A stretch of DNA of 64,000 nt from an uncultured cyanobacterium (GTDB taxonomy: Bacteria; Cyanobacteriota; Cyanobacteriia; Cyanobacteriales; CAWUOF01), in NCBI GenBank assembly GCA_963744145.1, contig CAVUSO010000001.1, positions 5,568,001 through 5,632,000 of the forward strand. The letters are read 5' to 3'. The position numbers and the translations under genes were made by a program. The notes below the pieces were generated by a model. That model ran no database searches, was not told the DNA's origin, and worked only from the letters and a program-made list of their open reading frames with translations. This document shows positions 1 through 64,000 of this stretch, piece by piece; within the stretch, counting starts at the first letter, position 1; every line of letters begins with the position of its first letter.

Positions 1-767
1 TCACCCGGTTGTAACCGATTATATATCCTACTAACCTGGCTGCGAGGAATATAATTAATCCTTAAGCTTTCTAAGTTAGTTTCCATATCCACAATACACT
101 GGTAGGTACTATTACTATTTTTCAGTTGGGGATAACTGTCTTTGTGTTTACTCATAAAATTGAGTTGCTTGGGCAAATTTACCCCTCCTAATTCCTTGGT
201 AATGTTCGCAACGTTACCACGCTTTTGATTATCTGCAATCCAATCAGAAAAATAGTGTAATCGACTGCAATATCCGTTCAGTTTCCCATCACGATAACGT
301 TGGTTTTCAATGTGGTCTACAAAAGTTTCATATTGATAATCTTGCACAGCTACTCCCCGAGCGATCGCGAGAACTGTTTCGACAAATAATACACAGTCAA
401 ATCCAGCTAGAGATACCACCAGCTTTTCTTCTTTAGTTTGATCTAATAACCCTTCTTGATAGGGTGTACCAATTAACTCATCTGCGATCGCTTGCATAAT
501 TTCTCCAAATGGACGATCGCTTAATTTACGGTTAAAAGCTTGAATTACTTTTTGAAAACGCGCTTTATTTTCTGAATTTTCCTGGTCAACTAAAGTGAGA
601 AAATGGCTAGAATTTGGGAAAATTTGTTTAGCGTTCAGGGATTTTTTTTGCTCTTTATAGGTAAAATTAGGCAATGGCTCTATTTTCGCTGAAGCGGGAA
701 AAATAGAGCTTCCGTTATCAACAAAAATTAACCCGACTACGCCCAAACCTAAGATTTTTTTAATCAC
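1..767 (-). CDS. DUF1460 / AmiA-like N-acetylmuramoyl-L-alanine amidase, 3' end outside window
   Basis: Not in the ORF track; manual translation from GTG at 767 gives a signal-like N-terminus and GTPYQEGLLD..LVVSLAGFDCVLFVETVLA..YRDGKLNGYCSRLHYFSDWIADN, typical of DUF1460. Confidence 0.85.
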   Translation of the reverse strand, partial: MIKKILGLGVVGLIFVDNGSSIFPASAKIEPLPNFTYKEQKKSLNAKQIFPNSSHFLTLVDQENSENKARFQKVIQAFNRKLSDRPFGEIMQAIADELIGTPYQEGLLDQTKEEKLVVSLAGFDCVLFVETVLAIARGVAVQDYQYETFVDHIENQRYRDGKLNGYCSRLHYFSDWIADNQKRGNVANITKELGGVNLPKQLNFMSKHKDSYPQLKNSNSTYQCIVDMETNLESLRINYIPRSQVSRIYNRLQPG

Positions 768-852
768 GTCTGCTGGTGATAGCAATGGTATATTATGTTA
801 GCTTATCAAAATTAGCAATCTCATCCTCATCGATCTTGATTTCAGGCTGTAA

Positions 853-2010
853 TTAGTCAACGTGCAACAGGGAATTGGGTCGGATCTGACTAACCGTAGG
901 GAGAATATCAATTTGCCAACCCGTCAGACGAACTGCTAGACGGATATTTTGTTGGTCTTCTCCGATCGCTACAGGTAATTGAGATTCAGGAACAAACACC
1001 ACTGCTTTCTTAGACTCAGGATCGGTAATCACCACCTGATCCACTTGTGCTGGAGTCAGTGCATTAGCAATATAAGTAGCTGGATCATCTGACCAGCGGA
1101 GGATCTCAATATTTTCTCCTCTCAATTCTGCGACTAATGCGAGCAAATGGGAATTTCCCTCACCCAAACAAATCGCAACGGGATCTAAAGCTGGATCGGC
1201 TGTATCGACCGCAATTTTACTACGAGAAGCGATCGGTGTATTTAGAATGGCATCACGTACAGTACCCTTAATCAGGACAATTTCTTGTTGAATTTCTGGA
1301 ACTTCGCTAGTGATCAATCCCGAAACTAAATGAGAACTAGCTCGCGAAACACGTAATAGTGGACCAGAACGAGGTGTTTCAGCTACCCTTTTTAAATAAA
1401 CCTTAAACATCACATTTGGTTCATAATTATCTTTAGGCATCCGTTCATACATAGGTAACTCAGCTTCAACTTCTGGTGTACCTAACCCACTACTGACCGC
1501 AAAAATCACCCCACGTCGATCTAAACGTAATACTCGAGCGGACAGAACACTTCCTTGCAACTGAGCAAAATGTGCTTGTACAATTTTAAATTGTTGCTCT
1601 TGCAGTTTTTGGGTAAGTACCTGTTTAGTTTGTAAAACTGCCAAACGACCAAAATCATCTTGTTTGGGTGTTACATCCACCAGCAAAGTATCCCCTACCT
1701 GAGCCGAAACTGCACTAGAGGGTAGTTTTTTCCAAGCAATCTCCTGATCTGGATTAGTTACCGTTTCCACCACAGTTTTACTAGCGACCACCCGAAAACC
1801 TTCAGCTTTTAAGTCCAGCTTGACTCGAAAATTGGTCAAATCTTCATTTTCTAGTTGGGGATTGTTCATCCCCTTTCCCCGACGATAACGCTGATATCCA
1901 GTCAACAGCGCTTCTTCTAAAACTGCTTGGACTACCAAAAAGGGTAAATTTCTTTCTTTACTCAGACTTTCGATCAACATCTTCAGTCCAGGTAAACTTA
2001 CCATTGACAT
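853..2010 (-). CDS. nusA: Transcription factor NusA, divergent paralog
   Basis: Cyanobacterial NusA N-terminus MSMVSLPGLK, S1 region and RWSDDPATYIANALTPA..AIG..QNIRLAVRLTGWQIDI; KH GxxG loops altered; no rimP/infB neighbours. Confidence 0.85.
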   Translation of the reverse strand: MSMVSLPGLKMLIESLSKERNLPFLVVQAVLEEALLTGYQRYRRGKGMNNPQLENEDLTNFRVKLDLKAEGFRVVASKTVVETVTNPDQEIAWKKLPSSAVSAQVGDTLLVDVTPKQDDFGRLAVLQTKQVLTQKLQEQQFKIVQAHFAQLQGSVLSARVLRLDRRGVIFAVSSGLGTPEVEAELPMYERMPKDNYEPNVMFKVYLKRVAETPRSGPLLRVSRASSHLVSGLITSEVPEIQQEIVLIKGTVRDAILNTPIASRSKIAVDTADPALDPVAICLGEGNSHLLALVAELRGENIEILRWSDDPATYIANALTPAQVDQVVITDPESKKAVVFVPESQLPVAIGEDQQNIRLAVRLTGWQIDILPTVSQIRPNSLLHVD

Positions 2011-2106
2011 AAATATCTTCTCCGCACATACTCTGGCTGTTGGTCTAATTAACTTCAGATCAGTTAAAATAAATTAACAAAATTATCATCGGCTTTAATT
2101 ATCGCC

Positions 2107-2523
2107 TTGAAATTTTCCATGACCGTCATCCCCTCTCCCCAACCTAAATTAATTTTCTATCCCCCTCAAACCGTAGCACGAGCGGAGCGTGCCATGCGTT
2201 GTGCCCCTTTTAAATTAAAATTTCTGATGACCATGCGTTCTACCAGTATTTCTTTAGCTAGTTTAGCTGGTGAATCTGGCTTCACCAATGGATATACTCA
2301 ATCTCCGATCGCTGAATTAACCGTAGAAAGAGCTTTACTCTGGTTAATTCAAGTTGGGATTTTAAGACGAGAAGTAGATGGTCAGGGGATTACTGATAGT
2401 TTTCGTCTAACTCCGTTAGGTCGTCAATTATTAGAAAAATATCACCTGGAACAGGTTATTCCTCCTCCTTCCTTAGCCGATCGCATTCTGAATACCTTAA
2501 GTAAATGGTTCAGACTATGGTGA
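2107..2523 (+). CDS. Npun_F0494-family conserved cyanobacterial protein
   Basis: Motif LLWLIQVGILRREVDGQGITDSFRLTPLGRQ; lies upstream of cobQ as usual for this family. Confidence 0.8.
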   Translation: MKFSMTVIPSPQPKLIFYPPQTVARAERAMRCAPFKLKFLMTMRSTSISLASLAGESGFTNGYTQSPIAELTVERALLWLIQVGILRREVDGQGITDSFRLTPLGRQLLEKYHLEQVIPPPSLADRILNTLSKWFRLW

Positions 2524-2568
2524 TTTGAGATTTGAGATAGTTAATTTAAGGTAAAGTTTAAAAATTTT

Positions 2569-4035
2569 ATGAAAGCAATTATGGTAGTGGGAACTACTTC
2601 CCACGCGGGCAAATCACTGATTACTACTGCTTTGTGTCGTATTCTCTCACGTAATGGTTGGCGCGTGGCCCCTTTTAAGGGCCAAAATATGGCGCTGAAT
2701 TCCTATGTTACTAATAATGGTGGTGAAATTGGCTATGCTCAAGCAGTCCAAGCATGGGGAGCTGGGATCAATCCTGTAGTGGAAATGAACCCAATTTTAC
2801 TCAAACCTCAAGGGGATATGACTTCCCAGGTAATTATTAAGGGTAAAGCGGTTGGTACTGCCAATGCTAGTACCTACTATGAACAATATTTTGACTTAGG
2901 TTGGCAAGCAATTCAAGATTCTTTACGACGGTTAGAAGAAGACTTTGACTTTCTAGTCTGTGAAGGTGCAGGTAGTCCTGCTGAAATTAATCTCAAACAT
3001 CGCGATTTAGCTAATATGCGGATCGCTAAATACTTAAATGCACCAACTTTACTGGTAGTTGACATTGATCGAGGTGGCTCTTTTGCCCATGTTGTTGGTA
3101 CTTTGGAGTTATTAGAACCGGAAGAACGAGATCTAATTAAAGGAGTTATTTTTAATAAATTCCGAGGACAGCGTTCTATTCTTGATCCTGGACTAAAATG
3201 GTTAGAAGAACGGACGGGAATTCCCGTGATTGGAGTTATTCCCTGGATTGAAGAATTATTTCCAGCTGAAGACTCGCTCTCTTTGTTTGAACGAAATGCC
3301 AAAAAACCCCTCAGTGAGCTGACGATCGCTGTAATTCGGTTACCGCGTATTTCTAATTTTACTGATTTCGATCCTTTAGAAGCTGAACCCACTGTAACAG
3401 TTAAATATATCAGTCCCAAAGAATCTTTAGGTCATCCTGACGCAGTGATTATTCCTGGTGCAAAAACTGCGATCGCGGACTTATTAGTAATTCAAAAAAC
3501 TGGGATAGCAGAAGAAATCAAAAACTATGTTACGGCTGGAGGTACAGTAATTGGTATTTGTGGAGGATATCAAATGTTAGGTGAAGCTCTCGCTGACCCA
3601 GACGGATTAGAAGGACAAGAAGGACGTTTTTCTGGTTTAGGTCTTTTACCTGTAAAAACTGTGATTACTCCTCAGAAAATAGTGCGTCAGCGTCAGGTAA
3701 CTTCTAATTATCCTCAATCCGGGTTACCTGTCGCTGGGTATGAAATTCATCAAGGACGTACTGTCGTGATAGATTCTCCTCATATAAACCCTTTATTTGA
3801 TGATCCAAATTTAGGGGTAGTTGATACTAATCAAGCTGTTTGGGGTACTTATCTCCATGGTATATTTGATAATGGAGCTTGGAGACGTGCTTGGTTAAAT
3901 CGTCTCCGTCAACAACGAGGTTTACATTCTTTACCCACAGGAATTGCTAATTATCGTGAAGATAGAGAAGCTACTTTAGATGCTTTAGCTGATATTGTTG
4001 CAGCTAATTTAGATTTAAAATCAATCATTATGTGA
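2569..4035 (+). CDS. cobQ: Cobyric acid synthase
   Basis: GTTSHAGKS P-loop, PFKGQNMALNS, EGAGSPAEINL, glutaminase motifs GICGGYQMLG and GTYLHG. Confidence 0.97.
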   Translation: MKAIMVVGTTSHAGKSLITTALCRILSRNGWRVAPFKGQNMALNSYVTNNGGEIGYAQAVQAWGAGINPVVEMNPILLKPQGDMTSQVIIKGKAVGTANASTYYEQYFDLGWQAIQDSLRRLEEDFDFLVCEGAGSPAEINLKHRDLANMRIAKYLNAPTLLVVDIDRGGSFAHVVGTLELLEPEERDLIKGVIFNKFRGQRSILDPGLKWLEERTGIPVIGVIPWIEELFPAEDSLSLFERNAKKPLSELTIAVIRLPRISNFTDFDPLEAEPTVTVKYISPKESLGHPDAVIIPGAKTAIADLLVIQKTGIAEEIKNYVTAGGTVIGICGGYQMLGEALADPDGLEGQEGRFSGLGLLPVKTVITPQKIVRQRQVTSNYPQSGLPVAGYEIHQGRTVVIDSPHINPLFDDPNLGVVDTNQAVWGTYLHGIFDNGAWRRAWLNRLRQQRGLHSLPTGIANYREDREATLDALADIVAANLDLKSIIM

Positions 4036-4086
4036 TTCATCAAAATCGAACCGATCTTCTACATCCACACTGGGGGGTTTAACCTG

Positions 4087-4323
4087 ATGACAAAAATTTC
4101 TTTTTTACCAAATAATGTTACCATTGAAGCAGAACCAGGAGAGTCAATTTTAGCCGTAGCTCAACGTGCTGGGGTGTTTATTCCTACTGGTTGTTTAATG
4201 GGTTCTTGTCATGCTTGTGAAGTAGAAATTGATGAGGAACTTACTATTTGCGCTTGTATTACTTCTGTCCCAGAAAAGCGATCGCATTTAACGGTTAATA
4301 TCTCTACTGACCCAACCTGGTAA
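4087..4323 (+). CDS. 2Fe-2S ferredoxin-like protein
   Basis: GCLMGSCHACEV..CAC cysteine pattern. Confidence 0.9.
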   Translation: MTKISFLPNNVTIEAEPGESILAVAQRAGVFIPTGCLMGSCHACEVEIDEELTICACITSVPEKRSHLTVNISTDPTW

Positions 4324-4392
4324 TTGCCAGAAATGGATAATAGTTAATTTCCTGATTATTCGAGAAATAATTAATTATTACCCATTCTGAAT

Positions 4393-4839
4393 TTAGGACT
4401 TAGATTGAGCCGCGATCGCATAATCTTTAAACCGATTCAAATCAGCTTGAATTGTCGATTCCACAATTTGTCCTAAAAATAGATTATCCATTAATTGACC
4501 GAGGAAACCAGGAATATGATAAGCTACAGTGAGTCTGACTATGCTACTATCATGTCGATCATAAAAGCGAATAGCACCTCGATTTGGTAAACCATCTACT
4601 GATTCCCATTGAATAATTTGATGAGGAACGTTTTTCAAGATCCGGGAAATCCAAGCAAATTCAAATCCACCACTAGCAAGTTTCCAACGAGAAAGTTCTG
4701 GATGATCTTCTAAAATCTTAACTGATTCAATCCATTTCATCCAACGGGGCATTTGTTCTAAGTCAGACCAGAGATTCCAGACTAAATCAATGGGAACCTC
4801 TACTTCTACCTGGACGCTATGTTCTAACCAATTTGACAT
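4393..4839 (-). CDS. SRPBCC/polyketide cyclase-family protein
   Basis: WSDLEQMPRWMKWIESV..WESVDGLPNRG; usual downstream partner of zds. Confidence 0.9.
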   Translation of the reverse strand: MSNWLEHSVQVEVEVPIDLVWNLWSDLEQMPRWMKWIESVKILEDHPELSRWKLASGGFEFAWISRILKNVPHQIIQWESVDGLPNRGAIRFYDRHDSSIVRLTVAYHIPGFLGQLMDNLFLGQIVESTIQADLNRFKDYAIAAQSKS

Positions 4840-4879
4840 TTTTACTCTCAGAAATAATCAAACAGCCCTGCATATAAAT

Positions 4880-6316
4880 TTATTCTGATTGATTTAAAAT
4901 TGCTTTTGCTGCTTGTTTACCAGAAATTGTCGCACCTTCCATACTATCGATATAATCTTGCTGAGTATAACTACCAGCTAGAAAAAAATTCGATACAGGG
5001 GTTTTTTGGGGAGGACGGTAAAGATCCATACCTGGTGCTTCCCGATAGAGAGATTGAGCGAGTTTGACGACACTATACCAAGTCAGATTGAGTTCCCGAG
5101 CAGATGGAAATAAATCTCGGACTTGTTTAAGTACATGGTCTGCGATCGCTTGATTATTTTCTTTAATAAATGGATCTCCTGGAGTCAAAACCAATTGTAA
5201 CAAAGAACCCTGTCCGGAACGATAATAATTACTAGGGCTAGTTAAGGCTAAATCTGCAAAACAAGAAAAATCTGCATCCGGAGTATACAGCAGATTATCC
5301 ATTCCCGCAGCTTCGGTTAATTGTTGACGCTTTTCGCGATCGTGCAATTCTGTCACCCATCCATCAAATCTTAATTGTACTGTGGCAACGGGAACAGTAT
5401 CTAATTTATAAATATTGTCAAATTCTGCCCATTTGCGCCATTGTGGTGGTAAAATTTTTTGAGTTCCTGGTACATCACAAGCACAAACATAAGCATCTGC
5501 GGTAATAGTTTCTTCTGTTTCACCACTAGCTACTACTATTCCTGTTACCTGAGTTTTTTCATTGTCGTCAGTAAACAAAATCTCTCGGACTCGACGACGA
5601 GTATAGATTTTAGCACCTTTGGCTTCTAAATATTTAATGATGGGTTGATGTAAATATTCATCAGGAGAACCAGTCAGCATTCGTAATACAGATGCTTCAG
5701 TTTTAGCTGCAAAAAACTGGAAAATTGTCAACATACATCGAGCGGAAATATTTTCACAATCAATAAAACCCAAAGCATAAGCGATCGGGTTCCACATTTT
5801 TTTGAGACTACTATTATTACCACCATGTTGACGAAACCAGTCAGCAAAGCTGATCCGATCTAATGCGCGGATGGTTTTCATTGCACCATCAAAGTCAATT
5901 AAACCGCGCACAATGGGACTGGTTCCTAGTGCGATCGCATTTTGGATTTTATCGGAGAGGGACAATTGGGAGGTGGTGAAAAATGCTTTTAATCCATGAA
6001 AAGGGGCTCCTGTGATAAACCGAAAATCTAATTCTCCGGTAATTCCACCGCGATTTACAAATATATGGGTATGTTCTTTTAATTTGAGGTGAGATAATGC
6101 TCCAACTTTTTTCATTAAGTCGAATAATTGATAATAGCAACCAAAAAAGACGTGCAAACCCATTTCAATATGATTACCATCACCATCAATCCAACTACCG
6201 ACTTTACCCCCAACAAAGGGACGGGACTCAAATATTTCCACTTGATGACCAGCATCCACCAAATCGATAGCTGTGGACATTCCTGCTAGTCCCGCTCCCG
6301 CGATCGCAACCCGCAT
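4880..6316 (-). CDS. crtQ: 9,9'-di-cis-zeta-carotene desaturase
   Basis: GAGLAG FAD motif, [29 protein letters not shown]. Confidence 0.95.
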
Positions 6317-6746
6317 TTTCCTTACCTTAATGATTATTTTACCTATTTTAACCTACTGCTTTCTTTTTGGGCGATCGCCGTGCTAATTTTGTCCCAACCA
6401 GAAATTATAGTTTTGTCCAGCACAGTACCCCGGGAAATTTGCCATATTAGCGATCGCTATCCGATGAGAACATAGACAAGGAAATACTATATATACCTAT
6501 GATTTATTACACGCAGAAGAAGAGCCAATGATCATTGTGATGGTCATCATTTTGGTGATATGTGTCACCAAGACAAGTGGGATGCAATCACCTCAATCGA
6601 AAGGAAGAATCACATGTAAGCATAGACCTGGATCATCGTCTGAACTAGATTTTAGCTTCATGATCAGAGCATAGGTGAATCAATCAGTAAACCTAATTCC
6701 TCTAAAAATAATTCTAAAAATATCACCCAAGGAGAACATCAAAGTC

Positions 6747-7427
6747 ATGAATATCAAACTACTCGCCACCTTAACCTTAGTCAGCACCGCAGCTCTTCTA
6801 GTTGCCCAAAAACCCGCCAGTGCGATTAACTTCACCAGTGGTGGTACAGCCGTTAGTGGACAAGGTTTAGAAACCAGTGTAGTTGGGGCTACTACCATTG
6901 ATTTAAACAATGGTTTCCCCACTACCGGAAATGCTACCTTCACTGGCTACAACTCTACTAGCTTAGTTACAGGTGGAAAAGTTAATGACCATGGTAACCC
7001 TGCGGGTGACAACTCCCAATATATGACCATTACTCCAGTTGGCTATAATACCGCAGGTGCTACAGGTAGTGTCACGATTAACTTTGCTAATGCGATCGAC
7101 TACTTCGGAATGTACTGGGGTTCTGCGGATAACTACAACCAAATCTCTTTTTATAACGGTAGTACCCTGTTAGCGACCTACGGTGGTGGTGATTTAGCTG
7201 GAAAAGCCGATGGTAGCTGGACAGGTGCTGAAGCTAACTTCTTTGCTAACTTCTATGCTGACCCTGGTCAAGACTTCACCTCAGTGAAACTTTCAGCCAC
7301 AGGTGTTGCTTTTGAAAGTGATAACTATGCTTACAAAGAAGCTGTTCCTGAACCCGCTACTATTCTAGGAACCATCGGGTTTGGTGCTTTTGCTGCTTAT
7401 TCTCGCAAACGGAAACAACAAGCTTAA
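6747..7427 (+). CDS. PEP-CTERM (cyanoexosortase) surface protein, copy 1
   Basis: AAGGAG upstream of ATG 6747; signal peptide, YFGMYWGSADNYN, FESDN, C-terminal VPEP + TM + RKRK. Confidence 0.9.
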   Translation: MNIKLLATLTLVSTAALLVAQKPASAINFTSGGTAVSGQGLETSVVGATTIDLNNGFPTTGNATFTGYNSTSLVTGGKVNDHGNPAGDNSQYMTITPVGYNTAGATGSVTINFANAIDYFGMYWGSADNYNQISFYNGSTLLATYGGGDLAGKADGSWTGAEANFFANFYADPGQDFTSVKLSATGVAFESDNYAYKEAVPEPATILGTIGFGAFAAYSRKRKQQA

Positions 7428-7455
7428 TTTTTCTGCTAAGTGAAATCTCTATCTG

Positions 7456-7492
7456 AATACCGTGTCTTCAAAGGAAAGATGCGGTATTTTTT
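7456..7492 (+). terminator. Intrinsic terminator (second copy at ~9294-9332)
   Basis: AATACCGTGTCTT..AAGATGCGGTATT hairpin followed by a T-run. Confidence 0.8.
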
Positions 7493-7554
7493 GTGATTGA
7501 AATCATTAATATATTTTGCGATTTTCCTTGAACTGAGTTAAGTTGGAGTGAAAC

Positions 7555-7944
7555 ATGACAAACTATCATATAATATACGATGGCAACTGCAATCTTTGTG
7601 TGACGTTAGTGAAATTGCTAGTAAGTTTAGATCAAGACAAAATATTCCAATATACACCCATGCAAGATGAATTGACATTAAAACAGTTTAGTATTACTGC
7701 CCAAGATTGCGCCATGGGAATGATTTTGATAGATGGTAATACACCAGAAAGACGCTGGCAAGGTAGTAATGCGGCTGAAGAAATAGGTTGCTTATTGCCC
7801 ATGGGTAGTGTTTTTGTAGAGGCTTATCGTGCTTTACCAGGTTTTAAATGGGCTGGCGATCGCATATATGAACAAGTCCGAGATCACCGCTACGCTTTAT
7901 TTGGCCAACGGGACCATACCTATTACTGCTGCACAAAACCATAA
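7555..7944 (+). CDS. DCC1-like thiol-disulfide oxidoreductase (DUF393)
   Basis: IIYDGNCNLC (DxxCxxC) motif; YEQVRDHRYALFG. Confidence 0.9.
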   Translation: MTNYHIIYDGNCNLCVTLVKLLVSLDQDKIFQYTPMQDELTLKQFSITAQDCAMGMILIDGNTPERRWQGSNAAEEIGCLLPMGSVFVEAYRALPGFKWAGDRIYEQVRDHRYALFGQRDHTYYCCTKP

Positions 7945-8584
7945 TCATTATAGCTAATTTTATGGTAATTTCTGCACCAGATATCAATATCATAGTAGAT
8001 ATTTGTGATCGCGATCGCATTTTCGTGGATATTCCCGCTAGTCCTAATAGTCTTGACTAACAAGCAAAAAGCAGAAGTATGATTAATTTGTTTGTCCAAT
8101 GCTTCTGCCCACAACCCAAACGAGATGCTTTATATATATGAGTTTAATTTCCCAGATCAGTTCAGAGGATAGTTATCAATGTTCTAAATCCTCTACAACA
8201 CAATAGTTGTAGTCTGTTTTTAAAGTTACGATGAAATTCTGTAAAGAATCAGTAAAAGTGCTAACGCTTCATTATTCTTAAAAAGCAAATAATTCGCCAA
8301 TCCTTTACAACATAATGCTTTCAGCCTTAATTAAAATTTTATTTAGTGAAAAAATTTAAGTGTATTTAAGATTACATTTAAAGTCAAGATAAAGCAAACT
8401 GTAAAGAGTCTGTAAAAACATCCAAAAGTCGGATCAACGCCAAACAAATGACATACAGTTAAGTTGTGGGAAGAAAAGTTCATTAAAAACTAGACCAAAC
8501 AAAAGTTTTTATGTGCCCATGACCATCAACCTAATAGCTCTAAAAATAATTCTAAAAATATCACCCAAGGAGAACATCAAAGTC

Positions 8585-9265
8585 ATGAATATCAAACTAC
8601 TCGCCACCTTAACCTTAGTCAGCACCGCAGCTCTTCTAGTTGCCCAAAAACCCGCCAGTGCGATTAACTTCACCAGTGGTGGGACAGCGGTTAGTGGACA
8701 AGGTTTAGAAACCAGTGTAGTTGGGGCCACTACCATTGATTTAAACAATGGTTTCCCCACTACCGGAAATGCTACCTTCACTGGCTACAACTCTACCAGC
8801 TTAGTTACAGGTGGAAAAGTTAATGACCATGGTAACCCTGCGGGTGACAACTCCCAATATATGACCATTACTCCAGTTGGCTATAAAAATAGTGGTGCCA
8901 CAGGTAGTGTCACGATTAACTTTGCTAATGCGATCGACTACTTCGGAATGTACTGGGGTTCTGCGGATAACTACAACCAAATCTCTTTTTATAACGGTAG
9001 TACCCTGTTAGCGACCTACGGTGGTGGTGATTTAGCTGGAAAAGCCGATGGTAGCTGGACAGGTTCAGAAGCTAACTTCTTTGCTAACTTCTATGCTGAC
9101 CCTGGTCAAGACTTCACCTCAGTGAAACTTTCAGCCACAGGTGTTGCTTTTGAAAGTGATAACTATGCTTACAAAGAAGCTGTTCCTGAACCCGCTACTA
9201 TTCTAGGAACCATCGGGTTTGGTGCTTTTGCTGCTTATTCTCGCAAACGGAAACAACAAGCTTAA
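8585..9265 (+). CDS. PEP-CTERM surface protein, copy 2
   Basis: Same features as copy 1. Confidence 0.9.
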   Translation: MNIKLLATLTLVSTAALLVAQKPASAINFTSGGTAVSGQGLETSVVGATTIDLNNGFPTTGNATFTGYNSTSLVTGGKVNDHGNPAGDNSQYMTITPVGYKNSGATGSVTINFANAIDYFGMYWGSADNYNQISFYNGSTLLATYGGGDLAGKADGSWTGSEANFFANFYADPGQDFTSVKLSATGVAFESDNYAYKEAVPEPATILGTIGFGAFAAYSRKRKQQA

Positions 9266-9354
9266 TTTCCCGGCTAAGTGAAATCTCTATCTGAATACCG
9301 TGTCTTCAAAGGAAAGATGCGGTATTTTTTTTGTGATTGAAATCATCAGTATAT

Positions 9355-9972
9355 TTAGCTATTTTGCTGCCACTCCTCATAAGAAATACGTGGAAGATAT
9401 AAACGATCTGCTGTACGGCAATAGTAAGACGGAGATCCAAGTCTACCAATTGGAGCAAAACCATTAATATGTAAGCGATCGCCAAGAAGATGATCAGCAA
9501 TATGGAACATAACAACTTGCCCGATTATAAGTGTATAAATTCCTAGGGGTTGTTGACTGTGCAGTACACATTCCAAACTTACTTGAGCTTCAGCTACGCG
9601 AGGAACCTTAACCCGCTTTGATGCGGCTGAATGCAATCCAACCGCAGTGAGTTCGCTTTCTTCTGTCGGAAAATTGGCAGCAGAAATATTCATTGCATTC
9701 AACAAATCTTCTGTTACTAAATTAACCACGAACTCACTACTTGAAATAATATTTGTCGCTGTATCTTTTTTGCTACCATCATCTTTATTGCCGATACTGA
9801 TAATTAGGTATAATGGGTCACTTCCTATTGCATTAAAGAAACTGTATGGTGCGAGATTGATTACACCCTCAGAATTTTGTGAAGTTATCCAAGCGATCGG
9901 GCGTGGAATAATAAGATTTGTCAACAACTTGTAGTTATCTTGAGAAGTGTTTGAGTTTGGATCGATGTACAT
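9355..9972 (-). CDS. Flavin reductase-family protein
   Basis: IIPRPIAWITS..NLAPYSFFN..KKDT..EFVVN..IGRLG. Confidence 0.9.
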   Translation of the reverse strand: MYIDPNSNTSQDNYKLLTNLIIPRPIAWITSQNSEGVINLAPYSFFNAIGSDPLYLIISIGNKDDGSKKDTATNIISSSEFVVNLVTEDLLNAMNISAANFPTEESELTAVGLHSAASKRVKVPRVAEAQVSLECVLHSQQPLGIYTLIIGQVVMFHIADHLLGDRLHINGFAPIGRLGSPSYYCRTADRLYLPRISYEEWQQNS

Positions 9973-10020
9973 GAGGAATAGTCACCTTTTTAATTATCTG
10001 GATATATATTGAATTTGCTG

Positions 10021-10386
10021 TTAATTCATCTTACCTTTAACTACCAGATAAATTGAGCCAGGTAGCCAGAGGATAATAATTTGGGGAAATTTAGAAAAGT
10101 CACCTCGATGAGCGCCTTCAATAAGTGTAAAGACACAACACACTATACTAAATACTCCCAAAATTCGCAAGGTTAGAGGGCGAACTTTAGGAAAAAAACA
10201 GGTACTAGCAATTATCCCAAGCAATCCGAAAATAAAAAAAACTCCTGCAATAAATTTAGGACGCTGATCGGGTGGTAATGCTGCAAATTTTTCTGGTACT
10301 GACATGAATAATAAGATCCCTGCTAAGATGGTGAGGATACCAAGGATATTCCAAGTTGTTTTGCTCATATCTGTCCTAGTTATCAA
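10021..10386 (-). CDS. Hypothetical membrane protein (~4 TM)
   Basis: Four hydrophobic segments; probable start at MSKTTW. Confidence 0.6.
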   Translation of the reverse strand: MITRTDMSKTTWNILGILTILAGILLFMSVPEKFAALPPDQRPKFIAGVFFIFGLLGIIASTCFFPKVRPLTLRILGVFSIVCCVFTLIEGAHRGDFSKFPQIIILWLPGSIYLVVKGKMN

Positions 10387-10580
10387 AAATTTCTTCTAGA
10401 TTATCTTCAGGAAAAAATAGCATAAAAACTTTACATTCTTTATCCTGTAGGTTATTTTTGAAGCGCGATCGCACTCTTATAAAGGCATAATGCGATCGCA
10501 TTTAACTGTCAGATCGCAGAAGATTAGAATACTGACGTTATATTCACGATAATTTTTCAGGTTTTTTCAGAATGGGAATA

Positions 10581-11102
10581 TCAATCATCTTCATCTGGTG
10601 GAGCAGTAAGGATTTCAAATACTAGAGAACCACCAAATTCTTTACGATCATCGATCGCGCCTACTCTGGTGGAAATTTCTTTAGCTTTTTCTACTTCTCC
10701 TAACCGGGCCCAGATTAAACCAGATGCAGCATAAGCATTTAGATAAAGTCGGATTTGGGAATCATCTTTGCGACTGACTAGAATAGGTTGTAGTTGATCC
10801 CATTCTTGGGGTAATTGGGCTAATTTTTGTACTTTAGTTAGAACTGTTTCTGCAATCCGCAATGCTAGCTGGTTATTATGTTTGTAAAAGAAGTAGCGGT
10901 AAGCCGACACTAGCACATCTAGGTTATCCTCTGCTAGTTCTAATGCTTCATTGATGTATTTTTCCGATAATGCAGTATCTTCCCAGTTGTCAATTGCCAG
11001 CTTTAGTAATTCCTTAACTTCCGCTGGAGCTGCATACCAGGATAAGGAGTTGCGATCGCTATCTTCCCTGGGGAAAATATTTTCGTCAGATTGAGATGTC
11101 AT
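10581..11102 (-). CDS. TPR-like helical hypothetical protein
   Basis: Helical-repeat patterns DVLVSAYRYFFYK and YAASGLIWARLGEVEKA. Confidence 0.65.
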   Translation of the reverse strand: MTSQSDENIFPREDSDRNSLSWYAAPAEVKELLKLAIDNWEDTALSEKYINEALELAEDNLDVLVSAYRYFFYKHNNQLALRIAETVLTKVQKLAQLPQEWDQLQPILVSRKDDSQIRLYLNAYAASGLIWARLGEVEKAKEISTRVGAIDDRKEFGGSLVFEILTAPPDEDD

Positions 11103-11247
11103 AAAAAATCCTCATTAATTATCAATCGCTAATTATTATAACCCCCGAATAATTTGAAAACCTAACTATCTGTAGTCCGCATTACTGACCCAGTAAGTTT
11201 GTAGATGTGCAGTGCCAGGTATCGGAAAGATAGAAAGCGTGAAAGGT

Positions 11248-11291
11248 GCGATCGCGTTTTCCCTTAAATTATAATTAGAACTGCCGATCGC
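11248..11291. repeat. 44-bp HIP1-bounded module, copy 1 (copy 2 at 16173-16216)
   Basis: GCGATCGCGTTTTCCCTTAAATTATAATTAGAACTG(C/G)CGATCGC; one mismatch between copies. Confidence 0.9.
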
Positions 11292-11314
11292 ATTGCTATT
11301 TAATAATGATCTTG

Positions 11315-13134
11315 TTTTTGGGAGATATCGGCAAAGAAGGGCGAAGCATTCGGATATAATATTAACGAGTTTGAATCAATAATTATCGCCCGAATGCTTC
11401 GCCCCTACAGGGAATTGAACCGGATTGGATGATAATTTATTTATAGCGAACCTAAATGAAACGTGAACAGAACCCTTCGACAGGCTCAGGGCAAGTTTTG
11501 TCCGGATTCGTAGGGGCAAAGCATTCCGGCAGATCAGTGATGGGATAAATCCAGAAAACTATGACCGGAATGCTTTGCCCTCGGCCAATTATGAATCAAA
11601 CAGATTAACCATAACAGGAATATTGGATTTATCCTAAACGATCGCCCGCTCATCAATTATATATTTTCGATCGCGACCAAGTTATCTTTAAAATTCGCAC
11701 GCTAGGGAATATATGACACAGAAATCTTAGCATGATTGTGAACAATAGGCGATCGCTAATTTATCAGTACAGGATCGCTCAATAGGGATCAGTTAAGATT
11801 TTTTTTGGGAGATATCGGCGAAGAAGGGCGAAGCATTCGGATATAATATTAACGCCCTTCGACTACGCTCAGGGTAAAGGTTTAAGTTATAAATGATCGC
11901 CCGAATGCTTCGCCCCTACAGGGAATTGAACCGAATTGGATGATAATTTATTTATAGCGAACCTAAATGAAACATCAACAGAATTTTGTCCGGATTCGTA
12001 GGGGCAAAGCATTCCGGCAGATCAGTGATGGGATAAATCCAGAAAACTATGACCGGAATGCTTTGCCCTCGGCCAATTATGAATCAAACAGATTAACCAT
12101 AACAGAAATATTGGATTTATCCTAAACGATCGCCCGCTCATCAATCCGATCTTTTCGATCGCGACCAAGTTATCTTTAAAATTCGCACGCTAGGGAATAT
12201 ATGACACAGAAATCTTAGCATGATTGTGAACAATAGGCGATCGCTAATTCATCAGTACAGGATCGCTCAATAGGATTCAGTTAAGATTTTTTTTGGGACA
12301 TATCGGCAAAGAAGGGCGAAGCATTCGGATATAATATTAACGCCCTTCGACTACGCTCAGGGTAAAGGTTTAAGTTATAAATGATCGCCCGAATGCTTCG
12401 CCCCTACAGGGAATTGAACCGGATTGGATGATAACTTATTTATAGCGAACCTAAATAAAACATAAACAGAATTTTCTCCGGATTCGTAGGGGCAAAGCAT
12501 TCCGGCAGATCAGTGATGGGATAAATCCAGAAAACTATGACCGGAATGCTTTGCCCTCGAGCCAATTATGAATCAAACAGATTAACCATAACAGAAATAT
12601 TGGATTTATCCTAAACGATCGCCCGCCCATCAATTCTAGATTTTCGATCGCGACCAAGTTATCTTTAAAATTCGCACGCTAGGGAATATATGACACAGAA
12701 ATCTTAGCATGATTGTGAACAATAGGCGATCGCTAATTCATCAGTACAGGATCGCTCAATAGGATTCAGTTAAGATTTTTTTTGGGACATATCGGCAAAG
12801 AAGGGCGAAGCATTCGGATATAATATTAACGAGTTTGAGTCAATAATTATCGCCCGAATGCTTCGCCCCTACAGGGAATTGAACCGGATTGGATTATAAC
12901 TTATTTATAGCGAACCTAAATAAAACATAAACAGAATTTTCTCCGGATTCGTAGGGGCAAAGCATTCCGGCAGATCAGTGATGGGATAAATCCAGAAAAC
13001 TATGACCGGAATGCTTTGCCCTCGGCCAATTATGAATCAAACAGATTAACCATAACAGAAATATTGGATTTATCCTAAACGATCGCCCGCCCATCAATTC
13101 TAGATTTTCGATCGCGACAAATTATCTTTAAAAT
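11315..13134. repeat. Tandem array of ~488-bp non-coding units (3 full + 1 partial), each with two REP-like hairpin/MITE modules
   Basis: GGGA(G/C)ATATCGGC anchors at 11320, 11807, 12295 and 12784; hairpins GGGCGAAGCATTCGG..CCGAATGCTTCGCCCCTAC and GTAGGGGCAAAGCATTCCGG..CCGGAATGCTTTGCCC in each unit. Confidence 0.95.
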
Positions 13135-13219
13135 ATTAGCCTGCGATCGCACTTAAATCTGAGATATGAGATGATTAAATCCACTAAGACAATTTTCTGA
13201 AAGCTTTATATGTTATAAT

Positions 13220-15305
13220 TCACAAGTCTCGATGCGAGAGAAGAGACAACCAGCACCCCCACCACAATCCTCTCACCCACGTCAACCCTACGCCAACAGC
13301 AAAAGGGGTACGGCCAAACAACAAACGCAGGATAGGGAGATGGCCTTCGGGAGATTTCTCTGAGAAGGTGCAGTCATTGTAGTATATCCATTCGTTTTCT
13401 TTCCTCCATCCGAGGCGATCGCCAAAAGCTTCCCAGATTTTCTGATCATAGTTTCGGGTTCCCCCCAGACTTTGATAGATGCGCTTTTGGACAGAAAAGC
13501 CAAAATGACCTTTACTATAATATACCCAAAGTTGATCAATTGTGCGAAGGTCTTCACAGGGAAAATTATCGATATGTTCGACATCTAGCCAACCTTCTTC
13601 TTGTCGCCCCATGACCTCACACATTTTTGTACCTGTTTCCTGATCAGCTTCTTGCCATTTCCCTGCGGCTAATAAGCTTTCTAAATTGCGGTAATCTATT
13701 CCTTTTGCTGACAGCAATTGAGGAGGACGACTGGTATTAGTGGGCTGTAGTAATGCTAACCAATCTTGCATCGATCGCCATACCTTTTAAAATAGCTTCC
13801 CTGGTGCGATCGCTAATACCTGTTGGTAACAATAAATCAGCATTAAAATACTTCCGCTCTACCGAACCGGTCGGAACTTGTCCAGTTACAGCATAGTAAA
13901 GAGAAGCAGCCAGAGTATAAATATCTACCGTTACCTTACGACTATCTTCATGATGCTCTTGCTGTTCCCAAGGGGAAAAATCTACATTGGCTGAATAGTG
14001 GGAACTCGTACCAGTCGGAATAATTTCGCAAGCAATCCCAAAATCAATTAAAATCGCTTTATTCTGAGCCAAGAGAATATTACCAGGATGAACATCTCGA
14101 TGTAATATACCTGCTTGGTGAACTTGAACTAAAGCAGCACCAATTTGACTAATATAACCGACAGCTTCGCTTTCTGATAAAGGACCTTGCTGTCGCACTA
14201 AATTAAATAAAGTTTCACCGGGAACAAAATCCATTACTAAACAGGGAGTCCCGTTTTCTTTAAAAAAATCAATTACTTGCACAATGGAAGGATGAGCATT
14301 TTGTTGGCAAAATTTCGCGAGAAATTGTCCTTCTCTCGTAAATCTTTTGACAAATTTATCATGGTTCGGATCTAGTTTTTGCACAGCATGAGGTGTTTTT
14401 AACACTACCAACTTATTCAGAACCAAATGTCGTGCTTTGTAGGTAATTCCGAAACCACCTCTTCCCAAAATCCCTTCGATTATATATTCAGGACGATTTT
14501 GTAATTTGTATCCTTGACGCCAAAAAGATGGAGGTTGAGAAGATTGCTTACCTCTACCATCCCAAAAGTGAATTGCTGTGCCAGAGTGGGAAGATATTGG
14601 ACGCTGGGGATAAGTTTTGAATTTCGGATGATGATCAAACTCTCGCGCTACGGCTGCCTCAATTTCATAACTGTTAATATTAAAACCCACATCATAAAAT
14701 TCTGGATTAAGCACTTTTTTCAAAAGATGAGTCAGCACCCCATGACCATCTACATCTAGGGATGATTCCGCATCTCTACAAGATGCAATAATTGAGCGCT
14801 TGATTCCAGGATTGGCTTGTTTAAAAATCTCTTGAGTTGTTAACCTACCACTATGACAACAATCTAACCAGATCATCTGCTCTGTTACCTGACTTTTGGC
14901 TAATTGGGTCACCAACCAGTCAAATTTCACACCCAAAATTTGGTGGTCTTGGCAATTTGTATCACTCCCACAGAGATAGCCAAATTCCTCGTCAAATTCA
15001 GTCTTGACTAAACCGTGTCCTGCAAAAAACAGCAATGCTGTCTGGGTCCCATCTGGTGGTTTCACGAATAGTTCATAGATCGCATTCTGGAGTGTTTTTA
15101 CATGGACAATCCCTTTTTCATCAGCCGTAAATGTGCCATCAGTACAGGTTTCCGGTAGTAGCGTCACCTCAAATCGCCCATAATCTCTCAGAATTTCCGC
15201 GATCGCTTCTGCATCGAGAGGGGCATTTTCTAAATGCTGCGCTTTTCCTTTACCCCTAAAGTTCGGATAACGGTTAATACCGACTACTAATGCTTTTCGC
15301 GTCAT
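13220..15305 (-). pseudogene. Caspase (peptidase C14)-Ser/Thr kinase-GUN4 fusion, frameshifted at ~13771
   Basis: FFAGHG and WLDCCHSG dyad; GRGGFG, HRDVHPGN, DFG; the kinase ends ILKGMAIDA without the usual RP and continues in another frame as MQDWLALL + GUN4 (WQEADQET, FPCEDLRTIDQLW, GHFGFSVQK, GHLP). Confidence 0.85.
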
Positions 15306-15350
15306 TGCTATTGGCTGAATATCGCGTAATATTTGATTTTAATTATATGA

Positions 15351-15487
15351 CAATACGGTTCAGTTAAGATTTTTTTTTGGAAATCTCGGCGAAGAACTGG
15401 GCGAAGCATTCGGATATAAAATTAACGAATTTAAGTGGTAAATTATCGCCCGAATGCTTCGCCCCTACAGTGAAATGAACTGTATTG
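15351..15487. mobile_element. 137-bp MITE with IS4-type ends and 10-bp target-site duplication
   Basis: Ends CAATACGGTTCA / TGAACTGTATTG; AATTATATGA duplicated at 15341-15350 and 15488-15497; internal REP-like hairpin. Confidence 0.9.
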
Positions 15488-15500
15488 AATTATATGACTT

Positions 15501-16115
15501 CTACCGACCTGCGGCAAATATCTGTTCGGCAGTCAAATTTAGATCTGGAAATGTTGGTGAGATCAGGGGTTCTTTTCCCCTAAACTGCTGTGCTTGATAA
15601 GTACCATCGACTAACTGATAAATTGTGACCACAGGTTGTTTAGATGAGCCGATGTAACGTTTTCCTCCCAATCCTAGATAATCTACGATCCAATACTCTA
15701 GAATACCTAATGCTTCGTAGTCTTCCACTTTCCGAGCATAGTCATTTTGCCAATTGGTACTGACCACCTCTACTACCAATTTCACAGATTTACCTAGTGT
15801 AATCACTGGTTCAGTTTTCCACAATGGCTCATTTGCCAAAGCTGTCTGATCCAGAATCACCACATCAGGTCTAAAAGCTGAATTTTGACCTAATGGTTTA
15901 ATTAGGCATTTCATGGGAATAAACCAAGACAAATTCAGCCGTTCAATTGCTACGTTAAGCTTACGATTAATTAACCCTGCTACCTGCTCATGAAGTCCAG
16001 TTGGTTCCAAGTCAATTAGTTCTCCGTCGATTAATTCGTAGTGTACATTATCTAAATAACTAGCAATAAATGCCTCAAAGTTCAGGCTACCTGCATTAAT
16101 AGTGGCTGTAACCAT
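15501..16115 (-). CDS. Uma2-family (DUF820) endonuclease
   Basis: YELIDGEL, RPDVVIL, LVVEVVSTNW..DY..K..DYEALGILEYWIVD. Confidence 0.92.
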   Translation of the reverse strand: MVTATINAGSLNFEAFIASYLDNVHYELIDGELIDLEPTGLHEQVAGLINRKLNVAIERLNLSWFIPMKCLIKPLGQNSAFRPDVVILDQTALANEPLWKTEPVITLGKSVKLVVEVVSTNWQNDYARKVEDYEALGILEYWIVDYLGLGGKRYIGSSKQPVVTIYQLVDGTYQAQQFRGKEPLISPTFPDLNLTAEQIFAAGR

Positions 16116-16283
16116 ATCAGACTTGTCCTTTTACTGTCAAAATTAACATCCTAGACTACTGTCAGATCAGGAGCGATCGCGTTTTCCCTTAAATTATAAT
16201 TAGAACTGGCGATCGCCATGCCATTTCCTAACGACTGGTTTTTCTGAGCTAGATTAACTATAACAGGAATATATTATTTATCC

Positions 16284-16430
16284 TCAGCGATCGCTGCTAT
16301 TTTTTGATAAACCAGCCTCCCTAAAAGTGACAAACTCAATATTAATTAGCTCCAGCCAACCACGCTTAATCAAAATGCCAAGCAGCACAACAGCATAGCC
16401 ATCTAAATTAAAATCAACCAAAAAATTCAC
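16284..16430 (-). pseudogene. Truncated PIN-like (DUF5615-type) toxin, N-terminal 48 aa only
   Basis: GTG overlaps the DUF433 stop; MNFLVDFNLDG..FREAGLSKNSSDR then stop immediately after HIP1 (16287-16294). Confidence 0.7.
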
Positions 16431-16796
16431 GCCCAAACTAAACCACGCTCCTTTTTTTGCTGCTCCAATCTTGCTAAAAGCTCCAATTGTGAAGCAGTGC
16501 GTGGCTTAGTTGCAATTTGCTCAAAATGTTCACGATTTTGATCTTGCCAATATTGATAAATCTCCTCCCGCGTCTTCAATACCTCTTGATATTCAGCCTC
16601 TACCTCAACAGGATGATCCGCAATGTAAACCAAAGCCACATTGATCTCCTCATCCGTCAAATTAAAGCGATCGCGGATCAACTTCGGCGGATAATCAGCC
16701 CTGAGTAAATCCATCACATCATACAAAGAGATCCGAGAACCAGAAATAGTTAGTCCACGCTCAGTCCGAATAATATCTAAGATCTTGATTAGTCAT
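16427..16796 (-). pseudogene. DUF433 antitoxin; ATG at 16796 is out of frame with the body
   Basis: In-frame IIRTERGLTISGSRISLYDVMDLL..LTDEEINVALVYI; 1-nt offset near the 5' end. Confidence 0.75.
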
Positions 16797-17133
16797 CTTA
16801 AGTTAGCTCCTAAATTATTTAAAAGTGATATAACCTAGCAAAACCCAAAAATTCGTTCAACTCTGCCAAAGTCTGCGATCGCTTTGCCCCAAACAAAATA
16901 GCGGATTAACAGCTATTATACCTGAATAAGACCCATTTTACTATCACCTGCACTATGAAAGCAGGGACTACCCCCTATAAATACCGATAAGGAAATGCTG
17001 CAAAAAACCTTTTATCCTCTTTCTCTCTGTGTCCTCTGTGTCTTTGCGGTTCGTTCTAATATAGACTTAAACTTACAACCAAGTATAGTATCATCAGAAC
17101 CAAATTATATCATAGATTTTCATAGCAATCGCA

Positions 17134-18051
17134 ATGACTGAATTTTTCACAACTTACGGGTCATTAATCATCTCAATGGTACTGGGTGCGCTGCTCGGAC
17201 TATCTCTTTACTTACCACTAATGAGTGGACAACTATCCCTAGCTAGTCCTGGATTTTATGCTTTAGGTGGCTATATTGCGGCAATCTTGTCAACTAAAGT
17301 TTTTCAAATTACCAGCGGCTTATTTCCGATTCCATTACTATTAATAGAAATGCTAATTGCTGGAATAGTTTCGGCTCTCTTAGGATTAGCTGTAGGAATT
17401 CCAGCACTGCGATTGCGGGGTATTTATTTAGCGATCGCCACCATAGCATTCGTTAAAGTCATCGAAATTCTCTCTCAAAACTTAGAAATCACAGGAGGTG
17501 CGATCGGGATTTTTGGAATTCCTCAACCTTTTCAAACTCCCCTGGAATATTTGTGGATAGTTTTACCATTATTACTAATTAGCATGATTTTCCTTTATCG
17601 GCTCGAACGAATTAGAGTTGGTCGCGCTTTTATTGCGATTCGGGAAGATGAATTAGCTGCTGATGCTATGGGAATTAATCCTACTTACTATAAGGTATTA
17701 GCTTTCACATTAGGGGCAATTTTAGCAGGAATAGTGGGTGCAGTAAATGCCCATTTTCTCAATACTTGGAATGCACGTCAAGGTACTTTTGATGCTAGTA
17801 TTATTTATTTAGCTTCAGTGTTAATTGGTGGAACAAGAACATTTGTTGGTCCGGTGGTGGGAGGGATGGTATTTACAGCACTACCAGAAATTTTACGCGC
17901 GATCGCAGATATCAATGGTTTACCTTTGTGGTTGACTCAGTTTTTAAAGGATGGACGTTTAATTATTTTTGGATTCTTAATCATTATCGGTACAATCTTT
18001 TTTCCCCAAGGTTTAGTTACACCAGATTTATTGAAAAGAAGAAAAATATGA
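17134..18051 (+). CDS. livM: Branched-chain/neutral amino acid ABC permease
   Basis: [33 protein letters not shown]. Confidence 0.9.
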
Positions 18052-18830
18052 CTGAAGAAAATCTGACATCAGCTTTCCTAGAAGCTAAATCTCTAACTCG
18101 GACTTTTGGCGGTTTAATTGCTGTCAATAATGTATCTTTTACAGTGGATAAACATGAAATATTTGGCTTAATTGGTCCGAATGGTGCGGGTAAAACCACC
18201 TTATTTAATCTGATGACTGGATTAATCCAAACTTCTAGTGGTGAAATGCTCTATCAAGGAGAAAGGATTTCTCAACTTCGTCCCTACCAAATTGCTACTA
18301 AAGGGATTGCTCGCACTTTTCAAAATATTCGGTTATTTGGGGATTTGTCAGCACTAGAAAATGTGATTATTGCTCGTCATGTTCATACCAAAAGCGGACT
18401 AATGACAGGAATTTTAGGATTAAAACCAGCACCGAGTGAAGAACGAAAATCTAGACAAAAAGCTTTGGAATTGTTAGATTTGGTGGGATTAAGCGATCGC
18501 AAATCAGAAAAAGCGAAAAATTTTTCCTATGGAGATCAAAGACGTTTAGAAATAGCTCGTGCTTTAGCTTTAGAACCCCAAGTTTTGTTATTAGATGAAC
18601 CAGCAGCAGGAATGAACCCGAATGAGAAACATCAGTTGAGTGAATTTATTCGCGAAGTGCGTCAAGTATTTAATTTAACAGTAATTTTAATCGAACATCA
18701 TGTACCCTTAGTAATGGGACTGTGCGATCGCATTGCAGTTTTAGATTTTGGTCAGTTAATTGCTTTAGGAAATCCCTCACAAGTTCGCAATGATCCAGCG
18801 GTAATTGAAGCTTATTTAGGAGATGAATAG
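18048..18830 (+). CDS. livG: Branched-chain amino acid ABC ATP-binding protein
   Basis: [38 protein letters not shown] 18048 overlaps the livM stop. Confidence 0.92.
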
Positions 18831-18901
18831 AAATTTTCCTCAAATGTATCCGATCTAGGGTAAAAATATCTCATGTAGTGTTTAAGCATCAGAGGAATAT
18901 C

Positions 18902-19624
18902 ATGACATCAGCTAAGATCCAATTGCTGGAAATTAGGGGATTATACGTCAACTATGGTGGGATTGAAGCTTTACAAAATGTTAATCTGGTCGTTCATGCT
19001 GGTGAAGTAATTACCCTAATTGGTGCTAATGGAGCTGGTAAAAGTACCACCTTAAGAGCAATTTCTAAAATAGTTAATCCGCGTCAAGGTCAGATCATTT
19101 ATCAAGGTAGAGAAATTACTCGTCGTCAAGCTCATGAAATAGTACGTTTGGGGATTGCTCATAGTCCAGAAGGACGGAGAGTGTTATCTAGACAAACTAT
19201 TTTAGATAATTTATTATTAGGTGCTTATATTCATTCTAACCAGAAAGAAATCAAAGCAGATTTAGAGCGTCAATTTGATCTATTTCCTCGTTTAGCAGAA
19301 CGTCGTCATCAACTTGCTGGTACTCTTAGTGGTGGAGAACAACAAATGTTAGCGATCGCACGAGCTTTAATGAGTCGTCCTCAACTTTTATTATTAGATG
19401 AACCGAGTTTAGGTCTTGCTCCCAATATTGTCCGCGAGATTTTTACCATTATTCAAAATTTGCGGGCGATCGGAGTTACGATTCTGTTAGTGGAACAAAA
19501 TGCTAATTTAGCTTTACAAATAGCCGATCGCGGTTATGTGTTAGAAGCTGGTACGATTACCTTGACTGATCAAGCCTCTGCTTTACTAATTGATGAAAGA
19601 GTTAAACAAGCTTATTTAGGCTAA
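18902..19624 (+). CDS. livF: Branched-chain amino acid ABC ATP-binding protein
   Basis: GANGAGKST, PEGRRV, LSGGEQQMLA, LLDEPSLGLAP. Confidence 0.92.
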   Translation: MTSAKIQLLEIRGLYVNYGGIEALQNVNLVVHAGEVITLIGANGAGKSTTLRAISKIVNPRQGQIIYQGREITRRQAHEIVRLGIAHSPEGRRVLSRQTILDNLLLGAYIHSNQKEIKADLERQFDLFPRLAERRHQLAGTLSGGEQQMLAIARALMSRPQLLLLDEPSLGLAPNIVREIFTIIQNLRAIGVTILLVEQNANLALQIADRGYVLEAGTITLTDQASALLIDERVKQAYLG

Positions 19625-19714
19625 AATTAATTCATCTAATTAATATCAGAATATGTGGTGGTTATGCCCATGACAGTCAGCTCTTTGGGTCAAAGAAGTA
19701 AATGTCCCACAAAT

Positions 19715-19732
19715 TTTACAATTATTTACAAA
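19715..19732 (+). promoter_or_regulatory. HLR1 (RpaB-binding) direct repeat
   Basis: TTTACAAT-TA-TTTACAAA matches (G/T)TTACA(T/A)(T/A)-N2-repeat; ~80 bp upstream of ORF 19813. Confidence 0.6.
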
Positions 19733-19812
19733 TCTTTCCGAGTTTCTACGGATTACCACTCAAGAAAGTCCTTATAAACTCCTCAAAAGTTTTTTAATGA
19801 GGTAAAAAGATT

Positions 19813-20154
19813 ATGCCCGATTATGATAAACCAAGAGGAGAATATGTCGCACCTTGGCAACCAATTGCATGGCCATCCAAGAAAAGAGGAAACGAAAAAC
19901 GACAGCAAATTCTCGCTTATCATCAACAAAACCCTCATGCTACCTTAGAAACCATTGCTAAAGCAGTAAACCTATCTGTTACTCAGGTGAAAAGACACCG
20001 GACTAATTTAGTGATAGAAGGACGTTGGCTTTCGACTTTATTAATTTTCTTCGCGATCGGTCCAATTATAATTACTAGTTTACCAGACCTTGATCCAACT
20101 ATGGAAGAAATTAGCTACCTAGAAAATTGGGAGCCAAGACGACAAACTGCTTAG
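19813..20154 (+). CDS. Small HTH protein with a hydrophobic C-terminal segment
   Basis: QILAYHQQNPHATLETIAKAVNLSVTQVKRH (winged-HTH-like), then LSTLLIFFAIGPIIITSL; GAGGT upstream. Confidence 0.6.
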   Translation: MPDYDKPRGEYVAPWQPIAWPSKKRGNEKRQQILAYHQQNPHATLETIAKAVNLSVTQVKRHRTNLVIEGRWLSTLLIFFAIGPIIITSLPDLDPTMEEISYLENWEPRRQTA

Positions 20155-20160
20155 TTTGCT

Positions 20161-20200
20161 GACATTCTGGATAAATTGTTAATAATTTATCCAGCTTGTC
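20161..20200 (+). terminator. Inverted repeat, probable terminator
   Basis: CTGGATAAATT..AATTTATCCAG directly after the stop codon. Confidence 0.55.
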
Positions 20201-20304
20201 TACTACCATTAAAATAAAAATTTTCTGCCAGAGATTAGGAGTAATAAATGTTAACATCTCTGAGAAAAATTATGACTGAAATGAATTAACAGAAAACTTT
20301 AATT

Positions 20305-21180
20305 ATGACTAAACCTGTAAAACCAGCAGACATTGGTGGTAAACGTCTGATCAGCCTCGCTCCAGAAAATTGGGTCAAGTGGCTGCTCCAACTCCCAGAA
20401 ATTAAAGTCCAAGAAATAGTGAGTTCAGACTTTCAATGGGTAAGTCGAGAAAACGACATTCTTTTGAAAGTAAGCACCCCAGAAATTGGCAAATTCTTAG
20501 TGCTAAATGAACTGCAATTGCGCTACAATAACAGACTGCCCAGAAGGGTGAGAGCTTATACAGCGTTAGCGGAAGAGAAATATGAGTTACCCGTTTATCC
20601 AGTATTAATCAATATTATCCCTCATGTAGTGAACCCAGAAATCCCCACTTACTATGAATCTAACTTTCAGGGAATCCGGGTTTATCAAGATTATCGGGTA
20701 ATTAATCTGTGGGAAGTGGAAGCGCAGATCGTGTTTGAGCAAAAAATTCGGAGTTTATTGCCGTTTGTGCCGATCTTGAAAGGTGGAAAAGAGGAAAGTG
20801 TCGTCAGGGCAGCATTAAGAGAACTTAGAGCAGATGAAGATTTAAGCGAGTTAGAACCATTGTTCTCGTTTTTTGCATCTTTTGTGCTAGAACTACCATT
20901 AATACAGGAAATTATGAGGTGGGATATGACAGTCTTAATGGAGTCTCCTTGGTATCAGCAAATTTTGCAAGAAGGTGAACAACGAGGTGAACAACGAGGA
21001 CGACTAGAAGGAGAAGTACAGTTAGTATTGCGCCTGTTAAATCGTCGTGTCGGACTCTTAGATGAAACCTTGCAACAGCAAATTACTCGTTTGCCACTAG
21101 AACAATTGGAAGCATTGGGAGAAGCGTTACTAGACTTTTCCCTGGTGGAGGATTTACAGACTTGGTTAGCGCAGCATTGA
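20305..21180 (+). CDS. Rpn-family recombination-promoting nuclease with DUF4351 tail
   Basis: SSDFQWVSRENDIL, LNELQLRY, ESPWYQQILQEGEQRG, LEQLEALGEALLDF. Confidence 0.88.
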   Translation: MTKPVKPADIGGKRLISLAPENWVKWLLQLPEIKVQEIVSSDFQWVSRENDILLKVSTPEIGKFLVLNELQLRYNNRLPRRVRAYTALAEEKYELPVYPVLINIIPHVVNPEIPTYYESNFQGIRVYQDYRVINLWEVEAQIVFEQKIRSLLPFVPILKGGKEESVVRAALRELRADEDLSELEPLFSFFASFVLELPLIQEIMRWDMTVLMESPWYQQILQEGEQRGEQRGRLEGEVQLVLRLLNRRVGLLDETLQQQITRLPLEQLEALGEALLDFSLVEDLQTWLAQH

Positions 21181-21183
21181 AAG

Positions 21184-21240
21184 AGGGCGGGTTTTGAGCA
21201 GTTGTCGATCGGGGTAAACCTCTAGTATAAACCCGCCCCA
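21184..21240. repeat. REP-like inverted repeat
   Basis: GGGCGGGTTT..AAACCCGCCC. Confidence 0.6.
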
Positions 21241-21356
21241 CCAATCACACCGCTGTACTTCACCAATCTGGAATATGCTGTAATAGTAATAATAAGACAT
21301 TAGCAGCATTAGATTAATCAAAATTTTAGTCAACAAAACGCAGCTATGGATTAATT

Positions 21357-22001
21357 ATGACTGCAATCCAAACACCACTAATAACGGATACCTGGGTAAC
21401 AACTACTTGGGCAGAATATATCGAAATCATTGAAAAATTAGACTCTGAAAAAGGTAAATATTACTATTACAATGGACAAGCAAGGATAGAAATGTTACCA
21501 TTTGGTCCAGATCATGCTGATGATCATGGTATTATGATTATCTTAATCAATTTATTTGGTATGATTAAGAATATTCCGATGCGACTGTTAGTTAATTGTA
21601 GTTACCGTAAAACAGGAGTTAGGGAAGCACAACCAGATATATCTTACTATCTGAGAAAACGTACACAACTATCACCTCACGGTAGTTCGGTAGTCAATTT
21701 AGCTCTAACACCACCTCCTGATTTAGTGATTGAAATTGCTGATACTTCTTTCCTGGATGATTTGGGTCTAAAACGGATGCTGTACGAAGAGCTAGGGGTA
21801 TCTGAATATTGGATAGTAAATATAAAAAAACTTCAAATCATCGCTTTTAAAATTATTGCAGATCGAGGCAGTGAAAGGATTAGTGAGTCGGAAATTATCC
21901 CGGGATTAGCAATTGCTCTTTTAGAAGAAGGATTACAACGTAGTCGTCAAATGGATAATACAGAAGTAGGTAACTGGTTTTTTCAGAAAGTTAGCAATTG
22001 A
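21357..22001 (+). CDS. Uma2-family endonuclease
   Basis: QPDISYY, PPDLVIEIADTS, LYEELGVSEYWIVN. Confidence 0.9.
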   Translation: MTAIQTPLITDTWVTTTWAEYIEIIEKLDSEKGKYYYYNGQARIEMLPFGPDHADDHGIMIILINLFGMIKNIPMRLLVNCSYRKTGVREAQPDISYYLRKRTQLSPHGSSVVNLALTPPPDLVIEIADTSFLDDLGLKRMLYEELGVSEYWIVNIKKLQIIAFKIIADRGSERISESEIIPGLAIALLEEGLQRSRQMDNTEVGNWFFQKVSN

Positions 22002-22137
22002 AAACCTTGGCAATCTCTGGGGTGTTGTTTAACCATACCAAAAATCATTAATATCGGTTAATTTTCTAAACTTTCATCAGCATATTCCAAAACCTGTATA
22101 TTAGTGGAACTATCAATTTAACTGCAACAGTTGGGAA

Positions 22138-23375
22138 ATGACTCATACTGACAATCAAGATCCAAAAACAGCAGACCAGTTGGACTCTAAGGATTTTTCC
22201 TGACCTTATGGTCGCTTTTACCACTTTATCCCTATAGTAAACGACGGACAATCCGCGAAGAAATAGTTCCTGGTGCGGTTTGGACATTTGACCAAATTCA
22301 GGGTATTTTCTATGTAGTTGTGCCAATTCGCATGACGATCGCTAAACTTGAACCAGGGGGTTTACTGGTTTATGCACCTGTGGCACCGACTCCTGAATGT
22401 ATTAGACTGGTCAAAGAGTTAATTGCAGAACATGGTGATATTAAATATATAATTTTGCCAACCCTCTCTGGGTTAGAACATAAAATTTTTGTTGGTCCTT
22501 TTGCCCGATGTTTTCCCCAAGCACAGGTATTTGTCGCTCCCAATCAATGGAGTTTTCCCCTCAATTTACCTTTAAGCTGGCTCGGATTTCCCCCCAAACG
22601 CACAAAAATACTTCCCCTCGATAGTAGTCAAGCTCCTTTTGCTGAACAATTTAGCTATGCGATCTTAGGACCAATTGATCTGGGTACAGGACGATTTGGG
22701 GAAGTTGCTTTGTTTGACAAGCGATCGCGTACCTTATTAGTCACAGATTTAGTCATTTCTATTCCCCAAGTGCCCCCGGAAATCGTCCAGCTTGATCCCT
22801 ATCCCTTATTATTTCATGCCAAAAACCATGCTTGTGATCCAATTGAAGACAATTATTCTAATCGTTGTCAAGGGTGGATGCGGATCTGTCTATTTGCCAT
22901 GTATTTCACCCCAAGTGTTTTGGATGTAATTCCTTGGGGTCTAACCTTTCGTAATGCTTTTCAAGCCGCAGATCGTTCTCTCAAAGGCTATTTTGGTTTA
23001 TTTCCCTTCCAATGGCAAGATCATTGGCAACAGTCATTTTATGCTTTACGAGGAAATGGTCGTCTTTTTGTTGCTCCCATTCTGCAAACTTTGATTTTGA
23101 ATCGGGCACCAAGAGAAACAATTGACTGGAGTTATCAAGTAGCAAGTTGGAACTTTGAGCGCATTGTTCCCTGTCACTTTGATGCACCGATTCCAAGCGA
23201 ACCACAACAATTCAGACAAGCATTTGCTTTTCTCCAAAAGCAACCGATTGTCAGTGCTGGTTTATTGAATAGTAATACTTATCCTCTCCTAGAAAATGAC
23301 TTTAAACTCCTTAAAGAAATAGACGAAAACCTGGTTAAGAGTGGCTTAGTGCCACCCTCAAAAGACAGAATTTAA
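22138..23375 (+). pseudogene. DUF4336 (metallo-beta-lactamase-like) protein with a 1-nt frameshift at ~22202
   Basis: ATG 22138 reads ..KDFS then TGA; the shifted frame continues LWSLLPLYPYSKRRTIREEIV..FDQIQGIFYVVVPIRM into the track ORF; TCC TG(G) ACC would restore S-W-T. Confidence 0.75.
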
Positions 23376-23390
23376 ACCAAATGCAATCAG

Positions 23391-23882
23391 CTAACGATAA
23401 TTAGTAAATTGTAAAGCTACCGGCCAATCTTCTTGTTTGAGACGTTGCATTGCTAATTGTAAATCATCTTTCGATTTACTAGAAATTCTCACCGCATCTC
23501 CTTGAATTGAAGCTTGGACTTTTTTAATCTCATCCCGCATCAATTTCGTAATCTGTTTGGCAATTTCCTGACTAATTCCTTTTCTCAGCTTAATCTCTTG
23601 ACGGAGCCGATTGCCGCTAGCTGATTCTACCTTACCATAATCAAATATTTTTAAAGATAGATTACGCTTGACGGCTTTAGTCTGAAGGATACTATGAACA
23701 GCCTCTAAAGTCATCTCACTGCTAGTATTAATGACGATCGCCTCCTCACCTAATTCCAGCGTAGTTTTAGTATCCTTCAAATCATAACGAGTTTGAATTT
23801 CTCGCACTGCTTGGTCTACAGTATTGACCAATTCTTGACGATCAAAGTCGCTTACCACATCAAATGAGTAATTTTCCGCCAT
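23391..23882 (-). CDS. yajQ: YajQ-family nucleotide-binding protein
   Basis: [39 protein letters not shown]. Confidence 0.95.
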
Positions 23883-23947
23883 AATGTCAATTATTAGTAG
23901 ATTAATTGGTCATTGGCCTTTAATTGCCTAATGACCAGTTAGCGTTG

Positions 23948-24451
23948 CTAATCAAAATAAAACAAAGTAATCACTCGACGTTGTTCTTCAGCTTCAGAGC
24001 AAGTCTGGAGCAGAGTATGACTGTCGTGAAAAGCAAAACAAATCAATTGCTGACAACGCGAGACAATTTCCTGATTGCACAAAGCACTAGCTTCACCTAA
24101 AGAAAGATGGTCATTGCCGGGGTTTTCCACCAAATGGATCACATGTTCTAATTGCGCTTGGGATTCACGGGGCTGACGCGCTAAACTTTGGGGCAAAATT
24201 ACTGTCAGCAAATTAATATCTGCTCGTAATGCACCGCGAATTGCGGCTGAGTTAGTGCCTGTTGCCCCAGAAGTAATCAGTCGATTGCCAGATAAAACTA
24301 GAGCATAACTCATCATTTCAATTAGATGCTGATGAGTGAGGGGAACATGACGAGAACCCAGGATGGCGATCCGTTTGGCACCAGTTTGCTGGATCGTGGC
24401 TAATTCCTGCGCCAGTTCATCTATTTTGGGTAAGTCTATTGATTGACTCAA
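23948..24451 (-). CDS. DprA/SLOG-like Rossmann-fold protein
   Basis: IAILGSRH, LITSGATGTN, QLICFAFHDS. Confidence 0.8.
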   Translation of the reverse strand: MSQSIDLPKIDELAQELATIQQTGAKRIAILGSRHVPLTHQHLIEMMSYALVLSGNRLITSGATGTNSAAIRGALRADINLLTVILPQSLARQPRESQAQLEHVIHLVENPGNDHLSLGEASALCNQEIVSRCQQLICFAFHDSHTLLQTCSEAEEQRRVITLFYFD

Positions 24452-24744
24452 AATTACTAAAATTTACCAACTATGAATGGATTTTTGATCCCCTGAAGTA
24501 GGGATATATTGCCGGTCTATGGGCAAACAGAAGACCAGCAAAATCTGTTTCTCGTTTATTCGCCAATTTTTTTTGGGTAGAATATCAGAGTTTTGTTTTC
24601 ACTTCAAGAATAATGCCAGTCTCTTTTCTTTGGTTAAGGGTAAGGGACAGACATAATTCCGGGTTAACCACCGCCTAATTATAGCAGATCAACTAGCGTT
24701 GATCATGCTAAATGAACGAGCTAATGGGAGTTTTTGGGGTACGA

Positions 24745-25833
24745 TTAGATGGTCACGGCTGTGGCCAATCCTAGTTTAGCAATCAATCGATCAATCTGAA
24801 AATTTTCTGCCATCAACTGACGCATACATTCTACTTTGACAGGTTCAGCTAAACGGACGTGACCAAAGGAATTTTCAATGATTTTTACCGTAGTCAGCGT
24901 ATCAAGATCAACGGACAAAATCGGAATTTCTAAGTCTTCAGCACGGCTGAGAATGAGATCAGAAGGGGTGACTTGGCCGGTTAAAATTAGGCATTGAGTC
25001 GAAGTTTCCAAAGCAGTTAGCTGAATATCCGTGCGATCGCCCCCAGTTACCACTGCCATATTAGTGCCTTTGCGGAAATATTTCAGCGCTGAGTTGACAT
25101 TCATTGCCCCAATTTTTAGGCTTTCCACCATTAAATCTAGCCGATCGGCTCGACAAAGGATATCTGCCCCTAATTGACGAACTAATTCACCAACGCTAAC
25201 CGCTCTGAGCAAATTACTTCGAGGTAACATTCCGAGTACAGATATACCCTTTGCTTCCAGAAATGGCTGAACTGTGCCATAAACAGTTTCCATGTGTTGA
25301 GCGGAGATATCATTGAGACAAACACCGATTAATCTTGATCCCAACCGCTCTTGAGCTGTCAGAATTGCATCCACTGAGTAGACAGATTGAAATCGGGCTA
25401 ACAAAAGCACAGAAGCATCAAGTACCGCTGCAATTTGTGGTAAGGACAAACCAAACAAACTACCTTCGTCCAGTGTTCCTGGTCCTTCCAAGATCACTAA
25501 ATTGCCGTTGGAGATGTCCAGATATTGGGCTAAAGCAACCTGATAATCATGATGATCTTCACCAGCCAAGCGCTTAGTTAAGGTTGCCTCATCGAGCGAC
25601 AAAATCGGCGATCGCAGTCGATTTTCCGGTAAGTGCAGATACTGTGCTATGAATTCCACATCAGCATCGGTACCCGAGGGAGATGATTCGCTCGGACAAG
25701 TACCCAAAGGTTTACCGTAGAGAAGATCCAGCCCTTTTTCCTGGAGCTGATTGGCCATGCCCAAGATGGTTGCTGATTTGCCACTGTAAGCCTCCGTTGA
25801 CCCAATCAGCAGATACTTAGCGGATTTTGGCAC
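24745..25833 (-). CDS. Phosphotransacetylase-family (BioD-like + DRTGG) protein
   Basis: STEAYSGKS, VVTGGDRTDIQL, LILTG. Confidence 0.88.
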   Translation of the reverse strand: MPKSAKYLLIGSTEAYSGKSATILGMANQLQEKGLDLLYGKPLGTCPSESSPSGTDADVEFIAQYLHLPENRLRSPILSLDEATLTKRLAGEDHHDYQVALAQYLDISNGNLVILEGPGTLDEGSLFGLSLPQIAAVLDASVLLLARFQSVYSVDAILTAQERLGSRLIGVCLNDISAQHMETVYGTVQPFLEAKGISVLGMLPRSNLLRAVSVGELVRQLGADILCRADRLDLMVESLKIGAMNVNSALKYFRKGTNMAVVTGGDRTDIQLTALETSTQCLILTGQVTPSDLILSRAEDLEIPILSVDLDTLTTVKIIENSFGHVRLAEPVKVECMRQLMAENFQIDRLIAKLGLATAVTI

Positions 25834-25887
25834 TAGCTCACTCCTATCTATAGATTAGTTGGTTGCAAAAAATTGCTTTTCCTCATT

Positions 25888-26262
25888 TTAGTCATCTATC
25901 CGTAGTAATTTCCGGTAAAATGTCTGAGGAAAATCTACTTGACGCGATCGCTTGTAATTCATCAGCAACTCAATTAAAAAACTCACAAACTCATGATTTG
26001 CCATCATCAGTTCATAACTGAGTTCAGCATTACCGTCAAATTGCACCCGACAGCGCGTCATATCTGCTGGTAGCATGGAAACATTCCAACTGGCCACAAA
26101 CGGAATGCTTTCTCCCGCTTCAATATGCCGCTGACCTTCTAAATTTTTCTGTTTATATAGACTAATCGCATGAGGTAACAAGGTCTTTTTATTGTCTTTA
26201 TAGTAGGGCAGATAAACCCCTACTTCCCTTTGGTCAGCTGGTTTAAGTTGTTCAAATGACAT
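25888..26262 (-). CDS. ebsA: Type IV pilus/secretion factor EbsA
   Basis: LPADMTRCRVQFDGNAELSYE..FYRKLLRIDD; conserved position next to the DRTGG gene. Confidence 0.85.
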   Translation of the reverse strand: MSFEQLKPADQREVGVYLPYYKDNKKTLLPHAISLYKQKNLEGQRHIEAGESIPFVASWNVSMLPADMTRCRVQFDGNAELSYELMMANHEFVSFLIELLMNYKRSRQVDFPQTFYRKLLRIDD

Positions 26263-26557
26263 ACTGGCAACTCAAAAAGTTAGTGCGGGCAAAAGAATTA
26301 ATCATTTAGCCTTTGTAGCGATCGGGCGATGTTTAGCGGCGAACACTACAGATTTATTTCTTATGATATGACAATCTTAGATACAATAAGGCTGCATTGG
26401 CTTTGATTGTAGCTGGATAATCCACCAAAATCGACCCTGGCTAGCCCAATCTATCAGAGAAATGCTCTCTCAGTGTGCAGGCTAGACAGTTAGGTGTTGA
26501 CTAATCCCCAGCTTTTTGAAATCTTTAGATAAATTTGGTGGTTGAATTAAATAACCT

Positions 26558-27961
26558 ATGCCGGTGAATTCCTGGCCTGAAAACGATTCTTATCGGGAGT
26601 TTGAGCCTCTTAGCTCCCTTTTCTCTGACTTATCTGAGTCAGATGATGTTCCTGCTGTTACCTATCCAGGTTACGCAGGACGTTGCTCCAAAGCCGCGTT
26701 GGTTTTAATGATTGTTTGGAGTATTACCATTGCCCTGCATTTATACTCTTGGGGCACCTGGTTAGTGTTGGGATTGACTACCATGCTGGGTATTCATGTC
26801 CTCCTTGTGCTTTTGGCTAAACCGCTCCCAACTCCTCCTGTGTCCTCACCATTGACCGAAAATTGCCCCTATATTTCTCTGCTGGTAGCAGCTAAAAATG
26901 AAGAAGCTGTGATTGGTCGTTTGGTGAAGACTCTCGCGTCATTAGATTATCCCATTGATCAATATGAATTATGGGTAATTGATGACAATAGCACCGATCG
27001 CACACCGATTTTGTTAGAAGCATTACAGCAGGAATACTCTAATTTAAAAGTGTTCCGACGTGGTGCTGGTGCTAGAGGTGGCAAATCGGGCGCTCTCAAT
27101 CAAGTTTTGCCCTTAACTAAGGGGGAAATTGTCGCAGTATTTGATGCTGATGCCCAAGTGACACCGGATCTGCTCCAACAGGTATTACCCCTATTTGCTG
27201 CTCCTCAAGTGGGTGCTGTCCAAGTCCGCAAAGCGATCGCTAATGCAGAAGTTAATTTCTGGACTCGCTCTCAATCCGCAGAAATGGCTCTGGATGCTTT
27301 TCTGCAACAGCGTCGCATTGCGATTAAGGGTATTGGTGAATTACGTGGTAATGGTCAGTTTGTGCGTCGTACAGCTTTGGAACGTTGTGGTGGTTGGAAT
27401 GAAGCTACCATTACTGATGACCTAGATTTAACTCTACGTCTCCATCTCGATCGTTGGGATATTCAGGTACTTGCTTCTCCTCCTGTGGAAGAAGAAGGAG
27501 TAACTGGAGCCATCTCCCTTTGGCACCAACGCAATCGCTGGGGTGAAGGTGGTTATCAACGCTATCTCGATTATTGGCGGTTAATATTTAGTAATCGTCT
27601 GGGTACTCGGAAAACTCTAGATCTCTGGGCGTTTATTCTGATTCAGTATATTCTGCCTACAGCCATGATCCCAGATTTCTTGATGGCGATCGCCCTCCGT
27701 CGTTTCCCGATCCTAGTTCCTCTAGGTAGTCTCAGTTTCTCGATTAGTCTGATTGGGATGTTTATTGGTCTTAGTCAGATCCGGAAAAAAACTAAATCTT
27801 TAGGATTAACTGATCGATTTGACATTCTGATCCAAACTCTGCGCGGTTCTTTTTATATGCTCCATTGGTTCCTGGTCATCTCCAGTACCACTGCCCGAAT
27901 GTCCATTCGCTCTAAACGTTTGAAATGGATAAAAACTGTTCATAAAGGAACTTTTGACTAA
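26558..27961 (+). CDS. mgdA: GT2 glycosyltransferase, monoglucosyldiacylglycerol synthase
   Basis: MPVNSWPENDS N-terminus, DDNSTD, GKSGALN, FDADA, TDDLDL, QRNRW. Confidence 0.85.
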   Translation: MPVNSWPENDSYREFEPLSSLFSDLSESDDVPAVTYPGYAGRCSKAALVLMIVWSITIALHLYSWGTWLVLGLTTMLGIHVLLVLLAKPLPTPPVSSPLTENCPYISLLVAAKNEEAVIGRLVKTLASLDYPIDQYELWVIDDNSTDRTPILLEALQQEYSNLKVFRRGAGARGGKSGALNQVLPLTKGEIVAVFDADAQVTPDLLQQVLPLFAAPQVGAVQVRKAIANAEVNFWTRSQSAEMALDAFLQQRRIAIKGIGELRGNGQFVRRTALERCGGWNEATITDDLDLTLRLHLDRWDIQVLASPPVEEEGVTGAISLWHQRNRWGEGGYQRYLDYWRLIFSNRLGTRKTLDLWAFILIQYILPTAMIPDFLMAIALRRFPILVPLGSLSFSISLIGMFIGLSQIRKKTKSLGLTDRFDILIQTLRGSFYMLHWFLVISSTTARMSIRSKRLKWIKTVHKGTFD

Positions 27962-27984
27962 TGATTTTTTGACCTAAATCCCTT

Positions 27985-29982
27985 TTAAAAAGGCATATCC
28001 TCCCAATCAGATTCATTTTCCTCATTTTCAGGCTCAATATTTAACTCAGATGGTGGTGTCTGAATGTCTTTGCTGTTAGAACTGTGAGCAGAGCGATCGT
28101 GATCGCACCAATCAGCCGCAACCTGATAAAGCCACTCTAATTCTTTGGTCTGGGTTAAAACTTCCCCGTCAAAAAAATTGGCAAGTTTTTGGCTGGCGAT
28201 CGCTATTTCTTTTCTCTCAGTTTCTTCATTGAATAAATTAACTGTTGGCTCACTAATTATTTGAGATGGATTATTAATTACTGATGATTGTTTGCTGCCA
28301 TTTGCTAAAGCTTTTGGTTCGGTTTGAATTACTAAATTTTCTCCCTTTAAATTGGGTTCAGGTTCTTTTTTTTGGAGATTGTTTGGCTCATTTTCCCGTT
28401 CAGAATTTTCCGAAAAAATTGTGGCATCTTTATTAGTCTCGACCTGATTTTTACTAATATTCTGACGTTCCGTTCCTGTGCTAATCACTTGCAGATTAAC
28501 TTTGATTTCACCTTGACAAACTTCTAAAAAAGCTGCGTTGATACTTGACAATCCTTTCTGCACCATTAATAATAAAGGTTGGGAACGGATACCAATCGAA
28601 GCTACCCCATTCCGAAAATCTAACAATTGTCCATGTTGACGTAGTAAAGCTTGAGTAGAACCTTGATGAATTAAACTAATTACTTGTTGCCAAAGTTGTT
28701 CATTGTCAAGCGATCGCTCTGGTTTAACAGCAGCAGAATGTTCGGGATTATTAGTAGGAACTGGTGGTGATTCAGTTGGTTGATGAGTAGTTTGTGATTT
28801 TACTACTCCATGAGTCGATGATTGAGGGATAGATGGTTCCTGGGGAATCAAATTTGGACGAGCTGAAGAATTTCGTTGGTGCTGAATTTGCAGTGCTGAA
28901 GGTAATAATTCTAATAAAGTTACTTCTAACCACAATCGGGGTTGGGTAGTATTTTTAATTTGGGTTTCGCTATTTTTTAGATGTTTTTGACTGGCTAAAA
29001 TTGTGGTCATCTCCCAACTAAGAGCTACTTGACATAATTGTTCCCAAGTTGGTGGTGTAAGCATCACTAAGTCACTGCGACTAGGGGCTGTTTTGGCAAT
29101 CAATAAATCTCGATAAAAACTAACTAAGTTGTGGAAAACTATTAATGGTTCTCTCCCTCGGTCTAGCAAATATCTAGTTTGTTGTAAAACTGTTTCAGGT
29201 TGATCAGATGCGATCGCTAGTAATAAGCTCATCAAATCTTTTTCAGGAACTGCACCGACTAAATCCCAGATTTTTTCGACGGTTACTTCTCCGGTAATTA
29301 AACTCACTTGATCTAGTAAACTTTCTGCATCCCTAAGTCCTCCTTGAGCAGTTTGAGCAATACTTAATACCGCTGTATCTGTAATATTGATATGTTCCTG
29401 AGTCGCAATATGTCGCAAATGTTTTACCATTGCTTCGATCGGAATCCGACGAAAGGGAAATGATTGACAACGGGAAATAATTGTGGGTAAGACTCTTTGG
29501 GGATCGGTGGTTGCTAAGACAAATATTACTCGATCGGGTGGTTCTTCTAGGGTTTTTAATAAAGAATTAAATGCTGCGGTACTCAGCATATGACATTCAT
29601 CAATAATATAAACTTTATAACGACACTGAACTGGGGCAAATTGAGCGCGTTCAATTAATTCTCTAATATGATCGACACCGGTATTACTAGCTGCATCAAT
29701 TTCTACTACATCTAAGGATTTACCCTGGGTAATATCAGTACATACCGCACATTGACCACAGGGTTTTTCTGTAGGGACTTTACTATTGAGACAGTTGAGA
29801 GATTTAGCCAAAATTCGGGCACTAGAGGTTTTTCCAGTTCCTCTTGGTCCGGTAAATAGATAAGCTGGGGCAATTTTATTTTGTTGGATCGCATAAGTAA
29901 GAGTAGTCGCGATCGCATCTTGACCCACTAAATCAGCAAAGGTTTGGGGGCGATATTTGTGATGTAGAGGTTCGTAGGCCAC
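27985..29982 (-). CDS. dnaX: DNA polymerase III subunit gamma/tau
   Basis: LHHKYRPQTF, GPRGTGKTS, EIDAASN, DECHML, TLEEPP, SRCQ, GGLRDAESLLDQ. Confidence 0.97.
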   Translation of the reverse strand: MAYEPLHHKYRPQTFADLVGQDAIATTLTYAIQQNKIAPAYLFTGPRGTGKTSSARILAKSLNCLNSKVPTEKPCGQCAVCTDITQGKSLDVVEIDAASNTGVDHIRELIERAQFAPVQCRYKVYIIDECHMLSTAAFNSLLKTLEEPPDRVIFVLATTDPQRVLPTIISRCQSFPFRRIPIEAMVKHLRHIATQEHINITDTAVLSIAQTAQGGLRDAESLLDQVSLITGEVTVEKIWDLVGAVPEKDLMSLLLAIASDQPETVLQQTRYLLDRGREPLIVFHNLVSFYRDLLIAKTAPSRSDLVMLTPPTWEQLCQVALSWEMTTILASQKHLKNSETQIKNTTQPRLWLEVTLLELLPSALQIQHQRNSSARPNLIPQEPSIPQSSTHGVVKSQTTHQPTESPPVPTNNPEHSAAVKPERSLDNEQLWQQVISLIHQGSTQALLRQHGQLLDFRNGVASIGIRSQPLLLMVQKGLSSINAAFLEVCQGEIKVNLQVISTGTERQNISKNQVETNKDATIFSENSERENEPNNLQKKEPEPNLKGENLVIQTEPKALANGSKQSSVINNPSQIISEPTVNLFNEETERKEIAIASQKLANFFDGEVLTQTKELEWLYQVAADWCDHDRSAHSSNSKDIQTPPSELNIEPENEENESDWEDMPF

Positions 29983-30077
29983 AATTGTAACAGGATAGTT
30001 CGTTTTTTAGCTATCTTCTAATGTAACTGCTACTTCTCCACCACTGCCATGCTTGATTTAAGTTTTTTCGATCAAAT

Positions 30078-30104
30078 AAAAAAGCCTGTTAATCCAGGCT
30101 TTTT
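30078..30104 (-). terminator. Intrinsic terminator
   Basis: AAAAAAGCCTG-TTAATC-CAGGCTTTTT downstream of ORF 30132-30503. Confidence 0.75.
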
Positions 30105-30131
30105 CAGATTAGATATTTTGCTGTTCCAGTT

Positions 30132-30503
30132 TTATTTTCCAGTGGGAATAGGGTCAGTAGGAGTGGACGGTGCGATCGTGCCATTAGTTGGAACAGCCTG
30201 AGTTGGTGAGTTTAGGCGTTGTAATTGCGCCTGTCGGAACTTATCTGCAGCACTAGTAACGTTGTTATTTAGTCCCTCATTGAACACATATCCAGGACGA
30301 CCAATTAGCTGGGCTCGATGAAGGATATCGAATCCTTGCAAAAAGCCATTACTACTAGAGTCTCTTTCATTAGTAGAAAGATTTGGTTGAGCTTGAGGAT
30401 CACCGTAAACGTCTTGAGCAAAACTAGATTGAGTCAGCACCAAGGGGGTGACTCCAAAAACAGTAATTGCGGTGAGAAGAGAGAATTTGATTTTCATAGT
30501 CAC
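30132..30503 (-). CDS. Secreted hypothetical protein
   Basis: Signal peptide ending SFA; FDILHRAQL motif. Confidence 0.7.
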   Translation of the reverse strand: MTMKIKFSLLTAITVFGVTPLVLTQSSFAQDVYGDPQAQPNLSTNERDSSSNGFLQGFDILHRAQLIGRPGYVFNEGLNNNVTSAADKFRQAQLQRLNSPTQAVPTNGTIAPSTPTDPIPTGK

Positions 30504-30536
30504 AGAATCAATCTATGTTAAAGACTATTTTACTAC

Positions 30537-31409
30537 TTAAGCTAAAGTCCGGCGCAGTAAAGGTTGAATGACCAAGAGTGCCACTAGGTCAAAACCGAGC
30601 AATACGAACAAAGCACCAGCAAAACTAACTGAACCCCAAGGTGCTTGCATTACGATGCTACTGAAAGACCAATCGCTGTGCAGATACAAATAGCGAATTG
30701 GCTCAATCGCATAGCTCAAAGGATTAAGTGTGACCACAATTTGTAACCAATTGGGCATAAAAGCTAGTGGTGCTAAAGCTGTACTGGCAAATAGAAGGGG
30801 TAAGTTGGTAACAAAAATGACCGCAATTAATTCAATATGACCAGGAAGTGCAAACGCTAACCCTAAACTCAGCGCAGTCACACCCAAGACTAACAGGATA
30901 ATAATTAGTGCGATCGTCAGTAATCCGGTAATTCCAGGTAATCCAGTCCCTAAAAAAGTACCACCAATAATAATAGTTGCGGTTTGAATCGAACTTAAGG
31001 TAATAATAAAGATGGCGGAAGCTAGGACAATGGAAAACCGAGAAGCTAGGGGTGCTACTAGCAATCGATTCAGAAAGCCAAATTCTCGGTCAAACATTAC
31101 GGGTAACCCAGCATTTAAAGCCCCCGCAAAAGCAGTAAACACGATCACTCCTGCGGCTAAGAATAATTCGTAATTATTACTTTCGCCAAATAAACCCTTT
31201 GGTGCATTCTCAAATAGTGCCCCAAATAAAATTAGCCACATCAGGGGTTGAATAATTCCTGCAATCAGGGTCGATGGTCGTCGTTGGAGTTGGATGAACA
31301 GACGTTTGGTTAAAGCGAGAGTCTCTTGGACCAATTCCCCGATCTGATTGGTGTTAGCTGCTGGCGGCAAAGTAAGATCTAGTTGAGGAGGAGTTACAGT
31401 AGTAGTCAT
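30537..31409 (-). CDS. ABC-2 type exporter permease
   Basis: MFDREFGFLNRLLVAP, NPLSYAIEPIR. Confidence 0.92.
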   Translation of the reverse strand: MTTTVTPPQLDLTLPPAANTNQIGELVQETLALTKRLFIQLQRRPSTLIAGIIQPLMWLILFGALFENAPKGLFGESNNYELFLAAGVIVFTAFAGALNAGLPVMFDREFGFLNRLLVAPLASRFSIVLASAIFIITLSSIQTATIIIGGTFLGTGLPGITGLLTIALIIILLVLGVTALSLGLAFALPGHIELIAVIFVTNLPLLFASTALAPLAFMPNWLQIVVTLNPLSYAIEPIRYLYLHSDWSFSSIVMQAPWGSVSFAGALFVLLGFDLVALLVIQPLLRRTLA

Positions 31410-31450
31410 CTTTTGATTTCATCCTTGGTGTGAAAAAAATATCTAATAGT

Positions 31451-32473
31451 TTAAGCACGCATTGCTTTCTTTTTCTCTGCTTTCAAATCACGGTTGTTAC
31501 TTGCTTCTAATTCTGCATCTAACAGAGTTTTTCCGGTAGCCGCTAAGTAAACGTCATCTAAACTAGGACGAGACTGAGCTACACTAAACATGGGTAAACC
31601 TTTGTCCCGCAAAGCTTGTTGAATTGTTAATAGTGCATCACTTTGGGCTTGAACAACTAAATTGAGGGAGTTACCTTGAGCTGTATTGACAATAATGTCT
31701 TGGACGAAAGGTAGAGATTTGAGCATATTTTTTGCTGTTTCAGCTTCAGCAAGGGGAGAAAATTCGCGAATTCGCAACGTAATGCGATCGCCTCCAACTT
31801 GATCTTTTAATTCTGAGGGAGTTCCCGTGGCAATTACTACACCTTTGTCAATGATCGCGACTCGATTAGCTAGAGCATCTATTTCTTCAAGATAGTGGCT
31901 AGTAATCAATACTGTTGTCCCATTATCCCGCAATTGGCGCAGAAAATCCCAGACAATTACACGACTTTCAATATCTAATCCCACCGTAGGTTCGTCTAAA
32001 ATTAGTACATCCGGTTGATGTAGTAATCCCGCAGCTAAATCAAGACGTTTACGCAGTCCTCCCGAATAGGTGCCCGTGCGTTGGTTAGCCCACTGCTGAA
32101 GATTTAATAAAGATAGAATTTGATCAATTCTTGCTCTTGACAGATGCTTAGGTATATGATATATATCTGCTTGTAATTCTAACAATTCTCGGCCAGTCAG
32201 CACTTTGTCTAGAGCAACTTCTTGAGCGACATAACCCAAACGTTGTCTAGCAGCTTTAGGGTTTTTGACCACATCAATTCCAGATACTTGAATTGTACCA
32301 GCATCTGGGCTGGTCAGAGTACATATACAGCGGATCGTAGTAGTTTTTCCCGCACCGTTAGGTCCAAGTAATCCAAAAATTTCCCCAGATTGGATCTCAA
32401 AGGATATGTCTTTAACTGCTTCTACATTACCGTAACGTTTTTGCAGGTTCTGGACGAAAATAGTAGTTGTCAT
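31451..32473 (-). CDS. DrrA-family ABC ATP-binding protein
   Basis: [35 protein letters not shown]. Confidence 0.93.
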   Translation of the reverse strand: MTTTIFVQNLQKRYGNVEAVKDISFEIQSGEIFGLLGPNGAGKTTTIRCICTLTSPDAGTIQVSGIDVVKNPKAARQRLGYVAQEVALDKVLTGRELLELQADIYHIPKHLSRARIDQILSLLNLQQWANQRTGTYSGGLRKRLDLAAGLLHQPDVLILDEPTVGLDIESRVIVWDFLRQLRDNGTTVLITSHYLEEIDALANRVAIIDKGVVIATGTPSELKDQVGGDRITLRIREFSPLAEAETAKNMLKSLPFVQDIIVNTAQGNSLNLVVQAQSDALLTIQQALRDKGLPMFSVAQSRPSLDDVYLAATGKTLLDAELEASNNRDLKAEKKKAMRA

Positions 32474-32668
32474 AGTTATATTTATGGCCTCAGATTTGAT
32501 ACAAATCTCAACAATCTCTGATTATATATTAGTCCAGATGGAAAATTTGTCCTCGTTCAGGTTATAATCTGTTTTTTCCTAGTCTTCCTTCTGAGAGTTG
32601 TCACAGGGACCTGGTGCTAATAAAACTGGGGATTGATCCTAGATCTGATTAAAGAAAAAACAAGCTGC

Positions 32669-33034
32669 TTAAGTAGTTGGGTGATCACCTTGATCACGCT
32701 GATTGAGCAGAATATCAAGAATACGACGATTCTCTAATTGCATTCCGCGAATCTCAGACTGCTGTTGGACGATAATTTCCTGGAGGTGGGTCATTCTTTC
32801 CTGATGTTGAGCGATAATTTCCTGGAAGTGGGTCATGCTTTGGAATAACTGCGATCGCTCTTCGTTTGCTTCTGCTGCTACATTAGCTAGAGATTGAATG
32901 ACTCGCGCATTACTCTCGATCAGACGATCATGTTTTTCAAACAGACGATTATGATCTTCTATTGCACGAGCATTATTTTCTGTCAAACTTGCTAAACGGT
33001 CTAGTCTTTCATCATCCCAACGTTCTGTACTCAT
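32669..33034 (-). CDS. Coiled-coil hypothetical protein
   Basis: ERLDRLA..NARAIE..NARVIQSL..ENRRILDIL; internal MTH(F/L)QEII repeat. Confidence 0.7.
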   Translation of the reverse strand: MSTERWDDERLDRLASLTENNARAIEDHNRLFEKHDRLIESNARVIQSLANVAAEANEERSQLFQSMTHFQEIIAQHQERMTHLQEIIVQQQSEIRGMQLENRRILDILLNQRDQGDHPTT

Positions 33035-33122
33035 ATTTTTTGCTCCTAACTCTAAGTTTAATACTCAATTAAATATTTTATTATATCAAGCCTGACTGAG
33101 CAACTCTAAATTAGTCTAGTTG

Positions 33123-33249
33123 ATCCCAATTTACGGTGAAGTTGCACAGATATAGATCCCCCTTAAAAAGGGGGACTTTGAATTCCGGCTCCCCCTTAAA
33201 AAGGGGGTTGGGGGGATCAATTCTATGCAGCTTCATCAAAAATTGGGAT
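33123..33249. mobile_element. MITE-like element containing CCCCCTTAAAAAGGGGG palindromes
   Basis: Imperfect ~28-bp terminal inverted repeats ATCCCAATTT..TGAAGTTGCACAGA / TCTATGCAGCTTCA..AAATTGGGAT. Confidence 0.75.
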
Positions 33250-33609
33250 GAGTCATAAAATCAATAACATAGTCATAAATAGCACAGTAGAGATCACAAT
33301 ACTATTAACAAATTTTTGAATTGCCAAGATAGAATAATCATGATTAAGTAATTGCTTTCCCATCAAAAATCAAGGGAGTTAAGATCAAATTCTAAAAATG
33401 ATCCTGACGATATATTTTTCATGATCATAATTTTAATTTTATGATAAACTTATATTAATCTAATCATAGGAAAAATTAAATATAATTATGCTTAATCACT
33501 ATTTTAACATTTTATAGAGAAGTTTCCCAGGAGATTAAAGCAAACTTGATCAATGTGTTATAATAGTTTACTGGTTGTCTAAGCAAATATAGCTAATTAG
33601 AAAATATTT

Positions 33610-34563
33610 ATGTCCAAACTATTATTAAGGACAATTAACCCCCGTTTTTATCGAAATCTTTCTTCTTTATTAATCGTTTATAGCATGATTTTTGGTTGCA
33701 CAACGAACATTTCTCAGCCTAATGCTACGGTAAATAGTCATAATTTAACCGGGCAGAGTGAACCAAATTCAGAAGTATTAAAATTAGCAATTATTCCGGC
33801 AATAAGTGCAGATAAACAACAAGAAGAAATGAAAGCTTTATCTAGCTATTTAGAAAAATCTCTAGGAAGAAAAGTGAGCTTTCAGATTACCAAAGATTAT
33901 GATGAAGGAGTTGATTTACTGGTGACAGAAAAAGTTCAAATTGCTTTTTTAGGACCATTAACCTACGTGAAAGCTCGAGCCAGAAATCCTCAATTAGAAG
34001 CGATCGCAGCTCCGATTGATCAAAATACTGGTAGACCTTGGTATACCAGTATAATTGTCGTTGATACTCATAAAAATATCAAAACTTTAGCAGATTTAAA
34101 AGGTAAACGTTTTGGATTTGTGAATAAATCGTCAACATCTGGTTACTTAGTACCAACAGTACATTTAAAAAAGAGCGGGATTGAACCAGAACAAGATTTT
34201 AGCGAAATTAAATATTTTGGTAGTCACGATAAATCAGTTGATGGTTTAGCATCAGGATTAGTCGATGCAATTTCCATTGACTTAGGAGCTTATAATCAGG
34301 GTAAAAAAGATAAAATTAAGTCTGAACAGTACGAGCGGATTTGGGAATCTACACCAATTCCAACATCACCAATTGTTATTTCCACGAAACTTAATCCTCA
34401 GCTAATTTCTGATCTGAAAAAATCATTAATTAATGCACCAGAAGGATTATTAGAGATTGGAGGTACTAAATCAGCAGGATATACATTAGTCCAAGATATG
34501 GATTATGAACCGATTAGACAACTTCAACAGAGTTTTGCAACCACATCCGGTCAAAAAAAATGA
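33610..34563 (+). CDS. PhnD-family phosphate/phosphonate-binding lipoprotein
   Basis: Lipobox IFGC, STSGYLVP, GSHD, DYEPIR. Confidence 0.88.
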   Translation: MSKLLLRTINPRFYRNLSSLLIVYSMIFGCTTNISQPNATVNSHNLTGQSEPNSEVLKLAIIPAISADKQQEEMKALSSYLEKSLGRKVSFQITKDYDEGVDLLVTEKVQIAFLGPLTYVKARARNPQLEAIAAPIDQNTGRPWYTSIIVVDTHKNIKTLADLKGKRFGFVNKSSTSGYLVPTVHLKKSGIEPEQDFSEIKYFGSHDKSVDGLASGLVDAISIDLGAYNQGKKDKIKSEQYERIWESTPIPTSPIVISTKLNPQLISDLKKSLINAPEGLLEIGGTKSAGYTLVQDMDYEPIRQLQQSFATTSGQKK

Positions 34564-36374
34564 AAATTTGGCAAAAATTTATTGGTTCTTCTTTAATCGT
34601 AGCTGGATTAGTATCTGGTCTAATGGGTGGTAGTGCTTTGATCAGCAGACAAGCAGAAAGATCCGCAGAAATTAGTCGAGATCAAACGATTAGAGCGCTG
34701 ACTATTTCCTTAAATTTGCAACTTTACTTAAGAGACCAGACTTTAGCATTAAAAGATTTTATTTTATTAAATCGGAATAGCTTAGATTTAGCAGAGTATG
34801 AAAAATCTCTGTCTAAGTTTATGACTAATATCAATGAACTCAAAGTATTGATACCAGATTCTACTGACTTAGCAATTATTGATAAACGTCATCAATTTTT
34901 AGTCCGGTTAGCTAATGAAATTAGTAATAATCCTACTACTTTAGAAAAATCCCAACAAGACCTCCGGGCGATTAATTCTTTTAATAAGGATATTGATTTT
35001 TATCTAGATTTGCTGACTAAAAATGCTCAAAAACAAGATGAATTAGCTAAAAAACAATTAGAAATAGTTAAACAAAATACTAGCTTTATTAGCCAATTAG
35101 GCTTAATTATTATCCTATTAGTTTTTATCGGTCAGTTTGTGTTTATCTTACTACCAGTTATTAAGTCTATTCAAAAATTATACTTAGGAGCAATCACAAT
35201 TGGAGCCGGTAATTTAGATTATCGTTTCGATATTCATACCAAAGATGAAATTGCTCAACTTGCTGATGAATTCAATCAGATGGCAAAAAAACTATCGGAA
35301 TTTTATCATTCTTTGGAATTAAAGGTAATAGATCGGACTGCTGAACTAGTCCGAGTGAACCAAAATTTAGAAACGGAAATTGCCGAACGTAAGCTAATGG
35401 AAAATGCTCTCCGGGAATCAGAAGAAAGGGAACGTCATAAAAATAAACAGATTGAACAAACTTTGCATGAATTAAAAAAAGCTCAATCCCAATTAATTCA
35501 AACTGAAAAGATGTCTAGTTTGGGGCAATTAGTAGCAGGTATTGCCCATGAAATCAATAATCCAGTTAATTTTATTTATGGCAATCTCAATTATACTAAT
35601 CAATATATTGAAGATTTATTAGCAATGATTGCGCTTTATCAAAAGCACTATCCTCAACCTCCTTTAGAAATTCAGGAGCATACAGAAGAGATCGAATTTA
35701 ACTTTTTACTCGCAGATTTGCCCAAAATGCTAGAATCCATGAAAGGTGGGGCTGAACGTATCCGTCAAATTGTGCTGAGTCTGAGAAATTTTTCTCGTCT
35801 TGATGAATCAGATATGAAATTAGTAGATATCCATACCGGAATAGAGAGTACATTATTAATCTTACAAAGTCGCTTGAAAAATCGACAAGAAGGTAATAAA
35901 ATTAAACTGATTAAAGAATATGGTAATTTACCAGAGGTAGAGTGCTATGCGGGACAACTAAATCAAGTTTTTCTCAATATTCTCAATAATGCAATTGATG
36001 CTTTAGAGAGCGATCGCAGTTTTTCAAAAGCAGAAAACAACTATTCTGGGCAAATTAAAATTCGCACCTTACTGGTAAATTCTACAGAAATTGCTGTGAT
36101 CATTGCAGACAATGGTGCTGGAATGACGGAAGAAGTCAAAAACCGACTATTTGACCCTTTTTTTACTACTAAACCTGTGGGTAAAGGGACAGGATTAGGG
36201 TTATCAATTAGCTATCAGATTATTGTCGAAAAACATGGAGGAATATTACGGTGTGAGTCAGAATTAGGAAAAGGTACAGAATTTTGGCTCCAAATTCCAA
36301 TCAAGCAAACCCAAAAAAGCCCCAGTCATGATGTTGACAATCATCATCAAAAAGAGCTATCTTATTTACATTAA
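34560..36374 (+). CDS. Membrane sensor histidine kinase (2 TM, HAMP, HisKA, HATPase)
   Basis: DEIAQLADEFNQM, EKMSSLGQLVAGIAHEINNP, NAIDA, DNGAG, FFTTKPVGKGTGLGL. Confidence 0.95.
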   Translation: MKIWQKFIGSSLIVAGLVSGLMGGSALISRQAERSAEISRDQTIRALTISLNLQLYLRDQTLALKDFILLNRNSLDLAEYEKSLSKFMTNINELKVLIPDSTDLAIIDKRHQFLVRLANEISNNPTTLEKSQQDLRAINSFNKDIDFYLDLLTKNAQKQDELAKKQLEIVKQNTSFISQLGLIIILLVFIGQFVFILLPVIKSIQKLYLGAITIGAGNLDYRFDIHTKDEIAQLADEFNQMAKKLSEFYHSLELKVIDRTAELVRVNQNLETEIAERKLMENALRESEERERHKNKQIEQTLHELKKAQSQLIQTEKMSSLGQLVAGIAHEINNPVNFIYGNLNYTNQYIEDLLAMIALYQKHYPQPPLEIQEHTEEIEFNFLLADLPKMLESMKGGAERIRQIVLSLRNFSRLDESDMKLVDIHTGIESTLLILQSRLKNRQEGNKIKLIKEYGNLPEVECYAGQLNQVFLNILNNAIDALESDRSFSKAENNYSGQIKIRTLLVNSTEIAVIIADNGAGMTEEVKNRLFDPFFTTKPVGKGTGLGLSISYQIIVEKHGGILRCESELGKGTEFWLQIPIKQTQKSPSHDVDNHHQKELSYLH

Positions 36375-36389
36375 CATTACCACTTTATT

Positions 36390-36830
36390 ATGACTATTTA
36401 TTTCTATAGTACCCGCGATCGCTATGGTTGCTTTTCTAACTTTTCCTCCCACGGATTTGAATTAGATGGACTCTATTGGGTAACGAGTGAACACTATTTT
36501 CAAGCCCAAAAATTTGTGGGAACACCTCATTTGGAAAAAATTCGACAAGCAAAAACCCCTAAAGATGCTGCCCAAATGGGACGCGATCGACAAAGACCTC
36601 TCCGTTCTGATTGGGAAGCAGTAAAAGATCAGATCATGTATCAAGCAGTGCTACGCAAATTTGCAACTCATCCAGATATTAGAGAAATACTGTTATCGAC
36701 AGAAGATGAAGAAATTGTCGAAAATTCTCCCATTGATTATTATTGGGGTTGTGGTGCAGATGGAAGTGGCAAAAATCGGTTAGGAGAAATCTTAATGTCG
36801 GTCAGAAAAACCTTACGTGAACACTTGTGA
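36390..36830 (+). CDS. NADAR (YbiA-like) family protein
   Basis: FSNF, TSEHYFQAQKF, DYYWGCGADGSGKNRLGEILM. Confidence 0.93.
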   Translation: MTIYFYSTRDRYGCFSNFSSHGFELDGLYWVTSEHYFQAQKFVGTPHLEKIRQAKTPKDAAQMGRDRQRPLRSDWEAVKDQIMYQAVLRKFATHPDIREILLSTEDEEIVENSPIDYYWGCGADGSGKNRLGEILMSVRKTLREHL

Positions 36831-36981
36831 GTTAGGCAAAAAAATGTTATTTTGTAAAAATAATTCAGTTTTTACCAAATTTATACGGATTAATCTAATT
36901 TCTACTCCAAGTTGTGGTATAGGTAAATAGAATAAGATGGCAAGCTCAATGTTCACGACTTGTAATAGAGATCAATAAATT

Positions 36982-37356
36982 ATGTCAACATTGTTTGAAA
37001 AGCTCGGTGGGTCTAATGCTGTTACCCTAGCAGTAGATAAGTTCTATGAGCGTGTATTGAATGATGAGCGAGTGAAGCACTTTTTTGTAGGGGTAGACAT
37101 GGCTAAACAAAAAGCTCATCAACGGGCTTTTTTGACCTATGCTTTTGGAGGAGCGGGGAAATATGATGGAAATACCATGCGTAAAGCTCATCAAAAGTTA
37201 GTAGAAGAACAAGGTCTAAGTGGAGAACATTTTGATGCGATCGCCGAAGATTTGATCGCAACTCTCCAAGAGTTAGGAATCCCTCAGAATTTAATTGATG
37301 AAGTAGCAGCAATTGCTGGGAGTCCGAGCCATCGTCGGGATGTACTTAATCAGTAA
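36982..37356 (+). CDS. glbN: Group I truncated hemoglobin (cyanoglobin)
   Basis: STLFEKLGG..AVDKFYERVLND..QKAHQRAFLTYAFGG..MRKAH..HFDAIAEDL..HRRDVLNQ. Confidence 0.93.
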   Translation: MSTLFEKLGGSNAVTLAVDKFYERVLNDERVKHFFVGVDMAKQKAHQRAFLTYAFGGAGKYDGNTMRKAHQKLVEEQGLSGEHFDAIAEDLIATLQELGIPQNLIDEVAAIAGSPSHRRDVLNQ

Positions 37357-37442
37357 GTTTGGCTCTTGGTGAGAATGCTCGCGATCGCTCATCATCTTTG
37401 GTAGCGATCGGTATATTACTAAATATTAAAATCTAAAAGTTA

Positions 37443-37838
37443 TTAATTTGATTTACCATCACTACCAAAATACTCCCGATAAGCAGAAACTTGATTACCA
37501 CTAATATCAAAAGAAATAGCAATGCGATTTTTATATAGTTCTCCTCTCATTTTTCCTTCGTCACGAAACTCGAAAACAACTGTAGTCTCATTGCTAGTAA
37601 CTCGGTCTAAAGTTACCGATAGTCCCCCACTAAAAGTTTCCGAAACAAAACCTACAAATTCACGAAATTTATCTTTACCAACGTTTAAACCATGATATTT
37701 ACCCATGGGAAACCAAAAGGTAAAATCTTCAGTGAGCATATCTATAAACAAATTCCAGTTTCCTGTTTCTAACCCATGAGTAAAGTGAGTAAATGCTTGC
37801 TGACCAATTGCTAGGGTCTGCTGTTGTGATCCGGTCAT
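37443..37838 (-). CDS. NTF2/SnoaL-like protein
   Basis: TVVFEFRDEG..YKNRIAISFD..YREYFG. Confidence 0.85.
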   Translation of the reverse strand: MTGSQQQTLAIGQQAFTHFTHGLETGNWNLFIDMLTEDFTFWFPMGKYHGLNVGKDKFREFVGFVSETFSGGLSVTLDRVTSNETTVVFEFRDEGKMRGELYKNRIAISFDISGNQVSAYREYFGSDGKSN

Positions 37839-38377
37839 GATTTTCTCAGTTTATTATTTTACCTATTTAAAATATCATACATTCTCGCGATCGCCCTTTT
37901 ACTTATTCTCAACTTGATTCTGTCTGGATACATTATGTAAACGCATAAATTTTTTATGAATGCACAAAGTGAGAGTTTTGTCAATTTTTTTTGATCAGCG
38001 TACTCTCGTAAAAATACGGATATATTAAGTTATTTAAATCATGAATAAGAGTCTAGTACCATATTATATTTCAGATCAAGACTAAAATTAGCATAACTTT
38101 AGTTAATGGATCGAAACCAAAAAATTAAATAAAAATTTATAAATTCTGATCGACTTTATTGTAGCAATAATAGCTAAAATAGGGTTATACTTTTGGAAGA
38201 GCAATGAAATTAAAGTCAGGGCTTGCCAAAAATGAAGTTTCGTAAAAGTAAGTTGAGGTAATTTGAAATTTTAAAAAAAAGTTAAATATGATTGCTAATT
38301 ACTTACTTTTGTAAAGAATATTGATGGCAAAAATATTTAATCCAAAAGTAAAGGAATCCGCAAAGCAGGAGATAAAT

Positions 38378-38743
38378 ATGAAACAGATTTTGGTGGTAGA
38401 TGATTCATCGACCATGCGTCGCATGGTGATGGCATCATTGCAAAATTTGCAAGATGTAAAGTTTGATCAAGCTAGCAATGGTTTAGAAGCAGTCGAACAA
38501 TTGGCCATGAAAGTATTCGATTTGATGATTCTCGACTTAAATATGCCGGAGATGCACGGTATGGATGTGCTTAAGTTTGTGCGTGAGCATAATAATTTTA
38601 AGCAAATTCCCATTATTGTACTCAGCACAAAAGGAGATAACTTTACCCAGATCACGGCTATTACTGCGGGGGCATCACACTATATGACTAAACCTTTTGA
38701 GCCACAAATTCTGGCGGAACAGGTCAAGGCTTTATTAGAATAA
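38378..38743 (+). CDS. cheY: CheY-like response regulator
   Basis: ILVVDDS, LDLNMPEMHG, LST, TKPF; GGAG upstream of ATG 38378. Confidence 0.9.
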   Translation: MKQILVVDDSSTMRRMVMASLQNLQDVKFDQASNGLEAVEQLAMKVFDLMILDLNMPEMHGMDVLKFVREHNNFKQIPIIVLSTKGDNFTQITAITAGASHYMTKPFEPQILAEQVKALLE

Positions 38744-38937
38744 ACAAAATCAATTCAAACATCATCACGCCAATGACCAGCAAGTGAGGTGAAGCGATCG
38801 CAGATAAAAATGCCAAAATCGGTGACTTGAGTTTGGGTAGATCCAAGTTCTTGCTGAATCAAAACAAGGTTGGGAGTGTTCACCAAGTAATTAGACAGCA
38901 AAAACTTGTGGAATGCAGAGGATTTATCGTAGTAGCT

Positions 38938-41118
38938 ATGGCGGAAACAAACAATTTTTTTGCTGAATTTCTTGATGATTACTTTGCGGAATGCGACGAA
39001 CATTTGACCCTAATCCGGCGCAACTTACTTGCTATTGATCACCAACTAGAAAAAGGAGAGATAGAACCACAAACTCTCGAAGAAATGCTGCGAAGCTTTC
39101 ACTCGCTTAAAGGATTATCAGGGATGGTAAGTGTTAAAGAAGCCGAGCAATTATCCCATCAAATCGAAAGCTATTTACGAGGACTGCGATCGCAAGAAAT
39201 CATCGTAAATACTGAGGGAATTAATATTTTAATAGCGGGCATCAAGATGCTAGAATTAGTCATCAATAATCGTCGCGCTAACCAACCTGCTCCCGATATT
39301 AACCCAGTTTTGGTCCAACTAGAAAAACTGTTCCCAAAACCAGCAGAAGAGTCAGGATTGATGCGCTCAGAGCCAATAGCTAGTCATCAATCTGATGCTG
39401 ATGCAATTGGACTCAGGGATGTGCTAACAACTATTACCCCAAAAATCCCAGAAATTGATTTTCAACTTTCCCCCCAAGAAACCCAGAAAATCGAAGCAGC
39501 GATCGCCCTAAAAGAACGAATTTTTCACTTTGAGTTTTCACCAATATCAGAGCGAGTTGAACAAGGGATAAACGTCAACAATATTCGGGCTCGGTTACAG
39601 TCGATCGGCACCATTATTCATGCAGCACCTCGGGTCAAATCTGGGGATGGAATAGTGTTTGATTTTTTAGTAGCAACTTCAGGAGAAGAAACCGATTTTG
39701 CCCATTGGAAACAAGACGGATTACTTTATGAAATTTGGCAAATAGCACCCCAAGCACAGCCCGAAAACATCAGCCAAAACAGCCAAAAAACCACCGGAGA
39801 ATTAGCATCAGAAACAGATTTTACCACCAACACAATTACTACTGAAATTACTAAAAAAACTGCTTCAGTAGCAAGCAACGTAGTTCGAGTAGATTTAGCG
39901 AGACTAGATGAACTCATGCGAATAGTTGGGGAATTAGTAATTAGTCGCGCTCGCTTAGAAGATCACATTAAAAATCTCGCAGCAACTCTCAATGTACCAC
40001 AATTACGACCCTTACGAGAAAGCAACCAAGCCATAGAAAGACAATTGCGAGATTTGCGATCGAGCGTCATGAGAGTACGTCTAGTGCCGATCGGAGAATT
40101 ATTTGCGCGGATGCAATTTGCTGTGCGAGATTTAGCCAGAGAAAATCACAAAAAAGTTGTGGTAGAAGTGAGTGGAGAACAAACAGAAATCGACAAATTT
40201 GTAGTCGAAAGGATGATTGATCCGCTCCTCCATTTAGTGCGAAATGCAGTTGGTCACGGGTTAGAAACAGAAGCAGAAAGGGTGCGTGGTGGTAAATCCC
40301 CCGAAGGGAAACTAACTTTACGAGCTTTAACCGCTGGAGAAACAGTCATAATTCAAGTTGAAGATGATGGTAGAGGAATTGATGCTCAAAAGATCACTGA
40401 ACGTGCGGTGAAATTGGGGTTAATGAATGAAACTGAAAGAAAAGCAGCTCTAACCGTTTTAACTGAAGATGGAAATCAGGAAATTTTAGGAGGATTATTA
40501 CAAACAACCATCCTCGATATTTTGTGCTATCCAGGTTTTTCAATTCGGGAAAAAGCTGATTTAACTAGCGGACGGGGAGTGGGGATGACGATCGTTAAAA
40601 ATACAGTCCAAGAATTAGGAGGAATGATTACTCTCAATACTCATCCCGATCTCGGTACTCGGTTTACCATTCAATTACCTTTAACCTTAGCCATAGCTGA
40701 TGCTTTAATAGTTACTGTTGGTGAACAAACCTTTGCTGTACCTGAATCATTAGTTTTAGAAGTGATCGATATTCGCTCTGAAAAAATTGTGGTTTTAGAA
40801 AATAACGAAATCATTTCCTATCGCCATAGTGTTTTGCCCATAATTAGTCTGAGTAAATTCTTTAACATCAACGCAACTGCCCAAAAACCAGGTTATGTAT
40901 TTGTGGTTGGTACTAGAAACAATAATGATCGTTATTGTCATCATCTGCTGGGAATCGGAGTCGATCGCATTCTCGGAATGCGGGAAATAGTTGTACTTCC
41001 TCTCACCGATCCTCTAGTGCAAGTTCCTGGTATTTCTGGAGCTACTGAATTAGGAGATAGACAGGTAGTTTTAATCCTTGATCCTGGGGCAATTGGCAAA
41101 ATTAAAATCCAAAATTAA
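38938..41118 (+). CDS. cheA: Chemotaxis histidine kinase CheA (no fused receiver domain)
   Basis: HPt RSFHSLKG, VRVDLARLDELM, HLVRNAVGHG, SGRGVGM, LPLTLAI, C-terminal CheW domain. Confidence 0.95.
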   Translation: MAETNNFFAEFLDDYFAECDEHLTLIRRNLLAIDHQLEKGEIEPQTLEEMLRSFHSLKGLSGMVSVKEAEQLSHQIESYLRGLRSQEIIVNTEGINILIAGIKMLELVINNRRANQPAPDINPVLVQLEKLFPKPAEESGLMRSEPIASHQSDADAIGLRDVLTTITPKIPEIDFQLSPQETQKIEAAIALKERIFHFEFSPISERVEQGINVNNIRARLQSIGTIIHAAPRVKSGDGIVFDFLVATSGEETDFAHWKQDGLLYEIWQIAPQAQPENISQNSQKTTGELASETDFTTNTITTEITKKTASVASNVVRVDLARLDELMRIVGELVISRARLEDHIKNLAATLNVPQLRPLRESNQAIERQLRDLRSSVMRVRLVPIGELFARMQFAVRDLARENHKKVVVEVSGEQTEIDKFVVERMIDPLLHLVRNAVGHGLETEAERVRGGKSPEGKLTLRALTAGETVIIQVEDDGRGIDAQKITERAVKLGLMNETERKAALTVLTEDGNQEILGGLLQTTILDILCYPGFSIREKADLTSGRGVGMTIVKNTVQELGGMITLNTHPDLGTRFTIQLPLTLAIADALIVTVGEQTFAVPESLVLEVIDIRSEKIVVLENNEIISYRHSVLPIISLSKFFNINATAQKPGYVFVVGTRNNNDRYCHHLLGIGVDRILGMREIVVLPLTDPLVQVPGISGATELGDRQVVLILDPGAIGKIKIQN

Positions 41119-41196
41119 CTGTGAAAAATCATTTTTGCCTCCGCTTTAATTTTGGATATTTTTATCAAAAGATTGGGTAAATTACGATGAATACAG

Positions 41197-41694
41197 TTGA
41201 GTCAAATTATGTTAAATCCTGACCATGCCCAAACTGAACAAACAACTTTCATTTTATTTGAGCTAGCAGATACCATCTATGGAATTCAGTCCCAAATAGT
41301 CCAACAAATGGAAATGGTAGAGAGAATTACCCCCGTTCCTAATACTCCCGACTTTGTGGAAGGATTAGTTTTTTCTCGCGGTCAAGTAATTCCAGCGATT
41401 GATTTGCGGGTAAGATTTGGATTTAAAAAAATACCTTACGATACCCGATCGCGGTTAATTGTCATTCATACCAGCAACCGGACTGTTGGATTAATCGCCG
41501 ATACAGCTAGAGAATTTGTGACCATTTCTAGTAATATTATTATGCCACCTCCCGAAGGAATTTCTGGATTAAGCAGCAAATATTTAGTCGGAGTAGCTAA
41601 TTTATCTGACCGTCTAATCTTGATTGTCAATCCGGCTGAATTAATCAATATTATAGAGCCAATATCATCAAGCATAAAAATCAGCTCAAACTAA
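41197..41694 (+). CDS. cheW: CheW coupling protein
   Basis: ITPVPNTPDFVEGLVFSRGQVIPAIDLR, VGLIAD. Confidence 0.93.
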   Translation: MSQIMLNPDHAQTEQTTFILFELADTIYGIQSQIVQQMEMVERITPVPNTPDFVEGLVFSRGQVIPAIDLRVRFGFKKIPYDTRSRLIVIHTSNRTVGLIADTAREFVTISSNIIMPPPEGISGLSSKYLVGVANLSDRLILIVNPAELINIIEPISSSIKISSN

Positions 41695-41709
41695 GGAGAA
41701 TCATTAACT

Positions 41710-43824
41710 ATGGCCATCATATTTGGAATTTTTTTCATCGCCATTTTAGGAATGGGAATATTTACGGTAGGCAATTTACGCAACAAAGTTAATCAAGAAA
41801 TTTCTCAAATGCGAGAAGAATCAAAACAATTAACTAAAACAGCCCAAGAAATTGCTCGGATTGCTGATGAAGTAAAAGTCGGTGGAGAGTCACAAATTCG
41901 CTCACTAGAAGAAACCGTCAACGGCACTAGCCAAATGACCAAATCCCTGCAAGAAACAGCAGCTCAAGCTGAAACAGTCACCACCTTATCCGAAGAATTA
42001 GTCGCAGCAGTCAACGAAATGGGAGCTTCGATCGAAGAAGTGACCAAAAACACCACCGACTTAGCTATGGGGATCAGTGAAACTGCCACAGCGATCGAAA
42101 CCTCATCATTATCAATTAAATCCTTGGCAATCAGTGCCCAGGAAATGGCAACTTCTTCCACCCAAGTCAGCACTTCCATTAACCAAATTGCTGCATCAAT
42201 TAAAAACCTTAATCGCGATACAGAAACTTTAGCTACTTCCATTAACGAAACAGCAGCTTCCGTAGAAGAAATGACGCGATCGATCCAAGGAGTAGCTAAC
42301 AATGCTGATGATTTAACCTCAGCTTCAGAACAAACAACAGCTTCGATGACAGAAATGGCTACCTCGATCGAAGAAGTATCAGCTACTACCGAAAACTTAG
42401 CTGGGATCGTGCAAGAAGTAGCAGGTTCAATGGAAGAAATGTCTTCCTCCGTCCAGGGGGTAGCGCAAAATGCTGATCGGATTACCAACGCTGCTACTAA
42501 TGCTGCTACTAGTGCTACCCAACTCGATCGCTCGATCCGTTCTGTGACCAATCTGACCAAACAAGCAACAGATATTACCCAGCGAGTCAGACGGGATGCG
42601 GAGGAAGGGGGAGCAACGGTTCAAAAAGCCATTAACGGTTTAGGTCGAGTCCGAGAATCGATGGTTCAATCAGCAGAAGTAATTCGGGAAATGGGTAAGC
42701 GTACCAATGAAATTAGCAGTATCGTCGATGCGATTAACCTAATTTCCGAGCGCACTAATTTATTATCTTTAAATGCTTCGATCGAAGCGGCTCGAGCTGG
42801 AGAAGCTGGACGCGGTTTTGCCGTAGTAGCTGAAGAAATTCGCAACTTAGCAGATCGAGCTGCCCAAGCAACCACAGATATTGCTAGTATTATCAAATCA
42901 TTGCAATCAGTAGTCAATGAAGCGGTATCTACTTCCAATGAAGGTGTGCGCGTAGCAGAAGAAAGCGGTAATTTAGCCGAAGCTGGTGTAAATGGCTTGA
43001 AAAAAATTCTTGATGGGATCGAAGAAACATCGCTATTAGTAGCTCAAATTAACCGTGCTTCTGAAGAACAATTACTCGCGGGTACTAATGTAGTTAATGC
43101 GGTCAATACTACAGCCAATCAGGCCAAAGAAGTAGCATTTGCTACCAATGAACAAGCAAAAACTGCCAACATGATCCTTCAATCGACCTTACAAACCCGG
43201 AAAGTAACCCAGCAAGTAACTATCGCCATGAATGAGCAAGCAAAAGCAGTTCGAGATGTCATGAAAGCCGCCCAAAACACGAACAATTTAGCTGGTCAAG
43301 TTCGCAAAGCTACCACCGAACAAGCTAATGGGATTAACCAAATTATGAAAGCTGTGGAAATTATGCGTAAGGGGGCAAATACTACTAGTCGAGCTTTGGC
43401 AGAACAAACTATAGCTGGAGAACAAATTACTCAAGCAACTAATCAGATGGCTAAGTTAGTTAACAGTGTTAGTAAAGAAATAGACCAACAAGCTGCTAAC
43501 GCTAATCAGATTACTAAATCAGCCGACAATATGCGCCGACAATCACAACAAGTTGCCCGGGCAATGACTGAACAAAGTCGGGCAGTTAAGGATATGTATG
43601 ATGTCGTGCAAAATGTAGCCAAACAAATTTCTTTGATTACTCGTTCTAATCGTGAACACTCTAGTATATCAGCTAAGATACTTAATTCGATCGCCGAGAT
43701 TCGGGTGATCACTGAGCGGAACTTTCAAGGAGTAAAAACCACTTTGCAATATACCGTTGATTTACTAGAACGGGCTCGAGTATTAACAGCAATTACCGAT
43801 CGCTTAAACGGTAACAGGAGCTAA
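41710..43824 (+). CDS. Methyl-accepting chemotaxis protein, sensorless, very long hairpin
   Basis: One N-terminal TM helix; tip [33 protein letters not shown] centred at residue ~365 of 704. Confidence 0.93.
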
Positions 43825-43880
43825 AAAAATTAGGAATGATCTAGCCTAATCGCCAATTAAAACCGATATCATTAATCACC

Positions 43881-46723
43881 ATGACTAACCAACCTGGAAT
43901 ATATATCTTTACAACTGATGCTCATCTCTTCGTATTATCTTGGGATAGCAATCTAGCCCAAGTAACACAAATACCAACTCAGGTCGCCTGTGGTCAACAG
44001 CTAACAGCACTGATTCCCGACTTAGCACAGCGAGGTTTACTGGCAAGATTTGAACGAGTTTTGACCCAAGGGGTCATAGAAACTTTAGCACCAGCATTTC
44101 ATCATTATCTAATTCCCTGTCTCCCACCAACCGGAGCTAAATATTTTGACAAAATGCAACAAAGGGTAACTATTACCCCCCTGCGAGAGGGAAACGATCT
44201 ATTGGATAATTCCAGCAAACGTATTACTGGCATCATTGTTACCATCGAAGATGTCACTGCTCGGTTAGAAAAAGAACGGGATTTAGCCGCACAATTGGCT
44301 AGCCCGAACGAAAGCGATCGAGTCAGAGCCGCTCAGGAACTGGCTAATACCCAAAGCTCAGACCCAATTGAAGTCCCAACAACTCCAGAAAAATCTCCGT
44401 TAATGTTAGCTTTGGGAAACGAAAGTTGGCGAGTGCGTCAGATTGTGGTAGATAACCTAGCAGTCAAAGCCGATCCTAGCACCACGGCAATGTTGCTGCG
44501 AACCCTACGGGAAGAACATCGCAATCTCAGTGTTTTAAATAGCACATTGCAAGTATTAGCCCTGAGTAATATCGATGTAGTCGCACCCTTAATTGAATTT
44601 TTGCAAGATCCCGATGAAGAATTGCGAACTTACGCAGCTTTGGCTTTAGGCGATCGCCAAGATCCCCGGTCGGTTCCTGCTCTGATTGTCGCAGTCCAAT
44701 CCGATCCAGATATAAATGTGCGCTATCACGCGATCGAAGCTTTAGGTAAACTACACCCACCCGAAGCTACGGAAGCTTTACTCGCGATCGCCCTATCCCG
44801 AGATTTTTTCCTGGGCTTTCCGGCGCTAGATGCTTTAAGGCAAATTGGTGATACTAGCATTGCCCCTCGGTTAGTCCCCTTACTCGCAGATCGGTTACTT
44901 TGTTCCCCGACCGCAGTCGCTTTAGGATTACTAGGTGATCAAGAAGTCGTTCAGCCTTTAGTCCAGTTGCTCAATCAAGTCAATGCACCGACCAGAGCGA
45001 TCGCCCAATCCTTAGCTGCTTTATATCACCGCTATGAAAACTTGTACGGAGAAGGGCCTCATATTAGTGATTTATTTCAAGAAAGTGTGACCCTGAATGG
45101 CTGCCAAAATCTCCTAGATAGCCTATCTGTGGCAAATCCAGAAGAACTCAAAAGTCTGGTATTGTTATTGGGCTGGGTAGATAACCAGGAATGTGCCAAA
45201 GCACTCACCCGTTTACTCAGTGAACCCGCCGTTCGTAAAGAAGTAGTAGAAGCTTTAGTACGTTATGGCGAAGGTGTCAGCGAACTATTAATAGAGCAAT
45301 TAGAATCCCAGGATTTAGAAACCAGATCAGCCGCCATCGTTGCCCTGGGACGGATCGGCGATACTCGCTCAGTTGGGATTTTAATCAAATTATTAAAAGT
45401 AGATCCAGAATTATCGATCGCCGCAGCTAATGCTTTAGCCCGGATTGGCGATCGTTCCGCTTTTACCCCCCTCTTAAATTTATTGGGACACCAAGATGCG
45501 GGAGTCCGTCAAGCAGCGATCGCTGCTTTGAATTCTCTCGGGCATCCTGATATGCCCCAACATTTACAGACCCTATTGCGGGATGAAAGTGCTTATGTGC
45601 GCGAGTCAGCGGTGAAAATAGCTGGCTATTTTGCTTTTACAGAATGCTTAGAACTGTTTTTACAATCTTGTCAAGATCCGGATGAACGAGTCCGACGGGC
45701 AGCGATCGAACATTTGCCTTATGTGACTGAAGACGAACAGGAAATTCTCCCGATTTTGGCCGCCGCCCTGGCCAGAGAAACTCCCAACGTGCGAGCCGCC
45801 GCCACCCGAGTTTTAGCTCAGATTAATGCTAATCTGGCTTTTCCCTATCTGAAAACCGCGATCGCCGATGCTGATCCTTGGGTTCGTTATTATGCAGCTC
45901 GTTCCATGGGTATACATGGCTATCCGGAAGCTCTGGAGGATTTGGCGCATCTAGTCCAAAGAGATCCAGCCCATCAAGTCCGAGCCGCTGCTGTGGAAGG
46001 ACTGGGGCGCATTGGGAGTATCCGGGCGGTCACGATTCTGGCTCCATTAGTCCTCGGATTGGCCCAAAGAGGTAGCGATGATGGTGAACTAACTCGGACA
46101 GCAATTCGCGCTCTGGGAAATATCGGACATCCCGATGCGGTGCCATTATTACTGAATGTATTGCGATCACCTCTGGCCCACGCCGCATTGATGCCTGTAT
46201 TGCTTTAGGAGAAAGAGGTGGACAACAAGCTGTGGATGCTTTGCAATGGATCGCCGGCTCTGATCCCGATCCCCAAGTGGTGCAAGCGGCGATCGAAGCG
46301 TTAGCGCAAATGTGTAGTTCCGAGTCGATCGCTGCACTAATCGAACTGATTGCCGATCACCAGCGTGTTAATGCTTGTATTGCTGTGCTGGTGCGTCTCA
46401 ATAGTCAACCTCTTGTGGCTTTGGAACAGCAAATCGAATGGATTGGGCGGGGTTTACATCATCCCCATGCTGGAGTGCGTTGTGGTGTGATCGAAATTCT
46501 CACCCGTCTCAAACATCCCCATGCTTCCGAATTACTGATTTCTGCTCTTGGAGATCAGGATGCTTCTGTACGTCTCTATGCGGTGCGCTCTCTCAAACAC
46601 TTGGGCAATCGTTATGCCCAAGAGCAACTCTCTTCCTTAGCCCGAAATGACCCCGATGCTGCTGTTCGTCGTGCCGCCCAAAAGGTGCTGCAAACGCAAT
46701 TTCTCCCCTTCAATCAATCATAG
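43881..46723 (+). CDS. PAS + HEAT-repeat protein, split by a frameshift at ~46170 (track ORFs 43881-46208 and 46232-46723)
   Basis: N-terminal PAS-like segment (IFTTD..SW..ACGQQLTALIPDL..IVTIEDVT) then many VRxxAxxALG repeats; the second frame reads RRIDACIALGERGG upstream of 46232. Confidence 0.85.
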
Positions 46724-47006
46724 CAAATGAGGATTTAGGATTCCTCACTTGTTAACGCTGAATTGATTATATATGAGCAAGAATAAATCGGCAAAGTGCA
46801 ACTCTAGTCAAGAAAATTAAGGATTTTCTTTGGCTACTGATGCTAGTTTGAAAATGCCATATTTCTCTCTTGACTTGATCACTCTGAGTAGTTAGTAAGC
46901 CTGCCGCAATTTTAATGCTCGAATGTTCCCTAATGACTGGTTAATTAATCACTCATTACCCAAAACTAACTTGGATTTCTAAAAACCTTAAAAATGCGAG
47001 TCAAAA

Positions 47007-47846
47007 ATGCGAATTCCGGAACGAATTAATTTATCTGATAATATATTTATGATCTTGCGAGATTTGATTCATGAACGCACAGGAGTATATTATGATAGCA
47101 GCAAGCATGATATTTTAGCAGATCGACTTTCCCCACGTTTATTTGAACAAGGTCTTGATTCTTTTTTAGACTACTACTATTTGCTCAAATACGATTTAAA
47201 AGCTGAAGAAGAATGGAAATATGTAGTCGATGCTCTGGCGGTACTAGAAACTTTTTTTTATCGAGAATTTGATCAAATCCAAGCTCTGGTAGATGTATTA
47301 GTACCAGCATATTTTGCTCGTAACAGTAAAGAAACTTTACGGATTTGGAGTGCTGCTTGTGCGACTGGAGAAGAACCCCTAACGATCGCTATAGCACTGA
47401 ATGAAGCAGGCTATTTTCATCGTTTTCCAATTGAAATTTATGCGACTGATGCTAGTAATAAAGCCATTTTAAAAGCTAAACAAGGAATTTATCGTGAACG
47501 CTCTTTTCGCAATTTTTCGGTGGAATTACGATCAAAATATTTTCAAGAAATTGAACCAGGAAATTGGCAAATATACCCAGAAATATTCAATAAAATTAAA
47601 TGGGGAACAGTGAATTTGATTGTCCCATCTCAAGTTAATCTATTTGCTAATTCATCGATGATATTTTGCCGAAATGTCTTTATCTATTTTTCGGAAAAAG
47701 CCATTCGCCAAACGGTCAAATTATTTGCTGAAAAAATGCCTGTGCCGGGGTATTTATTTGTCGGTGCTTCTGAATCTCTATTAAAATTAAGCAATGATTT
47801 TACCTTACAAGAAATTAATGGAGCATTTGTATATGTAAAAAACTAA
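47007..47846 (+). CDS. cheR: Chemotaxis methyltransferase CheR
   Basis: ETFFYRE, RIWSAACATGEEP, IFCRNVFIYF, GYLFVGASESL. Confidence 0.95.
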   Translation: MRIPERINLSDNIFMILRDLIHERTGVYYDSSKHDILADRLSPRLFEQGLDSFLDYYYLLKYDLKAEEEWKYVVDALAVLETFFYREFDQIQALVDVLVPAYFARNSKETLRIWSAACATGEEPLTIAIALNEAGYFHRFPIEIYATDASNKAILKAKQGIYRERSFRNFSVELRSKYFQEIEPGNWQIYPEIFNKIKWGTVNLIVPSQVNLFANSSMIFCRNVFIYFSEKAIRQTVKLFAEKMPVPGYLFVGASESLLKLSNDFTLQEINGAFVYVKN

Positions 47847-48057
47847 AAATGAATTTTTTTCAAAAATTAATGTGAATTTGGTTGACTAATCTGTATAATT
47901 AACTTAGGTAAAGTTTTTTGAGTGACTCTAGTTTATACTAGCTTAACCCAAAACTAAAAATCAACTCTAATATCGCCGCAATGTGGGGTTTAATTTGTTA
48001 GTAAAGTACCCTACAGAATAAGGAAAAAATAAGTAAAAACATAACCAGGATAAAAAA

Positions 48058-49107
48058 ATGGAGCAAGTTTTACGGGTTTTAGTAGTAGATGATTCTGCAT
48101 ATATCCGTAAGGTAGTCAAGCAAATGCTATCTCGTAGTCCTTTTATCGAAGTGGTGGGTACTGCTCGTGATGGGCAGGAAGCATTAGAACTGGTGTCACA
48201 GCTCAAACCGGACGTAGTAACATTAGATTTAATTATGCCCAATATGGATGGGGTGCAGTTTTTGCAGAAGCAGATGGCAGAACAACCAATTCCAGTTGTG
48301 GTAGTAAGTATTGCGAGTGAGGGTGGTGAACAAGCGTTAGCTGCTCTAGACGCAGGAGCAGTTGATTTTGTCCAAAAGCCAACCGCATTAGCAACCGAAA
48401 AGATTTTTGAAATTAGCGATGAATTAATCGAAAAAGTTAAAGCTGCTGCTCAGGTGCCTCTGATGCGTCTACCTACTATGCCCCCACCGGAACCAAAATT
48501 ACCTGCTGCTTTGCTATTTACTAACCGTCCCAAAATCGATCTAGTGGTTTTAGGTATTTCCACAGGAGGTCCCCAAGCCTTGAGTTATCTAATTCCCCAA
48601 TTCCCAGCTAATTTACCGATTCCGATCGCCATAGTTTTACATATGCCGGTGGGCTATACAGAAATGTATGCTCATCGATTAAATGAAATGTCAAATCTGG
48701 AGGTAGTGGAAGCTAGTCAAGGTGATGTACTACGTCCGGGAACGGTATTTATTGCTCCTGCTGGACGACATTTAACTTTTATCCGTCAAGCAAATGGTCA
48801 AGTGATCACTCATCTCGATGCTCGTCCCTTCGATACTCTGCATCGTCCTAGTGTTGATGTCATGTTTCAATCAGCCGCAGAAGTATTCGGCGATCGAGTT
48901 TTAGGTGTAGTGATGACAGGAATGGGATCAGATGGCAAACAGGGTGCGGCTTGGATTAAATCTCATGGTGGTACAATTTTTACCGAAGCTGAGGAAACTT
49001 GTGTGGTCTATGGAATGCCCCGTTGTGTAGTCGAAGCCAATTTGAGTGACAAAATTGTGCCCTTACAAGAAGTCACATCAGCTATTCTCGCCCAATTGTC
49101 ATTGTAG
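48058..49107 (+). CDS. cheB: Chemotaxis methylesterase CheB (receiver + esterase)
   Basis: VVDDS, GISTGGP, HMP, RPSVD, MTGMGSDG, VVYGMP. Confidence 0.96.
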   Translation: MEQVLRVLVVDDSAYIRKVVKQMLSRSPFIEVVGTARDGQEALELVSQLKPDVVTLDLIMPNMDGVQFLQKQMAEQPIPVVVVSIASEGGEQALAALDAGAVDFVQKPTALATEKIFEISDELIEKVKAAAQVPLMRLPTMPPPEPKLPAALLFTNRPKIDLVVLGISTGGPQALSYLIPQFPANLPIPIAIVLHMPVGYTEMYAHRLNEMSNLEVVEASQGDVLRPGTVFIAPAGRHLTFIRQANGQVITHLDARPFDTLHRPSVDVMFQSAAEVFGDRVLGVVMTGMGSDGKQGAAWIKSHGGTIFTEAEETCVVYGMPRCVVEANLSDKIVPLQEVTSAILAQLSL

Positions 49108-49235
49108 CAATTTGATCTAGGGATAGTTTCAATAACCAGCTGCCATGGAAAGCATTGCCTGTTGATCTCGAAGATTTGCTAGTGGTGCTTTCTGACAGTT
49201 GTTGTTATTCAAGCTCATGGTAAAAGGAGTTTTTC

Positions 49236-49895
49236 ATGTTAATTAGCGATCGCCAAAAATCTGCTCTTACCCTGCTAATTAAAATGGCATTTTCTCGAGT
49301 TAATGAAACTTCACTGGCTGATTTAGTTGGTGCTCCTATTGTCATTAAAATGTCGGAAATTTCCCTTTGTCCAGTCAGCAGAATGACTGAAGAATTTGCC
49401 CTGTTGTTTCCGGAAGAGATCATTAGTGTCCACCAAAGTTTTACTGGCTATATGTCAGGGGATGCCCTGTTGATATTTGATTATTGTAATGCGCTCAGAC
49501 TGATCAATTTAATTGACAAAAATCATGAGTTACCCCGGAATTATATCGATACAACAGCGCGTGATATGCTGATTGAAATCGGCAATATCTTATTAAATAA
49601 TTATTTGGGTATATTAACTAATTGGTTGCAAATTCAAATGTCTTTTACTGTGCCTTCTTTACAGGTAAATTTATTATCTGAGCTGATCAATTCTTTGATA
49701 GTTGGGAAAAATGAATTGCGCTATTGTTTAGTAACACCAGCAACTTTTTATCTTGATGATCAAGTAATTAATGCTAATCTAAATCTCGTTTCTGGTGTGG
49801 TGTCTCTCCACATTTTAATTAAGGCGATCGAAATCTGGGCTGATCTAACTAATGTTTCTTCTGCCAAAATGAACCAAGAATTTAGATTTGACTAA
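49236..49895 (+). CDS. cheC: CheC-like phosphatase
   Basis: QSFTGYMSGDALLIF and DMLIEIGNILLN (ExxN); the first ExxN site appears degenerate. Confidence 0.75.
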   Translation: MLISDRQKSALTLLIKMAFSRVNETSLADLVGAPIVIKMSEISLCPVSRMTEEFALLFPEEIISVHQSFTGYMSGDALLIFDYCNALRLINLIDKNHELPRNYIDTTARDMLIEIGNILLNNYLGILTNWLQIQMSFTVPSLQVNLLSELINSLIVGKNELRYCLVTPATFYLDDQVINANLNLVSGVVSLHILIKAIEIWADLTNVSSAKMNQEFRFD

Positions 49896-50090
49896 AAATT
49901 AGACCCCTGACCAAAATCACGGTAGATCGAGATCTTGTCTGTCCCACCGCAAGTCTGGGTTGATGGTGGGACAGTGCTACGGTGAACTTTTGCCAGAATT
50001 CTCATGTACATAAAGTGGTAAAGTTGGCGCACAAGCGCTACTACATACCTAGTGCTATTAATTACTGGCGATCGCACCAAAGGAGATGGG

Positions 50091-50750
50091 ATGATTAGCT
50101 TCCCACAAATCTTAATGCGCTTAATGTCTGCGTTCGTGCTGACGGGATTAATTGGGTTAGAGCGTTCCACCCACGATCGCGCTAGTGGTTTTCGGACTCA
50201 CATTCTAGTAGGATTAGGTTCAGCGCTGATTACCTTGACTTCTATCTATGGTTTTCCACCTAATCAGGTTGGTAATGCTGATCCAGCTCGTCTCTCGATT
50301 CAAATTGTCTCGGGCATTGGATTTTTAGGAGCAGGTGCGATTCTACGCTATGGGATGTCAGTTCGAGGACTAACTACAGCCGCGAGTCTCTGGACTTCTG
50401 CTGGACTTGGAATTGCTTGTGGGACTGCTTTTTATTTACCAGCGATCGTGACTACTCTATTAGTCATCATTACTCTCAGACCTTTGGAGAGATTGGAGTC
50501 CCAACTAGAAATCGGATCAGGAGGTCATCGCATTTGGATTTATACCAATCGTCATGAGACGAGCTTAGAAGTAGTCCAAAAGCATTTAGATAAATTTCCT
50601 TTAATCCTCAAAAGAATTGAAGTTACTTTTGATGAAGAGGGAAACCAATTAATCACACTGTCATTGATGAAAAGAATGCCGACGGGGATGTTAATTGTCC
50701 TGCTAGAAGATTTAGCCGCTTTACCTGGGATTAAAAAAGTAGAGGTTTAA
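50091..50750 (+). CDS. MgtC/SapB family membrane protein
   Basis: IGLER..SGFRTHILV, DPARLSIQIVSGIGFLGAG, GLTTAASLW. Confidence 0.93.
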   Translation: MISFPQILMRLMSAFVLTGLIGLERSTHDRASGFRTHILVGLGSALITLTSIYGFPPNQVGNADPARLSIQIVSGIGFLGAGAILRYGMSVRGLTTAASLWTSAGLGIACGTAFYLPAIVTTLLVIITLRPLERLESQLEIGSGGHRIWIYTNRHETSLEVVQKHLDKFPLILKRIEVTFDEEGNQLITLSLMKRMPTGMLIVLLEDLAALPGIKKVEV

Positions 50751-50751
50751 A

Positions 50752-52488
50752 ATGTATCCACCATCTCGAAATTCCAAAGTCAAATTTCGCCCTCAGTGGG
50801 GTGTACCTGATTTGGTTTTTTTGCTGATTTTATTTCTCGTGATCTTGGCAATTATCAAAACTGCTTCTAATTTTGGTGGTCATTATGATACTAATTTAGT
50901 CGAAATTGAAACTACTCCTAATGTCTTACCAGCCTACGCAGCTCAAACTTTGTTGCGGATGGTGAGTGCTTATATAGTATCCTTAGTTTTTACTTTGGTA
51001 TATGCCTATTCAGCTTATCGCTCTCGGGCCGCAGAAATGATTCTAATTCCTTTATTGGATATATTGCAATCAATTCCGGTTTTATCATTTTTACCAGGCG
51101 TAGTTCTAGCTTTAATTGCCTTATTTCCAGGTCAAAGAATCGGGGTAGAATTAGCATCAATTGTGCTAATTTTTACAGGGATGACTTGGAACATGACTTT
51201 TAGTTTTTATCAGTCGCTGCGAAGTATCCCACGCGAATTAAAAGAAGCAGCTAGTATTTATAGACTTAATCTTTGGCAAAGATTTTGGAATTTAGAATTA
51301 CCCGTTGGTGTCATTGGTTTAGTCTGGAATAGTGTCATGTCAGTTGCGGGTGGTTGGTTTTTTTTAATGGCGATCGAATCTTTTACGTTAGGAGAACAGA
51401 AGTTTAATTTACCTGGATTAGGTTCTTATTTAGCTAAAGCGGCTGATAAGGGAGACTATGGAGCAATTGGATGGGGATTAGCAGTTTTAATTGGCATTAT
51501 TATTGCCATTGACTTCTTCATCTGGCGGCCATTGATTAGCTGGGCAGAAAAATTTAAAATGGAAATGGTAGAAGCCCAAAATACTCCCCAATCTTCTGTA
51601 TTAGATTTTCTGCGCCGATCGCCAACTTTAAGAGTTTTGAGTGACAAGCTTTTCAAGCCTTTACAAAAAAATATGGATCATGTTTTTATTGAAGCTTTTC
51701 CCCTCCGAGCTGGATCAACTAAAAGCGCAGAGTTTGAATGGGGAAAATGGTTAACCTATGTGTGCTTATTTGGATTTGGTATTCTCGTTTTTTGGGGAAT
51801 GGGCGAAGCATGGCAAATGCTGCAAACCTTAAACCTCCAAAATTGGCAAACCATAGTATTAAGCGCAATCATCACAGCTTTGCGGGTAATTATTGCCTTA
51901 ATTCTTTCCCTAGCATGGACTGTCCCAGTGGGAGTAAGTATTGGGAGAAATCCGAAATTATCTCAATTATTACAACCGATTGTGCAAATTGCTGCTTCTG
52001 TACCAGCAACTGCCCTATTTCCACCTTTACTATTATTATTAATTAAGGTTGGTGGTGGCTTAGAAATTGGTTCGGTGGCACTAATGATGTTAGGCACAAT
52101 GTGGTATATCCTCTTTAATGTGATTGCTGGTGCCCAATCAATTCCTGAAGATTTGTTAGAAGCTGCTCGGATTTATAAGTTATCTCTATGGCAGCGTTGG
52201 GAAACCATTATTCTCCCTGGAATATTTCCCTATTTAATCACGGGCATAATTACCGCTGTAGGCGGAGCATGGAATGCTAGTATTGTTAGTGAATACGTCA
52301 ATTTTCAAGGACAAACCATTGCTGCACCAGGATTGGGAGCGCTAATTTCTGAAGCAACAGCAAAAGGAAATTTTGATGTCTTATTAGCATCAACAATGGT
52401 CATGTCTTTTTTAGTGGTACTCACGAATCGCTTAGTTTGGCGTCCACTTTACCGATTAGCCCAAGAGAAGTATCAACTGTTACTATAG
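50752..52488 (+). CDS. ABC transporter permease (tandem NitT/TauT-type domains)
   Basis: LDILQSIPVLSFLP, WNSVMSVAGGWFFL, GGAWNASIVSE. Confidence 0.9.
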   Translation: MYPPSRNSKVKFRPQWGVPDLVFLLILFLVILAIIKTASNFGGHYDTNLVEIETTPNVLPAYAAQTLLRMVSAYIVSLVFTLVYAYSAYRSRAAEMILIPLLDILQSIPVLSFLPGVVLALIALFPGQRIGVELASIVLIFTGMTWNMTFSFYQSLRSIPRELKEAASIYRLNLWQRFWNLELPVGVIGLVWNSVMSVAGGWFFLMAIESFTLGEQKFNLPGLGSYLAKAADKGDYGAIGWGLAVLIGIIIAIDFFIWRPLISWAEKFKMEMVEAQNTPQSSVLDFLRRSPTLRVLSDKLFKPLQKNMDHVFIEAFPLRAGSTKSAEFEWGKWLTYVCLFGFGILVFWGMGEAWQMLQTLNLQNWQTIVLSAIITALRVIIALILSLAWTVPVGVSIGRNPKLSQLLQPIVQIAASVPATALFPPLLLLLIKVGGGLEIGSVALMMLGTMWYILFNVIAGAQSIPEDLLEAARIYKLSLWQRWETIILPGIFPYLITGIITAVGGAWNASIVSEYVNFQGQTIAAPGLGALISEATAKGNFDVLLASTMVMSFLVVLTNRLVWRPLYRLAQEKYQLLL

Positions 52489-52511
52489 TCTTAGTAGTTA
52501 ATCAGTAGCAT

Positions 52512-54176
52512 TTGACAAAAGAGAGGGATGCCTTTTTGAACCACCGTAATCGGCTAGAAATTGCAGAATACACAGCACTTTTTGGCTCCCTCCTGGGGTC
52601 AATCGCCGCGACTGTTTCGGGACAGATCGCTTATATTGCTATTCCCATGCTGATTGCACTGTGGCTCAATCTGATCAATCGTAAACGTTGGGAAAGACGC
52701 TCTGGGGGAAGAGCGATCGCTTATACTAATAAAATGCGACAGGAATTATTGCAGCAAATTAATTCCGTGCAAACTATCGGTGGATATATTGGACAAACCC
52801 GACCAAATCCGCTGATGAGTACAGAATCATTAGGAGAAATCAAGCGCGTTAAAGATGCGATCGCATCCCTTCAATTACAACTACAAAACCGTCTTTCCCC
52901 ATCGACTCATCAAATTGACCAACCTGCGGTGCAACAGGAACTCTCCCAATTGCAAGATCAATACATCAAATTGCAGGAATCTTTAGAAAATATTATCCAT
53001 TATCTCAATAGTGCTTCTTTACCCGCTCGTGTAGATCGTTTAGAAAAAATTTTCTCCGGTTTACCCAACGAAATTTCTCAATTAGTCCAAAACCAATTAG
53101 ACCAAACCTCGTACATGACCCGATCGCCAAGTGCTGAAACACCAAAAAACCATCATGCTCAATTAAATCCGGATGTTGCTCCCTTACCCAGATCAGTAGC
53201 TGTAGCTGTCACAGAACCCATCAATCAGACCTGGAATTGTGTCTACAATATCGCTGGACATCGGGATTGGGTCAAATCGATCGCCATCAGTCCCCGGGCC
53301 AATATTTTAGCTAGTGGCAGTTTTGATGGTACGATCAAAATTTGGCAAATGACGGTCGATGGACTTCCTCTCCCAGAACCCCTATTTACTTTATCTGGTC
53401 ATAGCAAAGGAGTGTATGCGATCGGGATTAGTCCCGATGGAAACACCTTGGTAAGTGGTAGTTTTGACGAGACCATCAAAATTTGGCAGCTCAATTATGA
53501 TGAAAAAGGTTTAGTTAATCCCTCACCAGTTCATACTCTCACTGGTCATCTTGGTTCAATCAGAGCGATCGCGATTAATCCCAATGGACAAATTCTCGCG
53601 AGTGGTAGCTTTGATGAAACTATCAAAATTTGGCAGTTAGCTACAGGGGAATTAAGTGCTAACATTGTAGATACGGGAGGTCCAGTTTATGCCCTCGCGT
53701 TTAGTCCAGATGGCCAAATCCTGGCTAGTGGTGGTGGTGATGGTACAATTGCTTTATGGCAAATCAATGTCGGACACCCGATCGCCACGATCGCTAGTAG
53801 TTTAGATTCCATCTGTACCCTGAATTTTAGCTCTCAATCCTATACCTTAGCTGCTGGTAGTGGTACTGGAATCATTAAATTTTGGCAGCTCAGTCCAGAT
53901 GAACTCGGACGTCCGATCGTCACCATTTCCCATCATACTCTGAACGGTCATTCTGGTCCGGTATATGCGGTCACGATTAGTCCAGATGGGGATCTACTTG
54001 CTAGTGGTAGTGCTGATGGAACAGTCAAGATTTGGCATTTAGGGACAGAGAAATTGCTAGCTACTCTGGATGAAAATGCAACTAGTTCAGTTTTATCGGT
54101 GGCAATTAGTCCTGATGGCCAGACTCTAGCTTGTGGCAGAGCAGATGGTAATATTAAAATTTGGCAACAGGAATGA
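52512..54176 (+). CDS. TM-coiled coil-WD40 repeat protein
   Basis: About seven GH..SPDG..LASGS.D.TIKIW repeats. Confidence 0.92.
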   Translation: MTKERDAFLNHRNRLEIAEYTALFGSLLGSIAATVSGQIAYIAIPMLIALWLNLINRKRWERRSGGRAIAYTNKMRQELLQQINSVQTIGGYIGQTRPNPLMSTESLGEIKRVKDAIASLQLQLQNRLSPSTHQIDQPAVQQELSQLQDQYIKLQESLENIIHYLNSASLPARVDRLEKIFSGLPNEISQLVQNQLDQTSYMTRSPSAETPKNHHAQLNPDVAPLPRSVAVAVTEPINQTWNCVYNIAGHRDWVKSIAISPRANILASGSFDGTIKIWQMTVDGLPLPEPLFTLSGHSKGVYAIGISPDGNTLVSGSFDETIKIWQLNYDEKGLVNPSPVHTLTGHLGSIRAIAINPNGQILASGSFDETIKIWQLATGELSANIVDTGGPVYALAFSPDGQILASGGGDGTIALWQINVGHPIATIASSLDSICTLNFSSQSYTLAAGSGTGIIKFWQLSPDELGRPIVTISHHTLNGHSGPVYAVTISPDGDLLASGSADGTVKIWHLGTEKLLATLDENATSSVLSVAISPDGQTLACGRADGNIKIWQQE

Positions 54177-54796
54177 AATATCAGCGTCGCTGGTTACAAA
54201 TAGCGGAGTATGTATCGGTTTTTAGTGCAGTTGCTGGCTCAATTGCTTCCCTATTATTACAGCAAGCTGCTTATGCTACTATACCAGTTTCCATTTCCTT
54301 GCTGTTGAATTTGCTGAATCGACAGAACTTTGAGAAACAAACCAAAATTAGTGCGACTGAGGCGATCGCTCTAATTGGTGAAGATACCACCGCGATCGCG
54401 AACCAGTTAGAGGGATTAAGAAACCAAATGAACTATTTAACTTTAGAAACTCCAGCTTTAGGTGCTGCGGAGGATCTCAATTTTTTGGTTTCTACGATGA
54501 TGCAATTGCGCCAACATCAAACTGAAATTGAACAATCTTTTCAGCCCTTAAAAATGCAGTTAGATTTGCTCACTGAACAATTTAAAAAACGACCAGAATT
54601 AGGGCAAATTGACAGCTTAATGAGTATTATTATTGATCTCCAACAGTTTATTAATCAGTTACCCCAGTGGGGAAGTTTACAACAAAAACAATTAGTCGAA
54701 ATTCAAGCAAAAATTGACTTAGCGATCGCTGCTATTCCCGCTCAAGTTGAAGCATCGGTGCAAAAACAAATCCAGGAAATTAATCAGCAAAAATAA
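54173..54796 (+). CDS. Membrane-anchored coiled-coil protein paralogous to the WD40 N-terminus
   Basis: ATGA overlap with the upstream stop; LQIAEY..GSIA..AY..IP..L.LNL.NR shared with ORF 52512. Confidence 0.75.
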   Translation: MKYQRRWLQIAEYVSVFSAVAGSIASLLLQQAAYATIPVSISLLLNLLNRQNFEKQTKISATEAIALIGEDTTAIANQLEGLRNQMNYLTLETPALGAAEDLNFLVSTMMQLRQHQTEIEQSFQPLKMQLDLLTEQFKKRPELGQIDSLMSIIIDLQQFINQLPQWGSLQQKQLVEIQAKIDLAIAAIPAQVEASVQKQIQEINQQK

Positions 54797-54918
54797 TATT
54801 GGTAAGAAGATGCCCCAAAGAACGGCAAAATCAGTTTTTGTCCATTAGTGATAAGTTAAGGTGATAGGTAAATTATCAAGAGCGGTTGAACTAGCTGCAA
54901 ACTTGGAGTGAATTCCAG

Positions 54919-55533
54919 ATGTCAAACAAAATTTTGCGAGAAGGACAATCCTATACCTTTCGCTCCTATTTTGAAATGCCCTACGAAGCGGATGAAATTC
55001 TGGCGGAGTTTGGCTATGAATTACGGCGATCGCGTCTGTTGCTACCTACTGTTCCGACAATTCTAGAGCGATTACCCGAATTAAAACAACGGTTAGAAGA
55101 GACACTGGTGTTAATTAGCCTCAGTAATGAGGCTGCTCGTCGAGAGGCATTGGTATTTCCAGTATTATTGGAAGTAGCCCGGTTCTGTCATTGTCAAATT
55201 CGGATTGAGTATCCTCTCCTGGTCAATGATTGGCTGAAGGGAAATTTGGATTATCTTCTGCGTCGAAATGGAGATTTGTTGGTCATTGAAGCTAAAAATG
55301 CTGATCTGGCGCGGGGATTTACTCAGTTAGCCGTGGAGTTAATTGCTCTGGCGAAAGCAGAAGCTCAGACCGTTCTCTACGGTGCGGTGACGATTGGAGA
55401 CACCTGGCGATTTGGTTATTTGGATACCCAGAGCCATCAAATAACTCAAGATATCGCTCTGTATCGTGTCCCCGATGACCTGGAACAACTCACCCAAATA
55501 CTGATTGGTCTCATTCAAACTCCTTTCTCCTAA
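54919..55533 (+). CDS. PD-(D/E)XK-like (HsdR_N-type) nuclease-fold protein
   Basis: NEAARRE, GNLDYLL..LLVIEAK..GFTQLAVEL..GAVTIG..WRF. Confidence 0.75.
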   Translation: MSNKILREGQSYTFRSYFEMPYEADEILAEFGYELRRSRLLLPTVPTILERLPELKQRLEETLVLISLSNEAARREALVFPVLLEVARFCHCQIRIEYPLLVNDWLKGNLDYLLRRNGDLLVIEAKNADLARGFTQLAVELIALAKAEAQTVLYGAVTIGDTWRFGYLDTQSHQITQDIALYRVPDDLEQLTQILIGLIQTPFS

Positions 55534-55557
55534 TCCACCATTCACTAACTCTGAGGC

Positions 55558-55728
55558 CAATTGCTCAAGCGTTATGCACCTGATCGCACGCTTCATCTTG
55601 CCGTATCAGAAGACATTCGGAAATCAGTGTTTGAAGAAAAAGCCGGTCAAATTCTGATTGAAGATGGCATTATCCGCCTGGTTACATTTGATCCAGTAAA
55701 GGAGGTGATTGTGAAATGGATACCCTAG
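55558..55728 (+). pseudogene. xisH: xisH 3' remnant
   Basis: Manual translation PDRTLHLAVSEDIRKSVFEE..IRLVTFDPVKEVIVKWIP*, overlapping the xisI start; no 5' part. Confidence 0.8.
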
Positions 55729-56051
55729 ACTCGAACTATCGCTCAATTGTGGAAAAATTACTCATCAAGTATGCCGAATTTCTTAAGAGCGATGATGCAC
55801 AAATCGAACTGGTGTTTGATCGAGAACGCAATCATTATTTATTGATTGAAATGGGATGGCAGTATGGCTATCGCATTTATGGCACCTTGCTCCATATTGA
55901 CATTGTTCATGACAAAGTTTGGATTCAGCAGGATGGCACAGAAGCAGGAGTCGCAGAAGAACTCGTCTCAGCAGGCATTTCTAAGAACGCGATTGTTTTG
56001 GGATTCAAATCAATGGAACGCCGTAAACTGACAGAGTTTGCGGTTTCCTGA
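55716..56051 (+). CDS. xisI: XisI protein
   Basis: VFDRERNHYLL..GW..RIYG..HIDI..KVWIQQDGTEAGVAEELV..IVLGF. Confidence 0.92.
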   Translation: MDTLDSNYRSIVEKLLIKYAEFLKSDDAQIELVFDRERNHYLLIEMGWQYGYRIYGTLLHIDIVHDKVWIQQDGTEAGVAEELVSAGISKNAIVLGFKSMERRKLTEFAVS

Positions 56052-56977
56052 GACCATGCTCTATCGATTAGATATTCAAACTGACGTTCTAATTAGTCGA
56101 AATTCAAGCAAAAATTGAATTAGCGATCGCTGCTATTCCCGCTCAAGTTGAAGCATCGGTGCAAAAACAAATCCAGGAAGTTAATCAGCAAAAATAATCT
56201 TCAGCACTACTCGCAACCTAGGGTGTTAATTCTGAACCCTTTATCCCATAAGACTTCATGTCCAAAATATGTCGCATATTTTTATCCCACTTTCCGCATT
56301 TCAAACATACTACACCCAATTTTTTAACGAAGAAAGTGGATTACACGCTTCCTGATTGAGAATAAATATCAAACGGTAGAATAGGGATTTTATAGCCATA
56401 GGGATCTGGATCTCCCAACGAAAAATAAAAGGTTTCAGGCTACGATTTAAAAATTGTCCAGACTATTGTAAGAAGAGAAACACTTGAGCATACATTTAGC
56501 GCATTTAGCGCATCGGAAGGTATATTTAGCGAATCGCAAGATTTTGTAAAAGAAAAAAAACTTACACCAGAAAAACAAGATGAAGCTACTAAGGAAGCTA
56601 CTAAAGTACTTGATTGTATGTCTAGCATAAGGGAACTAAGAGAAACCCTTGAGCATACATTTAGCGCATCGGAAGGTATATCTAGCGAATCGCAAGATTT
56701 TGTAAAAGAAGTTTTAAATAAATTAGGATAAAGATTTTATCGATTTGGTTAATTTTTTTCAGAATCTGCGGGATGAATATCAGGGCAGCAACACAGAATT
56801 AACTATCCTTTTAAAGAAAGTAATGGATTTACTGAAGCTTGAGGATGAACATCAGGTTATTTTGGCCAATGTGACTTTAGGAAAGAATCTCTCCCATGCT
56901 ATGGGGCTATCAATATACTTCCCCCTGCGTGGTTGTTCTCCGTTTTACGATCACTCGGATTTTGCTAGGTGTGGGTG

Positions 56978-58450
56978 CAATACGGTTCGGTTAAGCTTTA
57001 AGCAGTATTGAGGATAGAAAAATTGAGGGTTTCATGTTTAACTCCCTGACCTCTATGAATTGGTTTCTTGGATGGAAATTTGGCGCGAGTTTTTTTAATA
57101 ACACGAGGGTTACTTCTACCTTCACGTTTGGGAATTGGTTCATCCAAAATTTCCCTGATCAACCAACTAAAAAAAAGGGGAAATTCTTCTGGTTGAAGGC
57201 GCTGAAATTTGGGAATAGCACGACGGACAACATTGAGAGTACCAGTAAAACTCAATCGTAAAGGGGAGATGTGAGCAGAGGTGACCGTCGGTCAACATGA
57301 GAGAACGAACCGCCCAATGTCCGAGGAGCCAACCATAAATTTCCTGAACCACTTCACGGGGATGAAGAGAACGAATCAGAGTTTTACGTCCCAATTGATG
57401 AACCTTCAATTCATCGATAGTATTTTCAACTTCCCAACGACGATGATATTCTGTGGCTAATAATAAAGCTGGAAATAAAGCGATGTCCGTCAAACTGGTA
57501 ATCAGACGGTAAGTTTGTGCTTCGCCATTATCAATAGTGTATTCAATGACTCGAACCATAATTTTGGTCATGCCCTGTTTTTTCGACTTGCCGTCGGGAG
57601 CAATCCAGGAGAGATAGGAACCATCATCCAATACCTGCTCCACAGGAAATTTAACATTTTTGGGGATGCGTCCCAAATAATCACATTTTTGGGACAAGGT
57701 GGCTTGCACCATTGCATAAGAATGCAATCCACGATCCCACATTAATAACATTCCAGTGGTGACTGACCGTAGTAACCTTTTCACTCTGACTCGCTCACCG
57801 ATTCGGTAAGGGCAGATCAAGGCATCTACAATTAAATGTGTTCCTGCTTCAATCAATAGAACCAAACGCACCTTGGGAAACGCGGCTCTAGTTCCAGGAC
57901 GACTAGCTGGATATCCAAATACTCTGGCATTTGTGTCGCTATCTGGCACATCAAACACTGTTCCATCTACAGCCATAATTCGCTTTTCACCTAAAAAAGC
58001 CCCTGGGGTTTCCCTAGTAGCCTGTGGTCTAACTACTATGTGAAACAGATGCCGCATTACCCCTGCACCTACTCGCTGTCTAGCTTCTGTAATTGATGAT
58101 TTACATGGTATTCGCCAATAATAACTAACTCTGACCCATGCTTCATTTAAGCCATCAACCAGATTTTTCAACACTGTCCTCATTGACCCCCTAGACCATA
58201 GACTCATCCCAATGATTAGACAGATAACCAGATGCGTTGGTAATGCTCTTTGTCGTTCCTCTTTTCTATTGGTATCTTCAATGGCTTTTTCAATTGCTGT
58301 CGATGGAATCGCTGTTTCTAACGCTTTGAGGATCATCCCTGATTCGACCACAGGTGATATTACAGTGAATTCTTTGAGCTGCATTCCTACTCATTCCATT
58401 TAGGTGACACTTTCATTTTACCTGATTTTTAGCTTAACCGAACCGTATTG
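56978..58450 (-). mobile_element. IS4-family insertion sequence, 1473 bp
   Basis: TIRs CAATACGGTTCGGTTAAGC / GCTTAACCGAACCGTATTG; 10-bp TSD GGTGTGGGTG at 56968-56977 and 58451-58460. Confidence 0.95.
56998..58384 (-). pseudogene. IS4 DDE transposase, frameshifted at ~57290
   Basis: AVDGT, WDRG, YHRRWEVENTIDELK; C-terminus LRLSFTG..NPRVIKK in another frame. Confidence 0.88.
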
Positions 58451-58590
58451 GGTGTGGGTGGGGAGAGTTTATTCGAGTTCATAACACTGGGCGCTGTTCT
58501 TAAGAATCAAGTTCGCTACTTTTGGGAGAATTCGAGGATGTAATCCAAACTAGCCCAAGTTTTGACTGGGATGACACTACCGATGAGGTT

Positions 58591-58686
58591 GGGTGCATCT
58601 CATATTTGCAAATTTATCAATCAGGTAACGAAAAACAAGCATTTCAGCCTCCTGTTTCAAGGTTTTTGCAAAACTGAGATGCACCC
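58591..58686. mobile_element. 96-bp MITE with 9-bp TSD
   Basis: TIRs GGGTGCATCTCA..TTTGCAAA / TTTGCAAA..TGAGATGCACCC; GATGAGGTT at 58582-58590 and 58687-58695. Confidence 0.9.
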
Positions 58687-58791
58687 GATGAGGTTGATTG
58701 TGAGGGGCGATGTAATAAAGAATGCTGAATTACCATAGTAAACACGCAAAACTGCACTACTCTTGCGTAGCAATGTCGATGAGTAGTCAGT

Positions 58792-59385
58792 ATGAAAATT
58801 GTTCAAGAGATTTCTCTGATTAGCATTGGAAATTTTGAAGAATCAAGTGATTGGTCTATTATTCGAGCTGAAATCCGTGAGGCTATTTCCCTGATCGTTT
58901 ATCCTCCTGGGACATCAAACTTTACCATCAACCCAATGAAACACGGCAATGGTGTCAAGCCGATTAAAGAAGCTTGTATGATTGCTTTGAGGGATAGGTT
59001 TAGTTGGAGCTTGGAAACTTCGATTCACTACGCAACTCGATCACCAGGAAAGGTGGATGCAACAAAAGTTGTTGATAACCATCTTTTTGCGCTTGAGTGG
59101 GAGACGGGAAATATCTCCTCAAGTCATCGATCAGTCAATAAGATGGTTCTTGGCTTGTTACGAGGTGTTTTTCTGGGTACTGTTCTAGTACTGCCAAGTA
59201 GAAAACTTTATGCTTATCTAACTGATCGGATTGGCAACTATGAAGAGCTAGAGCCGTATTTTGATGTTTGGCGAGCAGTTCAACTCGTAGAGGGTTTTTT
59301 GGCTATTTTTGTGATTGAACACGATGAAGTAGATAGCAATGTACCAACAATCTCTAAAGGAACAGATGGTCGTGCATTGGTCTAA
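58792..59385 (+). CDS. BamHI-family type II restriction endonuclease
   Basis: GNGVKPIK, LEWETGNISSSHRSVNK, YLTDRIGNYEELEPYF resemble BamHI motifs. Confidence 0.85.
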   Translation: MKIVQEISLISIGNFEESSDWSIIRAEIREAISLIVYPPGTSNFTINPMKHGNGVKPIKEACMIALRDRFSWSLETSIHYATRSPGKVDATKVVDNHLFALEWETGNISSSHRSVNKMVLGLLRGVFLGTVLVLPSRKLYAYLTDRIGNYEELEPYFDVWRAVQLVEGFLAIFVIEHDEVDSNVPTISKGTDGRALV

Positions 59386-59411
59386 ATGTTTATGGATCAA
59401 AACTATGTAGA

Positions 59412-60389
59412 TTAAGGAATGGGAAGTTGTGATGTAGCTGTTTTGCGCTGCTTCAACTTCTTATTTCCTCTTGCTGATTCCCATTGCTCAATGATTCCGT
59501 TAGCTAACTCAGTCAATCGTTCTATTGCTGACTCTGTATCTCCAATTTCTGAACCAATCCAATAACGGTGTAGTTTTTCTGCTGCATAAAATGTAGTACC
59601 CGAACCCCCAAAAGGATCAACTACAATTTGACCTGGATTAGATGCCATAGCGATGATCCTTTCTAGCATAATTGGAGCAAGTTCGTTAGGAACCCGTTTT
59701 TTATGCCGACGATGGCGAACAGGTGGAATATCAGTCCACATTTCCTCAGTTAATGTCCATAACACTTCATTAGAGTCAGCTTCAGGAGTATCTTCCCAAA
59801 CATCCTCTGGCATATCCCAGACATCCATCAAATTGATCCCTTTTTCATTAAGACTTTTGCGATGTCCGCCATAATCACGAATTTCTCCACCACAGTGCCG
59901 ACATACCTGAATGGGTGTATAAATTTTATTAAATACTGTTGGCTCCCCTTTTGTGTAATAGATTAGTCCGTAGTGAGCAGGAGACATCTTTTTGCCTCTG
60001 GGAAAAGCTTTTGGCATCCTGCAAGCAATCCAATGTCGAAACCACATTCCTTTCTGATTAAGATATGCACCATACTCTATGCACCATCTGGGCAAGTTGA
60101 AGACAAATAAACTTCCACCTGGTTTAAGCACTCGAATGCTCTGATCAAGCCAGTGTTTAGACCAACTTAAATACTGATTAACTTCCATCTGATCATTGAC
60201 ACCTTCACCGTATTTCTTACCGAGGTTAAAGGGTGGATCGGCAAATACAAGATCCACAGACTCATTAGGTAAGGCTGATAATAGTTTAAGACAATCTCCT
60301 TGATAGAGGATACCATGCTTACTCATATAAACTTGTTGCAATCCTGGTTGACTTGCAGCATTAGAAGCGATCGCTTGAAACGGGAGCAT
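59412..60389 (-). CDS. Amino-DNA methyltransferase (N4C/N6A, beta order)
   Basis: FADPPFN (motif IV) precedes VDPFGGSGTT (motif I). Confidence 0.92.
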   Translation of the reverse strand: MLPFQAIASNAASQPGLQQVYMSKHGILYQGDCLKLLSALPNESVDLVFADPPFNLGKKYGEGVNDQMEVNQYLSWSKHWLDQSIRVLKPGGSLFVFNLPRWCIEYGAYLNQKGMWFRHWIACRMPKAFPRGKKMSPAHYGLIYYTKGEPTVFNKIYTPIQVCRHCGGEIRDYGGHRKSLNEKGINLMDVWDMPEDVWEDTPEADSNEVLWTLTEEMWTDIPPVRHRRHKKRVPNELAPIMLERIIAMASNPGQIVVDPFGGSGTTFYAAEKLHRYWIGSEIGDTESAIERLTELANGIIEQWESARGNKKLKQRKTATSQLPIP

Positions 60390-60433
60390 TTACTTAGCCT
60401 TTAGTACGTTAATATAACTTGAGATTATAAACT

Positions 60434-60682
60434 CTATTTACATTTGTCAATAGAATTTTCTGGAGAACTTGTACTCCTTGGTTGATAAGGTTTTCCAGTA
60501 GGTTGATTCTGATACCTTTCCAACTCAGGGGCTTCGATATAGTAGTAACGTCCAAGTTTACGAGCTACAATCTGACCATTTTTAATTAGATCATGAACCC
60601 GCTGACGAGTTACATCAAGTAGTTTCGCAGTTTGAGCTACAGAGAGTAATTCAGGATTGTCATTTGAACCGGAGTTTGTCAT
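60434..60682 (-). CDS. Excisionase-type HTH DNA-binding protein, candidate R-M regulator
   Basis: LLSVAQTAKLLDVTRQRVHDLIKNGQIVARKLGRYYYI; immediately upstream of the methylase. Confidence 0.8.
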   Translation of the reverse strand: MTNSGSNDNPELLSVAQTAKLLDVTRQRVHDLIKNGQIVARKLGRYYYIEAPELERYQNQPTGKPYQPRSTSSPENSIDKCK

Positions 60683-60857
60683 AGGATGGATATACTTCAG
60701 TCTATGGAAGATATCATAAGGAAAAAAGTCTTGATCGGATCTGCTATGGAGTAAATGAGCGGGTAAACTCAGGGCAAGCATGAGCTGAACCGTATTGGAA
60801 TAAAATGCTCTTAGACTCTACGGAACTACCCAATAACTAAATCATAGAATTTAATTT

Positions 60858-62366
60858 ATGAATTTTTCTCAACAAAGGTTACACAAACTAGAAATAAAAA
60901 AGCTGAAAAATATTCAAGACCTTATTATTTCTTTTGAAAGCAAAAATGTTACAGCAATTCTAGGTCCTAATGGTTCTGGTAAATCAACTATTCTTCATGC
61001 TTTAGCTTGTTGTTTTCAACCACAAATCGGAAGCAAAGAAAAAGCAAACTATAAGTTTACTGATTTTTTTCCGCCACACTCAGAAACGCTATGGCAAGGT
61101 AGTGAGCTGAAAATAGTTCATACTTATCGGGAAAAAATCTCGCTTTACGAAAAGTAAGAGAAAATCTATGAAAAGAAAAGCGATCGCTGGAAGCCGAGGT
61201 ATAATAATAGACCGATCATAAATATTTGTTACATTGGTGTTGATAGTTGCGTCCCACTAATTGAATCAGAAAAACAAACTACAAGAATTCATTATTCAAC
61301 TAGCCAAGTAAGAGAAGACATTATAAATGAAATCCTAGCTCAAGCTTCATATTGCTTAAATAAAGAATATACAGCTTATTATATCAATCATCTAAAAAAT
61401 GGCAAGAAATTTATTGGTATTGAATCCAAAGGTGTCAGATATTCCGCTCTCAGTATGAGTGCAGGTGAACAAAAAGTATTTATGCTACTAGAGAAAATCT
61501 TTAGAGCTGGGAAGTATAGCCTAATACTAATAGAGGAAATTGATCTTCTCTTACATGATTTAGCAATGCGAAATTTACTAAAAATTATTGTGAAGAGATG
61601 CGAAGATAAAAATCTACAAGTAGTATTTACCACTCATAGGGAATCTATACTTGAACTTTCTGATGTAATTAATATCAGGCATATTTGTGCAACACCAGAG
61701 AAAACTCTTTGCTTTAATGAAACAAAACCAGATGCAATAAATCGTCTGACGGGAAAAAAGCTCACACCTATTGAGGTTTTTGTTGAGGACAATCTAGCAG
61801 CAGCAATAGTAAACAAAGTGGCAGGTCAATTAGGTATTTCTAGACATATTGCCATCCAAAGATTTGGAGCAGCTATAAATTGTTTTACAGTCTTAGCTGG
61901 ACTTTTTCTTACTGGTGAGAGTTGTGAAAACAGTATTTTTATTTTAGATGGCGATGTGCATAAAACCAGAGAGGAACAAGAAAAACAATTGAAAAATGTT
62001 TTGACTGGAGATGATGCAAGCGCCAAAGACAAGAGGCAATTAGCAATTGAGAAAATAATAAGTCTAAATCTTCCAGAAAATGTTTCCCCGGAAAAGTATA
62101 TTCATCGTATTATTATTAGTTTACCAAATAATGAAAATCAAGAATATAATGAAATTATTAAAGTAGCAAAAGAGATTGAATCTCCTGAAGATAAACACGA
62201 ATATGTAAACGCGATAATAAGAAAATTCAATTGGGATAGAAAGGTCGGTTTGTCAAAAATTGTTGATTTAATTAGTCTGGCTGAGGAATGGAATGATTAT
62301 GTGGCTAGTGTAAGAGATTGGCTGAGTTCAAAAAAAGACATAGTGGAGGAATCCAGTAATAATTAA
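60858..62366 (+). pseudogene. ABC-type ATPase + TOPRIM-like protein (OLD/PARIS-like), one in-frame TAA at 61155-61157
   Basis: GPNGSGKST, MSAGEQ, LIEEIDLLLH, TTH, then EVFVED..ILDGD; the two track ORFs are in the same frame with no other stop between them. Confidence 0.85.
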
Positions 62367-62546
62367 CTAAACTTGGTGTATATAATTTTAGTCGCATTGC
62401 GCCAGCTAGCTAACAAGTTACCTCTTCTACCAGCTCTACCTCCTACCATCTTTTAACTAAGTCAAACTGACGTTTAATTAGCTCCTACTTCTGACACAGA
62501 ACCTGCATAAACTCTTTCCCTGACTATCATCCACAAAATTAACACC

Positions 62547-63143
62547 CTACTCGCAACCTCCTTTCCCGTAAAGTTCTGCATGAGGATAAAGCTGATTTAA
62601 ACGACGCAAAACTACTTTAGCCTGGTCATTATGATTGCGATATTCTAAAGCCAGAAATAGATTTTCATACATTTCGACACTGGGTTGGGGATGCAATTGC
62701 TCCAGAGTAGTTAATATCTGATCGAGATGTTTTTGTTGGAAAAGCAGTTTCACCAGACTGTCATAACTCGTATGCTTCATTACATGACAACCAGGTTCAC
62801 TGGGGCAATCGTCCGGGAATTTTTGGATTGCTTGGAGGTAAATTTGCACTGCTTGATCGGGCTGTTGGTTTTTTTCGGATAACCTAGCTAAAGCTAGATA
62901 AGGGTAAGCTTCTCCTGCTCCTTGCTGAATCTCTTGCTGGTAAATTTGCATCGCTTCAGTTTCACGTCCAGCTTCTTCTAGTTTCCCAGCTAGTCCCCAG
63001 GAAAGTCCAGCAAAGGATGATGGGTTTTCTTGAATAATTTGATGATAAGCAGCGCTCGGACTAGGATGAGCGGGAATAGCTAAAATTATGGTGATTGCAG
63101 GGAGCAGCAAGTTAGACCAGTGCAACATCAGGTTCAAGATCAC
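62547..63143 (-). CDS. Secreted TPR protein
   Basis: Signal-like N-terminus; AYPYLALARL..DQAVQIYLQAIQKFP. Confidence 0.7.
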   Translation of the reverse strand: MILNLMLHWSNLLLPAITIILAIPAHPSPSAAYHQIIQENPSSFAGLSWGLAGKLEEAGRETEAMQIYQQEIQQGAGEAYPYLALARLSEKNQQPDQAVQIYLQAIQKFPDDCPSEPGCHVMKHTSYDSLVKLLFQQKHLDQILTTLEQLHPQPSVEMYENLFLALEYRNHNDQAKVVLRRLNQLYPHAELYGKGGCE

Positions 63144-63720
63144 CCCCGAATCCCTTCCAGATTGTTTTCACAGAGGAAAGAGGTTAAAAACAATATAGCG
63201 CTTCCAAGCGCACCCTTTCAGTAGGACGGCTAAAGGTCTTTATGCCTAAATCCCGTCCTTTTTTTATCACAGATCAGGGATAAGTAGGAAGATTTTGCCC
63301 TAATAATTTAATCTAAGTTAATATGATCATAAGTATTAGTCACTGATTTAGTAAAGTTTAGTATCATTTACTTGCATTTAGAATGAATGCTGTTAAAGTA
63401 ATAGTATGAAGCTTAAAAAGCTTCTTCGACAGATCCACAGCGAAGTTCAAGTTAGTTTTAAAGGAGTAAGAACGCTGTTTAAACTCAAATCTGTCTCATC
63501 CAACAACAGTAACACTCAACCAAAAAGCTGATATTTTTCTCATTTTAGATGGATCGGGAGCTATACCAACTAAATACTTTAATTTAGTGCAACTCCACAT
63601 CAAAGAAATCATTAGAGAAATTCACTCAGCAGATATGGCTTGAGTGTTTCTGTCGTTTTCAAGACTGATCCAAAAAAACCGGGTTTCTCTACAAAATCCC
63701 CGGTTAGTGATGAGATATTT

Positions 63721-63811
63721 GGTGTTGCTGATTTACGGTATGAATAAATAATTTGTAGGGGGGCATGCCATGCGCCCCTACAGAATTTTCATACCCTGAT
63801 TAAGCAACGCC
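63721..63811. mobile_element. MITE-like element with internal REP hairpin
   Basis: GGTGTTGCT..GGTATGA / TCATACC..AGCAACGCC ends; GTAGGGG..CCCCTAC core; no TSD seen. Confidence 0.7.
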
Positions 63812-63823
63812 AGTTAATCGATT

Positions 63824-63949
63824 GGATTCATAATTGGTCGAGGGCTTTACGGAGGTCATAGTCTCTGCGTTTAAGCTATAATTGATCTGCCTCAATGCGA
63901 AAGCCCCTACGAATATGGACAAATTTCTGTTCACGTTTCCTTTAAGTTC
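63824..63949 (-). repeat. Diverged solo copy of the second REP module of the 11.3-13.1 kb array
   Basis: Reverse complement gives GAAACGTGAACAGAAATTTGTCC..TTCGTAGGGGC..GCCCTCGACCAATTATGAATC, matching the array unit. Confidence 0.75.
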
Positions 63950-64000
63950 AATGAAATCGCTGTGCTTCCTTTAGCTACTAAGTACCTGGACAAAAATAAA

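What the first reader, a model, noticed from the sequence alone, without database searches (positions are those of the whole stretch)
38378..49895. Che7-like chemosensory system with full methylation adaptation in a cyanobacterium
Seen: cheY-cheA-cheW-mcp-PAS/HEAT-cheR-cheB-cheC on one strand; CheA has no fused receiver and there is no PatA-type regulator. Established: characterised cyanobacterial taxis loci (Pix/Tax/Pil/Hmp) use PatA + CheY + hybrid CheA and mostly lack CheR/CheB; cyanobacteria have no flagella; Myxococcus xanthus Che7 has the order cheY-cheA-cheW-mcp-HEAT(cpc7)-cheR-cheB and affects sporulation rather than motility. Inference: an acquired non-motility pathway acting through the HEAT protein, which to my knowledge is not characterised in cyanobacteria. 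HIP1 sites inside the genes suggest long residence.
Basis: partly seen in the sequence, partly recalled or inferred. Interest (0 to 1): 0.8.

Follow-up and report, generated by a model that had tools for sequence, protein, structure and literature searches.

The report
Che7-class (F13) chemosensory operon in cyanobacteria
This is a real, conserved chemotaxis-like operon of the same class as the Myxococcus Che7 system, long resident in one group of cyanobacteria, that has lost the downstream kinase its relatives carry and likely signals through a large HEAT-repeat protein whose PAS domain is predicted to bind the operon's CheC phosphatase-like protein.

Summary
The operon cheY-cheA-cheW-mcp-PAS/HEAT-cheR-cheB-cheC is real and under purifying selection. 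The HEAT gene is split by a one-base frameshift that an independent short-read contig and the nearest relative do not have (likely assembly error). CheA groups with class F13 (Che7's class), not with the genome's seven other CheAs. F13 CheAs of cyanobacteria are already listed in a 2023 supplementary table, and the receptor occurs in 48 of 401 genomes of the order, so this is a patchy family, not a one-off; CheR/CheB are not rare here either (two more of each in this genome). New from this work: outside cyanobacteria the operon ends in cheY2-cheC-PAS/kinase or PAS/GGDEF (33 of 33 loci with room have cheY2+cheC). Cyanobacteria duplicated cheC and mostly lost or moved that output trio; this copy keeps only the second CheC, with one of two catalytic motifs lost. 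The HEAT protein's PAS is a paralogue of the output PAS, decays where cheC leaves the operon (4 of 5 independent pairs), and is predicted to bind CheC (score 0.82, best control 0.00). The physiological output is untested. New variant of a known kind; interest 0.58.

The parts
38378..38743 (+). cheY1, single-domain response regulator, 121 aa; positional equivalent of CheY7
   Evidence: Response_reg E=2e-27; phospho-acceptor Asp, Thr and Lys motifs read from the sequence
38938..41118 (+). cheA, 726 aa, class F13 by proxy; Hpt-dimerisation-HATPase-CheW, no receiver
   Evidence: Hpt His55, N, G1, G2 boxes intact; tree
41197..41694 (+). cheW
   Evidence: CheW E=4e-28
41710..43824 (+). chemoreceptor, 704 aa: one N-terminal hydrophobic helix, no recognised sensor domain, hairpin tip near residue 365 with arms of about 340 aa each; five methylation-consensus matches in the N-terminal arm
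   Evidence: MCPsignal 288-468; alignment of 54 homologues
43881..46723 (+). PAS/HEAT protein (Cpc7-like solenoid with an added N-terminal PAS); two frames as sequenced, 947 aa if the missing base is an assembly error
   Evidence: HEAT_2 E=3e-81 and 4e-22; extra C behind 46176 in one contig of run X1; G001 orthologue 939 aa, 83% and 87% identical to the two pieces; model of relative P0001, pLDDT 93
47007..47846 (+). cheR methyltransferase, no TPR
   Evidence: CheR E=1e-44
48058..49107 (+). cheB, receiver plus methylesterase; Ser168, His195, Asp292 and receiver Asp57 present
49236..49895 (+). CheC-like protein, cyanobacterial second paralogue; first ExxN motif lost, second (Glu114, Asn117) kept; predicted to bind the PAS of the HEAT protein

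Best explanation
The locus is an intact-by-selection class F13 (Che7-type) chemosensory operon that has lost its ancestral cheY2-PAS/kinase output and likely signals through CheY1 acting on the PAS/HEAT protein, with the remaining CheC predicted to dock on that protein's PAS domain. Shown here: gene content, class by tree, selection, loss of the output trio, loss of CheC motif 1. Inferred from established chemotaxis biochemistry: the sensorless giant receptor, CheW and CheA form an array; CheA phosphorylates CheY1 and CheB; CheR/CheB adapt the receptor. Inferred from Myxococcus: phospho-CheY1 binds the HEAT solenoid. Predicted: CheC sits on the PAS through the helix that carries its surviving ExxN motif, so it would act as a tethered or sequestered phosphatase, or as an adaptor, that sets how long CheY1 stays on the solenoid. 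The end effect is most likely a slow change of cell state (stress, dormancy, aggregation) and not direct steering of pili; that step is untested.
For: Class: CheA core is 45-62% identical to F13-type relatives and 28-33% to the genome's seven other CheAs, split support 1.0; same-strain, same-length CheAs of Planktothrix tepida and Gemmatirosa are labelled F13 with the 687-aa M. xanthus CheA. Selection: dN/dS 0.04-0.29 against G001 for the seven genes compared, cheY not compared. Output loss: 33 of 33 non-cyanobacterial loci with at least 3 kb of room carry cheY2+cheC, 29 of 33 with a PAS-led gene behind them; only 5 of 34 cyanobacterial loci keep the whole trio in place; G000 has no F13-type cheY2 or PAS-kinase by tblastn. 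CheY1-HEAT: reported for CheY7-Cpc7 (seen only through passages of PMC11514114 and PMC9040617); G025 lacks both cheY1 and the HEAT gene on a continuous contig while keeping cheA, cheW, mcp, cheR, cheB, one case. PAS-CheC: score 0.82, best of 3 controls 0.00, runs agree in at least 98% of contacts, partner pLDDT at least 82; mark reached by 116 of 157 solved complexes and 2 of 215 mismatches, counts only rough with own alignments; no solved close relative of this PAS was found. PAS profile score 164-201 in 23 of 23 cyanobacterial loci with cheC, 0-165 in 12 without; predicted interface positions decay more (0.80 to 0.52) than others (0.91 to 0.79); 4 of 5 independent pairs agree, none oppose.
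Against: No output phenotype, RNA or biochemical data exist for any cyanobacterial copy. I could not read Darnell 2014 or fetch any M. xanthus sequence, so Cpc7 orthology rests on gene order, class and a structure look-alike cluster. The independent-pair test cannot reach significance (p=0.125), and the HEAT body also scores lower in cheC-less loci (p=0.012). L012 and L115 keep two cheC genes yet match only 0.53 of interface positions; L118 lacks cheC with a near-intact PAS. The alignments used for the complex pooled HEAT-PAS with output-PAS and both CheC paralogues, so the pass may reflect the family, not this copy. The receptor has no sensor domain, which fits the HEAT protein being an input as well as an output. 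A cheA7 deletion has an S-motility defect.
Confidence: 0.5

Rival explanations
1. The PAS/HEAT protein is the input or adaptation scaffold for the sensorless receptor, and the output is in trans: CheA phosphorylates the CheY of the stand-alone cheY-cheC-PAS/GAF/GGDEF trio at G000:C1:5120439-5123154 and so sets c-di-GMP.
For: The receptor has no sensor domain; mcp-HEAT-cheR adjacency is the rule across the loci annotated; the trio has the architecture of the F13 tail and a homologous PAS (hhalign 97.8%); 5 of 33 non-cyanobacterial F13 loci end in a GGDEF; CheA7 was reported to act on an orphan regulator (PMC9040617 passages).
Against: That trio's CheC is only 31% identical to the F13-type query, against 40-65% for F13-linked ones; it looks like a separate paralogous cassette. 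I did not test whether it occurs in genomes without F13.
Confidence: 0.25
2. The system tunes type IV pilus gliding or reversals in filamentous cyanobacteria.
For: Named carriers are mostly filamentous genera such as Oscillatoria, Kamptonema, Planktothrix, Laspinema, Limnospira (their gliding is recalled, not checked); G000 has three PilT-family genes over the cut-off; cheA7 deletion alters S-motility.
Against: No PatA, no hybrid receiver, CheA outside the genome's Tfp/ACF-like group; no motility gene beside the operon; relatives in other phyla end in kinases or cyclases.
Confidence: 0.15
3. The locus is a decaying remnant that no longer signals.
For: Output trio lost, CheC motif 1 lost, cheC has the highest dN/dS (0.29), HEAT gene frameshifted as sequenced.
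Against: Both sides of the frameshift are under strong purifying selection (0.09 and 0.04); a short-read contig restores the frame; catalytic residues of CheA, CheB, CheY are present; 16 of 34 cyanobacterial loci share the same cheC-only tail.
Confidence: 0.07

Closest known systems
Myxococcus xanthus Che7 (class F13; CheY7-CheA7-CheW7-Mcp7-Cpc7-CheR7-CheB7, MXAN_6965-6959)
   Same: Gene order by locus tags (PMC3945109 tables); CheA without receiver; receptor without sensor domain; HEAT protein between mcp and cheR; same CheA class by proxy
   Different: Here the HEAT protein has an N-terminal PAS (the Myxococcota look-alike cluster aligns only from residue 144), a cheC closes the operon, and the receptor has one N-terminal hydrophobic helix (Mcp7 has none).
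Ten-gene F13 operon of Gemmatirosa kalamazoonensis plasmid 2 (NZ_CP007130.1) and Blastocatellia-like loci
   Same: Same first seven genes in the same order, 41-61% identity, PAS/HEAT included
   Different: They continue with cheY2-cheC-PAS/histidine kinase or PAS/GGDEF and both CheC motifs are intact; the window keeps only a degenerate second cheC
Thermotoga maritima CheC (PDB 1xkr, 2f9z)
   Same: Homologous fold, second ExxN motif aligned
   Different: First motif lost; predicted partner is a PAS domain, not CheD; no cheD in the operon
Cyanobacterial Tfp systems (Pix/Tax/Pil/Hmp) and ACF systems
   Same: Same host group; ACF-like loci of this genome also carry CheR/CheB
   Different: Their CheAs carry a C-terminal receiver and form a separate group

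Membership tests
Chemosensory class F13 (Che7 type) | Best score against the class-specific CheA HMMs | not testable with these tools
   The MiST models are not held. In Table S2 of PMC10782961 close homologues are split: P. tepida 709 aa is F13, Crinalium 672 aa and Scytonema hofmannii 769 aa are labelled F1, although all three fall in one group in my tree.
Chemosensory class F13 (Che7 type) | CheA groups with F13-labelled CheAs | tested here: met
   with two F13-labelled proxies matched by strain and length; no true F1 CheA and no myxobacterial CheA was in the tree
Chemosensory class F13 (Che7 type) | Order cheY-cheA-cheW-mcp-HEAT-cheR-cheB, CheA without receiver | tested here: met
Chemosensory class F13 (Che7 type) | CheY binds the HEAT protein (shown for Che7) | not tested
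Cyanobacterial Tfp class (Pix/Tax/Hmp) | Hybrid CheA with C-terminal receiver, PatA-type regulator, grouping with Tfp CheAs | tested here: not met
ACF class (Wsp/Frz-like) | CheA with receiver, CheR often with TPR | tested here: not met
   CheA has no receiver, CheR is 279 aa without TPR
Flagellar chemotaxis | Flagellar switch present | tested here: not met
   No FliG_C match in G000 (96% complete); 4 of 14 controls ring
CheC phosphatase | Two ExxN active-site motifs | tested here: not met
   Motif 1 lost, motif 2 kept; activity not testable here

The most novel reading that the evidence does not exclude
In F13 systems CheC is a signal adaptor, not just a phosphatase: one face reads phospho-CheY and the other grips a dedicated PAS domain that is fused to a histidine kinase, a diguanylate cyclase or the HEAT solenoid, turning a chemotaxis-type signal into transcriptional or c-di-GMP output much as the CheC-fold middle domain of FliM relays CheY to FliG (analogy recalled). 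Cyanobacteria duplicated CheC and split the two jobs; the window keeps the copy that serves the HEAT protein.
Probability: 0.4. Interest if true: 0.8.

Novelty: new variant of a known kind. Interest (0 to 1): 0.58.

Why it matters
How chemosensory arrays control outputs other than flagella and pili is known for only a few systems. F13 has been studied in one species, in a form without PAS or CheC. The comparison here names a concrete, testable interface (CheC helix with Glu114/Asn117 against PAS residues 62-73) that would explain the output of a ten-gene operon found in several phyla, and shows natural deletion series in culturable cyanobacteria (whole trio, trio displaced, cheC only, none). 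It also corrects the picture that cyanobacterial chemosensory systems are only Tfp and ACF types.

Tried and rejected
Papers not held: Darnell 2014 (PMC4135651), Wuichet and Zhulin 2010 (PMC3401578), Sharma 2018 (PMC5763041), Gumerov 2021 (PMC8727887); any of them may mention F13 in cyanobacteria or the cheY2-cheC tail. My first guess of class F10 was wrong: the 862-aa Che8 CheA is F10. Literature searches without a paper on this system in cyanobacteria or on a PAS-CheC interaction. No RNA holder listed. Promoter and terminator scans gave no more sites than shuffles. Fold search of the HEAT model gave only generic solenoids (CAND1, karyopherins, PP2A A; TM 0.2-0.4), no enzyme clue. A P2 domain in CheA was not detected by Pfam. 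The receptor fold job had not finished at the last poll, so the hairpin reading rests on sequence alone. The hybrid kinase at G000:C1 1.98 Mb resembles the trio kinase in its C-terminal half but begins with a receiver, not the F13 PAS; rejected as the displaced output. Flanking genes are not conserved with relatives. A recent single transfer into this genome was rejected. A donor phylum could not be assigned: the tree is unrooted, the outside loci are unnamed, and no AU test was run.
Full report
OBSERVATION. The eight genes are present on the + strand in the order given, with gaps of 15-283 bases. CheA has no receiver, CheR no TPR, and CheB has its receiver Asp and catalytic Ser, His, Asp. The last gene matches Thermotoga CheC (E=9e-8). 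Nine HIP1 sites lie in the 11.5 kb against 0.26 expected; the chromosome-wide median for such a window is 11 and 31% of 662 windows have nine or fewer. The PAS/HEAT gene is in two frames as sequenced. One contig of run X1 (depth 5.4; it may be the source sample or a near twin) has an extra C behind 46176; G001 has a single 939-aa gene; both pieces are under purifying selection (dN/dS 0.09 and 0.04); another cheA and another cheB of the same assembly are also broken. I read the split as a likely assembly error.

CLASS. In Table S2 of Berry et al. 2023 (PMC10782961; I saw passages of the text and searched rows of the supplement) M. xanthus has one F13 CheA of 687 aa; by elimination on lengths against the tables of PMC3945109 this is CheA7 (683 aa there). 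The table has 23 F13 rows: 16 Myxococcota, 3 Cyanobacteria (Planktothricoides, Planktothrix tepida, Spirulina major), 2 Opitutus, Gemmata and Gemmatirosa. The P. tepida PCC 9214 protein (709 aa) is among the window CheA's top hits at 48%, and the Gemmatirosa plasmid locus has a 651-aa CheA in the same gene order. A tree of the CheA core puts the window with these and apart from the genome's seven other CheAs (support 1.0). Two other members of the group, from Crinalium and Scytonema hofmannii, are labelled F1 in the table, so automatic labels are unstable here; my tree held no true F1 or myxobacterial sequence.

DISTRIBUTION AND HISTORY. The receptor is found at E<=1e-100 in 48 of 401 genomes of the order, 24 of 144 genera, but in 2 of 401 of a class-wide sample, G000 included; a PAS/HEAT fragment hit 5 of 401 in a phylum-wide sample. 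Named carriers include Oscillatoria, Kamptonema, Laspinema, Planktothrix, Limnospira, Crinalium, Scytonema and Hormoscilla; named outside relatives are Blastocatellia, Pyrinomonadaceae, Chloroflexi and Anaerolineae at 46-56%. In a six-protein tree of 74 loci all cyanobacterial loci lie on one side of one branch (0.991; 100 in an IQ-TREE run of 38 rows); the tree is unrooted and outside loci were selected as best HEAT hits. Against RpoB of 30 genomes, distances correlate (rho 0.47, 0 of 2000 permutations), 10 of 22 supported F13 splits are shared and 9 conflict; the window sits with G001 and family f19 in both trees, weakly (0.64) in RpoB. All 5 HIP1 sites of the HEAT gene are at the same offsets in G001. 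Reading: one old acquisition into this order, mostly vertical descent near the tips, many losses and probably some exchange among cyanobacteria. Methylation adaptation as such is not special: G000 has three CheB and three CheR, and the table lists many ACF-class CheAs in cyanobacteria.

THE MISSING TAIL. I annotated 120 loci, dropped 12 near-duplicates by hand, and counted those with cheR and at least 3 kb beyond cheR/cheB. Seven metagenome loci were labelled cyanobacterial on HIP1 density and identity; three of them were in the tree and fell on that side. All 33 of 33 outside loci continue with cheY2 and cheC; 29 have a PAS-led gene next (21 kinase, 5 GGDEF, 3 unresolved). Of 34 cyanobacterial loci 5 keep the trio, 1 has cheY2+cheC, 16 have cheC alone (the window among them) and 12 have none. 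Several genomes carry the trio elsewhere (G473, G548, G434, G038); G000 does not. The output PAS is a paralogue of the HEAT PAS (40% in Gemmatirosa). CheC motif 1 (ExxN) is whole in 52 of 52 proteins beside a cheY2 and broken in 17 of 17 without; motif 2 is kept in 68 of 69, one being cut short. These 17 are not independent: they belong to a cyanobacterial duplicate clade (98) and need about two events.

PAS-CHEC PAIRING. The HEAT PAS scores 164-201 bits in 23 of 23 cyanobacterial loci with cheC and 0-165 in 12 without, with outright deletion only in the latter; the HEAT body also scores somewhat lower there. On the tree, 4 of 5 independent pairs go the same way, none the other (p=0.125). The window's PAS (1-142) with its CheC gave score 0.82, best of 3 controls 0.00, contact agreement at least 98%, partner pLDDT at least 82; the mark was reached by 116 of 157 solved complexes and 2 of 215 mismatches, roughly applicable with my own alignments. 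The interface is PAS 62-73 and neighbours against CheC 105-125 and 134-140, covering Glu114 and Asn117, which are invariant in 66 aligned CheCs. Conserved interface positions fall from 0.80 to 0.52 in cheC-less loci, others from 0.91 to 0.79; L012 and L115 are exceptions at 0.53. No solved structure is close to this PAS, and CheC relatives are only the classic ones. The alignments pooled paralogues, so the result speaks for the families more than for this copy. The Myxococcota look-alike of the HEAT protein aligns from residue 144 on, without the PAS, which fits Che7 having no cheC in its listed genes.

HOW IT LIKELY WORKS. The receptor is a long symmetric hairpin without a sensor domain (tip near 365, arms about 340 aa, similar in the other full-length homologues listed; a membrane helix only in some cyanobacteria), so the stimulus is unknown and probably comes through a partner or the membrane. 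CheA phosphorylates CheY1 and CheB (established chemistry). CheY7 is reported to bind Cpc7 and the system to couple aggregation and sporulation and to aid temperature-stress resistance (passages of PMC11514114 and PMC9040617; the primary paper was not held); G025 has lost cheY1 and the HEAT gene together. With the kinase trio gone, CheY1 on the HEAT solenoid, tuned by the PAS-docked CheC, is the simplest remaining output (0.5). Rivals: HEAT as input with c-di-GMP output through the stand-alone cheY-cheC-PAS/GAF/GGDEF trio (0.25), gliding control (0.15; cheA7 deletion does affect S-motility, PMC3945109 passages), decay (0.07). No flagellar switch was found. The solenoid matches only generic HEAT scaffolds.

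PAPERS SEEN. Passages: PMC3945109, PMC11514114, PMC9040617, PMC6194562, PMC8396549, PMC5812497, PMC12288465, PMC9239204 (no hits); one section of PMC2577667; passages and supplement rows of PMC10782961. I found no paper on this system in cyanobacteria or on PAS-CheC binding in ten searches; four key papers were not held. Earlier AI notes of this scan, read after my analysis, describe the same ten-gene operon in other phyla and the co-occurrence of this PAS with cheC.

VERDICT. Real, new variant of a known class. The cyanobacterial presence is catalogued but unstudied; the reduced tail, the CheC duplication and the predicted PAS-CheC dock are the parts worth testing. Interest 0.58.

Noticed in passing
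G000:C1:5120439-5123154 (L027:8439-11154, minus strand): Stand-alone cheY-cheC-PAS/GAF/GGDEF trio whose PAS is homologous to the F13 PAS; similar distant cheC copies (28-34%) occur in many of the 22 genomes searched
   Followed up: partly
G000:C1:5305271-5308116 and 2264800-2265900: A second cheA is split into 730 + 237 aa frames and a Wsp-like cheB has an internal stop; assembly errors or pseudogenes, not checked against reads
   Followed up: no
G000:C1:4379430-4386512: A 1639-aa hybrid CheA is followed by a 693-aa near-copy of its C-terminal part
   Followed up: no
window:36390-37356: NADAR-domain gene and a truncated globin just upstream, after a phosphonate-binding protein and HAMP histidine kinase pair; not conserved beside the operon in relatives
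   Followed up: partly
window:50052-52488: MgtC/SapB-family gene and a two-domain ABC permease directly downstream on the same strand
   Followed up: no
L108, L109, L110, L116: The window's nearest f19 relatives have two tandem cheY1-like genes; in L108 and L109 the cheY2-cheC-kinase trio sits between cheR and cheB
   Followed up: no
L128, L129: F13 loci in cyanobacterial genomes with no HIP1 site in 12-18 kb; L128's HEAT protein has no PAS; possibly a lineage with low HIP1 or a recent move
   Followed up: no
L021, L118, L082: cheA and cheW are fused in one frame
   Followed up: no
L014, L015, L017, L021, L022 and others: Many cyanobacterial PAS/HEAT proteins are about 150 aa longer (1050-1150 aa) through an extra stretch between the PAS and the shared solenoid
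   Followed up: no
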